From: an uncultured Nitrospinota bacterium | GTDB taxonomy: Bacteria > Tectomicrobia > Entotheonellia > J063 > CAVPRW01 | DNA length: 64,000 bases | Assembly (NCBI GenBank): GCA_963707985.1 | Contig: CAVPRW010000021.1 | Span: forward strand, 88,671-152,670 | Reading direction: 5' to 3' | In this document: piece after piece, positions 1-64,000 of the stretch | Numbering within the stretch: position 1 is the stretch's first letter | Layout: each line of letters opens with the position of its first letter | The notes under the pieces: generated by a model | Databases searched by the model: none | Told to the model about the DNA's origin: nothing | What the model saw: only the letters and a program-made list of their open reading frames with translations | Translations under genes and position numbers: made by a program

Positions 1-447
1 TATGTGCTGTGAATGCCGCTATGGAGACGCGTTTCAGCTTGCAGTTTCAAATAACGGATGCTATGTTCCCCCTGTGTATCATGGTTCTCCTATTGGTCCA
101 AAGTGTAGGAGTCGCGGCTATTCTACAACGAGTCCCAACGATCATCAAGATGTCGTGGCTGAATTTTAGCACAGACATAGAGTTGACGGTCTAGAGTTCG
201 CTTGTACTGACAGCACATTGTAGGCCATCTCTGATGATTCCAGCATTGACCGCAGGCCGTGCAGATGTGCTTGCGACGAATGGCTACCCGCTTGTTTCCA
301 CGTTGTTGCATGTCCAGGGTGAAATCGGGTGACCCGACAACGACCCCGTGTTTCACACAGGACACATTGGTGTGTGGGCCGCATTTCTTATGCGCGCTGG
401 ACGACGCAGGTGGGAGGTCGTCGGCGACGACAGCTTTGAGGACAACG

Positions 448-2177
448 ATGCTGTCCAAGCGATGGGAAAGTGCTCCTCCGAACCCTCGAGGTGAAGAAAA
501 GCTAGCGGCAGCGCTGCAGATTCGACCGTTGGCGGCCCGACTGCTGGTAAATCGCGGCATCACGAGTATCGACGCCGCGCGCGAATTCCTCACCCCGTCT
601 TTACAGCGCCTCCATGATCCATTTCTTATGCACGGCATGGCAGAGGCGGTGCATCGTCTGACCCGCAGTCTGCGCGACCAGGAGTCTATCGTCATTTATG
701 GTGATTACGATGTGGATGGGATCACTGCGACCGCGGTGTTGAGTTGGTTTTTCCGTGACATCGGCGTACCGGTCCCCTACTATCTGCCGCATCGTATGCG
801 GGAAGGCTATGGGCTCAATGCCGAGGCGGTCCGAAAGCTTGCCGCTCAGGGCGCACGCGTCCTCATCACTGTTGATTGTGGTATCACCGGTCACCACGAG
901 GTCCAACTCGCCAGAGGGCTGGGGATGGATGTGATTGTCACGGATCACCATCAGGTGCCGCCGACGCTCCCTGATGCGGTGGCCGTGCTGAATCCTCATC
1001 AATCGGAGTGTGGCTATCCGTCCAAGGAACTAGCCGGTGTGGGGGTCGCCTTCAAACTGGTGATGGCGCTGCGAGGACGACTGCATCGGGAAGGGCGGTG
1101 GGCTGGCAAGACCCCGAATTTGCGCCGCCACCTTGACCTGGTGGCGCTGGGGACGATCGCCGATATTGCCCCCCTACATGGGGAAAATCGCATTCTAGTC
1201 AAGCATGGCTTACAGGAGCTGACCCGCAGCCAAAAACTTGGTGTGCAAACGTTGAAACACGTGACCCATCTGACCGAGCAAAATATCGGCCCGCGGCAGG
1301 TGGGCTTTACGCTGGCGCCCCGTCTGAATGCCGCCGGCCGGCTGGCGGCCGCGCAGGCGGGGGTAGAGCTCTTGCTATCCGAGGATGTGGAACAGGCTCA
1401 GAAGTTGGCCCTATATTTGGACTCGGTCAATCGCGAGCGTCAATTGGTCCAGGCCCAAATCTATGCCGAAGCGAAAGCCGCTATCGAGGCCGACGGCGGA
1501 GCCGATGGCCGCTGGGCCATCGTACTCGCCTCGGAGCACTGGCATCCTGGAGTGGTGGGAATCGTCGCTTCAAAATTGGTGGAGGACTACGGTCGGCCGA
1601 CGGTGCTCATTGGTCTCGAGGGCGATACCGGCAAGGGATCTGGTCGGAGCATTGCCGCCTTCCATCTGTACGATGCACTGGTGGCCTGTCGAGACCACCT
1701 CGTGGGGTTCGGGGGCCATGAGCACGCCGCAGGGATCCGCATTCATCGCGAGCAAGTGCCCCGCTTCGAGGAGACTTTGAATCGCGTGGCTCGTGAGCAA
1801 TTGACCGCGGTGGACTGCACGCCGCTATTACCCATCGATGCGGAGATTCGCCTGCAAGGAGATCGACGAGACACTCCTGCAGTTCATCGAGCAGCTCGAA
1901 CCTTTCGGTGAAGGGTAACCCGCAGCCGATGTTGCTGGCGCGCGGAGTAGAAGCTCGCCGGCACACCGACCCTCGTAGGTCGCGAGCAGCAACATCTCCG
2001 TTGACGTTTCGGCAAGATGACATGCTGATACGCGGCATAGGGTTTGCCATGAGTGAACGGCTCGCACAGATGAAAACCGGTGTACTTGACATTGTGTTTA
2101 CCCCTCAACGTCACGTGTGGAAGGAACGCGAGGAACTCCAGCTAGTTCTGCGGGACTTCGTGCCCCATACTGGTTGA
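448..2177 (+). CDS. recJ: Single-stranded-DNA-specific exonuclease RecJ (frameshifted near 1857 and 1912)
   Basis: GDYDVDG, TVDCG, TDHH (DHH), LGTIAD and GSGRS/GGH DHHA1 motifs. Likely start is ATG 448 after GAGGA. The C-terminus (GNPQP...LQLVLRDF) continues in ORF 1908..2177. Confidence 0.93.
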
Positions 2178-2316
2178 CTTCATGACGTGGTTGGTCTACT
2201 ATGAGGCGAGGGCGAGGATAGAACCCTGTGAGCCACCGATGGGCATCAACTGGAGCGCTGCTGCTGACGGAGGGAAGGTGGGTGGGGCCCTGAATAGCCA
2301 ACCCGGGGATCAATCG

Positions 2317-4125
2317 ATGTACTGCCCCTTTTTTGGCCTCCAAGAAAAACCCTTTAGTTTGACTCCCGACCCACGATTCTTGTTCCTCAGCCCGTCCCAT
2401 CAAGAGGCGCTCGGTCATTTGTTGTATGGGATTGAAGAGCGGAAGGGTTTTATTTGCGTGACCGGGGAAGTGGGCACGGGAAAGACCCTCCTCTGCCGCG
2501 CCTTGCTTGACCGCCTGGGCCGCCATGTCCGCACCGCGCTGATCTTCAATTCGTTCCTTTCGGAGATCGAGTTGCTACGCTCGATCAATGAGGACTTTGG
2601 CATCTCTCGGGGTGGCGGCGACACGGAAGGAGCTGATCGATCATCTGAACTGAGTATTTGATTGGGAGTTCAGCGCCGGCCGCAACGCTGTCCTGATTGT
2701 CGATGAAGCACAAAATCTGGCATCCCCGGTGTTGGAACAGATTCGGATGCTATCGAATCTCGAAACCGAGCGGGGAAAGCTTCTACAAATCGTCCTCATC
2801 GGACAACCCGAATTACGCCAGCAGCTCAGTCGCCCAGAGTTGCGGCAGCTCAACCAGCGCATCGCCCTGAGATATCATCTTCAGCCCTTCGACTCGCCAG
2901 GAAACTGAGGATTATATCAATCATCGGCTGGTGGTGGCAGGCTCGCATGGCGGTGTCAAATTTTCGCGACGGGCCTTATCCGCCATTTATCGGCTTTCCG
3001 ATGGCATTCCCCGTCAGATCAACCTCCTCTGCGATCGTGCCATGTTGGCAGCCTATGTTCATGAGAGCAACCTCATCGAACATACGCTATGTGCGCCAGG
3101 CCTCGATCGAGTTGCAGGGCAGGAGAGCGTCTCCTCTCGATCCGAGTGCACAGGATATTTCTCGCCACCGACTTCCTGATCATGCAAGGACTCCTCCTGG
3201 GCTCTGGCACTAGCGGTCGGAGGGGGAACCTGGCTGGGACTAAACTGGTCTAGAATCCTCACATTCCTGGTTGTTCTCCCAGGAGAAATGACCGAAACTT
3301 CTGCGAAAAGCTTGATGACCCCGTCAGATGGCGAGGCAGAGCCTCCAAATGGCCTTGCCATCGCTAAGTTCCCCGGGATCAGCGATGATCACTCACTCCT
3401 CAAGACCGCGAGACTTTCCCATCGCTCACGAGCGATGGCATGAGCGGGGAACCCTTCGACTGTCAGGGGAAGCTATGGAAGCTCGGCCCCGGAGCATCAC
3501 CGGGATCAGCGGCTTGCCTCCTGTCCGGTCTACTGGGAGAAGTGCTCCTGCGCGCCCTGTTGGTGGAGTTTCACCGCGACCTCCAGCAGCGGCGGGATCG
3601 AGTGCCAAAACCACGCTGATGACCGTGGCGTCTGGCTTCGGTCTGGAGATGCTGCCGATCCGCATCGACCTGCACCGCCTCAAACAGTTTCGCGTGGCCT
3701 GCTTGGTAGAGACCGCTTCATCCCAAGGGTCCGACCCGATTCTGCTAATCGCGCGGGGCGTATCCGCGGACGGTGTCGAGTTGACCGATGCGAGCGGTGT
3801 GATCCGACGGCTGGGGGATGCGGAATTCGTCAAGAGTTGGTCTGGGCAGGTGTTTCTGTTCCACCGACGCGGGCTCGAATTACGACAGATCCTCTCACGT
3901 GGTAAGCAGAATCCAGAAGTGCGGATATTACAGCGGAGGCTCGCTGAACTCGGATACTTGGAGACGGAACCCTACGGGGCTTCTTCGATGATGGGACGGC
4001 TGAAGCAGTGCGTCGCCTGCAAAAAGAGCATGCGATACAGGTCGACGGGGCTGCAGGTCCCGCCACCAAGATCGTGCTTATACCATCTGGTTGGACGCTC
4101 GCTCGCTGAGGTTCGGCAGGAATGA
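2317..4125 (+). CDS. gspA: ExeA/GspA-type AAA ATPase with C-terminal peptidoglycan-binding domain (several frameshifts)
   Basis: MYCPFFGLQEKPFSLTPDPRFLF start, Walker A GEVGTGKT, Walker B VLIVDEAQNL in a shifted frame, GIPRQINLLCDRAML, and C-terminal VRILQRRLAELGY (PG_binding_1-like). Confidence 0.85.
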
Positions 4126-5019
4126 GCATTATCCACGAAGCCCTGAAAAAGGCTGAGCGCGAGCGTGAGCCGCGTCCAACGAGGTTGCCCTTCTACGGCG
4201 GAGCGCGTACAGTCCGTCGGAGATGGCGCCGCGACGCTGCCACCGGCATGCTGATTGGCCTAACCACAGTCGGGGCCGTCACGTCTTTGGCTATGGTTAC
4301 ACGCCCCAGGGGGGAACCTTTCGGTCAGCACCGTAGGCCCGATGACACAGGACTCGCCAGTAATGGCGCTCGAAGGTGACGATCAAACCGCGCTGCCGAC
4401 GCTCATCCCCAATCCCCCGCCAACCCAGCAGCCACTCGCTGGGGTGCCGCCACTGCATGCGGCCGACGTCCCACATCCCTCCGTTCCCCGCACACTGACG
4501 TTGGAGACACAGGCCGCAGCCCTGGCAACGTTTGAACGGGCACGAGCGGCTGAACTTAAGGGGCAATGGGAAGAAGCCATGGGTCTTTACCGTCAGGCTC
4601 TCACACTCGACCCAACCCTGGTAGAGGCACGGAATAATCTGGGGACTCTTTACGTCCGCCAACAACAGCTGACAGCCGCCATCGACGAATTCCGCGCGGC
4701 GATTCGCGTTGAGCCAAACTACGCCATGGTACGCAATAATCTTGGTAGCGCCTACATCTTGAGCGGACAGGAAACTCTGGCCATTCAGGAGTTCCTGGCG
4801 GCGTTGCACATCGACGGCACCTACGTATCGCCGCTGTATAATCTAGCCTCGCTGTATGCTCGGCGTGGGGATGTCGGTCAAACGGTCGCATTTCTGACAA
4901 GAGCGCTGGCGATCGAGCCGGCAGTGTTGTCCTGGTTGCAAGATGACCATGATTTTGACGGCATTAAAGCCGCTCCAGATGTTCAGCGCCTGTACACGCA
5001 GGGGCAAGTCAAACGCTGA
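4122..5019 (+). CDS. GspB/ExeB-like membrane protein with C-terminal TPR repeats (frameshift near 4285-4320)
   Basis: N-terminal MSIIHEALKKAERER is typical of GspB, followed by a hydrophobic segment. TPR repeats (EARNNLGTLY, VRNNLGSAY, LYNLASLYA) lie in ORF 4342..5019. Start overlaps the exeA stop (ATGA). Confidence 0.7.
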
Positions 5020-5134
5020 TCCCGGTGGCAAGGCAGAGATGCCGACATGTCGCCGGGTTGAGCCAATAGTCCCCCAGTCATGAGTCTCGGCTCGACGCTT
5101 GACATGACGTAGACTACGGGTGTGGAGCAGGTTG

Positions 5135-6105
5135 ATGGTCTCAGTAAAGCGTTATCTCTGGCTCATTCATTTAGCACTCATCGCGGCCGGTGTCTATATT
5201 GGCTCGGACCTCTTTTGGGCGATCGTCGGCTCACATATCGAACCTGGGTAGCCGCGTTCCGATCGCCTCTCCCTCGGCTGCGACGGCAACGACGGAACAA
5301 CGGGCCTTACAACAATATGCCGTGATTCAGGAACGTAATCTCTTCGGCGCCAAGGGGCGAGCCCGACGGCCCGAGACCTCCACCGCCCCCGCCCCCGCCA
5401 CCGCCTCCAAAACCGGCGGCCAATCTGAAACTAGTCGGGACGGTGGTTGGTCCCCCTGAGCGTACCTACGCCGTGATCGAAGACTTGAGCTCGAAACGCC
5501 AGGAGCTGTATCGACTCGGTGATGTTGTGCGCGAGGCCAAGGTCGTTGAGGTGACACGAAATCGGGTCGTGCTCGATAACCGTGGTCGCCGCGAAGAGTT
5601 GTTCAGCTTTGAGAAAAGCGATAGCGCTGGCGCGGCCGCCGAGTGGCCCGCCGCACGCCAATCGGCGGCACCTCGCCGCCCACCGTTTGCCCTGGAGTCG
5701 CCACCCAAGGAGCCACCGCCGAATCCACCGCAAGAGAAGAAGATGAACTGATGCCGCCGAATCGGAGCTGGAGCGGGTCAGTGAGAACGTGTGGCGGATC
5801 AACCGGGATGACCTGGTTGAACAGCTTGGACAATTTCGGGCAAATGATGCGAGAGGCACGTTTAACGCCCCATTTTACCGGGGGACAGGCGGATGGCTTC
5901 ATGATCTACTAACTTGCCGAGCAATAGCTTCCTGGGACGTATGGGGCTACGCAATGGCGACATCATGAAGGGGGTGAACGGCCAGAAGTTCGGCAGCCTG
6001 GAAGAATTCTTCCAGGCCTACCAGCAGTTGCAAACCGAGCCCATGCTACAGCTCGAGGTCGAGCGCAGTAACCGTACCGAAACGCTCACCTACGAGATTC
6101 GCTGA
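5135..6105 (+). CDS. gspC: Type II secretion protein GspC with PDZ domain (multiple frameshifts)
   Basis: N-terminal TM segment, ERNLFG, LVGTVVG..YAVIED..QELYRLGD (HR domain), C-terminal PDZ MGLRNGDIMKGVNG. Sits directly before gspD. Confidence 0.8.
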
Positions 6106-6139
6106 TCGCATGCGAAACGTACTTACGAGGCAAGAGTCT

Positions 6140-8320
6140 ATGCGCAGTGGGAAAAGACTGCTTGGGTGGTTGACCTTGCTCCTCGTCGCATGGGCCGGGA
6201 CGCTCGAAGGCGTGCGGCTCGACAGCGAACCCCGCACTTCGCGTGAACGCCGCGGGGAGGGGGCGCAAGGCAGCGTCTGGTGATAATCTCGTGTCCTTGG
6301 ATTTCGACAATGTTGATCTTAAAGTATTCATCAAATATGTCAGCGAGATCACCGGACGCAACTACGTGGTCGACGATAAGGTACGTGGACGCATTACCTT
6401 GATCTCGCCAACCAAAATTCGCGTCGATGAGCTCGAACGGGTCTTAGAGTCATTGCTCGAATTGAACGGCTTCACCGCTGTGCCTTCTGGGAGCGTGACG
6501 AAAATCGTCCCCCTGCGCGAAGTCAAGCAGCGAGGCGTGGAAACCGATGTCGGACGGGATCCCCGAGAAATCGCAGCCGATCGATCGGATGGTCACACAC
6601 CTCGTGCCGTTGCGCTTTGCCGATATCAACGAAGTCCGGAACATGCTGACCCCACTGGTCTCCAAGGACGGAAATATTACTGCCTATGGGCCGTCGAACA
6701 CGATCATCCTAACCGATCTGGCTTCCAACGTGAATCGGCTGGTCAAGATTATCCAGGAAGTCGATATCAAGGTCACCGATGAGCAGATTGCGGTCGTCAC
6801 CTTGAAGTTCGCTTCAGCAATCGATCTCGCACCACAGATAACAGCGGCTGTGGAGGCCAAGCTTGGTGAGACAGGGGGAGCGGCAGCTGGGCGACCGCGT
6901 GCCGCACGTGGCGTGGCTAGACCCGGGGTCCCGGGAGCGGCAGCAGTGTCTGGACCCGAGAAGGTGTTCCGTGTGATCGCCGACCCGCGTAGCAACGCAC
7001 TCGTCATCGTGGCGGGGCGCGAGGAGATGGCGCTGGCCCTCGACTTGATCGCGAAATTGGATGTGCGTTTGCCGCCCGGGCGCGCCCAGATTCACGTCTA
7101 CTTCCTGGAAAATGCGCTTGCCGAGGACCTCGCCAAGGTCCTCACAGCCCAGGCTCAGGAATTGGTGCGGGCCGTCGGCCAGCAACCGACGCCCGGCGCA
7201 CGTCCACCAGGCGTCGCTGCTCCCGCCCCACCCCCGCCTCCCCCCCAAACGGGGCCGACCTCAGGGGTGGTCCCGACGGCTACTGGAGAGCGAAAAATCA
7301 CCATTACCCCCGACAAGGCCACGAATTCGCTGGTCGTCACCGCCATTCCGGAAGATTACCAAGCTTTGGTAGAGGTGATCAAAAAACTGGACATTCCGCG
7401 ACGTCAGGTTTATGTGGAGGCGGCGGTCGTCGAGATCAGTCTGGAGAAGACGAAAGAACTCGGTGTGGAATTTCGTTCGACCTCGGATTTTACGACCGAC
7501 AGCCCGGTGGTATTCGGCGGGGAGAGCTTTGGGTTGATCAACGATTTGGCGCGAAATCCGTTCGCGCTCAGCGGACTGGCGATTGGCCTCGTCAATGGGA
7601 CGATCACCTTCGGTGGGCAGCAATTCCTGAATATCGGGGCGATGGTCCAGGCCATTCAACGCCAGAACGATGTCAATGTGCTGTCGACGCCACACTTGCT
7701 GACGACCGACAATCAGGAAGCGGAGATCGTGGTGGCCAGCAATATCCCCTTTGTCACTTCCACGAGCCAGACCACGGTGAGCACGCTGACCTCGATCGAG
7801 CGCAAAGACGTCGGCATCACCCTGCGGTTCACCCCACAGGTCAGCGAGGGGGATAAGGTCACCCTGAAAATCTTCGAGGAGATTTCGGCCATCCAGCCAA
7901 CTGTGCACTGGCCTCGACCCTCAGCAAGTCGGCCCCACAACATCAAAGCGTACGGCGAAGACCACCGTTGTCGTCGATAGCAGGCAGACCATCATTATTG
8001 GCGGGCTCTTCCGGGATGATGCGGATTCGAACGAGCAGAAAATCCCTTGCCTCGGGGACATTCCCCTCCTTGGGAAGCTGTTTGGGCGAACGATAGACCA
8101 TAGTCAGAAGACAAATCTCGTGATCTTCCTGACGCCGCACATCGTGCGCACGGCCGACGATCTGAGGCGCATCAAAGAGCAGATCGGTGACGATTTCCAG
8201 AAGTTCGAAAACGAGCGAAGTATCACGGCCCCGAAGGTCAACCCGAAGCAGCCAGTGCTGTTGGAACCTGCGCCGCCGTCGTCTGGAGCTGAAGGTACAC
8301 CGCCCGCCCGGAGTCCATAG
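6140..8320 (+). CDS. gspD: Type II secretion secretin GspD (frameshifts near 6230, 6575 and 7905)
   Basis: Signal peptide, N0 VSLDFDNVDLKVFIKYVSEITGRNY, N domains, RRQVYVEAAVVEIS, NVLSTPHLLTTDNQEAEIVV, and IFLTPHIVR secretin end. Confidence 0.92.
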
Positions 8321-8332
8321 AAGGAGACCAGG

Positions 8333-10033
8333 ATGAAAACGCGCAAGCTGGAGGAAATTCTGGTGGAGCGTGGCCTGGTGCGTGAGCCCGACATCGCACG
8401 GCTTCTCGACAGCGAGCGTGCCCGGGGGCAATCCCTGGGAACACTGCTGGTCCAGCAGGGACTCATCACTGAAGAGGATTTGTTGGAGGCTCTCAGCGAA
8501 CAGTTTGGCCTGCCATACTGGCGCAAGCTTGAAGAGGTCGGCATTGAGCGTCTTCCGGTGTCGAAGGTTCCGATCGCGTTCTATCGCCAACAGAAAGTCT
8601 TTCCGATTGTCTGCACCGACAGCGGCGTGAAAGTGGCGGTGAGCGACCCGCTCAATTTGCAGCCCCTCGATGATCTGGCGGTGTTCCTGGGAACTCCAGT
8701 CGAGCCGGTCCTCAGCAGCGAACGGGAATTGATGGCGGCGATCAATCGGTTCTTCGATCGCGAAACCGGTTCAACCGAACAGGTGATGCAGGACCTGGAG
8801 GGTGAAGACCTTGGCGCCATCGCCGACGAGATCGAGGAGACGGACGATCTGCTGGATCTTGCCTCAGAGGCCCCGGTCATTCGTCTGGTGAATTCGATCC
8901 TTACGCAGGCAGTCCGCGCCCGGGCCAGCGACATTCACATCGAACCATTTGAACGTGAGCTCAAGGTTCGCTATCGGATCGATGGTATACTCTATAATAC
9001 CCTGACCCCGCCGCGGCGCTTGCAAGCGGCCATCAGTTCGCGCATCAAGGTCATGGCCAACCTCAACATCGCGGAGCGCCGACTACCGCAAGATGGTCGC
9101 ATCCGCATCCGCGTTGGCGAAAAGGATGTCGATATCCGTGTCTCGGTCGTGCCCACGGCCTATGGCGAGCGCATCGTACTCCGGCTTCTGGATAAGACCA
9201 GCGTACTGCTGGGGCTGGAGGAGATTGGCATGGCAGAGGCCACCTATGGCAGGTACAGCCGCTTGATCAAACGTTCGAATGGCATTATCCTGGTGACGGG
9301 CCCCACCGGCAGTGGCAAAACCACGACTCTGTATGGGACCCTTAACAAAATCAATGCTCCTGAGTTGAACATTATCACTATCGAAGACCCGATCGAATAC
9401 CAACTCGGCGGCATCGGGCAGATTCAGGTCAACCCGAGAATCGATCTCACCTTTGCGAACGGATTGCGGTCGATTCTGCGCCAGGATCCGGATATTATCA
9501 TGGTTGGCGAGATTCGCGATCGGGAAACAGCCGAGATCGCGATCCAGGCCTCGCTGACGGGACATCTCGTGTTCAGCACGCTGCACACGAACGATGCGGC
9601 TGGCGCCGTGACGCGCTTGATCGACATGGGAGTCGAAGCCTTCTTGGTGTCGTCCTCCGTGCTTGCGATCATCGCGCAGCGCCTGGTGCGGGTGATTTGT
9701 CGGGAATGTCGGGAGGCCTATCGTCCAGACCTCGCGTTGGTAAAGGAGATCGGCCTCGACAGGGCAAGTGACACTGGGTTCGATGGCTTCTTCTACCGCG
9801 GCAAAGGTTGCGCCGCCTGTTTTCAGACGGGCTTTCGCGGTCGATCGGGAATCTATGAGCTGCTGATCATCGACGACAGCATCCGCGGCCTCATCATGAG
9901 CGCTGCTGATTCCAATGTGCTTCGGCGGAAGGCCATGGAGCAGGGGATGAAGACCCTGTTTCGCGATGGCATCACGAAAATCGTTAAAGGTACCACCACG
10001 GTGGATGAAGTCCTGCGCGTGACCCAGGAATAG
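8333..10033 (+). CDS. gspE: Type II secretion ATPase GspE
   Basis: ASDIHIEP, ERRLPQDGR, GPTGSGKTTT, LRQDPDIIMVGEIRD, Cys4 motif. Intact ORF with AGGAG RBS. Confidence 0.96.
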   Translation: MKTRKLEEILVERGLVREPDIARLLDSERARGQSLGTLLVQQGLITEEDLLEALSEQFGLPYWRKLEEVGIERLPVSKVPIAFYRQQKVFPIVCTDSGVKVAVSDPLNLQPLDDLAVFLGTPVEPVLSSERELMAAINRFFDRETGSTEQVMQDLEGEDLGAIADEIEETDDLLDLASEAPVIRLVNSILTQAVRARASDIHIEPFERELKVRYRIDGILYNTLTPPRRLQAAISSRIKVMANLNIAERRLPQDGRIRIRVGEKDVDIRVSVVPTAYGERIVLRLLDKTSVLLGLEEIGMAEATYGRYSRLIKRSNGIILVTGPTGSGKTTTLYGTLNKINAPELNIITIEDPIEYQLGGIGQIQVNPRIDLTFANGLRSILRQDPDIIMVGEIRDRETAEIAIQASLTGHLVFSTLHTNDAAGAVTRLIDMGVEAFLVSSSVLAIIAQRLVRVICRECREAYRPDLALVKEIGLDRASDTGFDGFFYRGKGCAACFQTGFRGRSGIYELLIIDDSIRGLIMSAADSNVLRRKAMEQGMKTLFRDGITKIVKGTTTVDEVLRVTQE

Positions 10034-10048
10034 CAAAGGTGGTAGGCC

Positions 10049-11269
10049 GTGCCCGTCTACGAATATCGCGCTCTAAACACCTCTGGTCGTGCGGTGAAGG
10101 GTATCGTCGATGCCGACAGCTCACGCGCGGCTCGTCTCAAGTTGCGGCGCAATGGCATCTTTCCTACCGAGCTGCATGAAGAGGCCGCTACCCAGATCGA
10201 CAAGCGAGAGTTCGACATTCTGCGCTTCTTGCGACGTGTGAAGCTGCAAGAGGTCGCTATTATGGTGCGGCAACTCTCGACGCTACTCAGTGCCGGGTTG
10301 CCACTTGTGGAATCGCTCTCCGCTATCATCGAACAAGTAGCGAATCCCGCTCTGAAGAAAATCGTCACCCAAGTGCGCGAGCGGGTCAACGAAGGGAGTA
10401 CTCTCGCCGACGCCTTCGCACAACATCCGCGCATTTTTTCTGCTCTGTTTGTGAACATGACCCGTGCAGGCGAACGCAGTGGCGCCCTAGAGATTGTCCT
10501 TGAGCGTCTGGCCGATTTTACTGAAAACCAGGTGGCCTTTCGTCATAAGATCTCGGCTGCGATGGTGTATCCGATTCTGATGACCTTCGTTGGGATCGGA
10601 GTCTTGGGATTCTTGCTGGGCTATGTGATTCCCACGGTGACGCAGATCTTCGAGGACCTCAAGCAGACACTCCCGTTGCCCACCTTAATTCTGATGATGG
10701 CCAGCGACGCACTGCGGCGCTTCTGGTGGGTTGGTGTGGTGGTGTTGGCCCTCATGCTCTTGGGGATCGATCGCTATAGTCGGACTGAGGCCGGTCGCCT
10801 GGTCCTAGACCGCGTGAAAATCAAAGCGCCGATCTTCGGACCATTGGCGCTCAAGGTTGCGATTGCCCGGTTCACGCGTACCCTGGCGATCCTGCTCAGG
10901 AGTGGTGTGCCGGTGTTAACCTCTATGGATATCGTCAAGAATGTGGTGAGTAACCGGGTGTTGGAACAGGTGATCGAAGAAGCCCGCGATAACATCCGTG
11001 AGGGACAGGATATCGCTTCCCCGCTGCGGCGGAGCCAACTGTTTCCCCCACTGGCGACTCACATGATCGCGGTCGGCGAGAAAAGCGGCAAGCTCGAAGA
11101 TATGCTCATGCGCGTTGCGGACACATTCGAAACAGATGTCGAAACCACGGTTCAGGGGTTGACGGCGCTCATCGAGCCGCTGATGATTTTGCTGATGGGC
11201 TCGGTGGTCGGCTTCATCGCCTTGTCGATCCTCTTGCCAATTTTTCAAATTAATCAGATTGTGAAGTAA
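10049..11269 (+). CDS. gspF: Type II secretion inner-membrane platform protein GspF
   Basis: MPVYEYRAL, RQLSTLLSAGLPL, AGERSGALE, VGEKSGKLE, three TM segments. Confidence 0.95.
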   Translation: MPVYEYRALNTSGRAVKGIVDADSSRAARLKLRRNGIFPTELHEEAATQIDKREFDILRFLRRVKLQEVAIMVRQLSTLLSAGLPLVESLSAIIEQVANPALKKIVTQVRERVNEGSTLADAFAQHPRIFSALFVNMTRAGERSGALEIVLERLADFTENQVAFRHKISAAMVYPILMTFVGIGVLGFLLGYVIPTVTQIFEDLKQTLPLPTLILMMASDALRRFWWVGVVVLALMLLGIDRYSRTEAGRLVLDRVKIKAPIFGPLALKVAIARFTRTLAILLRSGVPVLTSMDIVKNVVSNRVLEQVIEEARDNIREGQDIASPLRRSQLFPPLATHMIAVGEKSGKLEDMLMRVADTFETDVETTVQGLTALIEPLMILLMGSVVGFIALSILLPIFQINQIVK

Positions 11270-11273
11270 GGAT

Positions 11274-12858
11274 GTGGGTATGATGAAGTCTGTGGTCGGC
11301 GTCGATCTTGGTTCCACCGCCTTGAAGGTGGTGGAATTGCGCGGCACATGGAAAGGGTTCGAGGTGGTCAAAACCGCTGAACGGCGGCTCCCAACGGACA
11401 CTGGCGTAGCTTGCCCACCCGACGAGACGGCGCAGGCCATTAGCGAACTCTTAAGCGCCCATGCCATGAAACCAACCCATGTGGTGAGCGCCATCCCAGC
11501 CCAAGCAACCTTTGTACGCAACCTCCCCCTGCCCTTCCGTGATCCGCGCAAAATCCGCGAAGTCCTGAAGTTTGAAATCGAGCCACACATCCCTTACCCT
11601 GTAGAGGATGTGATCGTCGACTTTGCGAAGATCCGTAACCTCGACACCGGCGGTTGTGAGGTGTTAGCGGCAGCCGTGTCAAAGAAGGTGCTGGCCGATC
11701 ATTTGCACATATTTGATCTCGCCGGACTGATGCCTGAGGTGGTCGATTGGGAGGTCTTCGGAGAGCTGAACAGCTATCTCGCCTGGCGACCATTAGCAGT
11801 GTTGGGGTCAGTGGCGCTCATCAATCTCGGTGCCAGCAAGACGACAGTCAAAATCATTCAAGATGGTAGTATTCGATTTACACGCAGCATTATACGCGGC
11901 GGGAATGCACTTACCGAGAGCATTCGGCAACGCCTGACTTTAACCACCGCGCAGGCCGAGGCGATGAAATTGAGTGATCGTGACCGGGACCGGGCCAGTA
12001 TCGCCGACACGATCGAAACCTTTTTGGGAATGCTGGCCAAGGAAATCGACCACACGTTGATGGCGTACAACATGCGTGCGGGTGAAGAACCCGTGCAGGA
12101 GATTGTCCTACTTGGCGGCGGCGCCGGACTGCCGGAGGCTGTGCCGTTTTTCGAGGCGCATTATGGGTTGCCGACCACGCGGTTTGATATGGATCAGCGC
12201 CTTTTTCCGCCCTCGCCAATGTCCCTCCAACCCCAGGCCAGCTTGATCATGCCCGTGGCCTTAGGCCTCGCCAGCCGGCAGCTGACCCGGAAGGCACTGG
12301 GGCTAGATTTCCGCCAGGAGGAGTTTGCTCTGCACAAGAGCTATGACGAGGTGCGGGGTCAACTCCTGTCACTCGGCGGTATGGTGGCCTTGCTCGTGGG
12401 ACTCTCACTGTTCGACTTGTACTATCACCTGCGCACCAAGGAAGCTCGGTTTGCTGCGCTCCAACAGCAGGTGGATGCCATTTTTTACGAGACGTTTCCC
12501 AGAGGTGCGACGAGTCAGCAATGCGGTGGGCCAAGGGCAGGAGAAGCTTCGTGAAATCGAGGCCAACCTGAAGGGCGTTGGTACCCTCAGTGGGCCACAG
12601 GGCTCGGCATTGGAGATGCTGCGTGAGCTGGCTAGACTGACACCACAAGGGCTGCCGGTGAAACTCACCGATCTCACGATCAGCACGGAGGGCATCAGCA
12701 TCAGCGGTGAGACCCAGTCCTTCGATGGCGTGGATAACCTCAAGAAAGCCTATGCCGCCTCGCCATATTTCGATGAGATTAAAATGTTCCCAGCCAGGGC
12801 AGGTGCCAGCGGCAAAGGCGTGGAGTTCAAGCTCAGCATCACCTTAAAGAAATCCTAA
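11274..12858 (+). CDS. gspL: GspL (PilM-like actin fold fused to PilN-like domain), frameshift near 12500
   Basis: GVDLGSTALKVVEL and LINLGASKT actin-like motifs, a TM segment, then a PilN-like domain in ORF 12325..12858. Confidence 0.82.
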
Positions 12859-12873
12859 CATGGGGGAGAGCGC

Positions 12874-13407
12874 ATGAAGTTGGGCCGGCGAGAGCAGCTG
12901 ATGATCATCGCTGGAGGGGTGGTGGTGGCCTTGCTACTCTTCTATCGCCTCGGCCTGTCACCAGCGATAGAGCGCCTACGAGCGCTGGACCGACTGGTGG
13001 CCCTTAAGGAGCGCGAGCTCCAGCAGATGAAGACACTCCACGAAACATATATCACCCAAAAACGCCTTATGGAAGACGTGAGTCGAAGCTTAGCCCAACG
13101 TGGCCCAGACTTCGCCATTTTTTCGTTTCTCGAGGACCTTGCCAAGAAAACGGGTATCAAAGACAACATTAAGTCGATGACACCGGCCCTCACCACCCCA
13201 GGAGAGTTGTTTCGCGAGTCATCTGTCGAAATGCGCCTCGAGGGCATCACGCTGCAACAATTGACGCGTTATCTCTACGACATCGAGCAGGCCCCCCAAC
13301 TCTTGCGTGTGCGCCGTATGCAGATTAAGCCACGCCCCGCCAATCCAGACCTGTTGGACGTGACCTTTCAAGTCTCCACCTTTTACCTCCAGGAAAGGAC
13401 CAGCTAG
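12874..13407 (+). CDS. gspM: Type II secretion protein GspM
   Basis: LGRREQ plus TM, coiled coil, VEMRLEGITLQQLTRYLYDIE ferredoxin-like domain. Follows gspL. Confidence 0.85.
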   Translation: MKLGRREQLMIIAGGVVVALLLFYRLGLSPAIERLRALDRLVALKERELQQMKTLHETYITQKRLMEDVSRSLAQRGPDFAIFSFLEDLAKKTGIKDNIKSMTPALTTPGELFRESSVEMRLEGITLQQLTRYLYDIEQAPQLLRVRRMQIKPRPANPDLLDVTFQVSTFYLQERTS

Positions 13408-13469
13408 GGGTAACACCTGCACGGCCTTGACGGATCATCTATTGGAGGCAAGTATCGCACCGACGGCAA

Positions 13470-14283
13470 ATGGCCGTATGGTGGGCCGATCTCTCGCAGG
13501 CACAACGAGTTTTCGCCGACTTGCAAAAAGCGCCGGAAAGGAGCACAGTCACCTCTGTGAGGGAGCACTGGTGGTTGCCGACACGTATCGATGGCGAGGA
13601 ATGGCTTGATGAGGGGCGTGGTACGTCTGAGGCCATCGACCGGAGCCTCGCAGATCTCGGCCGCATCAATCGCTGGCTAGGAGGTATGGGAGGATTGACA
13701 TCCCATCTCTACCCACGTATACGCGGGTGTCAAACCGACCGAGTCCGTGTGCTCGATCTCGGCGCTGGAGGCTGTACCACTCCCGAAAGCCATAGCAGGC
13801 TGGGCACGTCACGCTGCGATCACACTGCAAATCTATGCGCTAGACCTGCGCCAGGCACATCTGCGGTGGGCTCAAAGGCGATTGCAGAGCTGGCCTGAGA
13901 TTGCTTTGATTCAGGGGGATGTGCGGGCACTGCCGTTGGCGGAAGGCAGCGTCGATTTCGTGATCTCTTCGCTCTTTTTACATCACTTTACGGCCCCAGA
14001 ACTGATCCAGGTTCTGCCGCAGTGGGCCCGCCTGGCACGTCAGAGCCTCATCATGACCGATGTGGTACGCCATCCTGTTCCCTATTGGTTCATGAAGGCG
14101 ACGAGTCCTATATTCGCTCGCAGCACCATTACGCGGCATGACGCCGCGGTGTCGGTTCGACGGGCCTATCGCGCCCAAGAGCTGCAGAGCATTGCGGCAG
14201 AGGCGGGGCTGGCGCAGGCTCGTGTCCACACCTGTTTTCCTTATCGCATGATCCTCGTTATCGACCATACAGTGATTGGCTGA
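13470..14283 (+). CDS. Class I SAM-dependent methyltransferase-domain protein (frameshift near 13780)
   Basis: EWLD..SLADLGRINRWLGG, VLDLGAGG SAM motif, SLFLHHF, RHDAAVSVRRAY. Split over ORFs 13470..13898 and 13747..14283; the start is uncertain. Confidence 0.8.
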
Positions 14284-14285
14284 CT

Positions 14286-15503
14286 ATGACTGCATGGGAT
14301 ATCGCCGTCATCGGCGGGGGCGTGGCCGGAAGTACTGCTGCCACCCTATTGGCGCGACAAGAGCTGCGGGTGATCCTCATCGAGAAGGGCACGTTTCCGC
14401 GTCAGAAGGTCTGCGGCGAATTTCTCTCGTTCGAAGGGGTAGCCGTCCTGAATCGCCTGGGAGTGTGGCCACAGCTTGAGGCCTACCATGCATACCGCAT
14501 TGATGGCTTTACCTTGACCGCTGGCCGGCGACTAACCCAGCATAGGTTACCCTCTCCCGGCTGGGGAGTGAGTCGTTGGGTCCTTGACCACATACTCTGG
14601 GAACACGCAAAACGCTCCGGAGTGTCGACCCACGAGCGCTGTACGGTGGCGCAGATCACGGGTGATTTTCAGCGCGGGTTTGCCCTGACCTTGCAGCACG
14701 CCGGTCAACCGTCGACTCATCTGCAGGCGCGCGCTGTCCTTTGCGCTGCTGGCCGACAATGGAGGCCTCGCGGTCAGCAACGGGGGTCAGACGATCACGA
14801 GAGGTCACGCTTTGTTGGTCTGAAGGCGCACATTCAGGGTGTACCTCTCGACCGGCATGTCGAACTGCATACCATTCGACACGGATATTGCGGCATGGTC
14901 GAGGTCGCCGACGGTGTCACCAACCTCTGTTGTTGGGTAGAGGCAGAGAGGCTACGCCGCGCTGGCGGGAATCCCCACCGTTTCCTGGCCTTAGCGCGGC
15001 GAGAAAATGCCCACCTGTGTTTACGTTTGCAGGGCGTCGAACAGGCTGGCCTCTCGTGGACAACCACCAGTTTCACCTATGGGCGGACCGTTGCCCCAGT
15101 CGTATCAGACATCTGGAACATTGGTGACTGTGCCGCGATGGTCGCGCCGCTCACCGGTGATGGCATGGGAATGGGGTTGCGGGCGGCCGAACTTGCGGCA
15201 ACAATGATGCTCGAGGTTTTTCGCCAAAAGTTGCCATGGAATCTGGCAACGGCTGAGTACATGCGTCGCTGGCAAGGGGAATTTCATCCTCGCCTGCAGT
15301 GGGGACGAGGTCTGGAGGCCCTGCTACTCCACCCACGACTGGCCGCGCTCGCTTGTGGAGTGCTACATCGGGTTCCCCGACTCATGCCACAGGTTTATCG
15401 TCGGACACGACAACTAGTGCCCGCATCCGGTTCAGCCGTGGAAGTCATCATAACAACAGCCGCAATCGCGTTGATATTTGAAAGCGCGATAAAAGGTCTA
15501 TAA
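14286..15503 (+). CDS. FAD-dependent oxidoreductase (geranylgeranyl reductase / flavoprotein monooxygenase-like)
   Basis: IGGGVAG Rossmann motif, FPRQKVCGEFLS, IGDCAAMVAPLTGDGMG. Confidence 0.85.
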   Translation: MTAWDIAVIGGGVAGSTAATLLARQELRVILIEKGTFPRQKVCGEFLSFEGVAVLNRLGVWPQLEAYHAYRIDGFTLTAGRRLTQHRLPSPGWGVSRWVLDHILWEHAKRSGVSTHERCTVAQITGDFQRGFALTLQHAGQPSTHLQARAVLCAAGRQWRPRGQQRGSDDHERSRFVGLKAHIQGVPLDRHVELHTIRHGYCGMVEVADGVTNLCCWVEAERLRRAGGNPHRFLALARRENAHLCLRLQGVEQAGLSWTTTSFTYGRTVAPVVSDIWNIGDCAAMVAPLTGDGMGMGLRAAELAATMMLEVFRQKLPWNLATAEYMRRWQGEFHPRLQWGRGLEALLLHPRLAALACGVLHRVPRLMPQVYRRTRQLVPASGSAVEVIITTAAIALIFESAIKGL

Positions 15504-15538
15504 GAAACCGAACCCCGCTGAGTAGATAGGATAACGCG

Positions 15539-16033
15539 ATGGCGACGAAGACTTCGAGGGCGATGCACACTGAGAATGGTATTGAGATCCGTGGGGATAT
15601 CAAACGCATCTTCCAAGTGGCGGCCCAGGTCGATAAATGGCCTGAAATTCTGCCGCATTACCGCTGGGTCCGCGTCTTGCACCGCAAGAGGCGGCGTACG
15701 ACCGTCGAGATGGCGGCGAGGCGGGGACGCATCCCCGTGAGTTGGACAGCAGTGCAGGAAGTCTTTCCATACGAGCGCATCACCTACAAGCATATCAAAG
15801 GCTTTACGACGGGTATGGATGTCATTTGGTCGTTCAAGTCGAGTCAGGAACGGGTGGAGGTGGTCATCACCCACGATTTTTCCCTGTCTTGGCCGCTCCT
15901 GGGTGACTTCGTCAGCAGGTACATTGTGGGAGCCCTATTTGTCAAGCCGATTGCGTCAAGAACACTGCAGCATCTGAAGCAGACCGTGGAATCTGGGCAG
16001 ATCGTTGGCCGTAGGGTTGAGGGGACACGATGA
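15539..16033 (+). CDS. SRPBCC/START-like polyketide cyclase/aromatase-family protein
   Basis: IFQVAAQVDKWPEILPHYRWVRVL...VSWTAVQ...GMDVIWSF pattern and 164 aa length. Confidence 0.75.
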   Translation: MATKTSRAMHTENGIEIRGDIKRIFQVAAQVDKWPEILPHYRWVRVLHRKRRRTTVEMAARRGRIPVSWTAVQEVFPYERITYKHIKGFTTGMDVIWSFKSSQERVEVVITHDFSLSWPLLGDFVSRYIVGALFVKPIASRTLQHLKQTVESGQIVGRRVEGTR

Positions 16034-17283
16034 CTAAGGGACGAGAGCGACGAGTGGTGATCACCGGAATCGGTGCGGTCACGCCGATCGGCCATGGTCG
16101 TGAGGGCCTCTGGCAGGGGGTTTTGCGGGGTAAATCTGCCGTTCGGCGGGTGTCGGCGTTCGATGTCGATGCCTACCGCTGCCAGGTAGCCGCCGAGGTC
16201 CGAGATTTTGACCCAACACCTTACCTCGACAAGAAACAGTTAAAGCGGCTCGACCGTTATTCACAGTTTGCCGTGTGCGCGGCCAAGATGGCGGTTGTCG
16301 ATGCCGGCATCGCTCTCGAGGCGGAACCCCACGAGGAAGTGGGGGTCTGTATCGGTTCAGCTCTCGGGGGCATGATCACCGCCGAGGAGCAGCATGGACA
16401 GTTTGCCAGGCGTGGCCTGAGTGGCGTGAGTCCGATGTTGGCGGTAACGGTTTTCGGCGCCGCAGCCTCATGCAATATCGCCATCGAGTTCGGCATCACC
16501 GGCCCAAACTCCGCCAACTGTAATAGTTGCGCCGCCGGGGCGATCGCCATCGGTGAGGCCATGCGCTATATCCAGCGCGGAGAGGCCGAGGTCATGTTGG
16601 CAGGTGGGGTGGAAGCGCCGATTGCCCCCCTATCCTTCGGGGCCTTCAGCGTCATTCGTGCCATGTCAAAACGCAATCATGACCCTGAGCGAGCTTCTCG
16701 CCCATTCGATAAGGGCCGAGATGGCTTCGTTATGGGGGAGGGGGCCGCCATTCTGGTCCTGGAAGAAATCGCACACGCCATCAGGCGTGGGGCCCGCATT
16801 TATGGAGAACTGCTGGGGTATAGCCTGACCAATGATGCCTACCATATGTCGGCTCCCCGCCCGACTGGTTCTCAGGCCGCCCGGGCCATCGACCTGGCGC
16901 TCAAAGACGCCGGGTTGGCGCCAATGGATATCGACTACATCAATGCGCATGGCAGCTCGACGCCGCTCAACGACAAGACCGAAACCCAGGCGATCAAACG
17001 GATCTTTGGAGTCCATGCGTCACATATCCCTATCAGTGGCACCAAGGCCTTGTATGGCCATCCTTTGGGAGCCTCAGGAGCCATCGAAGCTGCGATTGGG
17101 GCGTTAAGCTTGTGTCACGATTATCTGCCGCCAACGATGAACTATGAGATACCCGATCCCGACTGCGATCTCGATTACCTGCCAAATGTCGGTCGGGTGG
17201 CGCATGCACGCTATCTCTTATCGAATTCGTTTGGCTTCGGCGGGATTAATGCTTGTCTTGTGTTGGGGCGTTATGGCGAGTGA
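16030..17283 (+). CDS. Beta-ketoacyl-ACP synthase II-like ketosynthase (FabF-like)
   Basis: RVVITGIGAVTPIG, catalytic Cys in NSCAAGA, His in NAHGSST and YGHPLGA, NSFGFGG. Start overlaps the cyclase stop. Confidence 0.92.
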   Translation: MTKGRERRVVITGIGAVTPIGHGREGLWQGVLRGKSAVRRVSAFDVDAYRCQVAAEVRDFDPTPYLDKKQLKRLDRYSQFAVCAAKMAVVDAGIALEAEPHEEVGVCIGSALGGMITAEEQHGQFARRGLSGVSPMLAVTVFGAAASCNIAIEFGITGPNSANCNSCAAGAIAIGEAMRYIQRGEAEVMLAGGVEAPIAPLSFGAFSVIRAMSKRNHDPERASRPFDKGRDGFVMGEGAAILVLEEIAHAIRRGARIYGELLGYSLTNDAYHMSAPRPTGSQAARAIDLALKDAGLAPMDIDYINAHGSSTPLNDKTETQAIKRIFGVHASHIPISGTKALYGHPLGASGAIEAAIGALSLCHDYLPPTMNYEIPDPDCDLDYLPNVGRVAHARYLLSNSFGFGGINACLVLGRYGE

Positions 17284-17286
17284 TGG

Positions 17287-18186
17287 CTAGCGGTAGAACT
17301 CAGCGCGATCGATGCCAGTGAGGCGTATTTCGTGCAAGTCCTCACCCCGTTGGATGGTCAGGATCAGCTCATCACCCGCACGTCGCTTCCACAGAGCTTC
17401 ATACAGCTCCCGACGGCCTGCAATCTCGACATGATCGACCTCAAGGATCATGTCCTTCACTTCCACGCCGGCACGGCTCGCGGGTCCGTTCGGGATCATG
17501 CCGATCACTGCCACTCCACTCTCAATGGCCTCAGAATAAATCCCTATCCATGGCCGCGGCCGACGACCGACCACTTGGCCGAACGTGAACACGCTGTCCC
17601 GGATACCATGAAACAGATCAATGGGAATGGCCAGGCTCATTTCCTTGGGTGAATTGAGGTTCAGCGATAGAACCCCGATCATCTTGCCGAAGGCGTCAAG
17701 CAGGGGTCCACCACCGAAGCCGGGGTTCATGGCCGTCGTCAGAATGGCGCGGTCGAGCATGTACTCCCAATAGGCATCGAACGGTCGGAGCGCCGATATG
17801 AAGCCGGGGGATGCCATACGCTGTGTCTGATCTGTGGCCGCCACAATGATGACATTATCTTGTTCCTGGAGGGCGGCTGAGCGTCCAAGGGAAACAGTCG
17901 GGAGATCACGCGCCGGCGTTTGCAAAATGGCCATACCACTTTCAAAGTCTTGGAACAACAGGGTTGCAGGGTACTGCTGTTGGTCGGGTAGGGTGATCTC
18001 GATGGTTCGCGCGCCCATCACTACGTAACCCACCGTGAGAATATGGCCCTCGGCATCGATGACCGCCCCCGATCCCGTGCGCTCAGTTCCCAGGATACGT
18101 GCTGAGGGATGGCGTTGCGGGGTCACCGAGCGAATGCTGACGACCGCTGGTACCACATGTTCCAGAAACTTCAAATGGTCGTTCAC
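17287..18186 (-). CDS. HtrA/S1C-like trypsin + PDZ protein with degenerate catalytic triad
   Basis: GSGAVID..ILTVGYVV, MNPGFGGGPL, C-terminal PDZ (WIGI..GPASRAGV). Confidence 0.8.
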   Translation of the reverse strand: MNDHLKFLEHVVPAVVSIRSVTPQRHPSARILGTERTGSGAVIDAEGHILTVGYVVMGARTIEITLPDQQQYPATLLFQDFESGMAILQTPARDLPTVSLGRSAALQEQDNVIIVAATDQTQRMASPGFISALRPFDAYWEYMLDRAILTTAMNPGFGGGPLLDAFGKMIGVLSLNLNSPKEMSLAIPIDLFHGIRDSVFTFGQVVGRRPRPWIGIYSEAIESGVAVIGMIPNGPASRAGVEVKDMILEVDHVEIAGRRELYEALWKRRAGDELILTIQRGEDLHEIRLTGIDRAEFYR

Positions 18187-18228
18187 GCGGCTCCCTCCAC
18201 ATCAGGAGGTCATAAGAGAATCGGGGAA

Positions 18229-18927
18229 TCAACACTCTGGGACTTCTGATCCAGTCAATCTGGGAAGGAGGTTGGCAACGGAATCCAGAATCAGGTCGGG
18301 TTGGCTGGCCAGCAACGACTCACGCCGATCACCACCGGTAAGAACGGCGATCGTCCTGAGGCCAAGCGCTTTGCCCGCGGTAATATCGATCGGGCCATCT
18401 CCCACCATCACCGCCTGCTGGGCTGGGACATTGAGATGGTCAAGGGCACGCTGGAGATGCTCAGGATGCGGCTTGACAAAACGTACGACCTCACGCGGGA
18501 GAAAAACATCACATAGGTTGTCGATGGTGGCGCAGATCGTGCGCACGGCGGACGCGCTATTGCGTGTCACCACACCGAGCTTGAAACCTTGTTGGCGCAG
18601 GACTTGAAGAACCTCTATAGCTCCCGGCAACATGCCTCCGCGGCGGGCACAATCGATCTCGAGTGCCAGAATGGACGCCTGCGCCTCCCGATGAAAGTCT
18701 TCTGCACGAAGGTCACCGGTCGGGCCCAATTGGGCTCGCACGGCCTCGATCATCTCCAGGATGTACAGGTGCTTCACCGGTACTGGATCAATGCCATACC
18801 GTACAGCGATCGTCTCGACCTGCCGACGCATCAGGCCAAAATCGATGTTCGCAATCGCCAACGTCCCATCGAAATCGAAGACAAATGCCTGTATGCCTTC
18901 AAACATGTGCGGAATGTATTCTCCCAT
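18229..18927 (-). CDS. HAD-superfamily hydrolase (phosphoglycolate phosphatase-like)
   Basis: FDFDGTL, GVVTRN, KPHP, MVGDGPID motifs. Confidence 0.9.
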   Translation of the reverse strand: MGEYIPHMFEGIQAFVFDFDGTLAIANIDFGLMRRQVETIAVRYGIDPVPVKHLYILEMIEAVRAQLGPTGDLRAEDFHREAQASILALEIDCARRGGMLPGAIEVLQVLRQQGFKLGVVTRNSASAVRTICATIDNLCDVFLPREVVRFVKPHPEHLQRALDHLNVPAQQAVMVGDGPIDITAGKALGLRTIAVLTGGDRRESLLASQPDLILDSVANLLPRLTGSEVPEC

Positions 18928-19107
18928 TAAGTCGCCCAGCGTCGATGACCTTCATGTGTCCGATGGGATCGATTGTACGGTATAAAGTCGCAATGTTCAA
19001 GCCTTTCGCTGCCCCAGCGCTTGACAGCTGCACGGAATCAGCGTATGAAAAGAATGTGATGTGGTGACTCTCCCCACTGCTAGACGATCTCGCCCTGAGG
19101 AGGATTT

Positions 19108-20127
19108 ATGCTTCCGCGCCCGACGTTTGCCGATGTCCTGCGCGCCAAGCGCATCGTTAGCCGTTACCTGCCCCGCACGCCGCTCCTGCCATCCCTGTCC
19201 TTGAGCAAACTCTTGGGATTTCAGCTCTATCTCAAGTTCGAAAACTATCAGCCTATCGGTGCCTTCAAGGTGCGTGGCGGGCTGAATCTCGTCTCCTCAT
19301 TAACATCAGGGGAGCGCGCCCGTGGGGTCATCACGGCCTCGACCGGCAATCACGGGCAATCGATTGCCTATGCAGCGCAGACCTTCGGAATACGGGCGGT
19401 CATCGTCATGCCTGAGGTGTCCAATCCGGATAAGGTCGAATCTATGCTCAACCTGGGCGCGGAAATCGTCTTCTGTGGCGAAGATTTCGAGGCCGCGCGC
19501 ATGAAAGCTGAACAGATGGCCCAGGAGCACGGCATGTATTACGTACATCCGGCCAATGAGCCGCTGTTGATCGCTGGCGTGGGTACCTACGGCCTGGAAA
19601 TCATGGAAGACCTGCCGGAAGTCCAAACTATTCTCGTTCCTATTGGTGCAGGAAGTGGTATTTGTGGCACGTCGATCGTTGCGAAGTCGATTAATCCTCA
19701 GATTCGCATCATCGGAGTCCAGGCTGAGAGGGCTCCTAGTGTCTATCGCTCTTGGCAAGAGCGACGGATCGTCGACACACCATCCTGCGATACTTTTGCC
19801 GAGGGGTTGGCTACACGGACCGCTTTTGAGTTACCTTTGAGCATCATGCGCGATTTGGTGGACGATATCGTCCTGGTAAGTGAGGACGAATTGAAGCAAA
19901 CTATCGTCCTTTTGCTGGAGAAAGCGCACACCATTGCCGAGGGCGCCGGCGCAGCGTCCACGGCTGCTGCCATTCAGCTGAAAGACCGCCTGCAGGGCCA
20001 GACAGTGGTCTGCGTTTTGAGCGGCGGGAACCTACCACTGACAACCTTGCAGGGTATCATCGCTGAAATGCGGCCCTCGATGCGCGTGGCTTCCGTCGGC
20101 ACGGCATGTGCTACCACAGACACGTAG
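19108..20127 (+). CDS. PLP-dependent threonine/serine dehydratase (catalytic domain only)
   Basis: KFENYQPIGAFKVRGG, ASTGNHG, PIGAGSG, VLSGGN. No ACT domain. GAGGAGG RBS. Confidence 0.9.
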   Translation: MLPRPTFADVLRAKRIVSRYLPRTPLLPSLSLSKLLGFQLYLKFENYQPIGAFKVRGGLNLVSSLTSGERARGVITASTGNHGQSIAYAAQTFGIRAVIVMPEVSNPDKVESMLNLGAEIVFCGEDFEAARMKAEQMAQEHGMYYVHPANEPLLIAGVGTYGLEIMEDLPEVQTILVPIGAGSGICGTSIVAKSINPQIRIIGVQAERAPSVYRSWQERRIVDTPSCDTFAEGLATRTAFELPLSIMRDLVDDIVLVSEDELKQTIVLLLEKAHTIAEGAGAASTAAAIQLKDRLQGQTVVCVLSGGNLPLTTLQGIIAEMRPSMRVASVGTACATTDT

Positions 20128-20303
20128 GTCCAGACCTCGGCCCTCTGTTACCCTGTGGCAGACAGATGGAGGCGACATCCCCTGGCCAGGGGCGATGTTA
20201 CATACTATGGCGGGTCATAGATTAACGTTGACGCTGGCAGCTGAGCTGCGCTAGGCTGTCGTCGTTTTCCTAAGGCGAGGAATTTCGGGTAAGGCTCCGT
20301 ACG

Positions 20304-21719
20304 ATGCAGGAAGTTCATCTCAATCTCCTTCGGCAATTGCCCTCGGTGGATGGGCTGGCACAGGCATTTCAGTCTGGCAACGGCGGTGGCCACCCTCGGC
20401 CTAAGCGTCTCATAGAGGCGGCACGTGGGGTGCTTGAGCAGAAACGACGTCAGGTGTTGTCCGCTGCGACCGCCGAAGAGCTGAGCGCGATCGTTTTACA
20501 CCTGGAGGCGCTGCAGGCCGAAGTGGCCACTTGGCTCAGTCAGGCCGATCAATCTCACTTCCGACGCGTCATCAATGCTACCGGTGTGATCCTCCATACC
20601 AATCTCGGGCGGGCCCTGCTGAGCCAGGCAGCCGTTGAAAACGTGGCGCTTTTGGCCTCACACTACTCCAATCTCGAATACGATCTCGATCGTGGGCAGC
20701 GCGGAGATCGCTATGTGGCGGTAGTCGGTCTCTTGCAGCGGCTCACAGGAGCCGAAGAGGCCTTGGTCGTCAATAACAACGCCGCTGCCGTGCTGCTTGC
20801 TCTGCAAGCGCTAGCTGCTGGGCGGGAGGTAGTGGTTTCGCGGGGCGAGTTGATCGAGATCGGGGGCTCGTTTCGCATCCCAGACATTATGCGGTCCAGT
20901 GGCGCGCTGCTCAACGAAGTGGGCGCCACCAATAAAACGCATCTGGCGGATTACCGGGCTGCCATCAACGAACGCACCGCCCTGCTCCTCAAGGTTCACA
21001 CCAGCAATTACCGGATCGTGGGGTTTACCGAGGCGGTGCCACGGGAAGCGTTGGTGCAGTTAGGAAGCGCCTCCCAACTTCCGGTCATGGAGGATCTCGG
21101 CAGCGGCAACCTGGTTGACCTATCAGCGTTTGGCTTGGAGCAGGAGCCGACGGTCTCGGAGGCCATAGGCGCTGGAGTTGACGTGGTGACCTTCAGTGGC
21201 GATAAGCTGCTGGGGGGGCCTCAGGCAGGTATCCTGGTGGGCAAGAAGCGCTACCTTGACATGCTGAAACGACACCCGTTGAACCGTGCTTTGCGTATCG
21301 ACAAGATGACGCTCGCTGCCCTGGAGGCAACCTTACGCCACTATCTTGACCCCGCGGAGGCGATCCGAGCGATTCCGACGTTGCAGATGATCACTGCTCC
21401 CATACAGGGCGTGAACCGGCGGGCGCGACGTTTACTCCGCCAGCTGGCGGGGATTGTGAGCCGTGATTGGGTTGTCGAAGTGCGGGAAGACGTGTCGGAG
21501 GTCGGTGCTGGAGCCTTACCCCTGACGAAAATCCCTACACGGGTGATTAGCGTCCGTTCCAACCAGGTGTCCGCTACTGCGATCGAGCACAGCTTCCGTC
21601 GGCAAGATCCCCCCGTACTGGGACGGATTCAGCAGGACACGTTCTTGTTAGATATGCGGATGGTTCAAGACCACGAGCTACCCGAGGTCGTACAGGCGTT
21701 TCGGCGTGTCTGCAGTTAA
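20304..21719 (+). CDS. selA: L-seryl-tRNA(Sec) selenium transferase
   Basis: [51 protein letters not shown]. Confidence 0.97.
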
Positions 21720-21821
21720 GCAGGGCTCAGCCTGCCAAGTCTGACGCAGTGAATGCGGACATACCAGAGGGCTTCCCGGCCGGGGGCTGGTCGTCCAGTG
21801 TAGGGACCGGCATAGTGAGGA

Positions 21822-23738
21822 ATGACGATGAAGCAAGTGGTCATGGGAACGGCTGGACATATCGACCATGGCAAGACACAGCTTATCAAAACATTGACAG
21901 GCATCGATACCGACCGATTGAAGGAGGAGAAAGAGCGGGGCATCACCATCGATTTAGGTTTCGCGCACTTGACGTATGAGGACGGGACGGAAGTGGGGGT
22001 CATCGATGTACCGGGGCACGAACGCTTTGTCCGCAACATGCTGGCGGGTGTCGGCGGCATCGATTTGGTGATGTTGGTCATCGCCGCCGATGAGGGAGTG
22101 ATGCCCCAAACCAGGGAACATCTGGCCATTTGCCAGCTGCTCCGAATTAAGGAAGGTCTGGTGGCGCTCACCAAGTCCGATCTGGTGGATGAGGAATGGC
22201 TCGAGCTAGTGAGCGAAGACACGCGAGAGTTTCTGAAAGGGACGTTCCTAGAGGGTAAGCCCATTGTTCCGGTGTCGGCGAAGACCGGTCAAGGGCTCGA
22301 GGATCTGAAGCGTGTCTTGCAGGGACTCGTGGCTTGCGTGCCACCAAAACAATCACAGGGGAAATTTCGTCTTCCCGTTGATCGCGTTTTTACGATTCGC
22401 GGCTTTGGTACGGTGGTCACGGGGACACTCTTTTCAGGCACGATTCGAGTCGAAGAGCGCATCGAGATCTACCCCAGGGGGATTGAAGCTAAAATCCGTG
22501 GCTTGCAGGTGCATAACGCGAGCGTAGCGGAGGCGGTTGCGGGCCAGCGCACGGCGATTAATCTCCAAGGTATCGACAAGGTAGAGCTCGAGCGGGGCGA
22601 TGTTCTCGGTCACCCAGGGGAATTTGCCCCTACATTCATGCTAGATGCGGTATTGCAACATCTTCCCGATGCGCCACGGCCACTCCGTCACCGCGCTCGC
22701 GTCCGACTCCATGTCGGAACCAGCGAAATCATGGGGCGGGTGATCCTCCTGGACCGCGATGAGCTGATGCCGGGAGAAGAAACCTCTGTGCAGTTCCGCC
22801 TTGAGGCACCGGCCATTGTCCTGCCTCGTGATCGATTCGTGATTCGGAGCTATTCACCAGTGCAAACGATTGGCGGTGGCATGGTGCTCGACGCGCACCC
22901 CGCGAAGCATCGTCGCGGGGACGCCGGCCTGACTAGCCACTTTCGGCTGCTCGCCGAGGGTACCCCGGAGGAGGTCGTGGCGCACCACCTGCAGCAGGCC
23001 ACTCACCAAGGGCTGCGTTTGTCCGAGTTTCTGCCGCGGACGGAGCTGTCGGAAGCGCACTTGCGTCAGGTTGCGACCACCTTGCAAGGAGCTGGCCGGG
23101 CGCGCACCGTCAGTGCCGATATGGGATGGTATCTCCACGCTGAAGCGTTGGACGCCCTGACAAGAGAATTGCGTCGTCATCTCGAAACCTACCACCGGCA
23201 GAATCCGCTGAAACCGAATATCTCGATTGAAGAGTTGCGCGCTAAAGTTCGTGGTCTCAGCGAACGTGTCTGCCTGGTAGCCCTTGAGGAGCTCCGCCAG
23301 CAAGGGGTGATGGTTGTCGAGCGTGATCGTGTGCGTCTGGCCAGCCATCAAGTCGCCCTTGACGACACTCGTGAGCGGATATTGAATGAACTCGAAGCTG
23401 AGTTCCTGGCGGCGGGCTATCAGCCACCGAGAGTGGAGGATCTCTTCGCCAAATTGAACATTGGCAAAGGGCACGACAAAGCGCTTCTCCAGGTGCTCCT
23501 CGACCAGGGGCGTGCGGTCCGTCTTAAGGATAACGTTATATTTCATCGTTCGAACCTTGTGAAGGCCGAGTCCTTGCTGGTACAGCATTTACGCAACCAT
23601 CGCGAGATCACCCCTATCGAGTTCAAAGATCTCCTTGGAATCTCGCGGAAATATGCGATTCCCATGCTGGAATACTTCGATAGCCAAAAGATTACCATTC
23701 GCGTTGGGGACAAGCGAATCCTTCGAGGCATGAGCTGA
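21822..23738 (+). CDS. selB: Selenocysteine-specific elongation factor
   Basis: [30 protein letters not shown]-terminal wHTH with [13 protein letters not shown]. Confidence 0.97.
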
Positions 23739-24017
23739 CGCCGCTGGCTGGTGTTCCGCCGATCACGTTTCTCCCCTCATGCATTGGTATCGCCCTTACC
23801 TCTGCGAAAATGGTGGGCGTCGGTTCCGGCGCTTTTGTCCTCCCGGTCTCTGAAAGACACTTCCCCATTCAAGCAACCTTGATCAACAGTAGATAGTACC
23901 CGCCAACGTTTGTATCCCTTGACATCTAACACATCAGAGAGTGTGATCAACGAATTTTTTTAATCAATTATTGTCCTTTTCGGTCAAAAGATTTAAATTA
24001 TTGCTGGAAGAAAATCC

Positions 24018-24046
24018 TTGACAAGCGCATACGGGGGCTGTAATGT
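24018..24046 (+). promoter_or_regulatory. Sigma70-type promoter of the dcw operon
   Basis: TTGACA (24018-23), 17 bp spacer, TAATGT (24041-46), preceded by an AT-rich tract. Confidence 0.7.
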
Positions 24047-24048
24047 AC

Positions 24049-24101
24049 TCCCACTAAGTGGGACAGAATGGTAGGAATTACCATGAAGTGGAGTCTTGTG
24101 G
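24049..24101 (+). promoter_or_regulatory. Probable MraZ operator (DCW-box-like repeats)
   Basis: GTGG/ATGG at 24058, 24068, 24088 and 24098 (10-bp phase), plus inverted repeat TCCCACT-A-AGTGGGA at 24049-63. Confidence 0.6.
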
Positions 24102-24629
24102 ATGTTCCTGGGGACCTTTCAACTGAGGCTAGATGATAAGGGTCGCCTCAGCATCCCCACTCGCTACCGCGACATCCTCAAGGAAAAATATCCACCTAGG
24201 CTGCAGCAAGTCGACCTCGAAATCATCCTTTGTTACATTGGCCCGCATATCAGCGCCTACCCTCGGGTCGAGTGGGACCGCTTAGCTGAAGCTTTGTCTG
24301 AAGCCACGGTCCTACCAGGTTTACATCAGGATGCACGGCATCTCGAGCACATGTTGTTCGGCAACGCAGCGGAGTGCCCCATCGATTCCCAGGGGCGTGT
24401 GGTGATTCCCCCACATCTGCGTACCAAAGGGAAGCTGAACAGCGAGATCACTATTGTCGGGCACAATCGATACTTCGAGATCTGGAATCGCGCGACATGT
24501 GAGCAGTATGACGCCGGCCTCCAAGGGTATGAACTCTTAGAGATTGCGCAGAAGATTGCTGAGCTTCGTGATGCGCGTATTGTAGCACGACCATCTCTGT
24601 TTGACGATGGACTTCGACCAGGATTATAA
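24096..24629 (+). CDS. mraZ: Transcriptional regulator MraZ
   Basis: MFLGTF..LDDKGRLSIP and IDSQGRVVIP repeats, FEIW. Confidence 0.93.
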   Translation: MWMFLGTFQLRLDDKGRLSIPTRYRDILKEKYPPRLQQVDLEIILCYIGPHISAYPRVEWDRLAEALSEATVLPGLHQDARHLEHMLFGNAAECPIDSQGRVVIPPHLRTKGKLNSEITIVGHNRYFEIWNRATCEQYDAGLQGYELLEIAQKIAELRDARIVARPSLFDDGLRPGL

Positions 24630-25524
24630 GCACACGCCCGTGCTAGTGGGGGAAGTTGTACTGTCGTTGCGCCCACAGGACAGGGGGGTGTTTGTCGACG
24701 CCACACTGGGCGAGGGGGGCCATGCAGAAGCACTCCTCCGCGCCACTGCGCCGAATGGGAGGCTGATTGGCATTGACCGCGATGGAGAAGTGTTGGAAAT
24801 CGCGCGCCAACGGCTAGGAGCATTCGGGTCACGCGTGGCGATTGTGCACGGCCACACCGCTGAGTTACGGAACATCCTGGATACATTGCGGATTGAGCAG
24901 GTCGATGGCGTATTATTGGACCTTGGGGTGTCGTCGTATCAGCTAGAGATTGCCGCGCGCGGCTTTAGTTTCATGCGCGAGGGTCCACTGGACATGCGGA
25001 TGGACCGCACGGCGGAGCGAACCGCCGCCACATTGGTCAATACGCTAGAGGAGTGGGAATTGGTCAACGTCATCATGCGCTACGGGGAAGAACGTTGGGC
25101 TCGGAGGATCGCCCGGGCTATTTCCCGAGCACGTCGCCGCGCCCCGTTGCAGACCACTCAGGATCTAGCGGTCATCATTACCCAAGCGATTCCGCCCAGC
25201 GTACGACCGCCGCATATTCATCCCGCCACCAGAACCTTCCAGGCCCTTCGTATTGCCGTCAATCAAGAGCTCTCGAGGCTAGAGGAGAGTCTCCACGTGG
25301 CCATTGCCTGTCTTCGTCAAGGGGGACGGCTATGCGTCATTGCTTATCACTCTCTCGAGGATCGCATTGTCAAGAGGACCTTTCAGGCTTATGCCCATTC
25401 GCCGCAAAGTGACGCACCACGAGTGCGGTTGCTGACGAGGAAGCCTATCACCTGTACGCTAGCGGAACGCCAGATGAACCCCCGAGCCCGTAGTGCAAAA
25501 CTGCGCGTACTCGAGCGGGTGTGA
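24607..25524 (+). CDS. rsmH: 16S rRNA m4C1402 methyltransferase
   Basis: HTPVL, DATLGEGGHA, DLGVSS, PLDMRMD, HPATRTFQALRIAVN, NPRARSAKLR. Confidence 0.97.
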   Translation: MDFDQDYKHTPVLVGEVVLSLRPQDRGVFVDATLGEGGHAEALLRATAPNGRLIGIDRDGEVLEIARQRLGAFGSRVAIVHGHTAELRNILDTLRIEQVDGVLLDLGVSSYQLEIAARGFSFMREGPLDMRMDRTAERTAATLVNTLEEWELVNVIMRYGEERWARRIARAISRARRRAPLQTTQDLAVIITQAIPPSVRPPHIHPATRTFQALRIAVNQELSRLEESLHVAIACLRQGGRLCVIAYHSLEDRIVKRTFQAYAHSPQSDAPRVRLLTRKPITCTLAERQMNPRARSAKLRVLERV

Positions 25525-25621
25525 CCCGCATCGCGGCAGAGCAGCAATGATCAAGAGCCCGTCGATGGATAACGAGACACCGCTGGACGGTCGTTGCTAA
25601 TTTTTAGGTGAAGGAGATTCG

Positions 25622-26014
25622 ATGCTCCGTGCCATAACCGTGCGGCAGTCCCCACCCCCCAGGACCTCTCCTCGCCGATTCAGCGCTACAATTCGGGTCA
25701 ACCAAGAGAGCCAACGATCGTCCCCGATTCACCGGTTTCGGTTCGGCCCCCTGATTGTGAGCTTATTTTTGTGTTTGGCCGGCGTGGCGGTGTATGTGTG
25801 GCCACGGGTTCAGGTCGTGCGCCTGGCCTATCGTACGCAAACCTCCGAACAGCACCTGCGCGAATTACTGCAGGCGCGTGATCAACTGCGGTTCGAATTA
25901 GCATCACTCAAAGATCCAGAGCGTATCTATCGCGTCGCCACCGAACAGTTGGGGATGGGTATGCCACGGCGCGATCAGGTGGTGATCGTGACGCATGAGC
26001 CTCAGAATCGATAA
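25622..26014 (+). CDS. ftsL: Cell division protein FtsL
   Basis: Single TM, leucine-zipper coiled coil, ERIYRVATEQLGM; lies between rsmH and ftsI. Confidence 0.85.
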   Translation: MLRAITVRQSPPPRTSPRRFSATIRVNQESQRSSPIHRFRFGPLIVSLFLCLAGVAVYVWPRVQVVRLAYRTQTSEQHLRELLQARDQLRFELASLKDPERIYRVATEQLGMGMPRRDQVVIVTHEPQNR

Positions 26015-26025
26015 GAGGAAGACTG

Positions 26026-27927
26026 GTGGAGCGCCGATCCCTGCGACGACTCTCTATAGTTGGGGGCATCTTTGCATTGGTGCTTGGCGTGCTTCTGATA
26101 CGATTGTTCGACATCCAGATTCTCCAACATCACCTCTTATCTGGTCTGGCCGAACGGCAACATCAGAAAAGCACTGACCTGCGTGGCAAACGTGGCACCA
26201 TATATGACCGACGGCTGCGCGAGCTGGCTCTCAGCATTGATCGAGAGTCAATCTATTTCAATCCCAGTGAATTTTCGGCTAGTCCCCAAGTGACCAGGCA
26301 ACTGGCTCGCCTCATAGGGCTCAAAGACGCGACAATTCTGGAAAAGGGTCAAAACGATCGTCAATTTGCCTGGCTCAAACGCAAGCTCTCTCCGGACGAA
26401 TCCGCCGCCATCCGAGCGCTAGGGCTCAAGGGTATCGGCTTCGTGACTGAAAGCCAACGTTTCTACCCCAAGCGCGCCCTGGGCGGGCAAGTGATCGGGT
26501 TCGTGGGAACCGATGAGACAGGTCTTGAGGGTATCGAGCATGGCTACGACAGCTTACTCGCCGGTGAAACGGTGCGCGTCAATTTGGACCGTGATGCGCG
26601 CGGGCGTCCGATCGCCCTACGTTCCGATGCGTTACGGCAGCTCCCCCAGGGACACGACTTGGTGCTGACGCTCGATGAACGGATTCAGTTTGTCGCCGAG
26701 CGCGAACTCCGGGAGCAAATCAACCGTCTGGGGGCCCGCGGCGGAACAGTCGTGGTGATGCACCCATTCACCGGGGAAATTCTGGCATTGGCCAATGAAG
26801 CAGCTTTCGACCCCAATATTTTTCGTGAAGCAACGGCAAAGACCTGGCGCGAACGCAACATCACGGATACATTTGAACCGGGTTCCACCATCAAGGCGCT
26901 GTTGGCCGCAGGCGCGGTTGAAGAGCGGTTAGTCCGCCCAGATGACATGTTCTTCGGCGAGCAGGGCAGCATCCAGGTGGGGGCGCTGACCATTCGAGAC
27001 CATGAAAAATTCAGCTGGCTGACATTTCGCGAAGTGATCGAGAAGTCGAGCAACGTCGGAGCCATCAAAATTGGGCAGCGCTTGGGAAATGAGCGCCTGC
27101 ACACCTACTTAACCCGGTTCGGCCTCGGTACCCGAACCGGTATCGACTTCCCTGGTGAGGCTTCAGGTTTGTTGCGCCCACCGCGACAGTGGTCCGAGGT
27201 TTCTCTGGCCTCGCTGTCGATAGGGCAGGAATTGGCGGTCACGCCATTGCAACTTGCGACCGCTTTCTCTGCTCTGGCCAATGGTGGGATGCTCATGCGC
27301 CCATACCTGATCAAGGCAATCATCAAAAATAGTGTGGTCATCCAGGAAACTCCACCGGCACAAGGGCAGCGCGTCATTTCAGAGCCGACAGCGCGTCAGG
27401 TAACGAACATCCTGCAGGGGGTGGTCACACGAGGGAGCGGTAGAGCAGCAGCGGTGGAAGGGTACATGGTGGCTGGCAAGACGGGGACGGCACAGAAGTT
27501 TGATGCAGCGCTCGGCAAGTATTCTCCGCAGAAATCCGTAGCCTCCTTTGTCGGCTATCTCCCAGTCGAACAGCCGCGCGCCACCATAGTGGTCAGTATC
27601 GATGAACCACAGGCGGGGGGAGCCTGGGGCGGTGTCGCCGCGGCGCCGGTGTTTAGCGCCATTGCCCAACAGACGATGCGTTATCTGCGTGTACCGCCTG
27701 AAGGCAGCCGGAGCCCATCCCTGGAAGGGCTCCATGTCAAGCGTGAGCAGCCATCGGCAAGCAGTATGACGGTTACCCTGAGTGTCGGAAATTTTGTAGA
27801 GAATCTACGCGAGATGTTGCATGAGATGATAGACCAATTGCGCTCTTACGTGTGGGGCCAGTTCTTGAGCATCGATCCCAAAGAGGCCCGAAAACCCCGC
27901 AAGAAGATCGAGAAGTTGGACCGATGA
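26026..27927 (+). CDS. ftsI: Penicillin-binding protein 3 (FtsI)
   Basis: RGTIYDR, GLEGIE, EPGSTIK (SxxK), SSN, KTGTAQK. Confidence 0.93.
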   Translation: MERRSLRRLSIVGGIFALVLGVLLIRLFDIQILQHHLLSGLAERQHQKSTDLRGKRGTIYDRRLRELALSIDRESIYFNPSEFSASPQVTRQLARLIGLKDATILEKGQNDRQFAWLKRKLSPDESAAIRALGLKGIGFVTESQRFYPKRALGGQVIGFVGTDETGLEGIEHGYDSLLAGETVRVNLDRDARGRPIALRSDALRQLPQGHDLVLTLDERIQFVAERELREQINRLGARGGTVVVMHPFTGEILALANEAAFDPNIFREATAKTWRERNITDTFEPGSTIKALLAAGAVEERLVRPDDMFFGEQGSIQVGALTIRDHEKFSWLTFREVIEKSSNVGAIKIGQRLGNERLHTYLTRFGLGTRTGIDFPGEASGLLRPPRQWSEVSLASLSIGQELAVTPLQLATAFSALANGGMLMRPYLIKAIIKNSVVIQETPPAQGQRVISEPTARQVTNILQGVVTRGSGRAAAVEGYMVAGKTGTAQKFDAALGKYSPQKSVASFVGYLPVEQPRATIVVSIDEPQAGGAWGGVAAAPVFSAIAQQTMRYLRVPPEGSRSPSLEGLHVKREQPSASSMTVTLSVGNFVENLREMLHEMIDQLRSYVWGQFLSIDPKEARKPRKKIEKLDR

Positions 27928-27953
27928 TGCCTTGATTTAGGGGTTCTAGCAGG

Positions 27954-29450
27954 ATGGCGACGCTAAACCAGCTCATCACGGGGTTGCAGTACGAAGTCCT
28001 CCAGGGTTCGACCGGCTGTGCTCTGGAGGGAATCACTGCGGATTCCCGTAAAGTCCAACCTGGGTGGGCATTTGTCGCGATCCCAGGTGCGAAGGCCGAT
28101 GGCCATACCTTTATCGCACAGGCACTGAGACAAGGTGCCAGTGTCCTGGTGGTCGACCGACCCGTGGACCTGACCACCACGACATTAGCCTGCTGCCTGC
28201 ACGTGCCTGACACCCGTTATGCCTTAGCCCACATGGTAACAGCTTTCTTTGGTCATCCATCGCAACAACTGCGTCTCATCGGTGTGACTGGTACGAATGG
28301 CAAAACGACCTCAACATATCTTCTGGAGGCGGTGTTACGAGCCCACGGCTTGACCCCAGGGGTGATCGGTACGGTGACATATCGTTATGCTGGCCACGAG
28401 CAACCTGCCGATCAGACCACACCGGCGGCCGAGGATATCCAGCGCTTACTTCGGGACATGGTCGACGCCGGCGTGTCAGACTGTGCCATGGAGGTGTCAT
28501 CGCATGCATTGTCTCAGCAGCGGGTGTGGGGCTGCCAGTTCGCCGCGGCACTGTTCACGAACTTGACGCAGGACCACCTCGATTACCATGTTGATATGGC
28601 AGCATACTTTGCCGCCAAAGCCCAGCTATTCACCACGTATCACCCTGGAGTCGCGGTGCTGAATTACGATGATTCTGCTGGGAAGCAACTTCTTCACGCC
28701 ACGCCTGCTCGAGTCCTCACCTACGGTTTTTCGCCGGCGTCCGATGTCGCCGTCGAGCACCTGACGATGGATGCAAGCGGGATCGACCTCACGGTGCGTA
28801 TGGAAGGACAATCCGTCACCGTGCGTTCGCAACTTATCGGTCGCCATAATGTTTATAATATCTTGGGAGTATTGGCAACGGCGAACGGCCTTGGCCTGCA
28901 GATCGAACAAAGCGTCCAAGGCATTGAACGTCTACGCACAGTGCCAGGACGTTTTGAGCGCGTAGATCAGGGCCAACCATTCAGTGTCTTGGTGGATTAT
29001 GCCCACACTGATGATGCGCTGCGCAATGTCCTTCAGGCTGCCCGTGGCCTCACAAGCGGTCGAATCTTTGTGGTCTTTGGCGCGGGCGGCGACCGTGATC
29101 GCGGCAAACGGGCGCGTATGGGCCAGGTGGCCGCTCAGTACGCCGACATGGCCTTAATTACTTCCGATAATCCACGTACGGAGGAGCCGATGGCGATCAT
29201 TCACGCCATTGAGGCAGGATTTCGAGAGATCGGCCACGCGTCACAATATCGCCTCGTCGAGGACCGGGCTTGCGCCATTCATGAAGCTATTGGGTTAGCA
29301 CAGGCTGGTGATGTGGTGGTGATTGCCGGGAAAGGACACGAGACCTATCAAATCGTCGGTGACCAGCGCTTGTCGTTCGACGATCGGTACATTGCCACAC
29401 AGGTCTTACAAGATTATGGCTATACGCCGACATCGACGGCGCCTTATTGA
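27954..29450 (+). CDS. murE: UDP-MurNAc-tripeptide synthetase (meso-DAP type)
   Basis: GVTGTNGKTT, MEVSSH, DHLDYH, DYAHT, DNPR, AGKGHE. Confidence 0.96.
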   Translation: MATLNQLITGLQYEVLQGSTGCALEGITADSRKVQPGWAFVAIPGAKADGHTFIAQALRQGASVLVVDRPVDLTTTTLACCLHVPDTRYALAHMVTAFFGHPSQQLRLIGVTGTNGKTTSTYLLEAVLRAHGLTPGVIGTVTYRYAGHEQPADQTTPAAEDIQRLLRDMVDAGVSDCAMEVSSHALSQQRVWGCQFAAALFTNLTQDHLDYHVDMAAYFAAKAQLFTTYHPGVAVLNYDDSAGKQLLHATPARVLTYGFSPASDVAVEHLTMDASGIDLTVRMEGQSVTVRSQLIGRHNVYNILGVLATANGLGLQIEQSVQGIERLRTVPGRFERVDQGQPFSVLVDYAHTDDALRNVLQAARGLTSGRIFVVFGAGGDRDRGKRARMGQVAAQYADMALITSDNPRTEEPMAIIHAIEAGFREIGHASQYRLVEDRACAIHEAIGLAQAGDVVVIAGKGHETYQIVGDQRLSFDDRYIATQVLQDYGYTPTSTAPY

Positions 29451-29533
29451 GTTGAGCGATCACGACCCCTAATCTGCAGCTCCCGATGACCTAGCAGCAG
29501 GGTGGGTTTGGCCACGGCCGGGAAGGGTGACTC

Positions 29534-30619
29534 ATGTTCTATCATGCGCTATATCCCCTGCATACTATCGTTCCTGGCTTTAATGTTTTTCGATATCTTA
29601 CCTTCCGTACCGCCTATGCAATTCTCACCGGATTGATTGTCAGCCTCATCCTCGGTCCCTGGCTCATCCGGCAACTTCGTCGTTATCAAATTGGTGAGAC
29701 GATTCGAGAGGATGGTCCAAAATCGCACCACCATAAAGCCGGTACTCCCACGATGGGAGGTTTGCTGCTCCTCATTGCACTGAGTCTGCCGACGGTCCTC
29801 TGGAGCGATCTGACCAACCGCTATGTCTGGCTGCTGTTGACTGCAACCTTCGCGTTTGCGGCCGTCGGATTTATCGACGATTGGCTGAAGTTCGCACGGG
29901 TACGACACCAGGGGATGAAAATTGGGGAAAAGTTGTTAGCCCAAACAGTGGTTGCCGGTGGCTTAGCATCCTTCTTGTACTTCTATCCTGAAGATCCATC
30001 CGTGGCAACGCAAATCACTGTCCCATTCTTCAAGGAAGTGACTCCCGATATTGGCTTCTGGTATATCCCGTTGATCGTTTTCATCATGGTGGGGACCTGC
30101 AACGCGGTCAACCTGACGGATGGCCTCGACGGTCTCGCCACTGGACCGCTGATTATCGCCACCTTTGCTTTCACGATCATCGCCTATGTGGCCGGGCATG
30201 CACAGTTCGCCAATTACCTCCTAATCCCGTACATCAAGGGTGGGGGCGAGATCGCCATTTTCGGCGGGGCATTGATTGGGGCCAGCTTGGGGTTCTTGTG
30301 GTTCAATGCTTACCCCGCGGATGTGTTTATGGGCAATATCGGCAGCCTGGCGCTCGGTGGTGCTCTTGGAACCATGGCGGTACTGGTCAAACATGAGTTA
30401 CTGCTGCCGCTGGTCGGTGGCATTTTTTTCATCGAAGCCCTTTCGGTATTGCTGCAAATTGGCTCATTTCAACTGACAGGGAAGCGCATCTTTCGGATGG
30501 CCCCACTGCATCATCATTTTGAAGAAAAAGGTTGGAAAGAGTCAAAAGTCATTGTGCGTTTCTGGATCATTGCCATTGTTCTAGCGCTTCTCAGCCTGAG
30601 TACGTTGAAGCTGCGCTAG
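29534..30619 (+). CDS. mraY: Phospho-MurNAc-pentapeptide transferase
   Basis: KAGTPTMGG, GFIDD, NAVNLTDGLDGLA, MAPLHHHFE. Confidence 0.97.
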   Translation: MFYHALYPLHTIVPGFNVFRYLTFRTAYAILTGLIVSLILGPWLIRQLRRYQIGETIREDGPKSHHHKAGTPTMGGLLLLIALSLPTVLWSDLTNRYVWLLLTATFAFAAVGFIDDWLKFARVRHQGMKIGEKLLAQTVVAGGLASFLYFYPEDPSVATQITVPFFKEVTPDIGFWYIPLIVFIMVGTCNAVNLTDGLDGLATGPLIIATFAFTIIAYVAGHAQFANYLLIPYIKGGGEIAIFGGALIGASLGFLWFNAYPADVFMGNIGSLALGGALGTMAVLVKHELLLPLVGGIFFIEALSVLLQIGSFQLTGKRIFRMAPLHHHFEEKGWKESKVIVRFWIIAIVLALLSLSTLKLR

Positions 30620-30703
30620 GGATAGTAGTTGGCTGGACTGAAGAGGTCGCCGCGGCCCAAAGCATGATAGAAGCTCTGTGAATTTTGCAATTTGAGGTCG
30701 TCA

Positions 30704-31864
30704 ATGACCCGAATGCAGCGTTGTAACCCATTCATTCTCTTGGCATCTCTCTTGCTCACGGGGTTCGGCGTCGTTTCCGTGTATAGTGCCAGCGCAATTG
30801 TCGCAATGGACCGCCATCAGGACCCATATTTCTTTCTCAGGCGTCAGCTGCTCTGTGCCATCTTCGGAGTGCTAGCGATGTTGACGGCGATCCACATTGA
30901 TTATCGCCAGCTCCAGCGCTGGGCTCCTTTGAGTCTCGTGCTAACGCTGATCCTTCTCGGATCGGTCTTCCTGCCAGTGCTTGGCAAAGAGGCAGGCGGA
31001 GCGAAACGCTGGCTACAGGTTGGGCGCTTCACCTTTCAGCCGGCCGAGCTCGGTAAACTTACCTTAATCCTTTATCTCGCACATCGACTTGCCGCTCTGC
31101 AGTCATGGCGTGGCTACTTCAACCGCCAGTTTCTCTCCTTGGCAGGAATCATCGGCATACTCTTCCTGGCCATACTTTTGCAACCTGATCTCGGCACGGC
31201 GATCCTCCTGCTCGAGATCGCAGTGATCGTATTATTCATCGGTGGGGTGCCACTGCGCCATCTCGCTGGCCTGCTAGTCGTACCCCTGCCATTCCTTTAT
31301 TTAGCCCTCGTGCATGTGGGGTTTCGTTGGCGGCGCTTGCTGGCGTTTTGGGATCCATGGGCGGCTCGTCTGGATGCGGGGTTTCAGATCATACAATCAT
31401 TGCTGGCCTTCGGAAATGGCGGACTGGTGGGTGCAGGTCCCGGAGCGAGTAAGCAGAAGCTGTTCTTCCTACCCGAAGCGCACACCGATTTTGTGTTTGC
31501 CGTCATCGGTGAGGAATTCGGGTTCATTGGCTGCATGGCCGTCCTGGGTTGCTTCGGCATCATACTCTGGCACGGAATGGCAGTGGCGGGGCGCTCACAG
31601 ACTCTGTTCACACGCTACCTTGCGGCCGGAATTACCAGCATGATCGTCATGCAGGCGCTGATGAACGTGGCGGTGGTCGTGGGCTTTCTCCCCACGAAAG
31701 GGTTGCCGTTGCCATTTGTCAGCTATGGTGGCACCTCACTGGTGGTCACGCATGTAGCAGTAGGGATGCTGCTGGGTATTTCCGCCCAGCCCCCGTTATT
31801 GAAGCATCCATCGGACACGATGCATCCTCAACGTCCCAAGACAGTGAGGCAGACCATCATCTAG
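30704..31864 (+). CDS. ftsW: SEDS peptidoglycan polymerase FtsW
   Basis: GAKRW, FQPAELGK, QPDLGT, LPEAHTDF, PFVSYGG. Confidence 0.95.
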   Translation: MTRMQRCNPFILLASLLLTGFGVVSVYSASAIVAMDRHQDPYFFLRRQLLCAIFGVLAMLTAIHIDYRQLQRWAPLSLVLTLILLGSVFLPVLGKEAGGAKRWLQVGRFTFQPAELGKLTLILYLAHRLAALQSWRGYFNRQFLSLAGIIGILFLAILLQPDLGTAILLLEIAVIVLFIGGVPLRHLAGLLVVPLPFLYLALVHVGFRWRRLLAFWDPWAARLDAGFQIIQSLLAFGNGGLVGAGPGASKQKLFFLPEAHTDFVFAVIGEEFGFIGCMAVLGCFGIILWHGMAVAGRSQTLFTRYLAAGITSMIVMQALMNVAVVVGFLPTKGLPLPFVSYGGTSLVVTHVAVGMLLGISAQPPLLKHPSDTMHPQRPKTVRQTII

Positions 31865-31881
31865 AGGCTGACGAGGAGACC

Positions 31882-32961
31882 ATGCGTATCGTCATTGTTG
31901 GAGGTGGAACGGGCGGACACCTCTATCCCGGTATTGCCGTGGCCCAAGAATTGAAAAGATGGGACCCACGGGCCAGGATCATGTTCATCGGGTCGCGTGG
32001 TGGGTTAGAGCGCGACATCGTGGCGCGCGAAGGCTATCGTCACTTTGAAATCAGCGCTTCTGGTCTGGCACGGCGGAAATGGCGCGAGCAGATGGTCGCC
32101 ATTGGGCATCTCCTACAAGGCTTCGGTGAGGCCGTTCGCGTGCTACGTCGGGTGCAGCCGCAGGTGATCCTAGGCCTCGGGAGCTTTGTGTCCGGCTCTG
32201 TGTTGCTGGCGGCGGGTGTGCTCGGGATACCGCGTCTCATTCATGAACAAAATGTTATCCCAGGCCTGACAAATCGGCTGCTGGGCCGTGTCGTCAACCG
32301 CGTTGCGGTGTCATTTGAGGCCTCTGTGGTCCATTTCCCCCGAGGCAGGGCCGTGGTGACGGGCAACCCGGTTAGACCAGCGATCTGTCAGGTGCGTGAG
32401 CGGGTACACGAACCCAACGGCCGCTTTCACCTCCTCGTGTTTGGCGGCAGCCAGGGAGCCCATCGTCTCAATCTCGCGATGCTTGAGGCACTGCCGCAAC
32501 TGGCCGACATTCGGGATCACCTGTGGATAGTGCATCACACTGGGACAGGCGATTTTGCTACCACCCAAGCGACGTATAGCAAGGAGTTGTACCCAGGAGT
32601 GGTCTACCCCTACATTCAGGATATGGCCCAGGAATACGGTGCCGCAGATTTGGTGATCTGTCGGGCCGGCGCCACGACCATCGCCGAATTAACGGTGACC
32701 GGCAAGGCGGCTGTGCTGGTGCCGTTCCCATATGCGGCCCATCACCACCAGGAGCATAATGCACGCACCTTGGCAACCGTTGGTGCTGCTGAGGTGATTC
32801 AGGATCAGGCGATGACTGGCAGCCTCCTGGCCGAACGGATTCGGTACTACTGGTCGCATCCCGAGGCTATTGCCGACATGGGGGCACGCTGTCTGGAGTT
32901 GGGCAAGCCCGATGCCGCCACCCGCGTGGCCCAGCTCTGTCTCCAACTCTGCCGTATATAG
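31882..32961 (+). CDS. murG: MurG glycosyltransferase
   Basis: GGGTGGHLYP, HEQN, GNPVR, GGSQGA, RAGATT. ATG 31882 follows GAGGAG. Confidence 0.96.
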   Translation: MRIVIVGGGTGGHLYPGIAVAQELKRWDPRARIMFIGSRGGLERDIVAREGYRHFEISASGLARRKWREQMVAIGHLLQGFGEAVRVLRRVQPQVILGLGSFVSGSVLLAAGVLGIPRLIHEQNVIPGLTNRLLGRVVNRVAVSFEASVVHFPRGRAVVTGNPVRPAICQVRERVHEPNGRFHLLVFGGSQGAHRLNLAMLEALPQLADIRDHLWIVHHTGTGDFATTQATYSKELYPGVVYPYIQDMAQEYGAADLVICRAGATTIAELTVTGKAAVLVPFPYAAHHHQEHNARTLATVGAAEVIQDQAMTGSLLAERIRYYWSHPEAIADMGARCLELGKPDAATRVAQLCLQLCRI

Positions 32962-32970
32962 GGAGTGACG

Positions 32971-34356
32971 ATGTTCCGCAAAGTCGAGCGCATCCACTTC
33001 GTTGGCATCGGCGGTATCGGGATGAGTGGCATTGCCGAGGTACTACACAATCTAGGCTATGCCATTAGCGGTTCGGATCTCGCGGACTCGGAGATCACCC
33101 GTCGATTGGCCCGGATGGGGGTGCGCTACGCCACGGGACATCGGGCGGAGAATGTGGCACAGGCCGATGTCGTCGTAGTGTCGTCGGCAGTGACTGCGAC
33201 GAACGTTGAGGTGCTGACGGCCAAAGCCGGCAAGATCCCCGTCATCCCCAGGGCCGAGATGCTTGCCGAGCTGATGCGCATGAAATATGGGGTAGCAGTT
33301 GCTGGTAGTCATGGGAAGACGACCACGACCTCACTCATCGGAACTGTGCTGGCTAAGGGGGGGCTCGACCCTACGCTCGTCATCGGTGGTCGCCTTAACA
33401 GCCTGGGGGCAAATGCGAAGCTCGGCCAGGGAGAATTCATGGTCGCGGAGGCCGACGAAAGCGACGGCTCGTTTCTAAAGTTGAATCCGATGGTGGCAGT
33501 TGTTACCACTATCGACCGCGAGCACCTCGACTTTTACCAGAATTTGGCTGAGATTCAGCAGGCTTTCAGTCAGTTCTTGAACAAAGTGCCGTTCTATGGG
33601 TTCTGTGTTGTCTGTGCCGACGAACCGAATATCCGTGCCATTCTCCCCGATCTTACCAAGAAGGTGTTCACCTATGGTTTGCATGGTGACGTTGATTACT
33701 CGGCGCGAGAGGTCCGGACGCAGGGACTCGGCAGTGTGTTCGTGGCGATGCACCATGGCAACGAACTGGGCGCTGTCGCCTTGAACATTCCTGGCCTGCA
33801 TAACATTCGGAACGCCCTGGCCGCGATCGCAACAGGGGTGGAATTGGATATTCCGTTTGCTCCCATTCGAGAGGCGCTGCACGACTTTAGTGGCATCCAC
33901 CGTCGGTTCGAGGTGAAGGGAGAAGCGCTCGGCATTACCGTTGTCGATGATTACGGCCATCATCCGACCGAAATCGATGCCACCTTGCGCACGGCCCGTC
34001 TGGTGTGGCCCGACCGTCGCCTGGTGGCAGTCTTCCAGCCGCATCGCTATACCCGCACGCAAGCACTGTGGCAGGAATTCTGTCCACCGCTGCTAGCCGC
34101 GGATGTGCTGTTGGTGACTGAAGTGTACGGCGCAGGAGAATTGCCGATTGCGGGTGTGAGTGGTGCCCTGATCTGGGAAGGGGTGCGCGCGCTCGATCAT
34201 CCACAGGCGCTATACCTACCGCAGAGCGAGGATCTGGCGGCTGAGATGTTACGGCACGCTCGCCCCGGAGACGTGGTGTTGACCCTGGGTGCAGGGGACA
34301 TCTGGAAGGTAGGCGAACAGCTTCTGAAGGCCTTACAGGAAGGGGAGGCGGCGTGA
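32971..34356 (+). CDS. murC: UDP-MurNAc-L-alanine ligase
   Basis: HFVGIGGIGMSGIA, GSHGKTTTT, EADESD, DDYGHHPTE, FQPHRYTRT. Confidence 0.97.
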   Translation: MFRKVERIHFVGIGGIGMSGIAEVLHNLGYAISGSDLADSEITRRLARMGVRYATGHRAENVAQADVVVVSSAVTATNVEVLTAKAGKIPVIPRAEMLAELMRMKYGVAVAGSHGKTTTTSLIGTVLAKGGLDPTLVIGGRLNSLGANAKLGQGEFMVAEADESDGSFLKLNPMVAVVTTIDREHLDFYQNLAEIQQAFSQFLNKVPFYGFCVVCADEPNIRAILPDLTKKVFTYGLHGDVDYSAREVRTQGLGSVFVAMHHGNELGAVALNIPGLHNIRNALAAIATGVELDIPFAPIREALHDFSGIHRRFEVKGEALGITVVDDYGHHPTEIDATLRTARLVWPDRRLVAVFQPHRYTRTQALWQEFCPPLLAADVLLVTEVYGAGELPIAGVSGALIWEGVRALDHPQALYLPQSEDLAAEMLRHARPGDVVLTLGAGDIWKVGEQLLKALQEGEAA

Positions 34357-35348
34357 GCGTCGGGGTCGGTGCCTGGTCTCCACAATCCCTTAGCCACGCC
34401 TTCACCTGGATGCGTGGCCGGCGCTATGTGAGCGCCCCGATGGCACGCTATACTTCATTGCGTGTGGGGGGCGCGGCAGACCTGTTGCTCATACCAGCTG
34501 ATGTCGACGAGGTGCGAGCAATTGTCGCCTGTGCCGACGCCCAAGGGGTGCCGGTAACCTGGTTGGGTAATGGCTCGAATTTGATCGTACGTGCGGGTGG
34601 AATTCGCGGTCTTGTGGTGTCGTTGCACGATGCTCTATGCGATGTGACCGCGTGGGCTCCATTCCGAGAGCCGGCGATGCAGCCTCCGGCGATGCAGCCT
34701 GGTGATCTCGTCTATGTACGCGTTGGTGCTGGGGTTCCCCTCACCCGTGTCCTACATCTCGTGATTCGCGACGGTCTTAAAGGGCTATCATTTGCTGTGG
34801 GTATCCCTGGAACCCTGGGGGGCGCTGTCGTGATGAATGCGGGAACTGAGCTAGGAGCCATCTGGGATGTTGTCGAGTGTGTGAGTCTCCTGTTGTCATC
34901 CGGGGAGATGGTCGACGTCCGACCAGGCGAGGTGCAGGTCGGCTATCGCTTCGCCACGTTACCTGAGCATAGCGTCGTGCTGGGGGCCACGCTGCGAGCA
35001 GAGCGCGCCAACCCCTTGGACGTTCGGCAGGAGGTGCGGCGATTGTATCGCTGCCGCCGAGAGCGGCAACCCCTATCCTACCCGAATGCGGGCTCGATCT
35101 TTAAGAATCCTCCCGGAGAACATGCTGGACATCTTATCGACCAATTGGGGCTGAAGGGTTATCGCATTGGAGATGCCCAGGTCTCTGTTAAACATGCGAA
35201 CTTTATCGTCAACTGCGGTCAGGCATCGGTCCTAGACGTCCTGGCGCTGATCGATTATGTGAAATGCCAAGTGCTGGAGCACACCGGCATACTCCTTGAG
35301 GAGGAGGTGCGCATTGTGGGGGAGTCAAAGGGTGATCCTACACGCTAG
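34353..35348 (+). CDS. murB: UDP-N-acetylenolpyruvoylglucosamine reductase
   Basis: TSLRVGG, GNGSNL, GIPGTLGGAVVMNAG, AGSIFKNP, KHANFIVN. Confidence 0.95.
   Translation: MSVGVGAWSPQSLSHAFTWMRGRRYVSAPMARYTSLRVGGAADLLLIPADVDEVRAIVACADAQGVPVTWLGNGSNLIVRAGGIRGLVVSLHDALCDVTAWAPFREPAMQPPAMQPGDLVYVRVGAGVPLTRVLHLVIRDGLKGLSFAVGIPGTLGGAVVMNAGTELGAIWDVVECVSLLLSSGEMVDVRPGEVQVGYRFATLPEHSVVLGATLRAERANPLDVRQEVRRLYRCRRERQPLSYPNAGSIFKNPPGEHAGHLIDQLGLKGYRIGDAQVSVKHANFIVNCGQASVLDVLALIDYVKCQVLEHTGILLEEEVRIVGESKGDPTR
34671..34700 (+). repeat. 15-bp perfect tandem duplication (CCGGCGATGCAGCCT x2) inside murB
   Basis: Read directly from the sequence; encodes PAMQP-PAMQP. Confidence 0.9.
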
Positions 35349-36153
35349 ACCCCGTATCCCCTGGCCCATGCGCCTGCTCAGCTGGCTGGCGCCGAGTCTA
35401 GGACTGGCGATGGTACTCGGGGGGGGGCTCTTCTGGTTCATTCGTGATCATGCCGCCTTCCATATTGTCGCAGTGCGTGTCTATGGCGCTGAGCGCGTGC
35501 CTCAAGCAGAGCTCATCCAACTGGCTCAGATCACCGCTGGAATGAGTCTATTACGCACCGACGTGGAGCGCATCCGTGCGCAGATCAAGCGACACCCATG
35601 GATTCGGGAGTCGTTGGTCCGGCGTGTCTACCCGAATGAGCTGGAGATTATCGTCTACGAAAGGCGTCCGACAGCGATTATCGAGAGCGGGAACGCATAC
35701 ATAATCGATGCTGAGGGGTATCTCCTGAGCCAATCTACCGCTGCGGAGGCGGCCAATCTTCCTCGCCTCATGGCCAGATTGTCGCACACGGCAGCGCTAG
35801 GGGAACGGTTGACGGACCCTGCCATTCAGGCGGGACTACGTCTGCTCTCCCAAGCCCATGACAGCCCATTCTTTCGCGATACGGTCATTTCTCACATCGA
35901 CATTATCAGCGCGGAACGCTTCCTGGTTCGGACACCACGGGGGAAACTGATCGTGGGACAGAGTCTCGTCGGGAGCGACCAAAAGCTGGAGCTTTTCCCC
36001 GCTCTTGACGAGGCCTTGCGGAGCCGAGCACGACGCGCCGAGTACGTCGATATTTCCATTGAGAATCAGATCATCGTGAAGACGACTGCGCGGACGACCC
36101 AAGGTGCCGGCCGACTACAGAGGAAGGGAGGGAACAGTGGGCAAGTACAATAA
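35332..36153 (+). CDS. ftsQ: Cell division protein FtsQ/DivIB
   Basis: TM followed by POTRA (HPWIRESLVRRVYPNELEIIVYER); lies before ftsA. Confidence 0.88.
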   Translation: MILHARPRIPWPMRLLSWLAPSLGLAMVLGGGLFWFIRDHAAFHIVAVRVYGAERVPQAELIQLAQITAGMSLLRTDVERIRAQIKRHPWIRESLVRRVYPNELEIIVYERRPTAIIESGNAYIIDAEGYLLSQSTAAEAANLPRLMARLSHTAALGERLTDPAIQAGLRLLSQAHDSPFFRDTVISHIDIISAERFLVRTPRGKLIVGQSLVGSDQKLELFPALDEALRSRARRAEYVDISIENQIIVKTTARTTQGAGRLQRKGGNSGQVQ

Positions 36154-37369
36154 ACAAGTGGTCGGGCTGGATCTCGGTTCAACCAAGGTTAGCGCTGTGG
36201 TGGGCGAGGTCACGCAAGACGGCGATCTGGAGATCATCGGCATCGGCAGCAGACCCGCGAAAGGTTTACGTAAGGGAGCCATCGTCGACATCAACAGCAC
36301 GGTCGAGGCCATTCTTAAAGTTGTTGAAGATGCGGAAATGATGGCCGGAACACGCTTCGACGCGGTGTACGTCGGAATCGGGGGCGGTCAAGTAGACGGC
36401 CTTACAACTGAGGTGTCTATGGAGTTAGCCGCAAAGGAGGTGACGCCAAGAGACTTGCAGCACGTAATTGAGATGGCCCAGTCTCAGATGCCAACGGATC
36501 AGCATGAGACCTTACACGTCTTGCCTATCCAATATCGGTTGGATGAAGAGGGTGGGATCGCCAATCCGATTGGAAAAACGGGAACGAAGCTCAGCATATC
36601 GGCACAGGTGATCACCGCGTCAAGGCCTGCCGTCGAGATGCTCAGAAAGGTGTTGGATCAGGCCAAACTTGGGGTTCAAGCGATCGTTGCGCAGCCGTTG
36701 GCTTCGGCCAGGGCGGTGCTTACAGCGGATGAGCGAGACATGGGGGTGGCGCTCCTTGATATCGGTGGTGGTACGACCGAGATTGCCGTGTACGGAGCGG
36801 GAACCATGAGGTACGTCTCCAGCATAGTGGTGGGGGGCAACCATGTCACGCATGACCTCGCCGTGGGCCTGCGTGCGCCCATCACGGAGGCCGAGCGCGT
36901 CAAAAGGCAGTATGGACGTGCCTTGCAGTCACTCGTCGACACTAATGAGATGATCGCGGTGCAGGGCTTGGGGGTGAAGGAGATCCAGCCGATTCCGCAC
37001 AAACTCATTGGGGAGATTATCGAGTGTCGTGTAGAGGAGATTTTTGCTCTTGCCTGGCAGCGTATCCAAGAACAGGGGTTGCATGGAAGTCTGCCCGCCG
37101 GAGTGGTGATCACCGGTGGAGCCTCGGTTATGCCAGGTATGACGCAGGCTGCCGAAGCGGTTTTCGAGATGCCTGTGCGTTTGGGGCTGCCCGCCCAGAT
37201 CAGCGGCCTGACCGACCTTGTCAACACGCCGATGTATGCCACCGGTGTCGGTCTCGCCCTCTTTGGCAGGGACCGATTGCTGGCAGGTGAGACATACTAT
37301 GCCGATTACCGTAGTCTCAGCGGGGCGTTCCACCGCATGACAGCATGGGTTCAGAAATTCTTCGTGTAG
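36137..37369 (+). CDS. ftsA: Cell division protein FtsA
   Basis: GLDLGSTKV, LDIGGGTT, GVVITGG, YATGVGL, amphipathic C-terminus. Confidence 0.96.
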   Translation: MGKYNKQVVGLDLGSTKVSAVVGEVTQDGDLEIIGIGSRPAKGLRKGAIVDINSTVEAILKVVEDAEMMAGTRFDAVYVGIGGGQVDGLTTEVSMELAAKEVTPRDLQHVIEMAQSQMPTDQHETLHVLPIQYRLDEEGGIANPIGKTGTKLSISAQVITASRPAVEMLRKVLDQAKLGVQAIVAQPLASARAVLTADERDMGVALLDIGGGTTEIAVYGAGTMRYVSSIVVGGNHVTHDLAVGLRAPITEAERVKRQYGRALQSLVDTNEMIAVQGLGVKEIQPIPHKLIGEIIECRVEEIFALAWQRIQEQGLHGSLPAGVVITGGASVMPGMTQAAEAVFEMPVRLGLPAQISGLTDLVNTPMYATGVGLALFGRDRLLAGETYYADYRSLSGAFHRMTAWVQKFFV

Positions 37370-37612
37370 GCAGCTTGGTGTCGACATCGAGGACTGCAAG
37401 ATTAGGGCGGGAAGAAGGGCGAAAGCAGACATGGCCACAACTCCAGTCTTATAGAACAGCTTGAGTAGAATCAATGCTGAAGAGTGCGCGAACTTCTGAT
37501 GATCATCTAGGTGGCCAAGGCAGTTTCGTGCATCTAATAAGCAGAAAGGGGCAGGGATCGTATCATGTGATTGAACTGCAATCATCCGAAGGCTGTCGAA
37601 GGGGGGAACTTT

Positions 37613-38791
37613 ATGTTCGAATTAAACGAAGAGGCAAATGCTCCTGCAAAAATTAAAGTGATCGGTATCGGTGGGGGGGGAACGAATGCGATTAATTCGA
37701 TGATTCAAGCCCATGTTGACGGGGTTGAGTTCATCGTCGCCAATACCGATCTGCAGGCGCTCAGCTCCAGCCTGGCACCGACCAAAATCCAGCTCGGGAG
37801 TCAGCTGACCAAGGGATTGGGGGCTGGAGCGAACCCCGAAATCGGGAAACGTGCGGCGTTAGAAGATCTCGATCGGATCTCAGGTATTCTGGATGGGGCA
37901 GATATGGTCTTTGTCACTGCCGGCATGGGGGGCGGGACAGGGACAGGGGCGGCCCCCGTGATAACAAATATAGCCAAGGACAAGGGCTGCCTGACAGTGG
38001 CAGTGGTGACTAAACCCTTCCTCTTTGAGGGTAAACGACGGCTCGTGCAGGCTGAGTCGGGCTTACGCGAACTCCGAAGCACATGCGACACCATCATCAC
38101 CATACCTAACCAACGGCTACTCAACGTCGTGGGCAAGCAGACTTCACTTCGTGATGCCTTCCGCATCTGCGACGATGTCCTACGCCAAGCGGTACAGGGC
38201 ATTTCCGACTTGATCACCATCCCCGGACTGATCAACCTAGATTTCGCTGATGTCCAAACCATCATGTCCGAAATGGGGATGGCGCTGCTTGGGACAGGTG
38301 TCGCTCGTGGAGAGAACCGGGCCGTCGAGGCTGCGCAAAAAGCCATCTCCAGTCCGTTATTAGAAGAATCGTCGATCGAAGGGGCACGAGGAGTGCTGAT
38401 CAACATTACTGGAGGGCCTGACTTGACCTTATTTGAAGTCAATGAGGCCTCTTCAATCATCAAGGAAGTGGCGCATGAGGACGCGCAGATAATTTTCGGG
38501 TCGGTGATCGATGATAACATGCAAGGGGAGATTCGGGTGACCGTGATCGCCACTGGTTTTGGCTATCCCAAGGAGGCCACTGCAACGATCCCGCTGGTTC
38601 TGCCCACGAAGAAAGCCAAACTGGCACAGCCGCAACCCGACCCACAACCAGTAAGTAATGGTGCAACCAGCCCGGTAATCCGCCGAACGAGCCCGAATGA
38701 GCGCTTCCGGGAACGGGTCAACGCGCCGGTGTCTGATGATAAGAGCTTGGAGATTCCGACTTTCCTGCGCAAGCGCTCGCAGGCCTCCTAA
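37613..38791 (+). CDS. ftsZ: Cell division GTPase FtsZ
   Basis: [19 protein letters not shown] tubulin signature, NLDFAD, C-terminal LEIPTFLRK. Confidence 0.98.
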
Positions 38792-38836
38792 GCAGCGAGG
38801 CCAAACCAGAGTTAAGCCAGGGGGGGATCTCTGCGA

Positions 38837-38864
38837 CGGAGGGAACTCGGTTAGGTTCCCTCCG
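38837..38864 (+). terminator. GC-rich hairpin after ftsZ (possible terminator or stabiliser)
   Basis: CGGAGGGAAC-N8-GTTCCCTCCG 10-bp stem with a looser outer stem, followed by ATTTT. Confidence 0.5.
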
Positions 38865-39037
38865 CGCCGACCCTCCTATTTCCATCCTCATTGAGCTGTT
38901 GCCATTAGGCACTAAATCGATCCCCGAGAGGATGGCGCCGCAGGCACAATGAGAGTGCTGGCGATCCACCATAGGATGGCGGTATGCGATAGTTGCTAAT
39001 GTCATTCACGGCGTGAGCGTGAGGCGTACTGACCAGC

Positions 39038-39865
39038 ATGACTGTTTTTGCCCTCGCCATCAAGGATGAAATGTTCTCTCTTACCTGTGGGCCCATGTGT
39101 CGGCCTGGAGTCATCTTGCATGCCTTCAGCACACGCCTTGGGGGGGGTAGTGAGCCGCCCTATGCCTCGCTTAATATGGGGTTCGAAACCGGTGACAGCC
39201 ACGCATGCGTGCTCCGAAACCGGGCGCGATTTGGCCAAGCAATTGGCTTTGATCCCGACGAGCTCCTGACACTCCGTCAAGTGCATGGCAATCGGGTTGT
39301 TGTCTTGACTACGGCGAGTGACCTATCGCTCGCGCGAGGGACGCCAGGCGATGCCTTGATCACCAATCGCTCCGACCTCCCCCTGGCCGTCATCACTGCG
39401 GATTGTTTCCCCATTATCCTAACTGCCCCGAGAATACCGGCTGTGGGTATTTTGCATGCTGGACGAAACGGAACGGCTACTCGACTTGTACCCACGGCAA
39501 TCGCCCTCATGTGTCGGGAGTTTGGGGTGTCCGCGAAGGACGTGTTTGCTGCCATCGGACCAGGGATCGGTGGATGCTGTTACGAAGTCGATGATGTCAG
39601 TGCGGAACCTTTGATAACCCAGTTTCCCGCGGACGGCGGGGTCTATCGTCCCAGCCGTCAGGGTCACCTATATCTCAATCTCCAACAGGCGATTCTGCTG
39701 CAACTCTGGACCGCTGGTGTTCCCTCCAGGCAAGTATGGTCGGCCGACCTTTGCACGGCCTGCCATCCGGAATGGTTTTATTCCTACCGTCGGGATGGAC
39801 CCCGGTCGGGACGCATGTTAAACGTCGTCATGATCCAGGCCAACACGCTCTCCGCCTTCCACTAA
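39038..39865 (+). CDS. pgeF: PgeF/YfiH (laccase-domain) peptidoglycan editing factor
   Basis: STRLGG, QVHG, TADCFP, HAG, GPGIGGCCYEV, FYSYRR. Confidence 0.92.
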   Translation: MTVFALAIKDEMFSLTCGPMCRPGVILHAFSTRLGGGSEPPYASLNMGFETGDSHACVLRNRARFGQAIGFDPDELLTLRQVHGNRVVVLTTASDLSLARGTPGDALITNRSDLPLAVITADCFPIILTAPRIPAVGILHAGRNGTATRLVPTAIALMCREFGVSAKDVFAAIGPGIGGCCYEVDDVSAEPLITQFPADGGVYRPSRQGHLYLNLQQAILLQLWTAGVPSRQVWSADLCTACHPEWFYSYRRDGPRSGRMLNVVMIQANTLSAFH

Positions 39866-40022
39866 ATCCTCGGCGTTGCCCCTCGCGAAGAGCCTGGTAG
39901 CATCCTAGCATGGGGGCACTGCTTGCATAATCTCGTCGACCCCAGTACGATCGGCAGGCCGACTCGGTGGATAGAGACCGCATGCAGCACGATGGAAATG
40001 TTGGGACAGAGGAGGTGAAGAG

Positions 40023-40763
40023 ATGTATCAGAACTTCTTGGTAGAAAGAGATGATAAAATTGTAGTAATTACCATGAATCGGCCGGAAAAACGCAACCCA
40101 ATCAACGAAGAAATGCTAGGCGAGCTCGAGCAGATTACCTTGTCATTGCGTGACGACAGCACCTCCCGTGCTGTCATCCTGACGGGAACCGGCAACAGTT
40201 TTTGCGCCGGTGCCGACCTAAGCATGGTAAAGGGCATTTCCGATCCCACCGAACGTCAGCGGCTATTCGCTCTGGCACGCAACCGCCGGGCCCGGCTCAT
40301 AGCCCGCACTTTCCCACTATTCGAGAACCTGGAACAGGTCAGCATCGCCGCCATCAACGGATACGCCATCGGCGGTGGATGGGGGTTAGCGCTCGCGTGT
40401 GATTTTCGCCTGGCAGTTCCTGGAGCGCAGTTCTGGCTGCCAGAGGTCGATCTCGGGGTGCCGTTGGGCATTGGCACGACTAGTCGTTTGGTGAGTATGG
40501 TAGGGGTCGCTCGGGCCAAAGAGATCATCATCACCGGCGACCGATACACCTCCGAGGACTTGCACGGGTGGGGCGTGATCACTTGCCTTGTAGCTCCGGA
40601 ATCGCTCATCAAGGCGACCCTTGACCTTGCTAAACGGCTCATCGCCAAGAATTCCCGTGCCGTGACTGGAACGAAGCTAAGCATCAATGCCATCGCTGCG
40701 GTGGTTGCACGCGAGCTCACCACCATACAACCCGAATTGTTCATCCACACGGAAGAAACTTGA
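40023..40763 (+). CDS. Enoyl-CoA hydratase/isomerase family protein
   Basis: MNRPEKRN, FCAGADL, AAINGYAIGGG, LPEVDLG. Confidence 0.9.
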   Translation: MYQNFLVERDDKIVVITMNRPEKRNPINEEMLGELEQITLSLRDDSTSRAVILTGTGNSFCAGADLSMVKGISDPTERQRLFALARNRRARLIARTFPLFENLEQVSIAAINGYAIGGGWGLALACDFRLAVPGAQFWLPEVDLGVPLGIGTTSRLVSMVGVARAKEIIITGDRYTSEDLHGWGVITCLVAPESLIKATLDLAKRLIAKNSRAVTGTKLSINAIAAVVARELTTIQPELFIHTEET

Positions 40764-40931
40764 ACCATCATCGCTGGTCGCAGCGGACGAGTCGGCGATT
40801 CGCTCCGCAGATACTTTTCGACTCGAAAGCGCCAGGGAGATTCTTCAGCCGCCGTCAATCTTATCCCGCCGCTACCCTGCAGTCATGATGGTGAGAAACG
40901 GAGAAACGGGGTGGCCGCTGGGGTGTTGACC

Positions 40932-41513
40932 CTAATCAAAGTTGAGGTCGGAAGAAATGATCATTTTTGCTCCCGCCAGGCGCAATTCCTCAATGGCACG
41001 CTGGCAATCTCCCGGTTGCACTTCAACGCCGCGAATCGCATCTTCGAGAACCAAGACCTCAAAGCCTTCGTGAAGGGCGTCCTGAGCTGTGGCGCGGATG
41101 CAGTAGTCAGTCGCGATCCCGCAGACCACGACGCGCTGTATTCCTCTATCTCGAAGGATCGTCGCCAGGTCTGTACCCTGGAAACCCGAATAGGCATCCT
41201 GATCGGGGTTCGACCCCTTAGTGATGACGAGCTCCACCTTGCTGGCATTTAACTCGTGGTGCAACGCCGCGCCTGTCGTTTGCTGCACGCAATGAGGAGG
41301 CCAAGGGCCTCCATTCGGCGCGAAGGAGCAGTGCTCGGCTGGATGCCAATCCATAGTCGCCACCGACAGCCACCGATGCTCTAGGAGCCAGTTAACGACT
41401 GGCACTACCTCATCTCCACGCGGGACGGCAAGGGCGCCACCGGGACAAAAGTCATTTTGCACATCGACGATGATCAACGCATCTGTTTTAGGGTTGACCG
41501 AAATCCTGCGCAT
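40932..41513 (-). CDS. pncA: Nicotinamidase/pyrazinamidase
   Basis: VDVQNDFCPGGAL, DWHP, WPPHCVQ, YSGF, GIATDYC. ATG 41513 follows GGAGGAGG. Confidence 0.92.
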   Translation of the reverse strand: MRRISVNPKTDALIIVDVQNDFCPGGALAVPRGDEVVPVVNWLLEHRWLSVATMDWHPAEHCSFAPNGGPWPPHCVQQTTGAALHHELNASKVELVITKGSNPDQDAYSGFQGTDLATILRDRGIQRVVVCGIATDYCIRATAQDALHEGFEVLVLEDAIRGVEVQPGDCQRAIEELRLAGAKMIISSDLNFD

Positions 41514-42032
41514 TATCTGCCCTCCTCCCTCGCAAGCTGAGAACTGCCATGTGCGGTACAGATAGCCTACTATCGCCCATCTGTCAAGCAGGGTATGACG
41601 CAAGATCGCTACCCCAGGTTTGATACCTTTATATCACCATTCGCTGGAGCCTGACGTACGTACGTAGAAGTCCAAGGTGGTTGGAGGTAGAGTTGCGTCA
41701 GGGCAGTTACGACCCTGCGTAGACAGAGGCAACAGGGATTGACCGTTCACCATGGAACACTGATGACATCCTGAGTGTCAATAGAGATGCGGGCGAACGG
41801 CGTCATTCATGTGTCGTATATCCGGGCCTGTTAGGGTCCACTGGATCAGGCCCAAGAGGGGACAGAGGCGTTGAGAGTCGCACAGCTGAGAGGGTTGCGC
41901 CTTGCTAAGGCTCTATCAACTGCCCTCTATTTTCATTGTTCATGACAAAAATAGCTGTAGCTTCGGACGTCGTCGCATGTTAAGATTGAAGCAGCATATC
42001 CCGGAACGAGGTCTCTCCAGAGGGGAAGGGCA

Positions 42033-42269
42033 ATGATGAAGGACTTGGTGACGACGATTGTGAAGGCTATTGTCGACTATCCGAATGCAGTGGAGGTGAA
42101 GGAGGTGGATGGAGAGCGGACGACCGTGGTTGAGCTGCGAGTGGCCAAGGAAGATGTGGGGAAGGTAATCGGCAAGCAGGGGCGGATTGCGGAGGCCATC
42201 CGTGTCATTCTCGGAGCGTCTGGCGCCAAGATCAAGCGCAAAATCGAGCTCGAAATTCTGGAGTGGTAA
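42033..42269 (+). CDS. khpA: KH-domain RNA-binding protein (KhpA/UPF0109-like)
   Basis: MKDLV..IVKAIVD.P, DVGKVIGKQGR GxxG loop, 78 aa. Confidence 0.88.
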   Translation: MMKDLVTTIVKAIVDYPNAVEVKEVDGERTTVVELRVAKEDVGKVIGKQGRIAEAIRVILGASGAKIKRKIELEILEW

Positions 42270-42342
42270 GGCACCTTCCGTAGTGTCATTCGGTTAAGCG
42301 GTGCAGAGTGCCAGGACGCTCCGAGCACGTGAAGGGAAGGCG

Positions 42343-42534
42343 GTGCCAATTTTCGAGTATGAGTGCCCAGGGTGTGGACATATTTTTGAAAAGCTACCGC
42401 TAACCTGGATCGGGAGCGAGGTCTCGCCATGCCCAGGATGTTCGGTCGCCCTAACGCGTCAATTGGTGTCTCGTTTCAGCTCTCCCTCATCTGAGATGGG
42501 CAGTTTCGCCAGTGCCCCCTCAGCTCCTTTCTGA
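42343..42534 (+). CDS. FmdB-family zinc-ribbon protein (possibly extended to 42549 through UGA)
   Basis: (M)PIFEYECPGCGHIFE...CPGC...LVSRF. GTG start after GGAAGG. Confidence 0.8.
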   Translation: MPIFEYECPGCGHIFEKLPLTWIGSEVSPCPGCSVALTRQLVSRFSSPSSEMGSFASAPSAPF

Positions 42535-42748
42535 GGTCGGCCCTCATAGGCTCGTCGGTGACGAACCGTAACCCGGCACGCTTCAGGGGTCTTGTCCGAG
42601 CGGACAGGATATCCCTGAAGCGAAGATGTCTCCCCATTCATACTCCCCTCTATCGGAGATACCCTCTTCCAGACTAACCAAGACTCACTCCTCGTGGTAT
42701 GGAAGGCCATTGCGGGTCCGGTGACATCTTCCTGCACGGATGCCCTAC

Positions 42749-43255
42749 TCATGCCTGGTATCCCTCCGCCTCTAAGAACAGAGGAGCTAACTGATCATAG
42801 GTTCGCAATAGATGTTGTGGAATGACTTTGGTTTCAGCTACTACTGGCATGAAATTATGATCCCCGTCCCAGCGCGGTACCACATGATAGTGGATATGCC
42901 CTGGGATGCCGGCCCCAGCCGTACGGCCGAGGTTGATCCCGATGTTATAGCCATCAGGGTTCATTCCCCGCCGCAGATAACCAACCGCCCGACGCAACTC
43001 GAGCATGAGATCAGTCAGTTCATCTGGCATGAGATCGTTAAGTTCGGCCGTATGGGTGTATGGGACTACCATCAGATGGCCCGGGTTGTACGGAAACTTG
43101 TTGAGAATGACGAAGACTCGGCGACCGCGCCGCAGAATGAGGTTGTCACGATCCGCATGGGCACGCGGGAGCGCGCAAAAAATACACACATCCGCAGTGC
43201 GGTCCTCGGCATCCAAGATATACTCCATACGCCAGGGGGCCCAGAGATGCTGCAT
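42749..43255 (-). CDS. HIT-family nucleotide hydrolase (Ap4A hydrolase/phosphorylase-like)
   Basis: LWAPWRMEYI, CIFC, NKFPYNPGHLM, HIHYHVVPRW. Confidence 0.92.
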   Translation of the reverse strand: MQHLWAPWRMEYILDAEDRTADVCIFCALPRAHADRDNLILRRGRRVFVILNKFPYNPGHLMVVPYTHTAELNDLMPDELTDLMLELRRAVGYLRRGMNPDGYNIGINLGRTAGAGIPGHIHYHVVPRWDGDHNFMPVVAETKVIPQHLLRTYDQLAPLFLEAEGYQA

Positions 43256-43378
43256 AGCAACGCTCCATGTCTACGCGTCAGGAACTCGAGTGTCAGCGAT
43301 TAGGGAGAAAATCCTCGTCAGCGGTCGTAGCGAGAAGATAGGAGCACCGATTTCCTTGAGAGAAGGATAGCAGCCGGT

Positions 43379-44308
43379 TTACATCAGACACAAGAACTCG
43401 AACAGGAGGTTAGCTGCTAGTAAGGACGTGATCTCGGCGCTATCATAGGGGGGTGAAACTTCGACGAGATCGGCCCCGACGAAGTGGAGGCCTTGTAAGC
43501 CACGGATGAGAGCGACAATTTCCCGACTAGTGGGCCCTCCGACTTGTGGAGTGCCGGTCCCCGGCGCGAAGGCTGGGTCGACGACGTCGATGTCAAAGGT
43601 TAAATAACAAGGGGTTTCCTGGAATCGCCGAAAGCGCTCGATCACCCACGGCACTCCATGCTCGAAGATTTCCTCAGTGGAGATCCATTCGATACCCTTA
43701 CTGCGAGCAAAGTCAAAGTCTTCCTCACCGTACACCTGACCACGTAACCCCACTTGCAGCATGCGCGTGGGATCGATCAAGCCCTCCTCAATGGCGCGGC
43801 GGAAAGGAGTCCCATGCGAGTACTTCGAGCCAAAATACTCGTCCCAGGTGTCAGAGTGTGAGTCAAAATGGATGACGCTGAGGGCCGGATGATGCTTCGC
43901 CATAGCGCGTAAAATCGGCAGAGCGATCGAATGGTCCCCGCCGACACAGACCGGCCGCACCCCGTGGGTGAGCAACTCCTCAATTGCGACCTCGACGCGC
44001 CTAAAGGTATCTTCGATCGATAATGGATTGACGGGAATATCTCCGTAGTCGGCAATGCTATGACGCTCGAAGGGGTTGATTCTCAAGTTCGGGTGATAGG
44101 GTCGAATCAGGGCCGATTGCACCCTAATATGGCGAGGTCCCAGGCGGGCGCCGGACCGATAGGTCGTCCCCCCGTCAAACGGCACCCCCACGAGAGCGAT
44201 GTCCAACTGTTGAGGATCCGGGATGTGTGGCAAACGCATAAAGGTTGGAATTGCCGCGAACCGCGGCTGCACCAGCGCATCTAGCGGCTGAAATCGCGTT
44301 CGTTCCAT
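43379..44308 (-). CDS. speB: Agmatinase / ureohydrolase
   Basis: GVPFD, GGDHS, DSHSD, DIDVVDP..APGTGTP, EVSPPYD. The start could also be 44338. Confidence 0.9.
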   Translation of the reverse strand: MERTRFQPLDALVQPRFAAIPTFMRLPHIPDPQQLDIALVGVPFDGGTTYRSGARLGPRHIRVQSALIRPYHPNLRINPFERHSIADYGDIPVNPLSIEDTFRRVEVAIEELLTHGVRPVCVGGDHSIALPILRAMAKHHPALSVIHFDSHSDTWDEYFGSKYSHGTPFRRAIEEGLIDPTRMLQVGLRGQVYGEEDFDFARSKGIEWISTEEIFEHGVPWVIERFRRFQETPCYLTFDIDVVDPAFAPGTGTPQVGGPTSREIVALIRGLQGLHFVGADLVEVSPPYDSAEITSLLAANLLFEFLCLM

Positions 44309-44397
44309 ACCTCGTTGCTCCTCTGCTGTCTCATTCATACGGGCTGACCCCATGCCCAAGTAGGGCTACAGCGTTATTATAGTGGAACATCCGGGGT

Positions 44398-44426
44398 TTG
44401 ACAAACTTGAAATGGCGTGTTAGAGT
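44398..44426 (+). promoter_or_regulatory. Sigma70-type promoter
   Basis: TTGACA, 17 bp spacer, TAGAGT with an extended TG; divergent from speB. Confidence 0.65.
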
Positions 44427-44622
44427 TTTTTCCCCTAGACGAAGAAGATCGCTATAAGAGAGCCTCCTGCCGCCCAGTCTTGGGCCTCACTGTTGGCGTG
44501 GTAGCACACGAGATTACGAAATGCAGCATATCGGCCGTTCTTCTGAAGGGTGAGCGATCGCCCGCCCCATCCAGCCCGGGTCAGGGCTGGCGTTGGAAAG
44601 GAGGCTAGGAGAATTAGGAAGG

Positions 44623-44865
44623 ATGATAGAACGAGAGCCTCAGGAGAAACCCATCAAGAGAAACAAGGGGTTCATCTTTCAAAATGCCGATAAACGGCGC
44701 GCCCTTGACTTTACTGAGGGGCGTGATCCGAAAAAGTTCCTGCATCGACAGATGCAAGATTTCTCTGAAGGTGAACTGCAAGAATTGCAACACAAGATTG
44801 AAGCCTGGATGAAATCACCGCGGGTGGTGCCAACCTACCCGGAAACGGTCGTTGAGGAATATTAA
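44623..44865 (+). CDS. Small charged hypothetical protein (80 aa)
   Basis: Purine-rich RBS region, protein-like composition, downstream of a good promoter. No family recognised. Confidence 0.6.
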   Translation: MIEREPQEKPIKRNKGFIFQNADKRRALDFTEGRDPKKFLHRQMQDFSEGELQELQHKIEAWMKSPRVVPTYPETVVEEY

Positions 44866-45125
44866 GGCAGCGCCCTGAAGACGCGTGGGACGTTTTGCTG
44901 ATTATACGGTAGAAACCTAGCATTGATGCGGCAAGACGGGGGAGACACCAGTTGGTCGTTTCCCTCGCTTGCGTTAATGGGCTGCGATAGCCTTCGAGGT
45001 GGTTTTTCCGCAGCGCATTGCGGGAGCACAATCCCATCGACCGACCGGCGGTTCCTCCTGAGTCACAGTCCAAAGGTCCTGTGGCTCACCCCGGTGACGC
45101 TTCCACTACAGAAAGGACCGTGGGC

Positions 45126-45317
45126 ATGCGGTGGGTTGCCTCGATCATTTGGGCTCTGCTCGCAAGCTTGACCACGAATGGCTTCATTGCCTTTGTGATA
45201 GGCGGTCTTGACCACACCTGGGTGATTGTTGTGGTCAACCTCATGTGGCTGACGATATTTTTACGCATTTGCCCAACCATCTATGACATCTCCAGCCGCC
45301 CTTCTCCTCCAGGCTAG
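45126..45317 (+). CDS. Small two-TM membrane protein (63 aa)
   Basis: AGAAAGGA RBS, two hydrophobic helices. Confidence 0.55.
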   Translation: MRWVASIIWALLASLTTNGFIAFVIGGLDHTWVIVVVNLMWLTIFLRICPTIYDISSRPSPPG

Positions 45318-45503
45318 CTTTTTTCGTAGACTCGTTTAATCTCTCCCTCAGCCCAGGTAATCGCATCTTTGGTCGGCGTTCCTGTGACCGCCTTGGCATA
45401 TATATTGACGATGATATAGTTGTAGATAACGATTTGCGCATTCGGATCTGGGGTAGCCGGCCAGGTGTACAGATGAGAATATTGCCCAATCGTTTAATGG
45501 CTC

Positions 45504-46532
45504 CTATTTCAGATCAATGCTCCAGATCGGGTGAGTCGTAAATTTCGTAAATTTGGAAAATTTCCACCCGCCCATACTGCGGAGATTCACCACCGTATGG
45601 CGTCCACGGAGGCCTGCGGGAGTCTGGTGGAAATGGATTTGCTCAGCGACCTTCAGTTTCGAGGTCTTGGCGGTGATATAATGGCTCGATGGGTTCTGAA
45701 TCCAAGAGCCCTTGCCGGCGGTCATGAAGCGATTATTGCCGGCATTATCCCACGACAGTACCTGGGGTTCCATCGTTTCGTTGTAGAGAATCTTGACATA
45801 ATCAATCGACTCCGCCGTCTCTCTTGAGTTCAGGGCGATGGTGCTGCCGTCCGCCTCCATCACCTTGCCACCATGGCCCCAGAGGATCGAGAGCGTGCTC
45901 TGCACTGCGTCGGTGCATTGGCTGATCGCTACTCCGACGGGATGACCAAGGTTCGTTAACGGTTTCCCAGCTCGCAGCAAATCGTCCCAGGTATCCGGAG
46001 GTTTTTCCCCAACCTGGTCGAAGAGGTCTTTGCGATAGCTGCTTGGGAGAGAGATCCAGAAATAGGGGATACCCAACCAACGCCCATTGACGAAGGCGGA
46101 TTCAGGCCCAAATTGATAGAAGTCCCCCAGGTTCTTGATGACTGATTCTGCGACATCACTGACGTCGACCAGATTCGCCTCGTGCAGCCAGGCAACAATG
46201 AGATCCAGCTCGACCACGTCAGGGCCGGATTGAGTGGTGACCTCGGCTGCAAGTTTGGCGGGCATCTGCTCGCTGCGGAGATGATCCACCTTGACTGTGA
46301 CCCCCGCCTGTTTGGCGAACTCTTGTGCTTGCTCTTCAAGTTTTTTATCGGACGCGGGGACATAATGGGCAGTCGTTAGGACATTGATCTCCCGCTTTTG
46401 TGCATGAATGGCAGGGGGATGGTGCAGCGACAGCACTCCACCCAGCCCAGCACTGACACCAAGTGTCATACCGAGGAACTGGCGACGAGTCACTGTCTGC
46501 CATGTAGTAGATTGTTTGGTGTGCTTGCTCAG
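45504..46532 (-). pseudogene. Truncated carbohydrate-type ABC solute-binding protein (Tat signal)
   Basis: TRRQFL Tat motif, YRKDLF..PPDTWDDL, WDNAGNN. The RBS-adjacent codon is CTG, and the family-like sequence stops abruptly at about 340 aa. Confidence 0.65.
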
Positions 46533-46916
46533 ATTGCTTCCTTCCTGGTGGATCGGAGAGCCGTGTGTCAAGACAGTTGTGGAAATGTGTTGGGACACGA
46601 TATCCAAGCGTGCTTGTCCAACATGCACGGTGGTAATTTGACTCCTGCGGGATGAGGAGACGGTTAGGCGGGGAATGGCATCTCAAACCGAACGAGGGTC
46701 TACGCATCTCGAATAGGAAAGTCCGTAGAACTTCTACCAAACCCTTTCGGAGGCGTCGACTACTTTTTGCCTGCGTGCGGTGTTGCGGCAAGCGCTGCGG
46801 CGCCAGCTATTGGGGGGCCTCATGAGGTCATGCGCAGTCACTCGCCACTTGATGCGCATGCGTCAGAACGGTCTCAACGCTCGACTGCACTAGCATAGCC
46901 TCCAGGAGAATGATGC

Positions 46917-47816
46917 ATGGAATACCGTCTCCTCCCCCCAGTCTCGTTGGACGAATCTACCTTTGAGCGGCTCCTCCGTCAGCTTGATAACCCAACACAA
47001 CTTGCTGGTCGGCAGATGATCATCGATCTGGAACAGGTGCGCTTCGTCGACCCCTATGGCATGGTGGGGTTGTTGGCGCTCGCCCGTTTCCTTCGACAGC
47101 ATAGTTGTGAGCCCGTGCTCATGCTGCCACGCTCGGATGAAGTAATGAAGTACCTCGATCGCATGGACTTTTCCCGCCATGCCGAGCGCTTATGCACCAT
47201 CGATTTAACGACGCTCTGGCCAGATGGCGAGTACGCTCGGAGCACGCACTCGGATGTGCTGCTGGAAATCACCCCAATCGCCCGCTCAGAGGACATTCAC
47301 TACATTGTCGAACGCGTTCGCGAGCGTGCCCAAACGATTCTGTCCCAGAACCTGCACTATGAGCAGGCGGCCATCGATGGTTTTGTCGTCGCGCTTTCCG
47401 AGGTCTGTCAGAACATACCTGAGCATAGCGAGGATGTCGGCTATGTGGCAATCCAAAAATATTTTTATGGCCGGCGTCTTGGAAAAAATCTGGTCAAGAT
47501 CGCTGTGATGGACCTTGGCGTCGGCTTTCGCGCCTCCTTGGGCCCGAAATACGCGATCCGATCGACCGCGTGGTCGGATCTCACTGCCTTGCGATTGGCG
47601 ATATTCGAAGGGGCCTCGCGCTATGACGATCCCGGGCGGGGCCAGGGGTTGAGCGCTGTGCGGCGTTTCGTCGAACGCTGGCATGGCAAGCTGATGATTC
47701 GTTCCGGATCGGCGCGTGTCGGTCTTAGTCCTGCCTGGGATCGTAGCGCCACGCGTCAAAGCAAGCTCACCCCCTTCCCCGGGACTCAGGTGAGTATCGT
47801 GCTTCCCGAACTCTGA
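46917..47816 (+). CDS. STAS-like + GHKL/HATPase protein (RsbW/SpoIIAB-like kinase fold)
   Basis: N-terminal IIDLEQVRFVDPYG (STAS-like), N-box SEVCQNIPEHS, G1 MDLGVG, G2 GRGQGL. No His-phosphotransfer domain. AGGAG RBS. Confidence 0.8.
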   Translation: MEYRLLPPVSLDESTFERLLRQLDNPTQLAGRQMIIDLEQVRFVDPYGMVGLLALARFLRQHSCEPVLMLPRSDEVMKYLDRMDFSRHAERLCTIDLTTLWPDGEYARSTHSDVLLEITPIARSEDIHYIVERVRERAQTILSQNLHYEQAAIDGFVVALSEVCQNIPEHSEDVGYVAIQKYFYGRRLGKNLVKIAVMDLGVGFRASLGPKYAIRSTAWSDLTALRLAIFEGASRYDDPGRGQGLSAVRRFVERWHGKLMIRSGSARVGLSPAWDRSATRQSKLTPFPGTQVSIVLPEL

Positions 47817-48003
47817 TCCTTTCATCTTATCCCCCTAGGCTACCCCCACTATACCGGGTAAATCCTCTCCTGGCACCATACTGTGCTGGCTCCGGGACCT
47901 CCCATCTGCGTAGATTTCAGCCCCTCTCGCCATCGAGCCTTAAATGGTTTATACTGAAAATCAGCGGAGATAGACCGCACCCCATTTTAGAGGGCTTTTT
48001 TGC

Positions 48004-48051
48004 TTGACTTCTTCGGCAGCGCGAGTAGAATTGTGCTTGTTCAATTGAACA
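48004..48051 (+). promoter_or_regulatory. Promoter with an adjacent perfect 14-bp palindrome (candidate operator)
   Basis: TTGACT-16 bp-TAGAAT (48004-31), then TGTTCAATTGAACA (48038-51). Confidence 0.65.
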
Positions 48052-48060
48052 CGTAAAGGA

Positions 48061-48657
48061 ATGGGTGCTATGGAAACGACCACCACGCGGGCGATTTATG
48101 ATTTGCAGGATCTTATGGATGAACATGTGACCACCAGCAACCTAGTCACACGGGAGACCGGGCGTTCGATGCGCGAGTCCATCGAGCTCCGCCTGGAGCG
48201 CGAACCGGAAGGCACCGTTGTGGCGTTGGACTTCTCGCACGTGGGCATTATCGATTTTTCGTGTGCTGATGAGATCATCAGCAAGCTGGTCGCCCGCTTG
48301 CAGGGGATGGAGTATGGCGATAAATATGTCGTCCTCCATGGCCTGACGCCAACCCACGAAGAGAATATCACCGTCGCCTTGGAACGTAAGAAGCTTGCCG
48401 TGTTGGTGAGCCGCCCGGATGGCTCGTGGCGCTTGTTGGGGAGTTTGAACCCCTACCTCAATGAGGCGCTACAGTTCGTCATGCATCAGAAAGAGATCAC
48501 CGCTCGTGACCTGGCGGATGACACGCAAGTCGAAATCAGCCTGGCCAGTACGAAGCTGCTGAACTTGTTCAAGGCACGTCTGGTGCAACGCACGAGTGAG
48601 CGCTTGCCAGACGGAGGTCGGCAATTCATCTATCGTTCGTTGTTCGTCGAACGCTGA
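48061..48657 (+). CDS. STAS-like (DUF4325-like) domain fused to a winged-helix DNA-binding domain
   Basis: LVTRETGRSMRE..VALDFSHVGIIDFSCADEII, and C-terminal ITARDLAD..ISLASTKLLNLFKARLVQR..GGRQFIY. Confidence 0.72.
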   Translation: MGAMETTTTRAIYDLQDLMDEHVTTSNLVTRETGRSMRESIELRLEREPEGTVVALDFSHVGIIDFSCADEIISKLVARLQGMEYGDKYVVLHGLTPTHEENITVALERKKLAVLVSRPDGSWRLLGSLNPYLNEALQFVMHQKEITARDLADDTQVEISLASTKLLNLFKARLVQRTSERLPDGGRQFIYRSLFVER

Positions 48658-48746
48658 GGTGTACTGGTGACCGGCAGATGGCTCCCACACGACGGGCCAG
48701 GCCATTGAGTCCTGTACACCCATGTCTGTTGAAGGGAGAGTATCTC

Positions 48747-51083
48747 ATGATGAAGACGTCGCGACCCATGCAGGTAGGCCAATGGACAGAATCTGCCATG
48801 AAAGTCATGAAGGAGCGCTATTTAGCCCGCGATGCCCAGGGGCGACAAGAAACTCCCGAGGACATGTGCTGGCGGGTCGCGACCGCGGTCGCAGCCGCGG
48901 AGGAACAGTGGGGTCGCAGCTCGGAAGAAGTCGAGGCCATCGCGGAAGAGTTTTACAATGTTATGGTCGAGAACCTTTTTCTGCCGAATTCCCCCACGCT
49001 CATGAACGCTGGGACCAACAACGGCCTGGGCTACTCTGCCTGTTTTGTGTTGCCTGTAGAAGATTCCATCGAGGGCATCTTCGAGGCGATCAAGTACGCC
49101 GCGCTGATCCACAAGTCGGGCGGCGGGACGGGCTTTGCCTTCAGTCGCCTGCGCCCGAAAGGGAGTCAAGTACGAAGCACCGCCGGTGTGGCCTCGGGGC
49201 CGGTGTCGTTCATGCGCGTCTTCGATGCGGCCACGGAGCAGGTTAAACAGGGGGGACGACGACGCGGCGCCAATATGGGTATTCTGCGAGTGGATCACCC
49301 GGATATTTTGGAGTTTATCAACTCCAAGATCGAGGGAGGCATCACCAACTTCAACATCTCTGTGGCTGCTACCGATCGCTTCATGGAGGCGCTGTCCAAA
49401 GACCAAAGCTATGAGCTCATCGACCCCCGTACCAAACAGGTGACTGGTAGCCTATCAGCCCGCCAGGTGTTTGAACGGATTATTCAAGCAGCCTGGCAGA
49501 CGGGTGATCCAGGGATGGTATTTATCGACCGGATTAATGCCAGTCGCGCCAACCCCATTCCGGACATCGAGCAGATCGAAGCGACGAACCCGTGTGGCGA
49601 ACAGCCACTTGGTCCGAACGATGCCTGTAATCTTGGGTCGATTAACCTGGTCAAATTTGCTCATCCGAGTGATTTCACCGATCCGAATGGTCATGGTCAC
49701 GGTGATCGAGTCGATTGGGCGGCGCTTGAGCGTGTGGTGCGCCTGGCCGTACACTTTCTCGACGATGTGATCGAGGTAAACCCCTATCCGCTCTCAGCGA
49801 TCGATGAAGAAGTCAAGCATAATCGGCGCATTGGCCTCGGGGTGATGGGATGGGCTGACCTCTTGCTGGAGCTGGGAATTCCGTATGGCAGCGAGGAGGC
49901 ACTTACCCTAGCCGATCGGTTGATGGGCTTTATCGAGCGCGTTGGGCATGAAGAGTCGGCTCGTTTAGCGACGGAACGCGAGCCGTTCTCACGATGGTCG
50001 CAAAGCATCTATCGCCACGAGAAGCCGCTGCGGAATTCGACCGTGACGACGATCGCGCCGACGGGAACCATCAGCATCATCGCTGGGTGTTCCTCGGGCA
50101 TTGAGCCGTTGTTTGCTGTGGCCTATAGCCATATCGTGGGAAACCGGCACCTCACCTTCGTCAATCCCCAGTTCGAACGCCTGGCCAGAGCGCGCGGCTT
50201 TTATAGTGAAGGCCTGATGAACAAAGTCGCTGCTCAGGGCACCGTGCAGGGGTTATCAGAGGTGCCAGCCGATGTCCAACAGGTTTTCGTAACGGCGCAT
50301 CAGATCGCCCCAGAGTGGCACGTGCGGACGCAGGCGGGTTTTCAGCGTCACCTTGACAATGGCTGTTCGAAAACGATCAATCTGCCGCATACGGCCTCAG
50401 TTGAAGATGTCGGCAACGCCTATCTACTGGCCTACGAATTGGGCTGCTTGGGCATCACGGTGTTTCGCGATGGTAGTAAGTCAGATCAAGTCTTGCATGT
50501 TGGCACAGCGGGTAAAACCGCGCCTGCGGCCGAGGGGCCCGCAGTGGAAGGAGGCAAAGGGATGGCTGAGCCTCCAGCGCCCGAAAGCGCGCGCCAGGTC
50601 GTCAAGCCCAGGCCACGTAAGGTCCAGGGGGTAACGTATCGCGTGGCGACGCCTCTGGGCACGGCCTTTATCACGGTGAATACCAATGGTAATGATGAAC
50701 CTTTTGAAGTTTTCGCCAATGTGGGCAAGGCTGGCAGCGATACGGCTTCGGTTTCCGAGGCCGTGGGACGCCTGATCTCCATGATTCTACGGTTGCCCTC
50801 GCCGTTAACACCGACGGAGCGCTTGCGGGAGGTCGCGGGACAGCTCAAGGGCATTGGTGGCGGGCGACATCTGGGATACGGTCGCGCCCGTATTCGCTCC
50901 TTACCGGATGCCATTGCCCAGGTCCTGGCTGAACATCTGGGGATAGCCGAAGTCGAGGAAACCGCGTCGTCACAGCCCACGCCCGAAAGCGTTGGTGATC
51001 TCTGCCCTGAATGCGGCCAGGCCACCTTGGTCTTCGAGGAAGGTTGCCAGAAGTGTTATTCCTGTGGCTACACGGAGTGCTGA
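48747..51083 (+). CDS. nrdJ: Class II (adenosylcobalamin-dependent) ribonucleotide reductase with C-terminal TSCPD/zinc-ribbon region
   Basis: [50 protein letters not shown]-terminal [19 protein letters not shown]. No N-terminal ATP cone visible. Confidence 0.93.
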
Positions 51084-51136
51084 AGTCCACCCTCATGAGA
51101 CCATAGATGTGTTTCTGCTAATCCCAGCTCCCTTCT

Positions 51137-51163
51137 AGGCGTCCCCCAAACCAGGGACGCCTA
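51137..51163 (+). terminator. Hairpin after nrdJ
   Basis: TAGGCGTCCC...GGGACGCCTA 10-bp stem. Confidence 0.55.
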
Positions 51164-51266
51164 CCCTTCTCCCACAACCACCTGAACGATGCTACTGAGA
51201 TTGTCGGTTAGGAACAGAAGCGTACTGTCTCTGAGGCGGAGGTTGATTATTCCAGAGGAGGACAGC

Positions 51267-51554
51267 ATGGAGGGGCAACGTGCGGGTGATATGCTGATGG
51301 ACCTGGCAGAGGCGGCGGCAATTCAGGATGAGCTCGTCCAACATCGACTAGGAATCGAGTGGGCCAAAACGCTCCTTGATCGGCTATTGCGCACTTGGAT
51401 GCAATTGGAGACTCATGAAGAGATGGCATACGAAGATAAGGTGAGGTCTCAGGTCATCCTGGTAAATGAAGCCATGACGAGCCTGTCAGACCTTCACAAA
51501 ACGTTGGGACGCTTCAGTGTACAGCTCAAGGACCATCAACGGCGCTTAAACTAG
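51267..51554 (+). CDS. Small helical/coiled-coil hypothetical protein
   Basis: GAGGAGG RBS before ATG 51267, amphipathic helical composition. Confidence 0.6.
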   Translation: MEGQRAGDMLMDLAEAAAIQDELVQHRLGIEWAKTLLDRLLRTWMQLETHEEMAYEDKVRSQVILVNEAMTSLSDLHKTLGRFSVQLKDHQRRLN

Positions 51555-51627
51555 CGAAAAGGTCAGCTGAGCAGACAACCACAGAAATAACCCAAGTTGG
51601 GCCTCACATGTGCCGGAATCAGTAGCC

Positions 51628-51770
51628 ATGACGAAGCTAGAGAAACCAATTACCTTCGAGAGCGTCTTTGGAACCTATATTGTCGCCGAGTTGCTGGGCG
51701 AAGGTGGCTCTGGTCGCGTCTATGGAGGTACGTACCCAGACAGAACCACCTGTCGCCCTGAAAGTTCCTG
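51628..51770 (+). pseudogene. N-terminal stub of a Ser/Thr protein kinase
   Basis: LLGEGGSGRVY glycine loop, then VALKV in a shifted frame; nothing further is recognisable. Confidence 0.6.
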
Positions 51771-52445
51771 GTGGATCTTCCACACCTGGCCCCGCCACCC
51801 TGGCCCCAGTGCCCACCCAACCACCGAGGACGGTGGACCCTCGACCAACGCCCCCGCGAAAATGCTTCCCATGCGGGTCAGGCAGGATTACACTGCCCTA
51901 TGAGCTGGCGCGCGGTTCCCTTCAACAGCATTGTTGGGTCGGCGGCGCGCTACAACAACTCTCTTTCGTTCGGCGTTCGGGGGCACCAGAGGCAGATGCG
52001 TTGCATTTTCTGTAAAAAATTTCCGGCACTTCTACTGCAGCAGCTGAAGGCTAGCGTTCGGCGTCTTACAATTCTGGAGAGTGTTCAATTGCAGAGAGAT
52101 ATTAACCCTATTCATCTCTCTATCTCGTTGACTTCTCAAGAGAGTTGTTCTGCCTACCTCTCTAATTTTTAACACTCTCGTACGACAAACTCCGCGACGT
52201 ACTAGCCCCGGTCTCAAGCGATGATGTGCATGCACTCATCGTTCTTCACGAGAACGCTTTCATACCGCAAGGGCACTGGTGCCCGCAAGAGTAGTGGTGC
52301 CCAACCCTTCCATCGCGTGGACCCTCCCCGGCCTGCGGGCCTCCAGGGGCCGCTCATGTCAAGCGTTAGGCCTCGTGGGCAAGCATAAGTCCATAGGCAA
52401 GAATAGCCAGCTCAGGCGATCCAATCAGACGAAAGCGATCAACCG

Positions 52446-52709
52446 ATGGCAGAGCCCAGAAGACGGCGGTTACTCCAAAAACTCCAGTCGGGCTCCAAAA
52501 ACATCCGCTTTGCAGAAGCCGTCGCCTATGCGGGAGCTGTCGGATTTCGACTCGCGAGGATTCCCGGCTGTCATCACATCTACGTCCGTGCAAGTGTTCC
52601 CGAATTACTCAATCTCCAGAATGTGCGCGGACTAGGGAAGCAGTATCAGATCGAGCACCACCTCCAGCTCATTGAACGCTATAATCTTGCTATGGAGGAT
52701 GAGACATGA
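52446..52709 (+). CDS. hicA: HicA-like mRNA interferase toxin (possibly degenerate)
   Basis: KNIRFAE..GFRL.RI.GCHHIY..ELLNLQ..KQYQI pattern; the GSH motif reads GCH. Confidence 0.7.
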   Translation: MAEPRRRRLLQKLQSGSKNIRFAEAVAYAGAVGFRLARIPGCHHIYVRASVPELLNLQNVRGLGKQYQIEHHLQLIERYNLAMEDET

Positions 52710-52835
52710 AGGATCAGCATGTTAACGTATTTTACAGTGAAGACGACGAAGGATACATTGCGGCTATCCCTGACCTTCAGTCGTGTTCGGCGTTTGGCGA
52801 CACCCCCGAAGAGGCTTTGCAGCCGGTGCAGATGT
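52706..52835 (+). pseudogene. hicB: Truncated HicB-like antitoxin
   Basis: VFYSEDDEGYIAAIPDLQSCSAFGDTPEEAL, then loss of family pattern. ATGA overlap with hicA. Confidence 0.7.
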
Positions 52836-53334
52836 TCCGCCATGCGGAGGAGTTGGGGATGAGTCATGGCCCACCTCCTGCCCCACCAGGGCGTCCCACA
52901 CTGCCAACTCCCGGATGGCGACCTCAGGACCCGCATCCGGCGACGCCGCCGGCGCGTCCGGTGCGGGGGGGACGAGCGTCGGCCGGGCTCGGCGTAGCTG
53001 GTCGTGAGCCGGCTCCACGCAGAGCTGATGTGGGCTGCGCACCTGGCGATGCGTCGCCATGAGGGTGCCTTGACGATCGATCTGGACGCTCATCTCGCCA
53101 CCCTATTGAATCTCCACGGTTTGCCCGACAGGCGCGGCGGAGACCGAGTCGCGATTCGTCTCCGCAGTAACGAGGCCATCCCGAGCGACGGTTTACAGCA
53201 GGCTGGTCTGCAACACATAGGGGGGGCGGCCCCCAGGCGCGCGCAGCCGCTCCTTCCCAAGGGCCCCGGTAAGCTTGCGCAAGGTGCTGCCATGGATAGC
53301 CATGTTGGGCCTCAGCGGGAGAGAAAACCGGCCA

Positions 53335-53748
53335 TCAAGGGGCCACATAGATCATCCATGGTACCCCGAAGCGGTCGGCGACCATGCCGAAGCGCGAGGA
53401 AAAGAACGTTGTGGCCAACGGCATCTGCACCTGCCCGCCGTCGGCCAGCGAAGCGAACAACCGCTCAGCCTCGGCATCGTTCGGCACCATGAGCGACAGC
53501 GAAAAGCCCTGGAAGGCCGGCCGTCCTTCACATCGACCGTCGGAAGCCAACACCGTGGTCTCGCCGATGCGGAGGCTCATATGCATCACTTTGTCCTCGG
53601 CAGCAGGTGGGACCATGCCGGGTGCATGGGGCTCAGGGCTGTCCTTGAAGCGCATGAGCATGGTGACCTCTGCGCCAAGCGCGCGGCGGTAAAATTCGAC
53701 CGCCTCCTCGCAGCGACCGTCGAAGAACAAATAGGGTTGGACTTGCAT
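53335..53748 (-). CDS. VOC/PhnB (3-demethylubiquinone-9 methyltransferase-like) protein
   Basis: QPYLFFDGRCEEAVEFY, KVMH, TFFSSRFGMVADRFGVPWM. Confidence 0.9.
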   Translation of the reverse strand: MQVQPYLFFDGRCEEAVEFYRRALGAEVTMLMRFKDSPEPHAPGMVPPAAEDKVMHMSLRIGETTVLASDGRCEGRPAFQGFSLSLMVPNDAEAERLFASLADGGQVQMPLATTFFSSRFGMVADRFGVPWMIYVAP

Positions 53749-53824
53749 GGCGTCTCCTTGTCAGGTCTTGGACGTGGTCGTTGCACTCTGGTGCCATCAG
53801 CGGTGAAGAGCCATGGCCATCATG

Positions 53825-54307
53825 CTACTTCATCCGCCGATAGTTCGCCACCATGATCGCGTGCCATTCCCCGTCATCGCCCAGCATGTGCGCGGTCAGC
53901 TGCCGGTGATCGTGGCCCTTGAGCTCGATCACATCCTTGTACTTCGCCATCTTTCCCTCGGCGGCCATGTGGGGACCCTCGGCGTTGAGCGTCAGCACCC
54001 TGCCGGTTGGGTCCAGCACCCCATCGTATACCCAGAGGTGGGTCATCATCGACCCGATCCATGTGCCCACGTAGCGCTGCTTCTGCGGGTCATAGCCGAG
54101 CGTCAGCACGGTTGTGGCGGTTCCGCCGCCAGGCATCTCGCCCTGTCCCTCGGCCAGGATCCAGAGGGCACCGAGCGACCGCACGTGCTCGGTGCCCTGG
54201 CACTTCGACGTTGGCTGGCCCGGCTCGCACATCGCATCAGCTTCGTACGTCCAGGCGCCGACGAGCTTCTGTAGCCACTGGTGTTCCTTCTGCGGTTCGG
54301 TCATCAT
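53825..54307 (-). CDS. DUF1579-like protein
   Basis: EPQKEHQWLQKLVGAW, TLGYDPQKQRYVGTWIGSM. Adjacent to a VOC gene. Confidence 0.8.
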   Translation of the reverse strand: MMTEPQKEHQWLQKLVGAWTYEADAMCEPGQPTSKCQGTEHVRSLGALWILAEGQGEMPGGGTATTVLTLGYDPQKQRYVGTWIGSMMTHLWVYDGVLDPTGRVLTLNAEGPHMAAEGKMAKYKDVIELKGHDHRQLTAHMLGDDGEWHAIMVANYRRMK

Positions 54308-54719
54308 GTCTTCATCTCCTATCTATTGTTGTCGCGGTTCCGATGGGTTTCGGTTCGGTCGCCGTCGGGTACAGCGAGTTGGCGGCACGATATCGTCCAA
54401 GATGCTTGATCTCAGGCGTGAGCTGCACGGACTCCGCGTCACACGCCTGTCGTGTGCCCTTACTCAGGACGCGCTTGTCCATGTGTCTCAGCACCATTTT
54501 TGTCGTATGTGTGCTTCCATCGGTTAGTCGAACGACGAGTGCCCGGTTCGACACTCAAGCGTGAAATAATTTGCGTGTGACGAAAATCTCTGGAATACCA
54601 TAGGAATAGGCATAGGACTGGAGGCGCAAGTTGAAAGCCACCGGGTCTTGGCTACCAGCTCTGCAAGTCCCCTTGGTGACCTACCCAAGGACCATTTGCT
54701 ACGACTGCCAGCTGAGAGC

Positions 54720-54860
54720 CAGTCGATTAGACTCCGGAGGAAGGCGCCCCGTGATACGCCCGACTCTTTCCCCATATAGAAGTCGAAACTGAATACGACG
54801 TCATCCGCCGTGAGCGTATCCCCATCGTGAAAGATGCCCCCCCTTGTGGAGCGTGAACAC
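54720..54860 (-). pseudogene. Remnant of a family-5 (peptide/nickel) ABC solute-binding protein
   Basis: FHDGDTLTADDVVFSF signature in otherwise broken sequence. Confidence 0.55.
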
Positions 54861-55371
54861 AGACGTCGGCAGGCTCGATGATGACCGCTTCTTGCTCCCG
54901 GCACCTGTGCGATAACCACACCATTCCATTTCTCTGTTGAATGCGCTCGCAAATGGTGTACCAACCTCTAAAACCATATGAGCCCCCGCGTTTCCCTGAC
55001 TGTATCGGCAGGCACGTGCCCGATGTCTGCCGCAAAATCGGGCGCCTTGCCCCTCTTTGCCCACAGTCTATGCACAGAGGGGCTCTTGGTTTGTACGATG
55101 GGGAGGGAATTGCGTGGAGAGCGTTACTATGTAGCACTACCAATCCGTAAGCTTCCCGGTTTGGAATGTCTACCGTGACCTGTGGGCGCTCGCGCTCATG
55201 GATGCGTGACGCACCCGTTTTCCGGCGTAAGGACCAGCTGCCTGAGGCCGCCGGCATCAGCCCCATGCACCTCACGCCTGCCGCCCCAGTGAAGGACGGC
55301 CAGCAAGCGCCGTGTTGCGGCCGTCGCGTTGTCGTGCCGCAGCAGGCGACCGCACAGGGTCTTTGTCGGGC

Positions 55372-55920
55372 CTACCTTGACCGCCGGGCGGTGGCGGGGG
55401 GGACAATGCCGTTCAGGCGGAGATAGACGACGAGCTGTCCATAGTGATCAGCCCCGTCTAGGAGCGGCCCCATCCAGAACCCATAGCGGGACACCACCCG
55501 ATCCCCGAACGGAAACTTCACCGGCTCCACCATTTGAGCATCGGTCAGCGACCTGATCAGGGCCTCTCCAGCCTGAAAGGCCTCGGTCAAGAGCCGCACG
55601 ACGTCGGCCTTCTTCATAGGCGTCTGCGGAGAGTCCGACTCGCGTTTGGTGCCGTTTGCGGTGTCGATGAAGCGTTGCACGGTGCCAGCGACATGGACCA
55701 ACTGCTCGCGAAATGTCCGTACCTCCGGCGTCGGCTTAAAGTCATACCGCTCCTCGGGCATGACCTCGGCCACGTCGATCATGTTGGCCGCGGCTCGTGC
55801 CCAAGTCCCCACAAGTTCCTGCGCCAGGCCTGGGGAGGGGCTCTGCGCCGCGAGAGGAGAAGCCGCGAATATGAACAAAATCGCGCCATACCACAGGCGA
55901 ACATAAATGCTGTGATTCAT
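55372..55920 (-). CDS. Secreted DinB/YfiT-family protein
   Basis: Signal peptide, MPEERYDFKPTPEVRTFREQLVH, HYGQLVVYLRLNGIVPP. Confidence 0.85.
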   Translation of the reverse strand: MNHSIYVRLWYGAILFIFAASPLAAQSPSPGLAQELVGTWARAAANMIDVAEVMPEERYDFKPTPEVRTFREQLVHVAGTVQRFIDTANGTKRESDSPQTPMKKADVVRLLTEAFQAGEALIRSLTDAQMVEPVKFPFGDRVVSRYGFWMGPLLDGADHYGQLVVYLRLNGIVPPATARRSR

Positions 55921-56520
55921 GGTGGACTCCCGGTAGGTGAAACCCCTAGCACGTGATACACGTCATGACCGATTGCTCGCGAGACCCGTCGTTCACTCAG
56001 CTGGGTGGCTGGTCCCACACGGACACGCGTATGGGATAGCTGCCTTCGCATCCGATCGTAGCCGACACACGGCCTGTCATGCAACATGATTTCGTAATCC
56101 ACCAAGTAGAAGGGCTGGGGAAGTGGCCACCCGTCAGGGTGTGAACCCCTCACCAGCGGCATGAATGAACCGGCGCACCCGAGTTTAGGATATAATCATA
56201 ATGGTCTGGCGCCTGATCTTCACCCGTGTCGAGTCGATAGGCCCGCTGGGTTCTATGGCCAGCAGCGGACCACTGAGGGTGTTGAACCGACGCGCCTGGC
56301 GTGCGGGGCCGAGATTGGATCCGCGTGACAGCCGACGCCACCTCCCGGGAAAGGTGATGTGCCCACACACACAAAGGCAAGGAGATGCAATCCCATGGCC
56401 GGCGCGGGTGTTCCCGAGGTCTAAGGGCGCCAGCATGCTGGTGAGACATATGGGCAACCACCCCATCGAAGGTCCCGCCTACCCATGGCAGACATCCATG
56501 GTGAGCATGCCGGGCGGACT

Positions 56521-57732
56521 ATGGGACCACACACCCGAATGAGCGTCCGGAGTCCCCTCCGTAATCGCCAATTCCGCTGGTTGTGGGTCTCAGCGCTCGC
56601 GTCATACACTGGCACGTGGCTGCAGCACACGGCCGCGGCCTGGCTGATGACGTCGTTTACCAGCTCACCTGCCATGGTAGCCCTCGTGCCGGCGGCGAGT
56701 AGTCTACCTGTCTTACTAGCGATTTTGCCAGCGGGGGCCATGGCGGACGTCTGCGACCGCCGTCGCCTGCTGCTGGTGACGCAATCGTGGATGGCTGGAA
56801 TGGCGGCGGTGCTGGGAGTGTTAACTATTGGCCATGCCGTCACCCCGTGGCTGCTGCTCCTGTTGACCTTCCTCCTCGGCCTCGGGGCTGCCATGAATGA
56901 TCCTGCCTGGCAGGCGATCACACCGGAGATCGTTGCCCCCGAACAATTGGCCCCGGCGGTGGCTTTGAATTCGTCCGGTTATAATATGGCCCGAGCCGTG
57001 GGGCCGGCGCTCGCTGGGGCCATTCTGGCAATAGCTGGACCCGGCGTCGCCTTCCTGCTCAATGCCCTGTCGTTTTCTGGAGTCGTAATCTATTTGTGCC
57101 GCTGGGAGCGGGCCTCTGATCAGGTTTCCTACCCTCCAGATCGCTTCTGGACGGCGCTTGTGGTGGGGATGCGCTATCTGCACGGCTCCCCAGGGATGCG
57201 GGCGTTGCTCATCCGCACAGGTCTGTTCAGTTTCTTTGCCAGTGCGCTATGGGCCTTGCTGCCGTCACTTGCCCGCCCTTACGGTGCCATCTGGTTTGGC
57301 GCCCTCCTCGGTGTGTTTGGCCTCGGCACCTTCGTGGGCGCCGCGGTGCTCGGGGCTGTTCGTGGGTGGCTCCCCGTGGATGGGCTGGTCGTAGCAGCTT
57401 CGGTCTTTTTCGCTATCTCACTTATGGCGCTAGCATCCGCGCCACGGTTCACCTGGGTTTGCATCGGTTTGTTTGCTGCCGGCATCGGGTGGATTGTCAT
57501 GCTGGCGACCCTGAACGTCGCCGCCCACACCCAGTCTCCGACCTGGATACGCGCACGGTCCTTGTCCGGCTACGTATTGATCCTGCAAGGTGGCATGGCC
57601 GCCGGCAGTGCCGTTTGGGGTGCGATTGCCAGCGGCTATGGTCTAGGCACGGCACTCACACTCGCGGGTGCTGGGTTGCTGGCAGGGCTGCTGACAATGC
57701 GGCAGTACCCCCTGGGTTCGAGGGGTGAGTAA
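56521..57732 (+). CDS. MFS transporter (MFS_3/DUF894-like)
   Basis: SPLRNRQFRWLW, GAMADVCDRRRLL, PAWQAI, NMARAVGPALAG; about 12 TM. Confidence 0.9.
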   Translation: MGPHTRMSVRSPLRNRQFRWLWVSALASYTGTWLQHTAAAWLMTSFTSSPAMVALVPAASSLPVLLAILPAGAMADVCDRRRLLLVTQSWMAGMAAVLGVLTIGHAVTPWLLLLLTFLLGLGAAMNDPAWQAITPEIVAPEQLAPAVALNSSGYNMARAVGPALAGAILAIAGPGVAFLLNALSFSGVVIYLCRWERASDQVSYPPDRFWTALVVGMRYLHGSPGMRALLIRTGLFSFFASALWALLPSLARPYGAIWFGALLGVFGLGTFVGAAVLGAVRGWLPVDGLVVAASVFFAISLMALASAPRFTWVCIGLFAAGIGWIVMLATLNVAAHTQSPTWIRARSLSGYVLILQGGMAAGSAVWGAIASGYGLGTALTLAGAGLLAGLLTMRQYPLGSRGE

Positions 57733-57759
57733 TGCGTCAAGCCCTCGGGGGGGATTCGT

Positions 57760-59562
57760 CTATACCTCTCGATACCAAAACGCCAGATCCCACAGAATCG
57801 AGTCCCAGGGGCTCAATGCCATGCCCCTGAGCGTATGGCTGACCGCGGACACTTCCTGACGCCAGACCACGGGTATGACCACCACATCCTCGACTAACAG
57901 ATCATTCATACGGATGAAAATGGCAGCCCGCGTGGTCGGGTCCATCTCGTTCTCCGCCTGCTTCCAGAGGCGATCGTACTCGGCATTGGCCCAACGCACG
58001 AAGTTCCGGCCTGCCCAGTTGTTGGCCCTTTGTGCGATCTCCCAACTCACGAATAGGCGCATTGGCCCCTGCGGATCGAACCCAAGGCTCTGGGCAGACA
58101 TCTGCATGTCCGCGTAAAAGTGAGAGTACGTCTCCGGATTGCCTGGGTCGCTCGCGAAAAAGACGTTGGCGGGTACCGCCTTCAGCTCAACCTCGATGCC
58201 GATTTGCTCCAACGCTTTCTTGACGATAGCCTGCGTCTTCTGGCGGACAGGGTTGGCCGAGGTCTGAAACAGGACCTTCATGCGACGGTCGTCTTTGCGG
58301 CGAATGCCATCGCTTGCCCGCTTCCAGCCGGACTGGTCGAGTAAGCGGGCGGCCTTCTCCAGGTCGAACTCCCAACGTGTATTGGGCGACCTGAACTGCG
58401 GAGGAGTGTTGAGCACGTCGCCGGTGGGTTGGCCAGCCGTGCCGTATAGTTGCTCGGCGATGGTGCGCCGGTCAACAGCCGCCGCATAGGCCTGGCGCAC
58501 CTGGATGTCGGTGAAAAAAGGGTGTGGCACCTTGAGGCTGCTGCGCTCGCCATCCACCTCGGTCCAGGGATCCGAGCGATTGAGATCGATGTGCTCGACA
58601 CTGGTACCCGGAAACATACGGAACGCACCCTTACGTCCCTGTTGAGTCAACCGCTCCCGGATATCCTTCTCGATCTGGGTGTTCCAGGCGAAATCGAACT
58701 CTCCAGTCTGGATCACAGCCCGTGCCGCGGAGGTCGCATCCCCACCCCCCTTGAGTTCCACAGTGTCGAAGAAGGGGCGGTTGGGTATGTGATAGTGGGG
58801 ATTGATCTCATAGTGTGCCACATCGCCCGGCTTGAACTCGACGATCTTGTAGGGCCCGGTGCCGACCGGTTTGAGGTTGTACGGGGCATTGCGTGCCTTC
58901 GAGCCGTGGTATTGGGTGAAGAGATGCTTGGGCAGTACCTGTCCTCCTGACACATACCAACGAGGGGTGGGGTCGGTAAACACCACCCTGACCGTATGCT
59001 CGTCGAGTTTCTCGATGCGGTGGATATTTTCATAGAGGCCGCGGGAGACGGTACCAGTGGCCGGGTCAGAGGTATACTCCCAGGTAAAAACCACATCATC
59101 GGCGGTAAAGGGGGTGCCGTCATGCCAGACTACCCCCTGTTTGAGGCGCCAGATGGTCCAGGTGCCGTCCTGCGAACGGCTGCCCCCCTCGACACTGGGG
59201 ATCTCCGCCGCCAGGATCGGGATGAAATGGCCATCGGGGTCGATGGAGAATAACGGTTCGGAGACGACGCGCGACGCGGCGACGTCTTTCGCGCTGACGG
59301 CAAAATGGGCGTTGAGGATCGTCGGCGCCTGCCAATACAGCAGGCGCAGCTTCCCGCCACCCCCTCTCCGGATGGGAGTGAAGGCTGGTGGTAGGGCTCC
59401 GGTCCCCTGAGCCGTCGGGAGCGTCTGTGCCGCGAGCATCTCAGCGATGAGGGGACCTGCGAGCCCAAACCCCAGCATGGCACGGATGAAGTCACGGCGG
59501 TTCGCCTCCCCCGTAGCGGCCCGACGCACCCATCGGCGCAGGTCGTGTTCGTCAAGTGCCAT
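57760..59562 (-). CDS. Peptide ABC transporter solute-binding protein (family 5, Tat signal)
   Basis: NRRDFI Tat motif, WQAPTILN, WHDGTPFTADDVVFTW, PVGTGPY. Confidence 0.92.
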   Translation of the reverse strand: MALDEHDLRRWVRRAATGEANRRDFIRAMLGFGLAGPLIAEMLAAQTLPTAQGTGALPPAFTPIRRGGGGKLRLLYWQAPTILNAHFAVSAKDVAASRVVSEPLFSIDPDGHFIPILAAEIPSVEGGSRSQDGTWTIWRLKQGVVWHDGTPFTADDVVFTWEYTSDPATGTVSRGLYENIHRIEKLDEHTVRVVFTDPTPRWYVSGGQVLPKHLFTQYHGSKARNAPYNLKPVGTGPYKIVEFKPGDVAHYEINPHYHIPNRPFFDTVELKGGGDATSAARAVIQTGEFDFAWNTQIEKDIRERLTQQGRKGAFRMFPGTSVEHIDLNRSDPWTEVDGERSSLKVPHPFFTDIQVRQAYAAAVDRRTIAEQLYGTAGQPTGDVLNTPPQFRSPNTRWEFDLEKAARLLDQSGWKRASDGIRRKDDRRMKVLFQTSANPVRQKTQAIVKKALEQIGIEVELKAVPANVFFASDPGNPETYSHFYADMQMSAQSLGFDPQGPMRLFVSWEIAQRANNWAGRNFVRWANAEYDRLWKQAENEMDPTTRAAIFIRMNDLLVEDVVVIPVVWRQEVSAVSHTLRGMALSPWDSILWDLAFWYREV

Positions 59563-60012
59563 CCGTACCTCCCTTAAGCATCCGCAGCCTCGCCACATGC
59601 CAGCTCCTGCATACCGTTCGGCCAGAGCATTTCATTGTATTATCTCAGAAGGATGTGCCGCATGTAAAGAAACCTGAGTCTTCGACGAGGGGTTGCCCGA
59701 TCGTTCCATTTCGAGGCGGCCAAACTTCTTGGCTAAGGGAGGATGTTTGAGTACTTCGTAAGCGGCATACGATCCGGGTTTTTGGCGCAACGCAAAGGCA
59801 CCATGACGCGCTTCAGCCTATGCACAAGCCACGGCGACCCTCGGTCTGCCTCCAGGCTGGTCGAATCTGCTCACCGCGATAGGCTGGTGGTACCTCTCCC
59901 CCACCGACCTCCCGGCGTCGAGCTTCTATAGCTCCCAGAACACATCAAAGGATTTACGCGGAGGGCACGTCCCCTTCTAGCCTACCTCCTCCTGCGTAGC
60001 TTGGCTTACGCG

Positions 60013-60630
60013 TCATCTTAATGCCATAAATCTTGCCTGCTGCTGGCGGAGCCGCTTCCTGGCCCGGGAAAGATAGCCACTTACGGTCCCGCGACTCATG
60101 CCTTCAGCCTGGGCCAACTCATCCTCTGAAAGCTCTTCCAGATGGCGCCTGATGAACAGGATGCTGTGAGCACCGAGAACGGTCTGCAACTCCTGCAACG
60201 TCTTTCTCAGGACATTTTTGCGCACGGCAGACGCTTCAGGATCGGGCATGGACCGAGCGTGTGGATTCTCACGAGCGCTCATAAGGTTATCATGGCCGTC
60301 ACAGAAACGTTGGCGTAGTCTGGCCCGCCGCACCGCATCGACAATCACGTGATGGGCGATGCTCCGCAGCCAAGTTCCCAGACCCGCTTCACCCCGGAAG
60401 CGGCTGATGCTCACATAGGCGCGGCAGAGCACTTCCTGGGCCAAATCCTCACTATCTACCTGCCTGTTGGCACGGTCATGCAACCTGGTTTGGATGAATC
60501 GGCACAGCGGTTCCCATTGCTCTTCATAGAGTGCTTCCCATACCTGCCGATCACGTCTCCGTAACCTATCCAAGAATTCAGGGGTGTTGAAACGGCTTGG
60601 CTTATGCATCATGCACCCCGAAGTTATCAT
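60013..60630 (-). CDS. ECF sigma factor
   Basis: Region 2 DSEDLAQEV..FRGEAGLGTWLRSIA, region 4 ELAQAEGMSRGTVSGYLSRARKRLR. Confidence 0.88.
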   Translation of the reverse strand: MITSGCMMHKPSRFNTPEFLDRLRRRDRQVWEALYEEQWEPLCRFIQTRLHDRANRQVDSEDLAQEVLCRAYVSISRFRGEAGLGTWLRSIAHHVIVDAVRRARLRQRFCDGHDNLMSARENPHARSMPDPEASAVRKNVLRKTLQELQTVLGAHSILFIRRHLEELSEDELAQAEGMSRGTVSGYLSRARKRLRQQQARFMALR

Positions 60631-61115
60631 GAATTATCCCGTCCCTCAGCCTTGAGACTTATATGGTATACGTCACTTGACGGCGCTTGCAAGACTATCA
60701 GCCAGCGCGTAGGTACCAGAGTCATCTACAAAATCATGTCGTTGAAGCTCCCTTGCCTACCTTGATGAAAGGGGAGGACTATGAGTGCGCATGGCGGATC
60801 GAGTGAACGCTAGAGGGAAGACAGTATCCATCCACAGGACGGAGCAGCAGGCTACATAGCAGCAGTCAGCACCCTAATCAACGGCTTATCTTCACTGTGA
60901 GGCTCTTTGTGGCCATACTCATCCTGGTTGAGATGGTGCAATTCGAGGATCCACTGGGGGGGCAAGAGGTGACGGCTCGCGGTGGGGGGATCCACGGCTG
61001 CGCCGGAAGTGGGGAAGCCATCCACCCTGCATATCAGGGGTAAGGGTAAATGGTGGCGACCGGAGCACGTGGAGTACCAGAGCGCAAACGGCCTGCACCT
61101 GATCCCGCGACATCC

Positions 61116-61640
61116 CTAGCCGGGTGATCGAGGCAGCCAGCCGTAATGATCATAGAGATTCTCCCCTGGATAATCGAAGGCGAGATCTGTCGTCACGACG
61201 AGGGCATCGATGTTGCCCGGTAATGGTGGTAACGGCTTGATCCGATTCACGAGTTGCGCGAGCTGATCGCGCAGGGCAGACACGCCACTCACCTCTACAA
61301 CCTCGGTTTCTCGGATGGATCCGTCCCTCCCAATTGTGAGCTTCAATTCAGCAGTACCCTGCTGCTTTAATTGCATCGCCGCCACTTGCAGACGGTCCCG
61401 GACATAGGCCGCATATTCATCGACGGTGTTCGGTGACCGCTCTAACAGTATGGTTGAGGTTGACGGTGCTCCTATGGTTGTCTCTCGTTCCATAGTACTA
61501 CTTCGTCCCGTGGAGCGCATCTCCCCCGGTTCATGTGCGGCAGTCCACCCTGTTGTGACGCTTAATGGCGCTGCCATGAGGCCGAAGGTAACAATCATGG
61601 AGGCAACATGTCGTCGAGTGAACAGATGTTTTTCTATCAT
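61116..61640 (-). CDS. Exported protein with TonB/TolA C-terminal-like domain
   Basis: Signal-like N-terminus, YAAYVRDRL..AELKLTIGRDGSI..EVSG..PLPPLP. AAGGAGG RBS. Confidence 0.65.
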   Translation of the reverse strand: MIEKHLFTRRHVASMIVTFGLMAAPLSVTTGWTAAHEPGEMRSTGRSSTMERETTIGAPSTSTILLERSPNTVDEYAAYVRDRLQVAAMQLKQQGTAELKLTIGRDGSIRETEVVEVSGVSALRDQLAQLVNRIKPLPPLPGNIDALVVTTDLAFDYPGENLYDHYGWLPRSPG

Positions 61641-62074
61641 TTTCGATCCTCCTTATGGCTTCGGGACATTCCATGGGACGCTTGAGATGCCACGCCCAAT
61701 CGGGATCGTCGAGAGGTCTCCCTGTCGGTGGCCGATTTTACAGGACGATGTCGTCCAGTCGTGGGCTTCCGCGCCTCATGGAATGATCGGTTCATCGAGC
61801 CCGCGATCCCAATCTTGCTTCGCGAGAGCCGCATTGCACGCTGCATCGATGCTCTGCTTGCCAGTCGAGATCAGGTATTGGTTAGTCGGGCAAGGTCAGT
61901 TAATACCTACAGCCTCTAGAATAATTTTTACCCCTGGCGCCCCTGGCGGTCAACACTGCCGACCTTGTACGGGTGGCTAAAGATGGTGCGGGAGCCCGAT
62001 GTCGAGGTAAGGATCAGCGGATTGCAAAGGGGATAGGGGTCAGGCTTGAATAAGTGAATGAGTAGCGGTCATGG

Positions 62075-62473
62075 CTAGAACCACTGACAAGGCGATCGAC
62101 ATAGGACGGCGCCCAGTACGTCGAACGTCACAGACTTGCTGATGTAATCGTCCATACCAGCGGCCAGGCAGTCCTCACGGTCGCCTGGCATCGCATTTGC
62201 GGTCATGGCAATTATCGGCACATGTCGGCCCGTGGACGCCTCGCGTAGGCGGATTGCCGCCGTCGCCGCAAAGCCGTCCAACTCCGGCATCTGACAGTCC
62301 ATCAAGACAACATCGTAGGCAAACTGCGCTAGCATGGTGACCGCTTCCTGGCCGTTCGCTGCCACGTCGATCCGACAGCCCAATTTCTCGAGTAGGCGCA
62401 CCGCCACTTTTTGATTGATCACATTGTCTTCGGCCACCAGCACATGAACGTGCATCTGGATTCTCTGCACCAT
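62075..62473 (-). CDS. Receiver domain (hybrid-kinase type), probably a remnant
   Basis: [36 protein letters not shown]. Confidence 0.8.
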
Positions 62474-62587
62474 ACTGACGGTAGGTGACTGGCGAGACGG
62501 CTCTCGCCTCGCCAGCTGCGCCCATCATGGTTACCAGACAGTTCTATAGGTGGGATTCGGTCGAACCGAACAAAGGTACCAAAAGTT

Positions 62588-64000
62588 TCATAGGAGGCCA
62601 TCAGGAGCGACGTGAGGGACGTTCCGCTCTGTGTACCCTCGATTCTGGCTGATCTGTATCGCCGAATCGTTGGGCCCGCGTAACCCGACCGAATCCTGGA
62701 GCCTCTCGTCGGAGAAATCGTACTCGCCGTGGAGATTAATGTGGCGCCAACTCACCACGGAGCCGTGTTGCACCGCCGCGAGGAGTGCATGCCGGCGCGC
62801 GACGTCGTGCTCCTCCGTGATCTTCTGGGTGAGATAGAGATAGTTCCAGCAGATGATGACGTTCTTGATGAGGCGGCGGCAGCCCTCGGCGATTTCCTGC
62901 TCGACTTTGTCCCCGTAGAGGAAGTCCTGGTTGTTCCCGAAGGCGATCGCGCGCGAGAACTGATTGGCGCTCTCGCCTTTGTTGAGCTGTTGTTCACCGG
63001 CCTGACGGAGCTCGACCTCATCGACGAAACGCAGCATGAAGTCCAATTTGGGGATTTTGCCAAACTCCTTGAGTGCCTGATACAGCGGGTGCTGCCTGGA
63101 GTAGGAGTTGAGCCGTCTGAACAGCTGAGACGCGGTCGTTTCTTTGAGCTTGATGGTGGCGATAAAGCGTAACACCTCGTCCCACTGCGCGGCGATCATC
63201 GGCAGTTTGATATATCCGTCCGGTAGGAGCCGATACCCTTGCTGCGCATAGACCCTCCGGGTGTTGAAGGCATAGAGCTGTTGGCCAGGCAGGTGCTTGA
63301 TCCGCGGCGCAAAGGAAAACCCCAGCACATGCAGCGTGCCAAAGATGATTTCGCTATAGCCATGGGTATCCGTCGAATGGAGGTCGCTTTTGACGACGTC
63401 ATTGTGCATCAGCCCGTCAATGACGTCGTGCGCTTCGCGTTCAGCCGCGCTGATGACGGCGTGATGCCACAGGAAATGTCGTTCGTCGAGGCAGGTATAG
63501 GCACTGACACCTTGGTCCTTGCCGACATACTTGAAAGAGTAGTTGGCATTCAGCGAGTCCACGGCCACGCCGTATTTCTGGCCATCACTCGGGGTATGCA
63601 GTCGACCGGCGTGGCGGCGATAGATCTCGGGGAGCTCCGACCGGTCCATGAACTGTACGACCCGGTCATTGGCCGCATGCAGGTTGTCGAGGGTAAAGTA
63701 GCCGTTAATCGTGGTTTCGAGTTCGGACTCGTTGATCCACTTGGAAATCCGGGCGATTTTGCCAATGCCGATGAAGCATCCGTAGCCGACGATCCCGGCC
63801 AGAAAGGTCTTCTCCGGGGGCTTCGTGCGGGCATACTGGACATGCCAGGGCGTAAAAGCCTCCAGAAACCCAGTGAGCCGATTGATGGTCGAGAGCACTT
63901 CTACCAGGGAGATATACCGCTGGGCGGGGAGGAGGTGACGTAGTGGTTCACGCTCATCCTCCCGGGCTTTCGGGGTGGAGACGTGGAACGTCCCATCTTT
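62588..64000 (-). mobile_element. tnpA: Tn3-family transposase (C-terminal part, runs off the window)
   Basis: SDGQKY, HSTDTHGY, FAPRIK, LNKGE, WRHINLHGEYDF DDE_Tnp_Tn3 motifs. Confidence 0.92.

What the first reader, a model, noticed from the sequence alone, without database searches (positions are those of the whole stretch)
46917..51083. Candidate partner-switching regulatory module controlling a class II ribonucleotide reductase
Seen: two co-oriented genes sit immediately before nrdJ. The first is a STAS-like + GHKL ATPase with intact N/G1/G2 boxes, no His-acceptor domain, and Pro where STAS domains usually carry the phospho-Ser (FVDPYG). The second is a STAS-like domain that keeps a Ser (IIDFSCADE) fused to a winged helix. 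This nrdJ shows no ATP cone. Known: RsbW/SpoIIAB-type GHKL kinases phosphorylate STAS serines, and bacterial RNR transcription is normally controlled by NrdR. Inference: a Ser kinase plus STAS-wHTH transcription factor regulates nrdJ independently of NrdR, possibly in response to nucleotide status. I know of no characterised system with this architecture.
Basis: partly seen in the sequence, partly recalled or inferred. Interest (0 to 1): 0.75.

Follow-up and report, generated by a model that had tools for sequence, protein, structure and literature searches.

The report
CapK/CapS switch controlling ribonucleotide reductase
The two genes are relatives of a DNA-damage switch described in 2026 for anti-phage genes (a kinase that turns off a repressor), but here the repressor's likely binding site sits in front of the only gene found in this genome for making DNA building blocks, and also before its DNA polymerase and a break-repair enzyme, which suggests the switch serves ordinary DNA upkeep.

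Summary
Gene B is a full-length homolog of the repressor CapS (E 1e-20 to PDB 9Z71/9Z72, phospho-serine aligned) and gene A a CapK-type kinase (Chambers 2026, PMC13373217), in which ssDNA activates the kinase and derepresses immune operons.

New here is the target. A palindrome, TTCAATTGAA (48040-48049), follows a sigma-70 promoter before capS-nrdJ; promoter plus operator lie between capK and capS in 26 of 28 related loci. This nrdJ is the only RNR found, and no NrdR was found. Matching sites precede dnaE and addBA in both genomes of the genus.

The nrdJ link is clade-specific: 0 of 77 more distant loci have it. Of 51 with an assignable co-oriented neighbour, 34 lead into rmuC, dinG, cinA(-recA) or addA.

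Best reading (0.6): an ssDNA-sensing CapKS variant that derepresses dNTP supply and replication/repair genes; nucleotide sensing is less likely. Binding, phosphorylation and signal are untested. The scan found housekeeping CapKS pairs before in other lineages; none of the notes listed involved nrdJ.

The parts
46917..47816 (+). capK-like gene: STAS + GHKL serine kinase, no N-terminal HTH; single copy
   Evidence: Pfam; 27% identity, E 4e-13, to the kinase of a Sphingobium herbicidovorans kinase-capS-Bil locus; model and fold search; one match in the genome
47043..47045 (+). codon of F43 (FVDPYG), invariant; candidate ssDNA-stacking residue matching VapK F54
   Evidence: 26 of 26; equivalence to VapK F54 read by eye from Appendix Table S2 and Fig. 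S6 legend, needing a +5 numbering offset; not tool-aligned
47412..47414 (+). codon of N166, N-box asparagine (CapK N218, VapK N160 equivalent)
   Evidence: invariant in 26 of 26; paper text
47940..47959 (.). second conserved non-coding element: either the -10 of an upstream promoter (TATACT) or a degenerate second operator
   Evidence: conserved in the 5 clade sequences that cover it; promoter scan; the G001 copy scores 9.0 bits, top 1% of upstream regions; unresolved
48004..48031 (+). sigma-70-type promoter TTGACT-16-TAGAAT for capS-nrdJ
   Evidence: 10 of 12 consensus matches; both hexamers conserved in 6 of 6 clade sequences; RNA-library contigs begin at 48058-48100 (weak hint)
48040..48049 (.). 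palindrome TTCAATTGAA, inferred CapS operator at the transcription start
   Evidence: invariant in 6 of 6 clade sequences; promoter plus operator between capK and capS in 26 of 28 loci; exact 10-mer in 32 of 77 distant loci versus at most 2 for 29 permuted palindromes
48070..48657 (+). capS-like gene: STAS + winged helix repressor; phospho-acceptor S64 at 48259-48261
   Evidence: PDB 9Z72 E 1.7e-4 as single sequence, 9Z72 and 9Z71 E 1e-20 as profile, serine aligned
48747..51083 (+). nrdJ, class II B12-dependent ribonucleotide reductase with TSCPD domain, no ATP cone; only RNR found in the genome
   Evidence: one PF02867 locus; no NrdD; genome 95% complete

Best explanation
An HTH-less CapK/CapS module wired to DNA metabolism. 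(1) Gene B is a CapS-family repressor (homology shown). [quoted passage not shown] (3) Gene A phosphorylates S64, which breaks the dimer and releases the DNA (shown for the Enterobacter pair, inferred here, about 0.85). (4) The kinase is switched on by ssDNA from damage or stalled forks (inferred from family and the invariant F43, about 0.65). (5) The same repressor acts in trans on dnaE and addBA, and is read by some integrase promoters (two genomes, about 0.55). The result would be more dNTPs, polymerase and end resection under replication stress, in a genome where no NrdR was found. Repression must be leaky, since this is the only RNR found.
For: CapS homology with aligned serine. Mechanism in PMC13373217. 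Operator conservation, including loci where other genes, often restriction-modification, sit between operator and capS. A matrix trained only on distant relatives ranks the dnaE site first in the genome (27.4 bits; 6 hits of 20 bits or more against mean 0.6, max 2, for 10 column shuffles) and first among 5779 upstream regions; addB ranks in the top 0.3%. Both sites are kept in G001 (25.4 and 18.7 bits). No site with at most 1 mismatch near dnaE in 15 of 15 class genomes in which capS was not found. Repair genes follow capS in 34 of 51 assignable distant loci, with recA further downstream in 2. RNA-library contigs from two runs bridge capS and nrdJ (a contig does not prove one transcript).
Against: nrdJ follows capS only in the clade at 78% identity or more (window, L001, L027, L028, L030). 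The trans sites rest on two genomes of one genus and were picked after the scan. No site before dnaE in 11 of 11 other capS genomes, and only 1 of 12 RNR upstream regions there has one, in AT-rich DNA upstream of an NrdR-box promoter. rmuC, dinG, cinA (4 copies), mpg, pcrA, dinB, recA2 and lexA2 of this genome have no site; recA1 and lexA1 only reach the top 3%. Two full lexA genes are present. CapK W68 is not kept (S10 here; by eye), nor CapS N145 and K151 (by eye). NrdR was also not found in 14 of 15 class genomes without capS, so NrdR loss does not require this pair. The capS promoter here has only the 10-bp core, not the two-part site.
Confidence: 0.6

Rival explanations
1. Only autoregulation matters: CapS binds its own promoter as in published CapKS, and nrdJ is a passenger whose level is set mainly by basal transcription; the distant sites are not functional.
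For: Published CapS binds the capK-capS gap. Some relatives have unrelated neighbours (galT/GT9 group 7 loci, convergent genes 6). nrdJ is essential, so tight repression is unlikely (inference).
Against: No promoter or terminator hit between capS and nrdJ on the + strand. The dnaE site scores higher than the capS site itself and is conserved in an 82%-identical region.
Confidence: 0.17
2. One reading: the kinase senses nucleotide status (ATP/dNTP) and the pair is a functional stand-in for NrdR.
For: No NrdR, ATP cone or NrdR box found. W68 is not conserved, so the ligand could have changed.
Against: The same kinase subfamily (46-59% identity, F43/P46/G48 invariant) mostly fronts rmuC, dinG, cinA-recA, addA or R-M genes, which fit a damage signal, not a dNTP signal. 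No ATP-cone-type sensor domain was detected.
Confidence: 0.1
3. The palindrome is bound by another regulator, most plausibly LexA (the window's copy fits TGTTC-N4-GAACA, a LexA box I recall for Verrucomicrobia), making nrdJ and dnaE ordinary SOS genes.
For: Two lexA and two recA genes in the genome.
Against: The central AATT is invariant and the outer G is not. The motif is absent upstream of both lexA and both recA as an exact GTTC-N4-GAAC. It tracks capK-capS across distant lineages.
Confidence: 0.07
4. CapS represses as proposed, but the kinase answers to another cue (cell cycle, redox, B12 or a partner protein).
For: The STAS domain of gene A could bind another ligand; the ssDNA residue match is by eye only.
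Against: The one tested CapK is ssDNA-activated, and the VapK F54A mutant loses function.
Confidence: 0.06

Closest known systems
CapK/CapS (Chambers et al., EMBO J 2026, PMC13373217; PDB 9Z71-9Z73)
   Same: Kinase gene followed by STAS-wHTH gene; catalytic Asn; phospho-serine; promoter with a palindrome in the capK-capS gap.
   Different: No N-terminal HTH on the kinase; W68 not kept; operator TTCAATTGAA rather than TTAA half-sites; downstream gene is an essential RNR, not an immune operon; no second promoter after capS; candidate sites elsewhere in the chromosome. The paper and 13 of its 14 supplement files have no 'ribonucleotide', 'nrdJ' or 'RNR'.
VapK of VapKSC (same paper)
   Same: HTH-less STAS-GHKL kinase with Phe in the F-x-x-P motif (VapK F54, here F43; by eye).
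   Different: The substrate here has a winged helix and no PIN toxin follows.
SpoIIAB/SpoIIAA and RsbW/RsbV partner switches
   Same: GHKL fold (TM 0.65-0.70 over SpoIIAB) and STAS serine substrate.
   Different: No sigma factor next to the pair; the kinase carries its own STAS domain; the substrate binds DNA.
NrdR (bioRxiv 10.1101/2025.03.28.645925, passages)
   Same: Repressor at an RNR promoter.
   Different: Unrelated protein; NrdR reads ATP/dATP through an ATP cone and paired 16-bp boxes; neither was found here.
ssDNA-sensing SOS-independent responses DriD and PafBC (search listing)
   Same: ssDNA as signal for a repair regulon apart from LexA (inferred here).
   Different: Those are WYL-domain activators; this would be a kinase that inactivates a repressor.

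Membership tests
CapK/CapS | STAS + wHTH repressor homologous to CapS | tested here: met
   profile E 1.4e-20 and 2e-20 over about 170 positions to 9Z72 and 9Z71
CapK/CapS | Conserved serine on STAS helix 2 (S54/S58) | tested here: met
   S64 aligns with the S58A position of 9Z72 and S54 of 9Z71; S/T in 62 of 66
CapK/CapS | STAS-GHKL kinase with catalytic Asn, encoded upstream | tested here: met
CapK/CapS | N-terminal HTH on the kinase | tested here: not met
   STAS starts at residue 11. The paper finds the HTH dispensable. The 313-aa kinase in L025, from a species listed in Dataset EV2, also begins near its STAS domain
CapK/CapS | ssDNA-stacking aromatic residue (CapK W68, VapK F54) | tested here: inconclusive
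   W68 position is S10; VapK F54 position appears to be invariant F43; both read by eye
CapK/CapS | Palindromic operator at the capS promoter | tested here: met
   26 of 28 loci; sequence differs from the published TTAA sites
CapK/CapS | Adjacent immune operon downstream of capS | tested here: not met
   downstream gene is nrdJ; the paper itself has 95 of 443 loci without a known immune operon
CapK/CapS | ssDNA-activated phosphorylation that releases DNA | not testable with these tools
   needs biochemistry
VapKSC | PIN toxin gene and STAS antitoxin without wHTH | tested here: not met
NrdR regulon | nrdR gene and paired NrdR boxes | tested here: not met
   no nrdR (genome 95% complete); 0 matches to a recalled box consensus at up to 3 mismatches in the window
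Class II RNR (NrdJ) | PRK08665 / NrdJ_Z family score | tested here: met
   1033 bits versus cut-off 961; 692 versus 400

The most novel reading that the evidence does not exclude
A chromosomal CapKS subfamily is a LexA-independent DNA-damage response run by a serine kinase. In distant lineages it fronts repair operons (rmuC, dinG, cinA-recA, addA, mpg-pcrA, dinB, nurA). In this Entotheonellia-like genus it has become a trans-acting regulator of dNTP synthesis, the replicative polymerase and AddAB, taking over RNR control where NrdR is missing, and mobile-element integrases eavesdrop on it. The immune-operon role would then be one use of a general repair switch.
Probability: 0.4. Interest if true: 0.8.

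Novelty: new variant of a known kind. Interest (0 to 1): 0.62.

Why it matters
NrdR is described as present in most bacteria and as repressing all RNR classes; how genomes without it control RNR is less clear. This locus gives a concrete, testable candidate. It also moves CapK/CapS from a local controller of defence operons to a possible regulator of core replication and repair genes, with a defined operator that can be scanned in any genome. A review of SOS-independent responses has no passage with 'kinase' or 'phosphoryl'. The parts are small and can be tested with the published E. coli reporter and Phos-tag assays.

Tried and rejected
General link between this pair and RNR genes: rejected outside the clade (0 of 77 loci, 0 of 12 genomes). 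Family-wide trans regulon: not supported; exact sites in six other capS genomes mostly fall in coding or unrelated DNA, dnaE 0 of 11, RNR 1 of 12. That one site, before nrdJ in G274, scored under 8 bits after GC correction and lies upstream of an NrdR-box promoter in a genome with nrdR; counted as probable chance. NrdR replacement as the family's role: 7 of 12 other capS genomes keep nrdR. Structured RNA or B12 riboswitch: none at E up to 1 in 44000-52000; no tRNA. Phage carriage: none in two viral scans. LexA box reading: see rivals. The exact 10-mer count alone (4 in 8.3 Mb) is within the range of permuted palindromes (0-12), so it is no evidence without position and conservation. The site at C17:270449 looks like chance. 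Lack of RNA-contig cover over the 3' half of capK is not used as evidence. No model of the kinase-repressor complex was obtained, so their binding is inferred from homology only. No direct alignment with the published CapK or VapK sequences was run. Literature searches for the motif (20 of 44 listed, none evidently on a regulator), for Entotheonella RNR, for nrdJ in a damage regulon and for later CapK/CapS papers gave nothing on this use.
Full report
Observation. Gene A (46917-47816) has a STAS domain and a GHKL domain with invariant N, G1 and G2 boxes and no His-acceptor hit. Gene B (conserved start 48070) is STAS plus winged helix. NrdJ (conserved start 48747) is a class II RNR without ATP cone. 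Close homologs are labelled Candidatus Tectomicrobia or Entotheonellia by NCBI.

What it is. The architecture is known. Gene B hits the CapS structures 9Z72 and 9Z71 alone (E 1.7e-4 and 8.5e-3) and as a 66-sequence profile (E about 1e-20, full length); S64 falls on the published phospho-serine. Gene A is 27% identical (E 4e-13) to the kinase of a Sphingobium herbicidovorans kinase-capS-Bil locus, a species listed in the paper's Dataset EV2. In Chambers et al. 2026 (PMC13373217) CapS is a dimeric repressor that binds palindromes at its own promoter and at the next operon; ssDNA activates CapK, which phosphorylates the serine and frees the DNA. I read parts 1-6 of 12 of the text (abstract to the start of Methods), the appendix, three of four parts of Dataset EV2 and passages of the review file. 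Term searches found no 'ribonucleotide', 'nrd' or 'RNR' in the main text and no 'ribonucleotide', 'nrdJ' or 'RNR' in 13 of 14 supplement files; file 11 was not searched, and 'Unknown' rows of the dataset do not name the downstream gene.

The kinase's signal. Read by eye against the appendix sequences, the CapK ssDNA residue W68 corresponds to S10 here and is not kept. The HTH-less VapK uses F54 instead; with the same +5 offset that places its N160 and K180-K181, F54 is the Phe of an F-x-x-P motif matching F43-V-D-P here. F43, P46 and G48 are invariant in 26 of 26 relatives. This is inference, not a tool alignment.

Operator. A promoter TTGACT-16-TAGAAT lies at 48004-48031, followed by TTCAATTGAA at 48040-48049; the hexamers are conserved and the palindrome is invariant in 6 of 6 clade sequences. 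Among loci holding both the end of capK and capS, 26 of 28 have promoter plus operator between them, also where 2-5 kb of other genes, often restriction-modification, are inserted. The exact 10-mer occurs in 32 of 77 distant loci; 29 permuted palindromes reach at most 2. Distant relatives usually have a two-part site; here only the core is present. No promoter or terminator hit lies between capS and nrdJ on the + strand. In four RNA-library runs, listed contigs begin at 48058-48100, and one contig in each of two runs (different studies) bridges capS and nrdJ. That fits one transcript but does not prove it, and DNA may be present in such libraries.

RNR context. This is the only RNR barrel found, with no NrdD, no ATP cone and no NrdR in a 95%-complete genome, and no NrdR box in the window (consensus recalled). 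NrdR was found in only 1 of 17 genomes of the class, while capS was found in 2 of 17, so NrdR loss is wider than this pair.

How general is the nrdJ link? It is not. nrdJ follows capS in all four loci at 78% identity or more that have downstream DNA (L001, L027, L028, L030; L029 is cut) and in none of 77 loci at 45-59%. Of these 77, 20 had no assignable downstream gene and 6 a convergent one. Of the other 51, 34 lead within two genes into rmuC (23, one by eye only), dinG/yoaA (4), addA-like (1) or cinA (6, three of them after pgpA and read by eye); labels were assigned by hand. recA follows in L074 and L080. The loci are not independent: 44 form one cluster at 80% identity; 10 or 11 of 14 informative clusters have such a neighbour. 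Of 401 genomes searched, 14 had capS; in 5 of the 12 outside this genus the next gene is a TIGR00375-like PHP protein (2, below cut-off), mpg then pcrA, dinB or nurA. That rmuC, dinG and cinA-recA are damage-inducible elsewhere is recalled knowledge. In a tree of 41 CapS rows the nrdJ clade is well supported and sits among these chromosomal loci, apart from the plasmid Bub, CBASS-like and Bil copies, whose long branches make their placement unsure.

Sites elsewhere. A matrix from 22 distinct sites of distant relatives gives its best hit in the 8.3-Mb genome upstream of dnaE (27.4 bits). Of 65 sites with at most 1 mismatch in G001, I examined 50; 23 aligned to this genome and 6 were conserved: capS-nrdJ, dnaE, addBA, an integrase, and two in coding DNA. 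dnaE ranks first and addB in the top 0.3% of 5779 upstream regions, with similar scores in G001. Two of the four exact sites in G001 and one of the four here precede integrases. Against this: two genomes of one genus only; no site at most other repair genes tested; none before dnaE in 11 other capS genomes; the 15 negative class genomes are different families, so not an independent control.

Mechanism and rivals. Most likely (0.6): CapS damps capS-nrdJ and probably dnaE and addBA; ssDNA activates the kinase; S64 phosphorylation lifts repression, raising dNTP supply and replication-repair capacity. Rivals: autoregulation with nrdJ as passenger (0.17), nucleotide sensing (0.10), LexA as the binder (0.07), another cue (0.06). 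Shown here: homology, conserved residues, motif conservation, gene neighbourhoods, absence of NrdR in the assembly. Inferred: binding, phosphorylation, signal, co-transcription.

Novelty. A new variant of a known kind: it works like CapK/CapS and gene B is a CapS by sequence, but it lacks the kinase HTH and the immune operon, has its own operator, and points at core DNA metabolism. Earlier notes of this scan describe housekeeping CapKS-like pairs in Gemmatimonadota and spirochetes (unchecked); none of the seven listed mentions nrdJ or an operator shared with repair genes. Searches for a printed report of this use found none (listings only), within a library that lacks most subscription papers.

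Noticed in passing
G000 C18:37409-40931 (L230) and C4:14387-17587 (L228): dnaE and addB are each split into two ORFs in this assembly but open in G001 (1177 and 1104 aa frames). The dnaE break is a one-base indel. Probably assembly errors.
   Followed up: partly
L006 1057-6694; also L038, L067, L100, L102: The gap between the operator-promoter and capS acts as an insertion site for restriction-modification and ATPase genes, which come under the same promoter.
   Followed up: partly
G000 C18:240672, C27:8314; G001 L119, L122: Operator-like sites upstream of tyrosine integrases, suggesting mobile elements read the host switch.
   Followed up: partly
G000 C15:2593, C6:87916, C9:8966: Three copies of a repeat next to similar ORFs, probably an insertion-sequence end, carry a two-part operator-like site of 19-22 bits.
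   Followed up: no
window 52027 (G000 C21:140754); C20:11473, C30:26242, C30:32820, C32:84214, C35:108573: A repeated element of about 60 bp containing TTCAATTGCA occurs at six places, likely a transposon end or MITE. Window position is approximate.
   Followed up: no
G000 C22:31695 and G001 L226: A conserved 20-bp element 121 bp before the recA1 match resembles the operator at 2 mismatches (top 3% only); could be a weak CapS site or the LexA box.
   Followed up: partly
L183 (G274): capK is followed by a short gene, the operator and a spore-photoproduct-lyase-like radical SAM gene; capS lies on another contig.
   Followed up: no
L026 5983-6555: A capS homolog without capK near a type I-F CRISPR-Cas locus on a Pseudomonas megaplasmid.
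   Followed up: no
window 45504-46628, 51189-53062: Flanks vary between relatives: a seemingly truncated solute-binding protein gene upstream, and short or broken ORFs downstream, some resembling a HicAB pair by eye. HIT and agmatinase genes further upstream are shared with L001.
   Followed up: no
G183, G336, G141; several class genomes: No class I/II RNR match in some near-complete genomes; they may rely on class III or monomeric class II enzymes.
   Followed up: no
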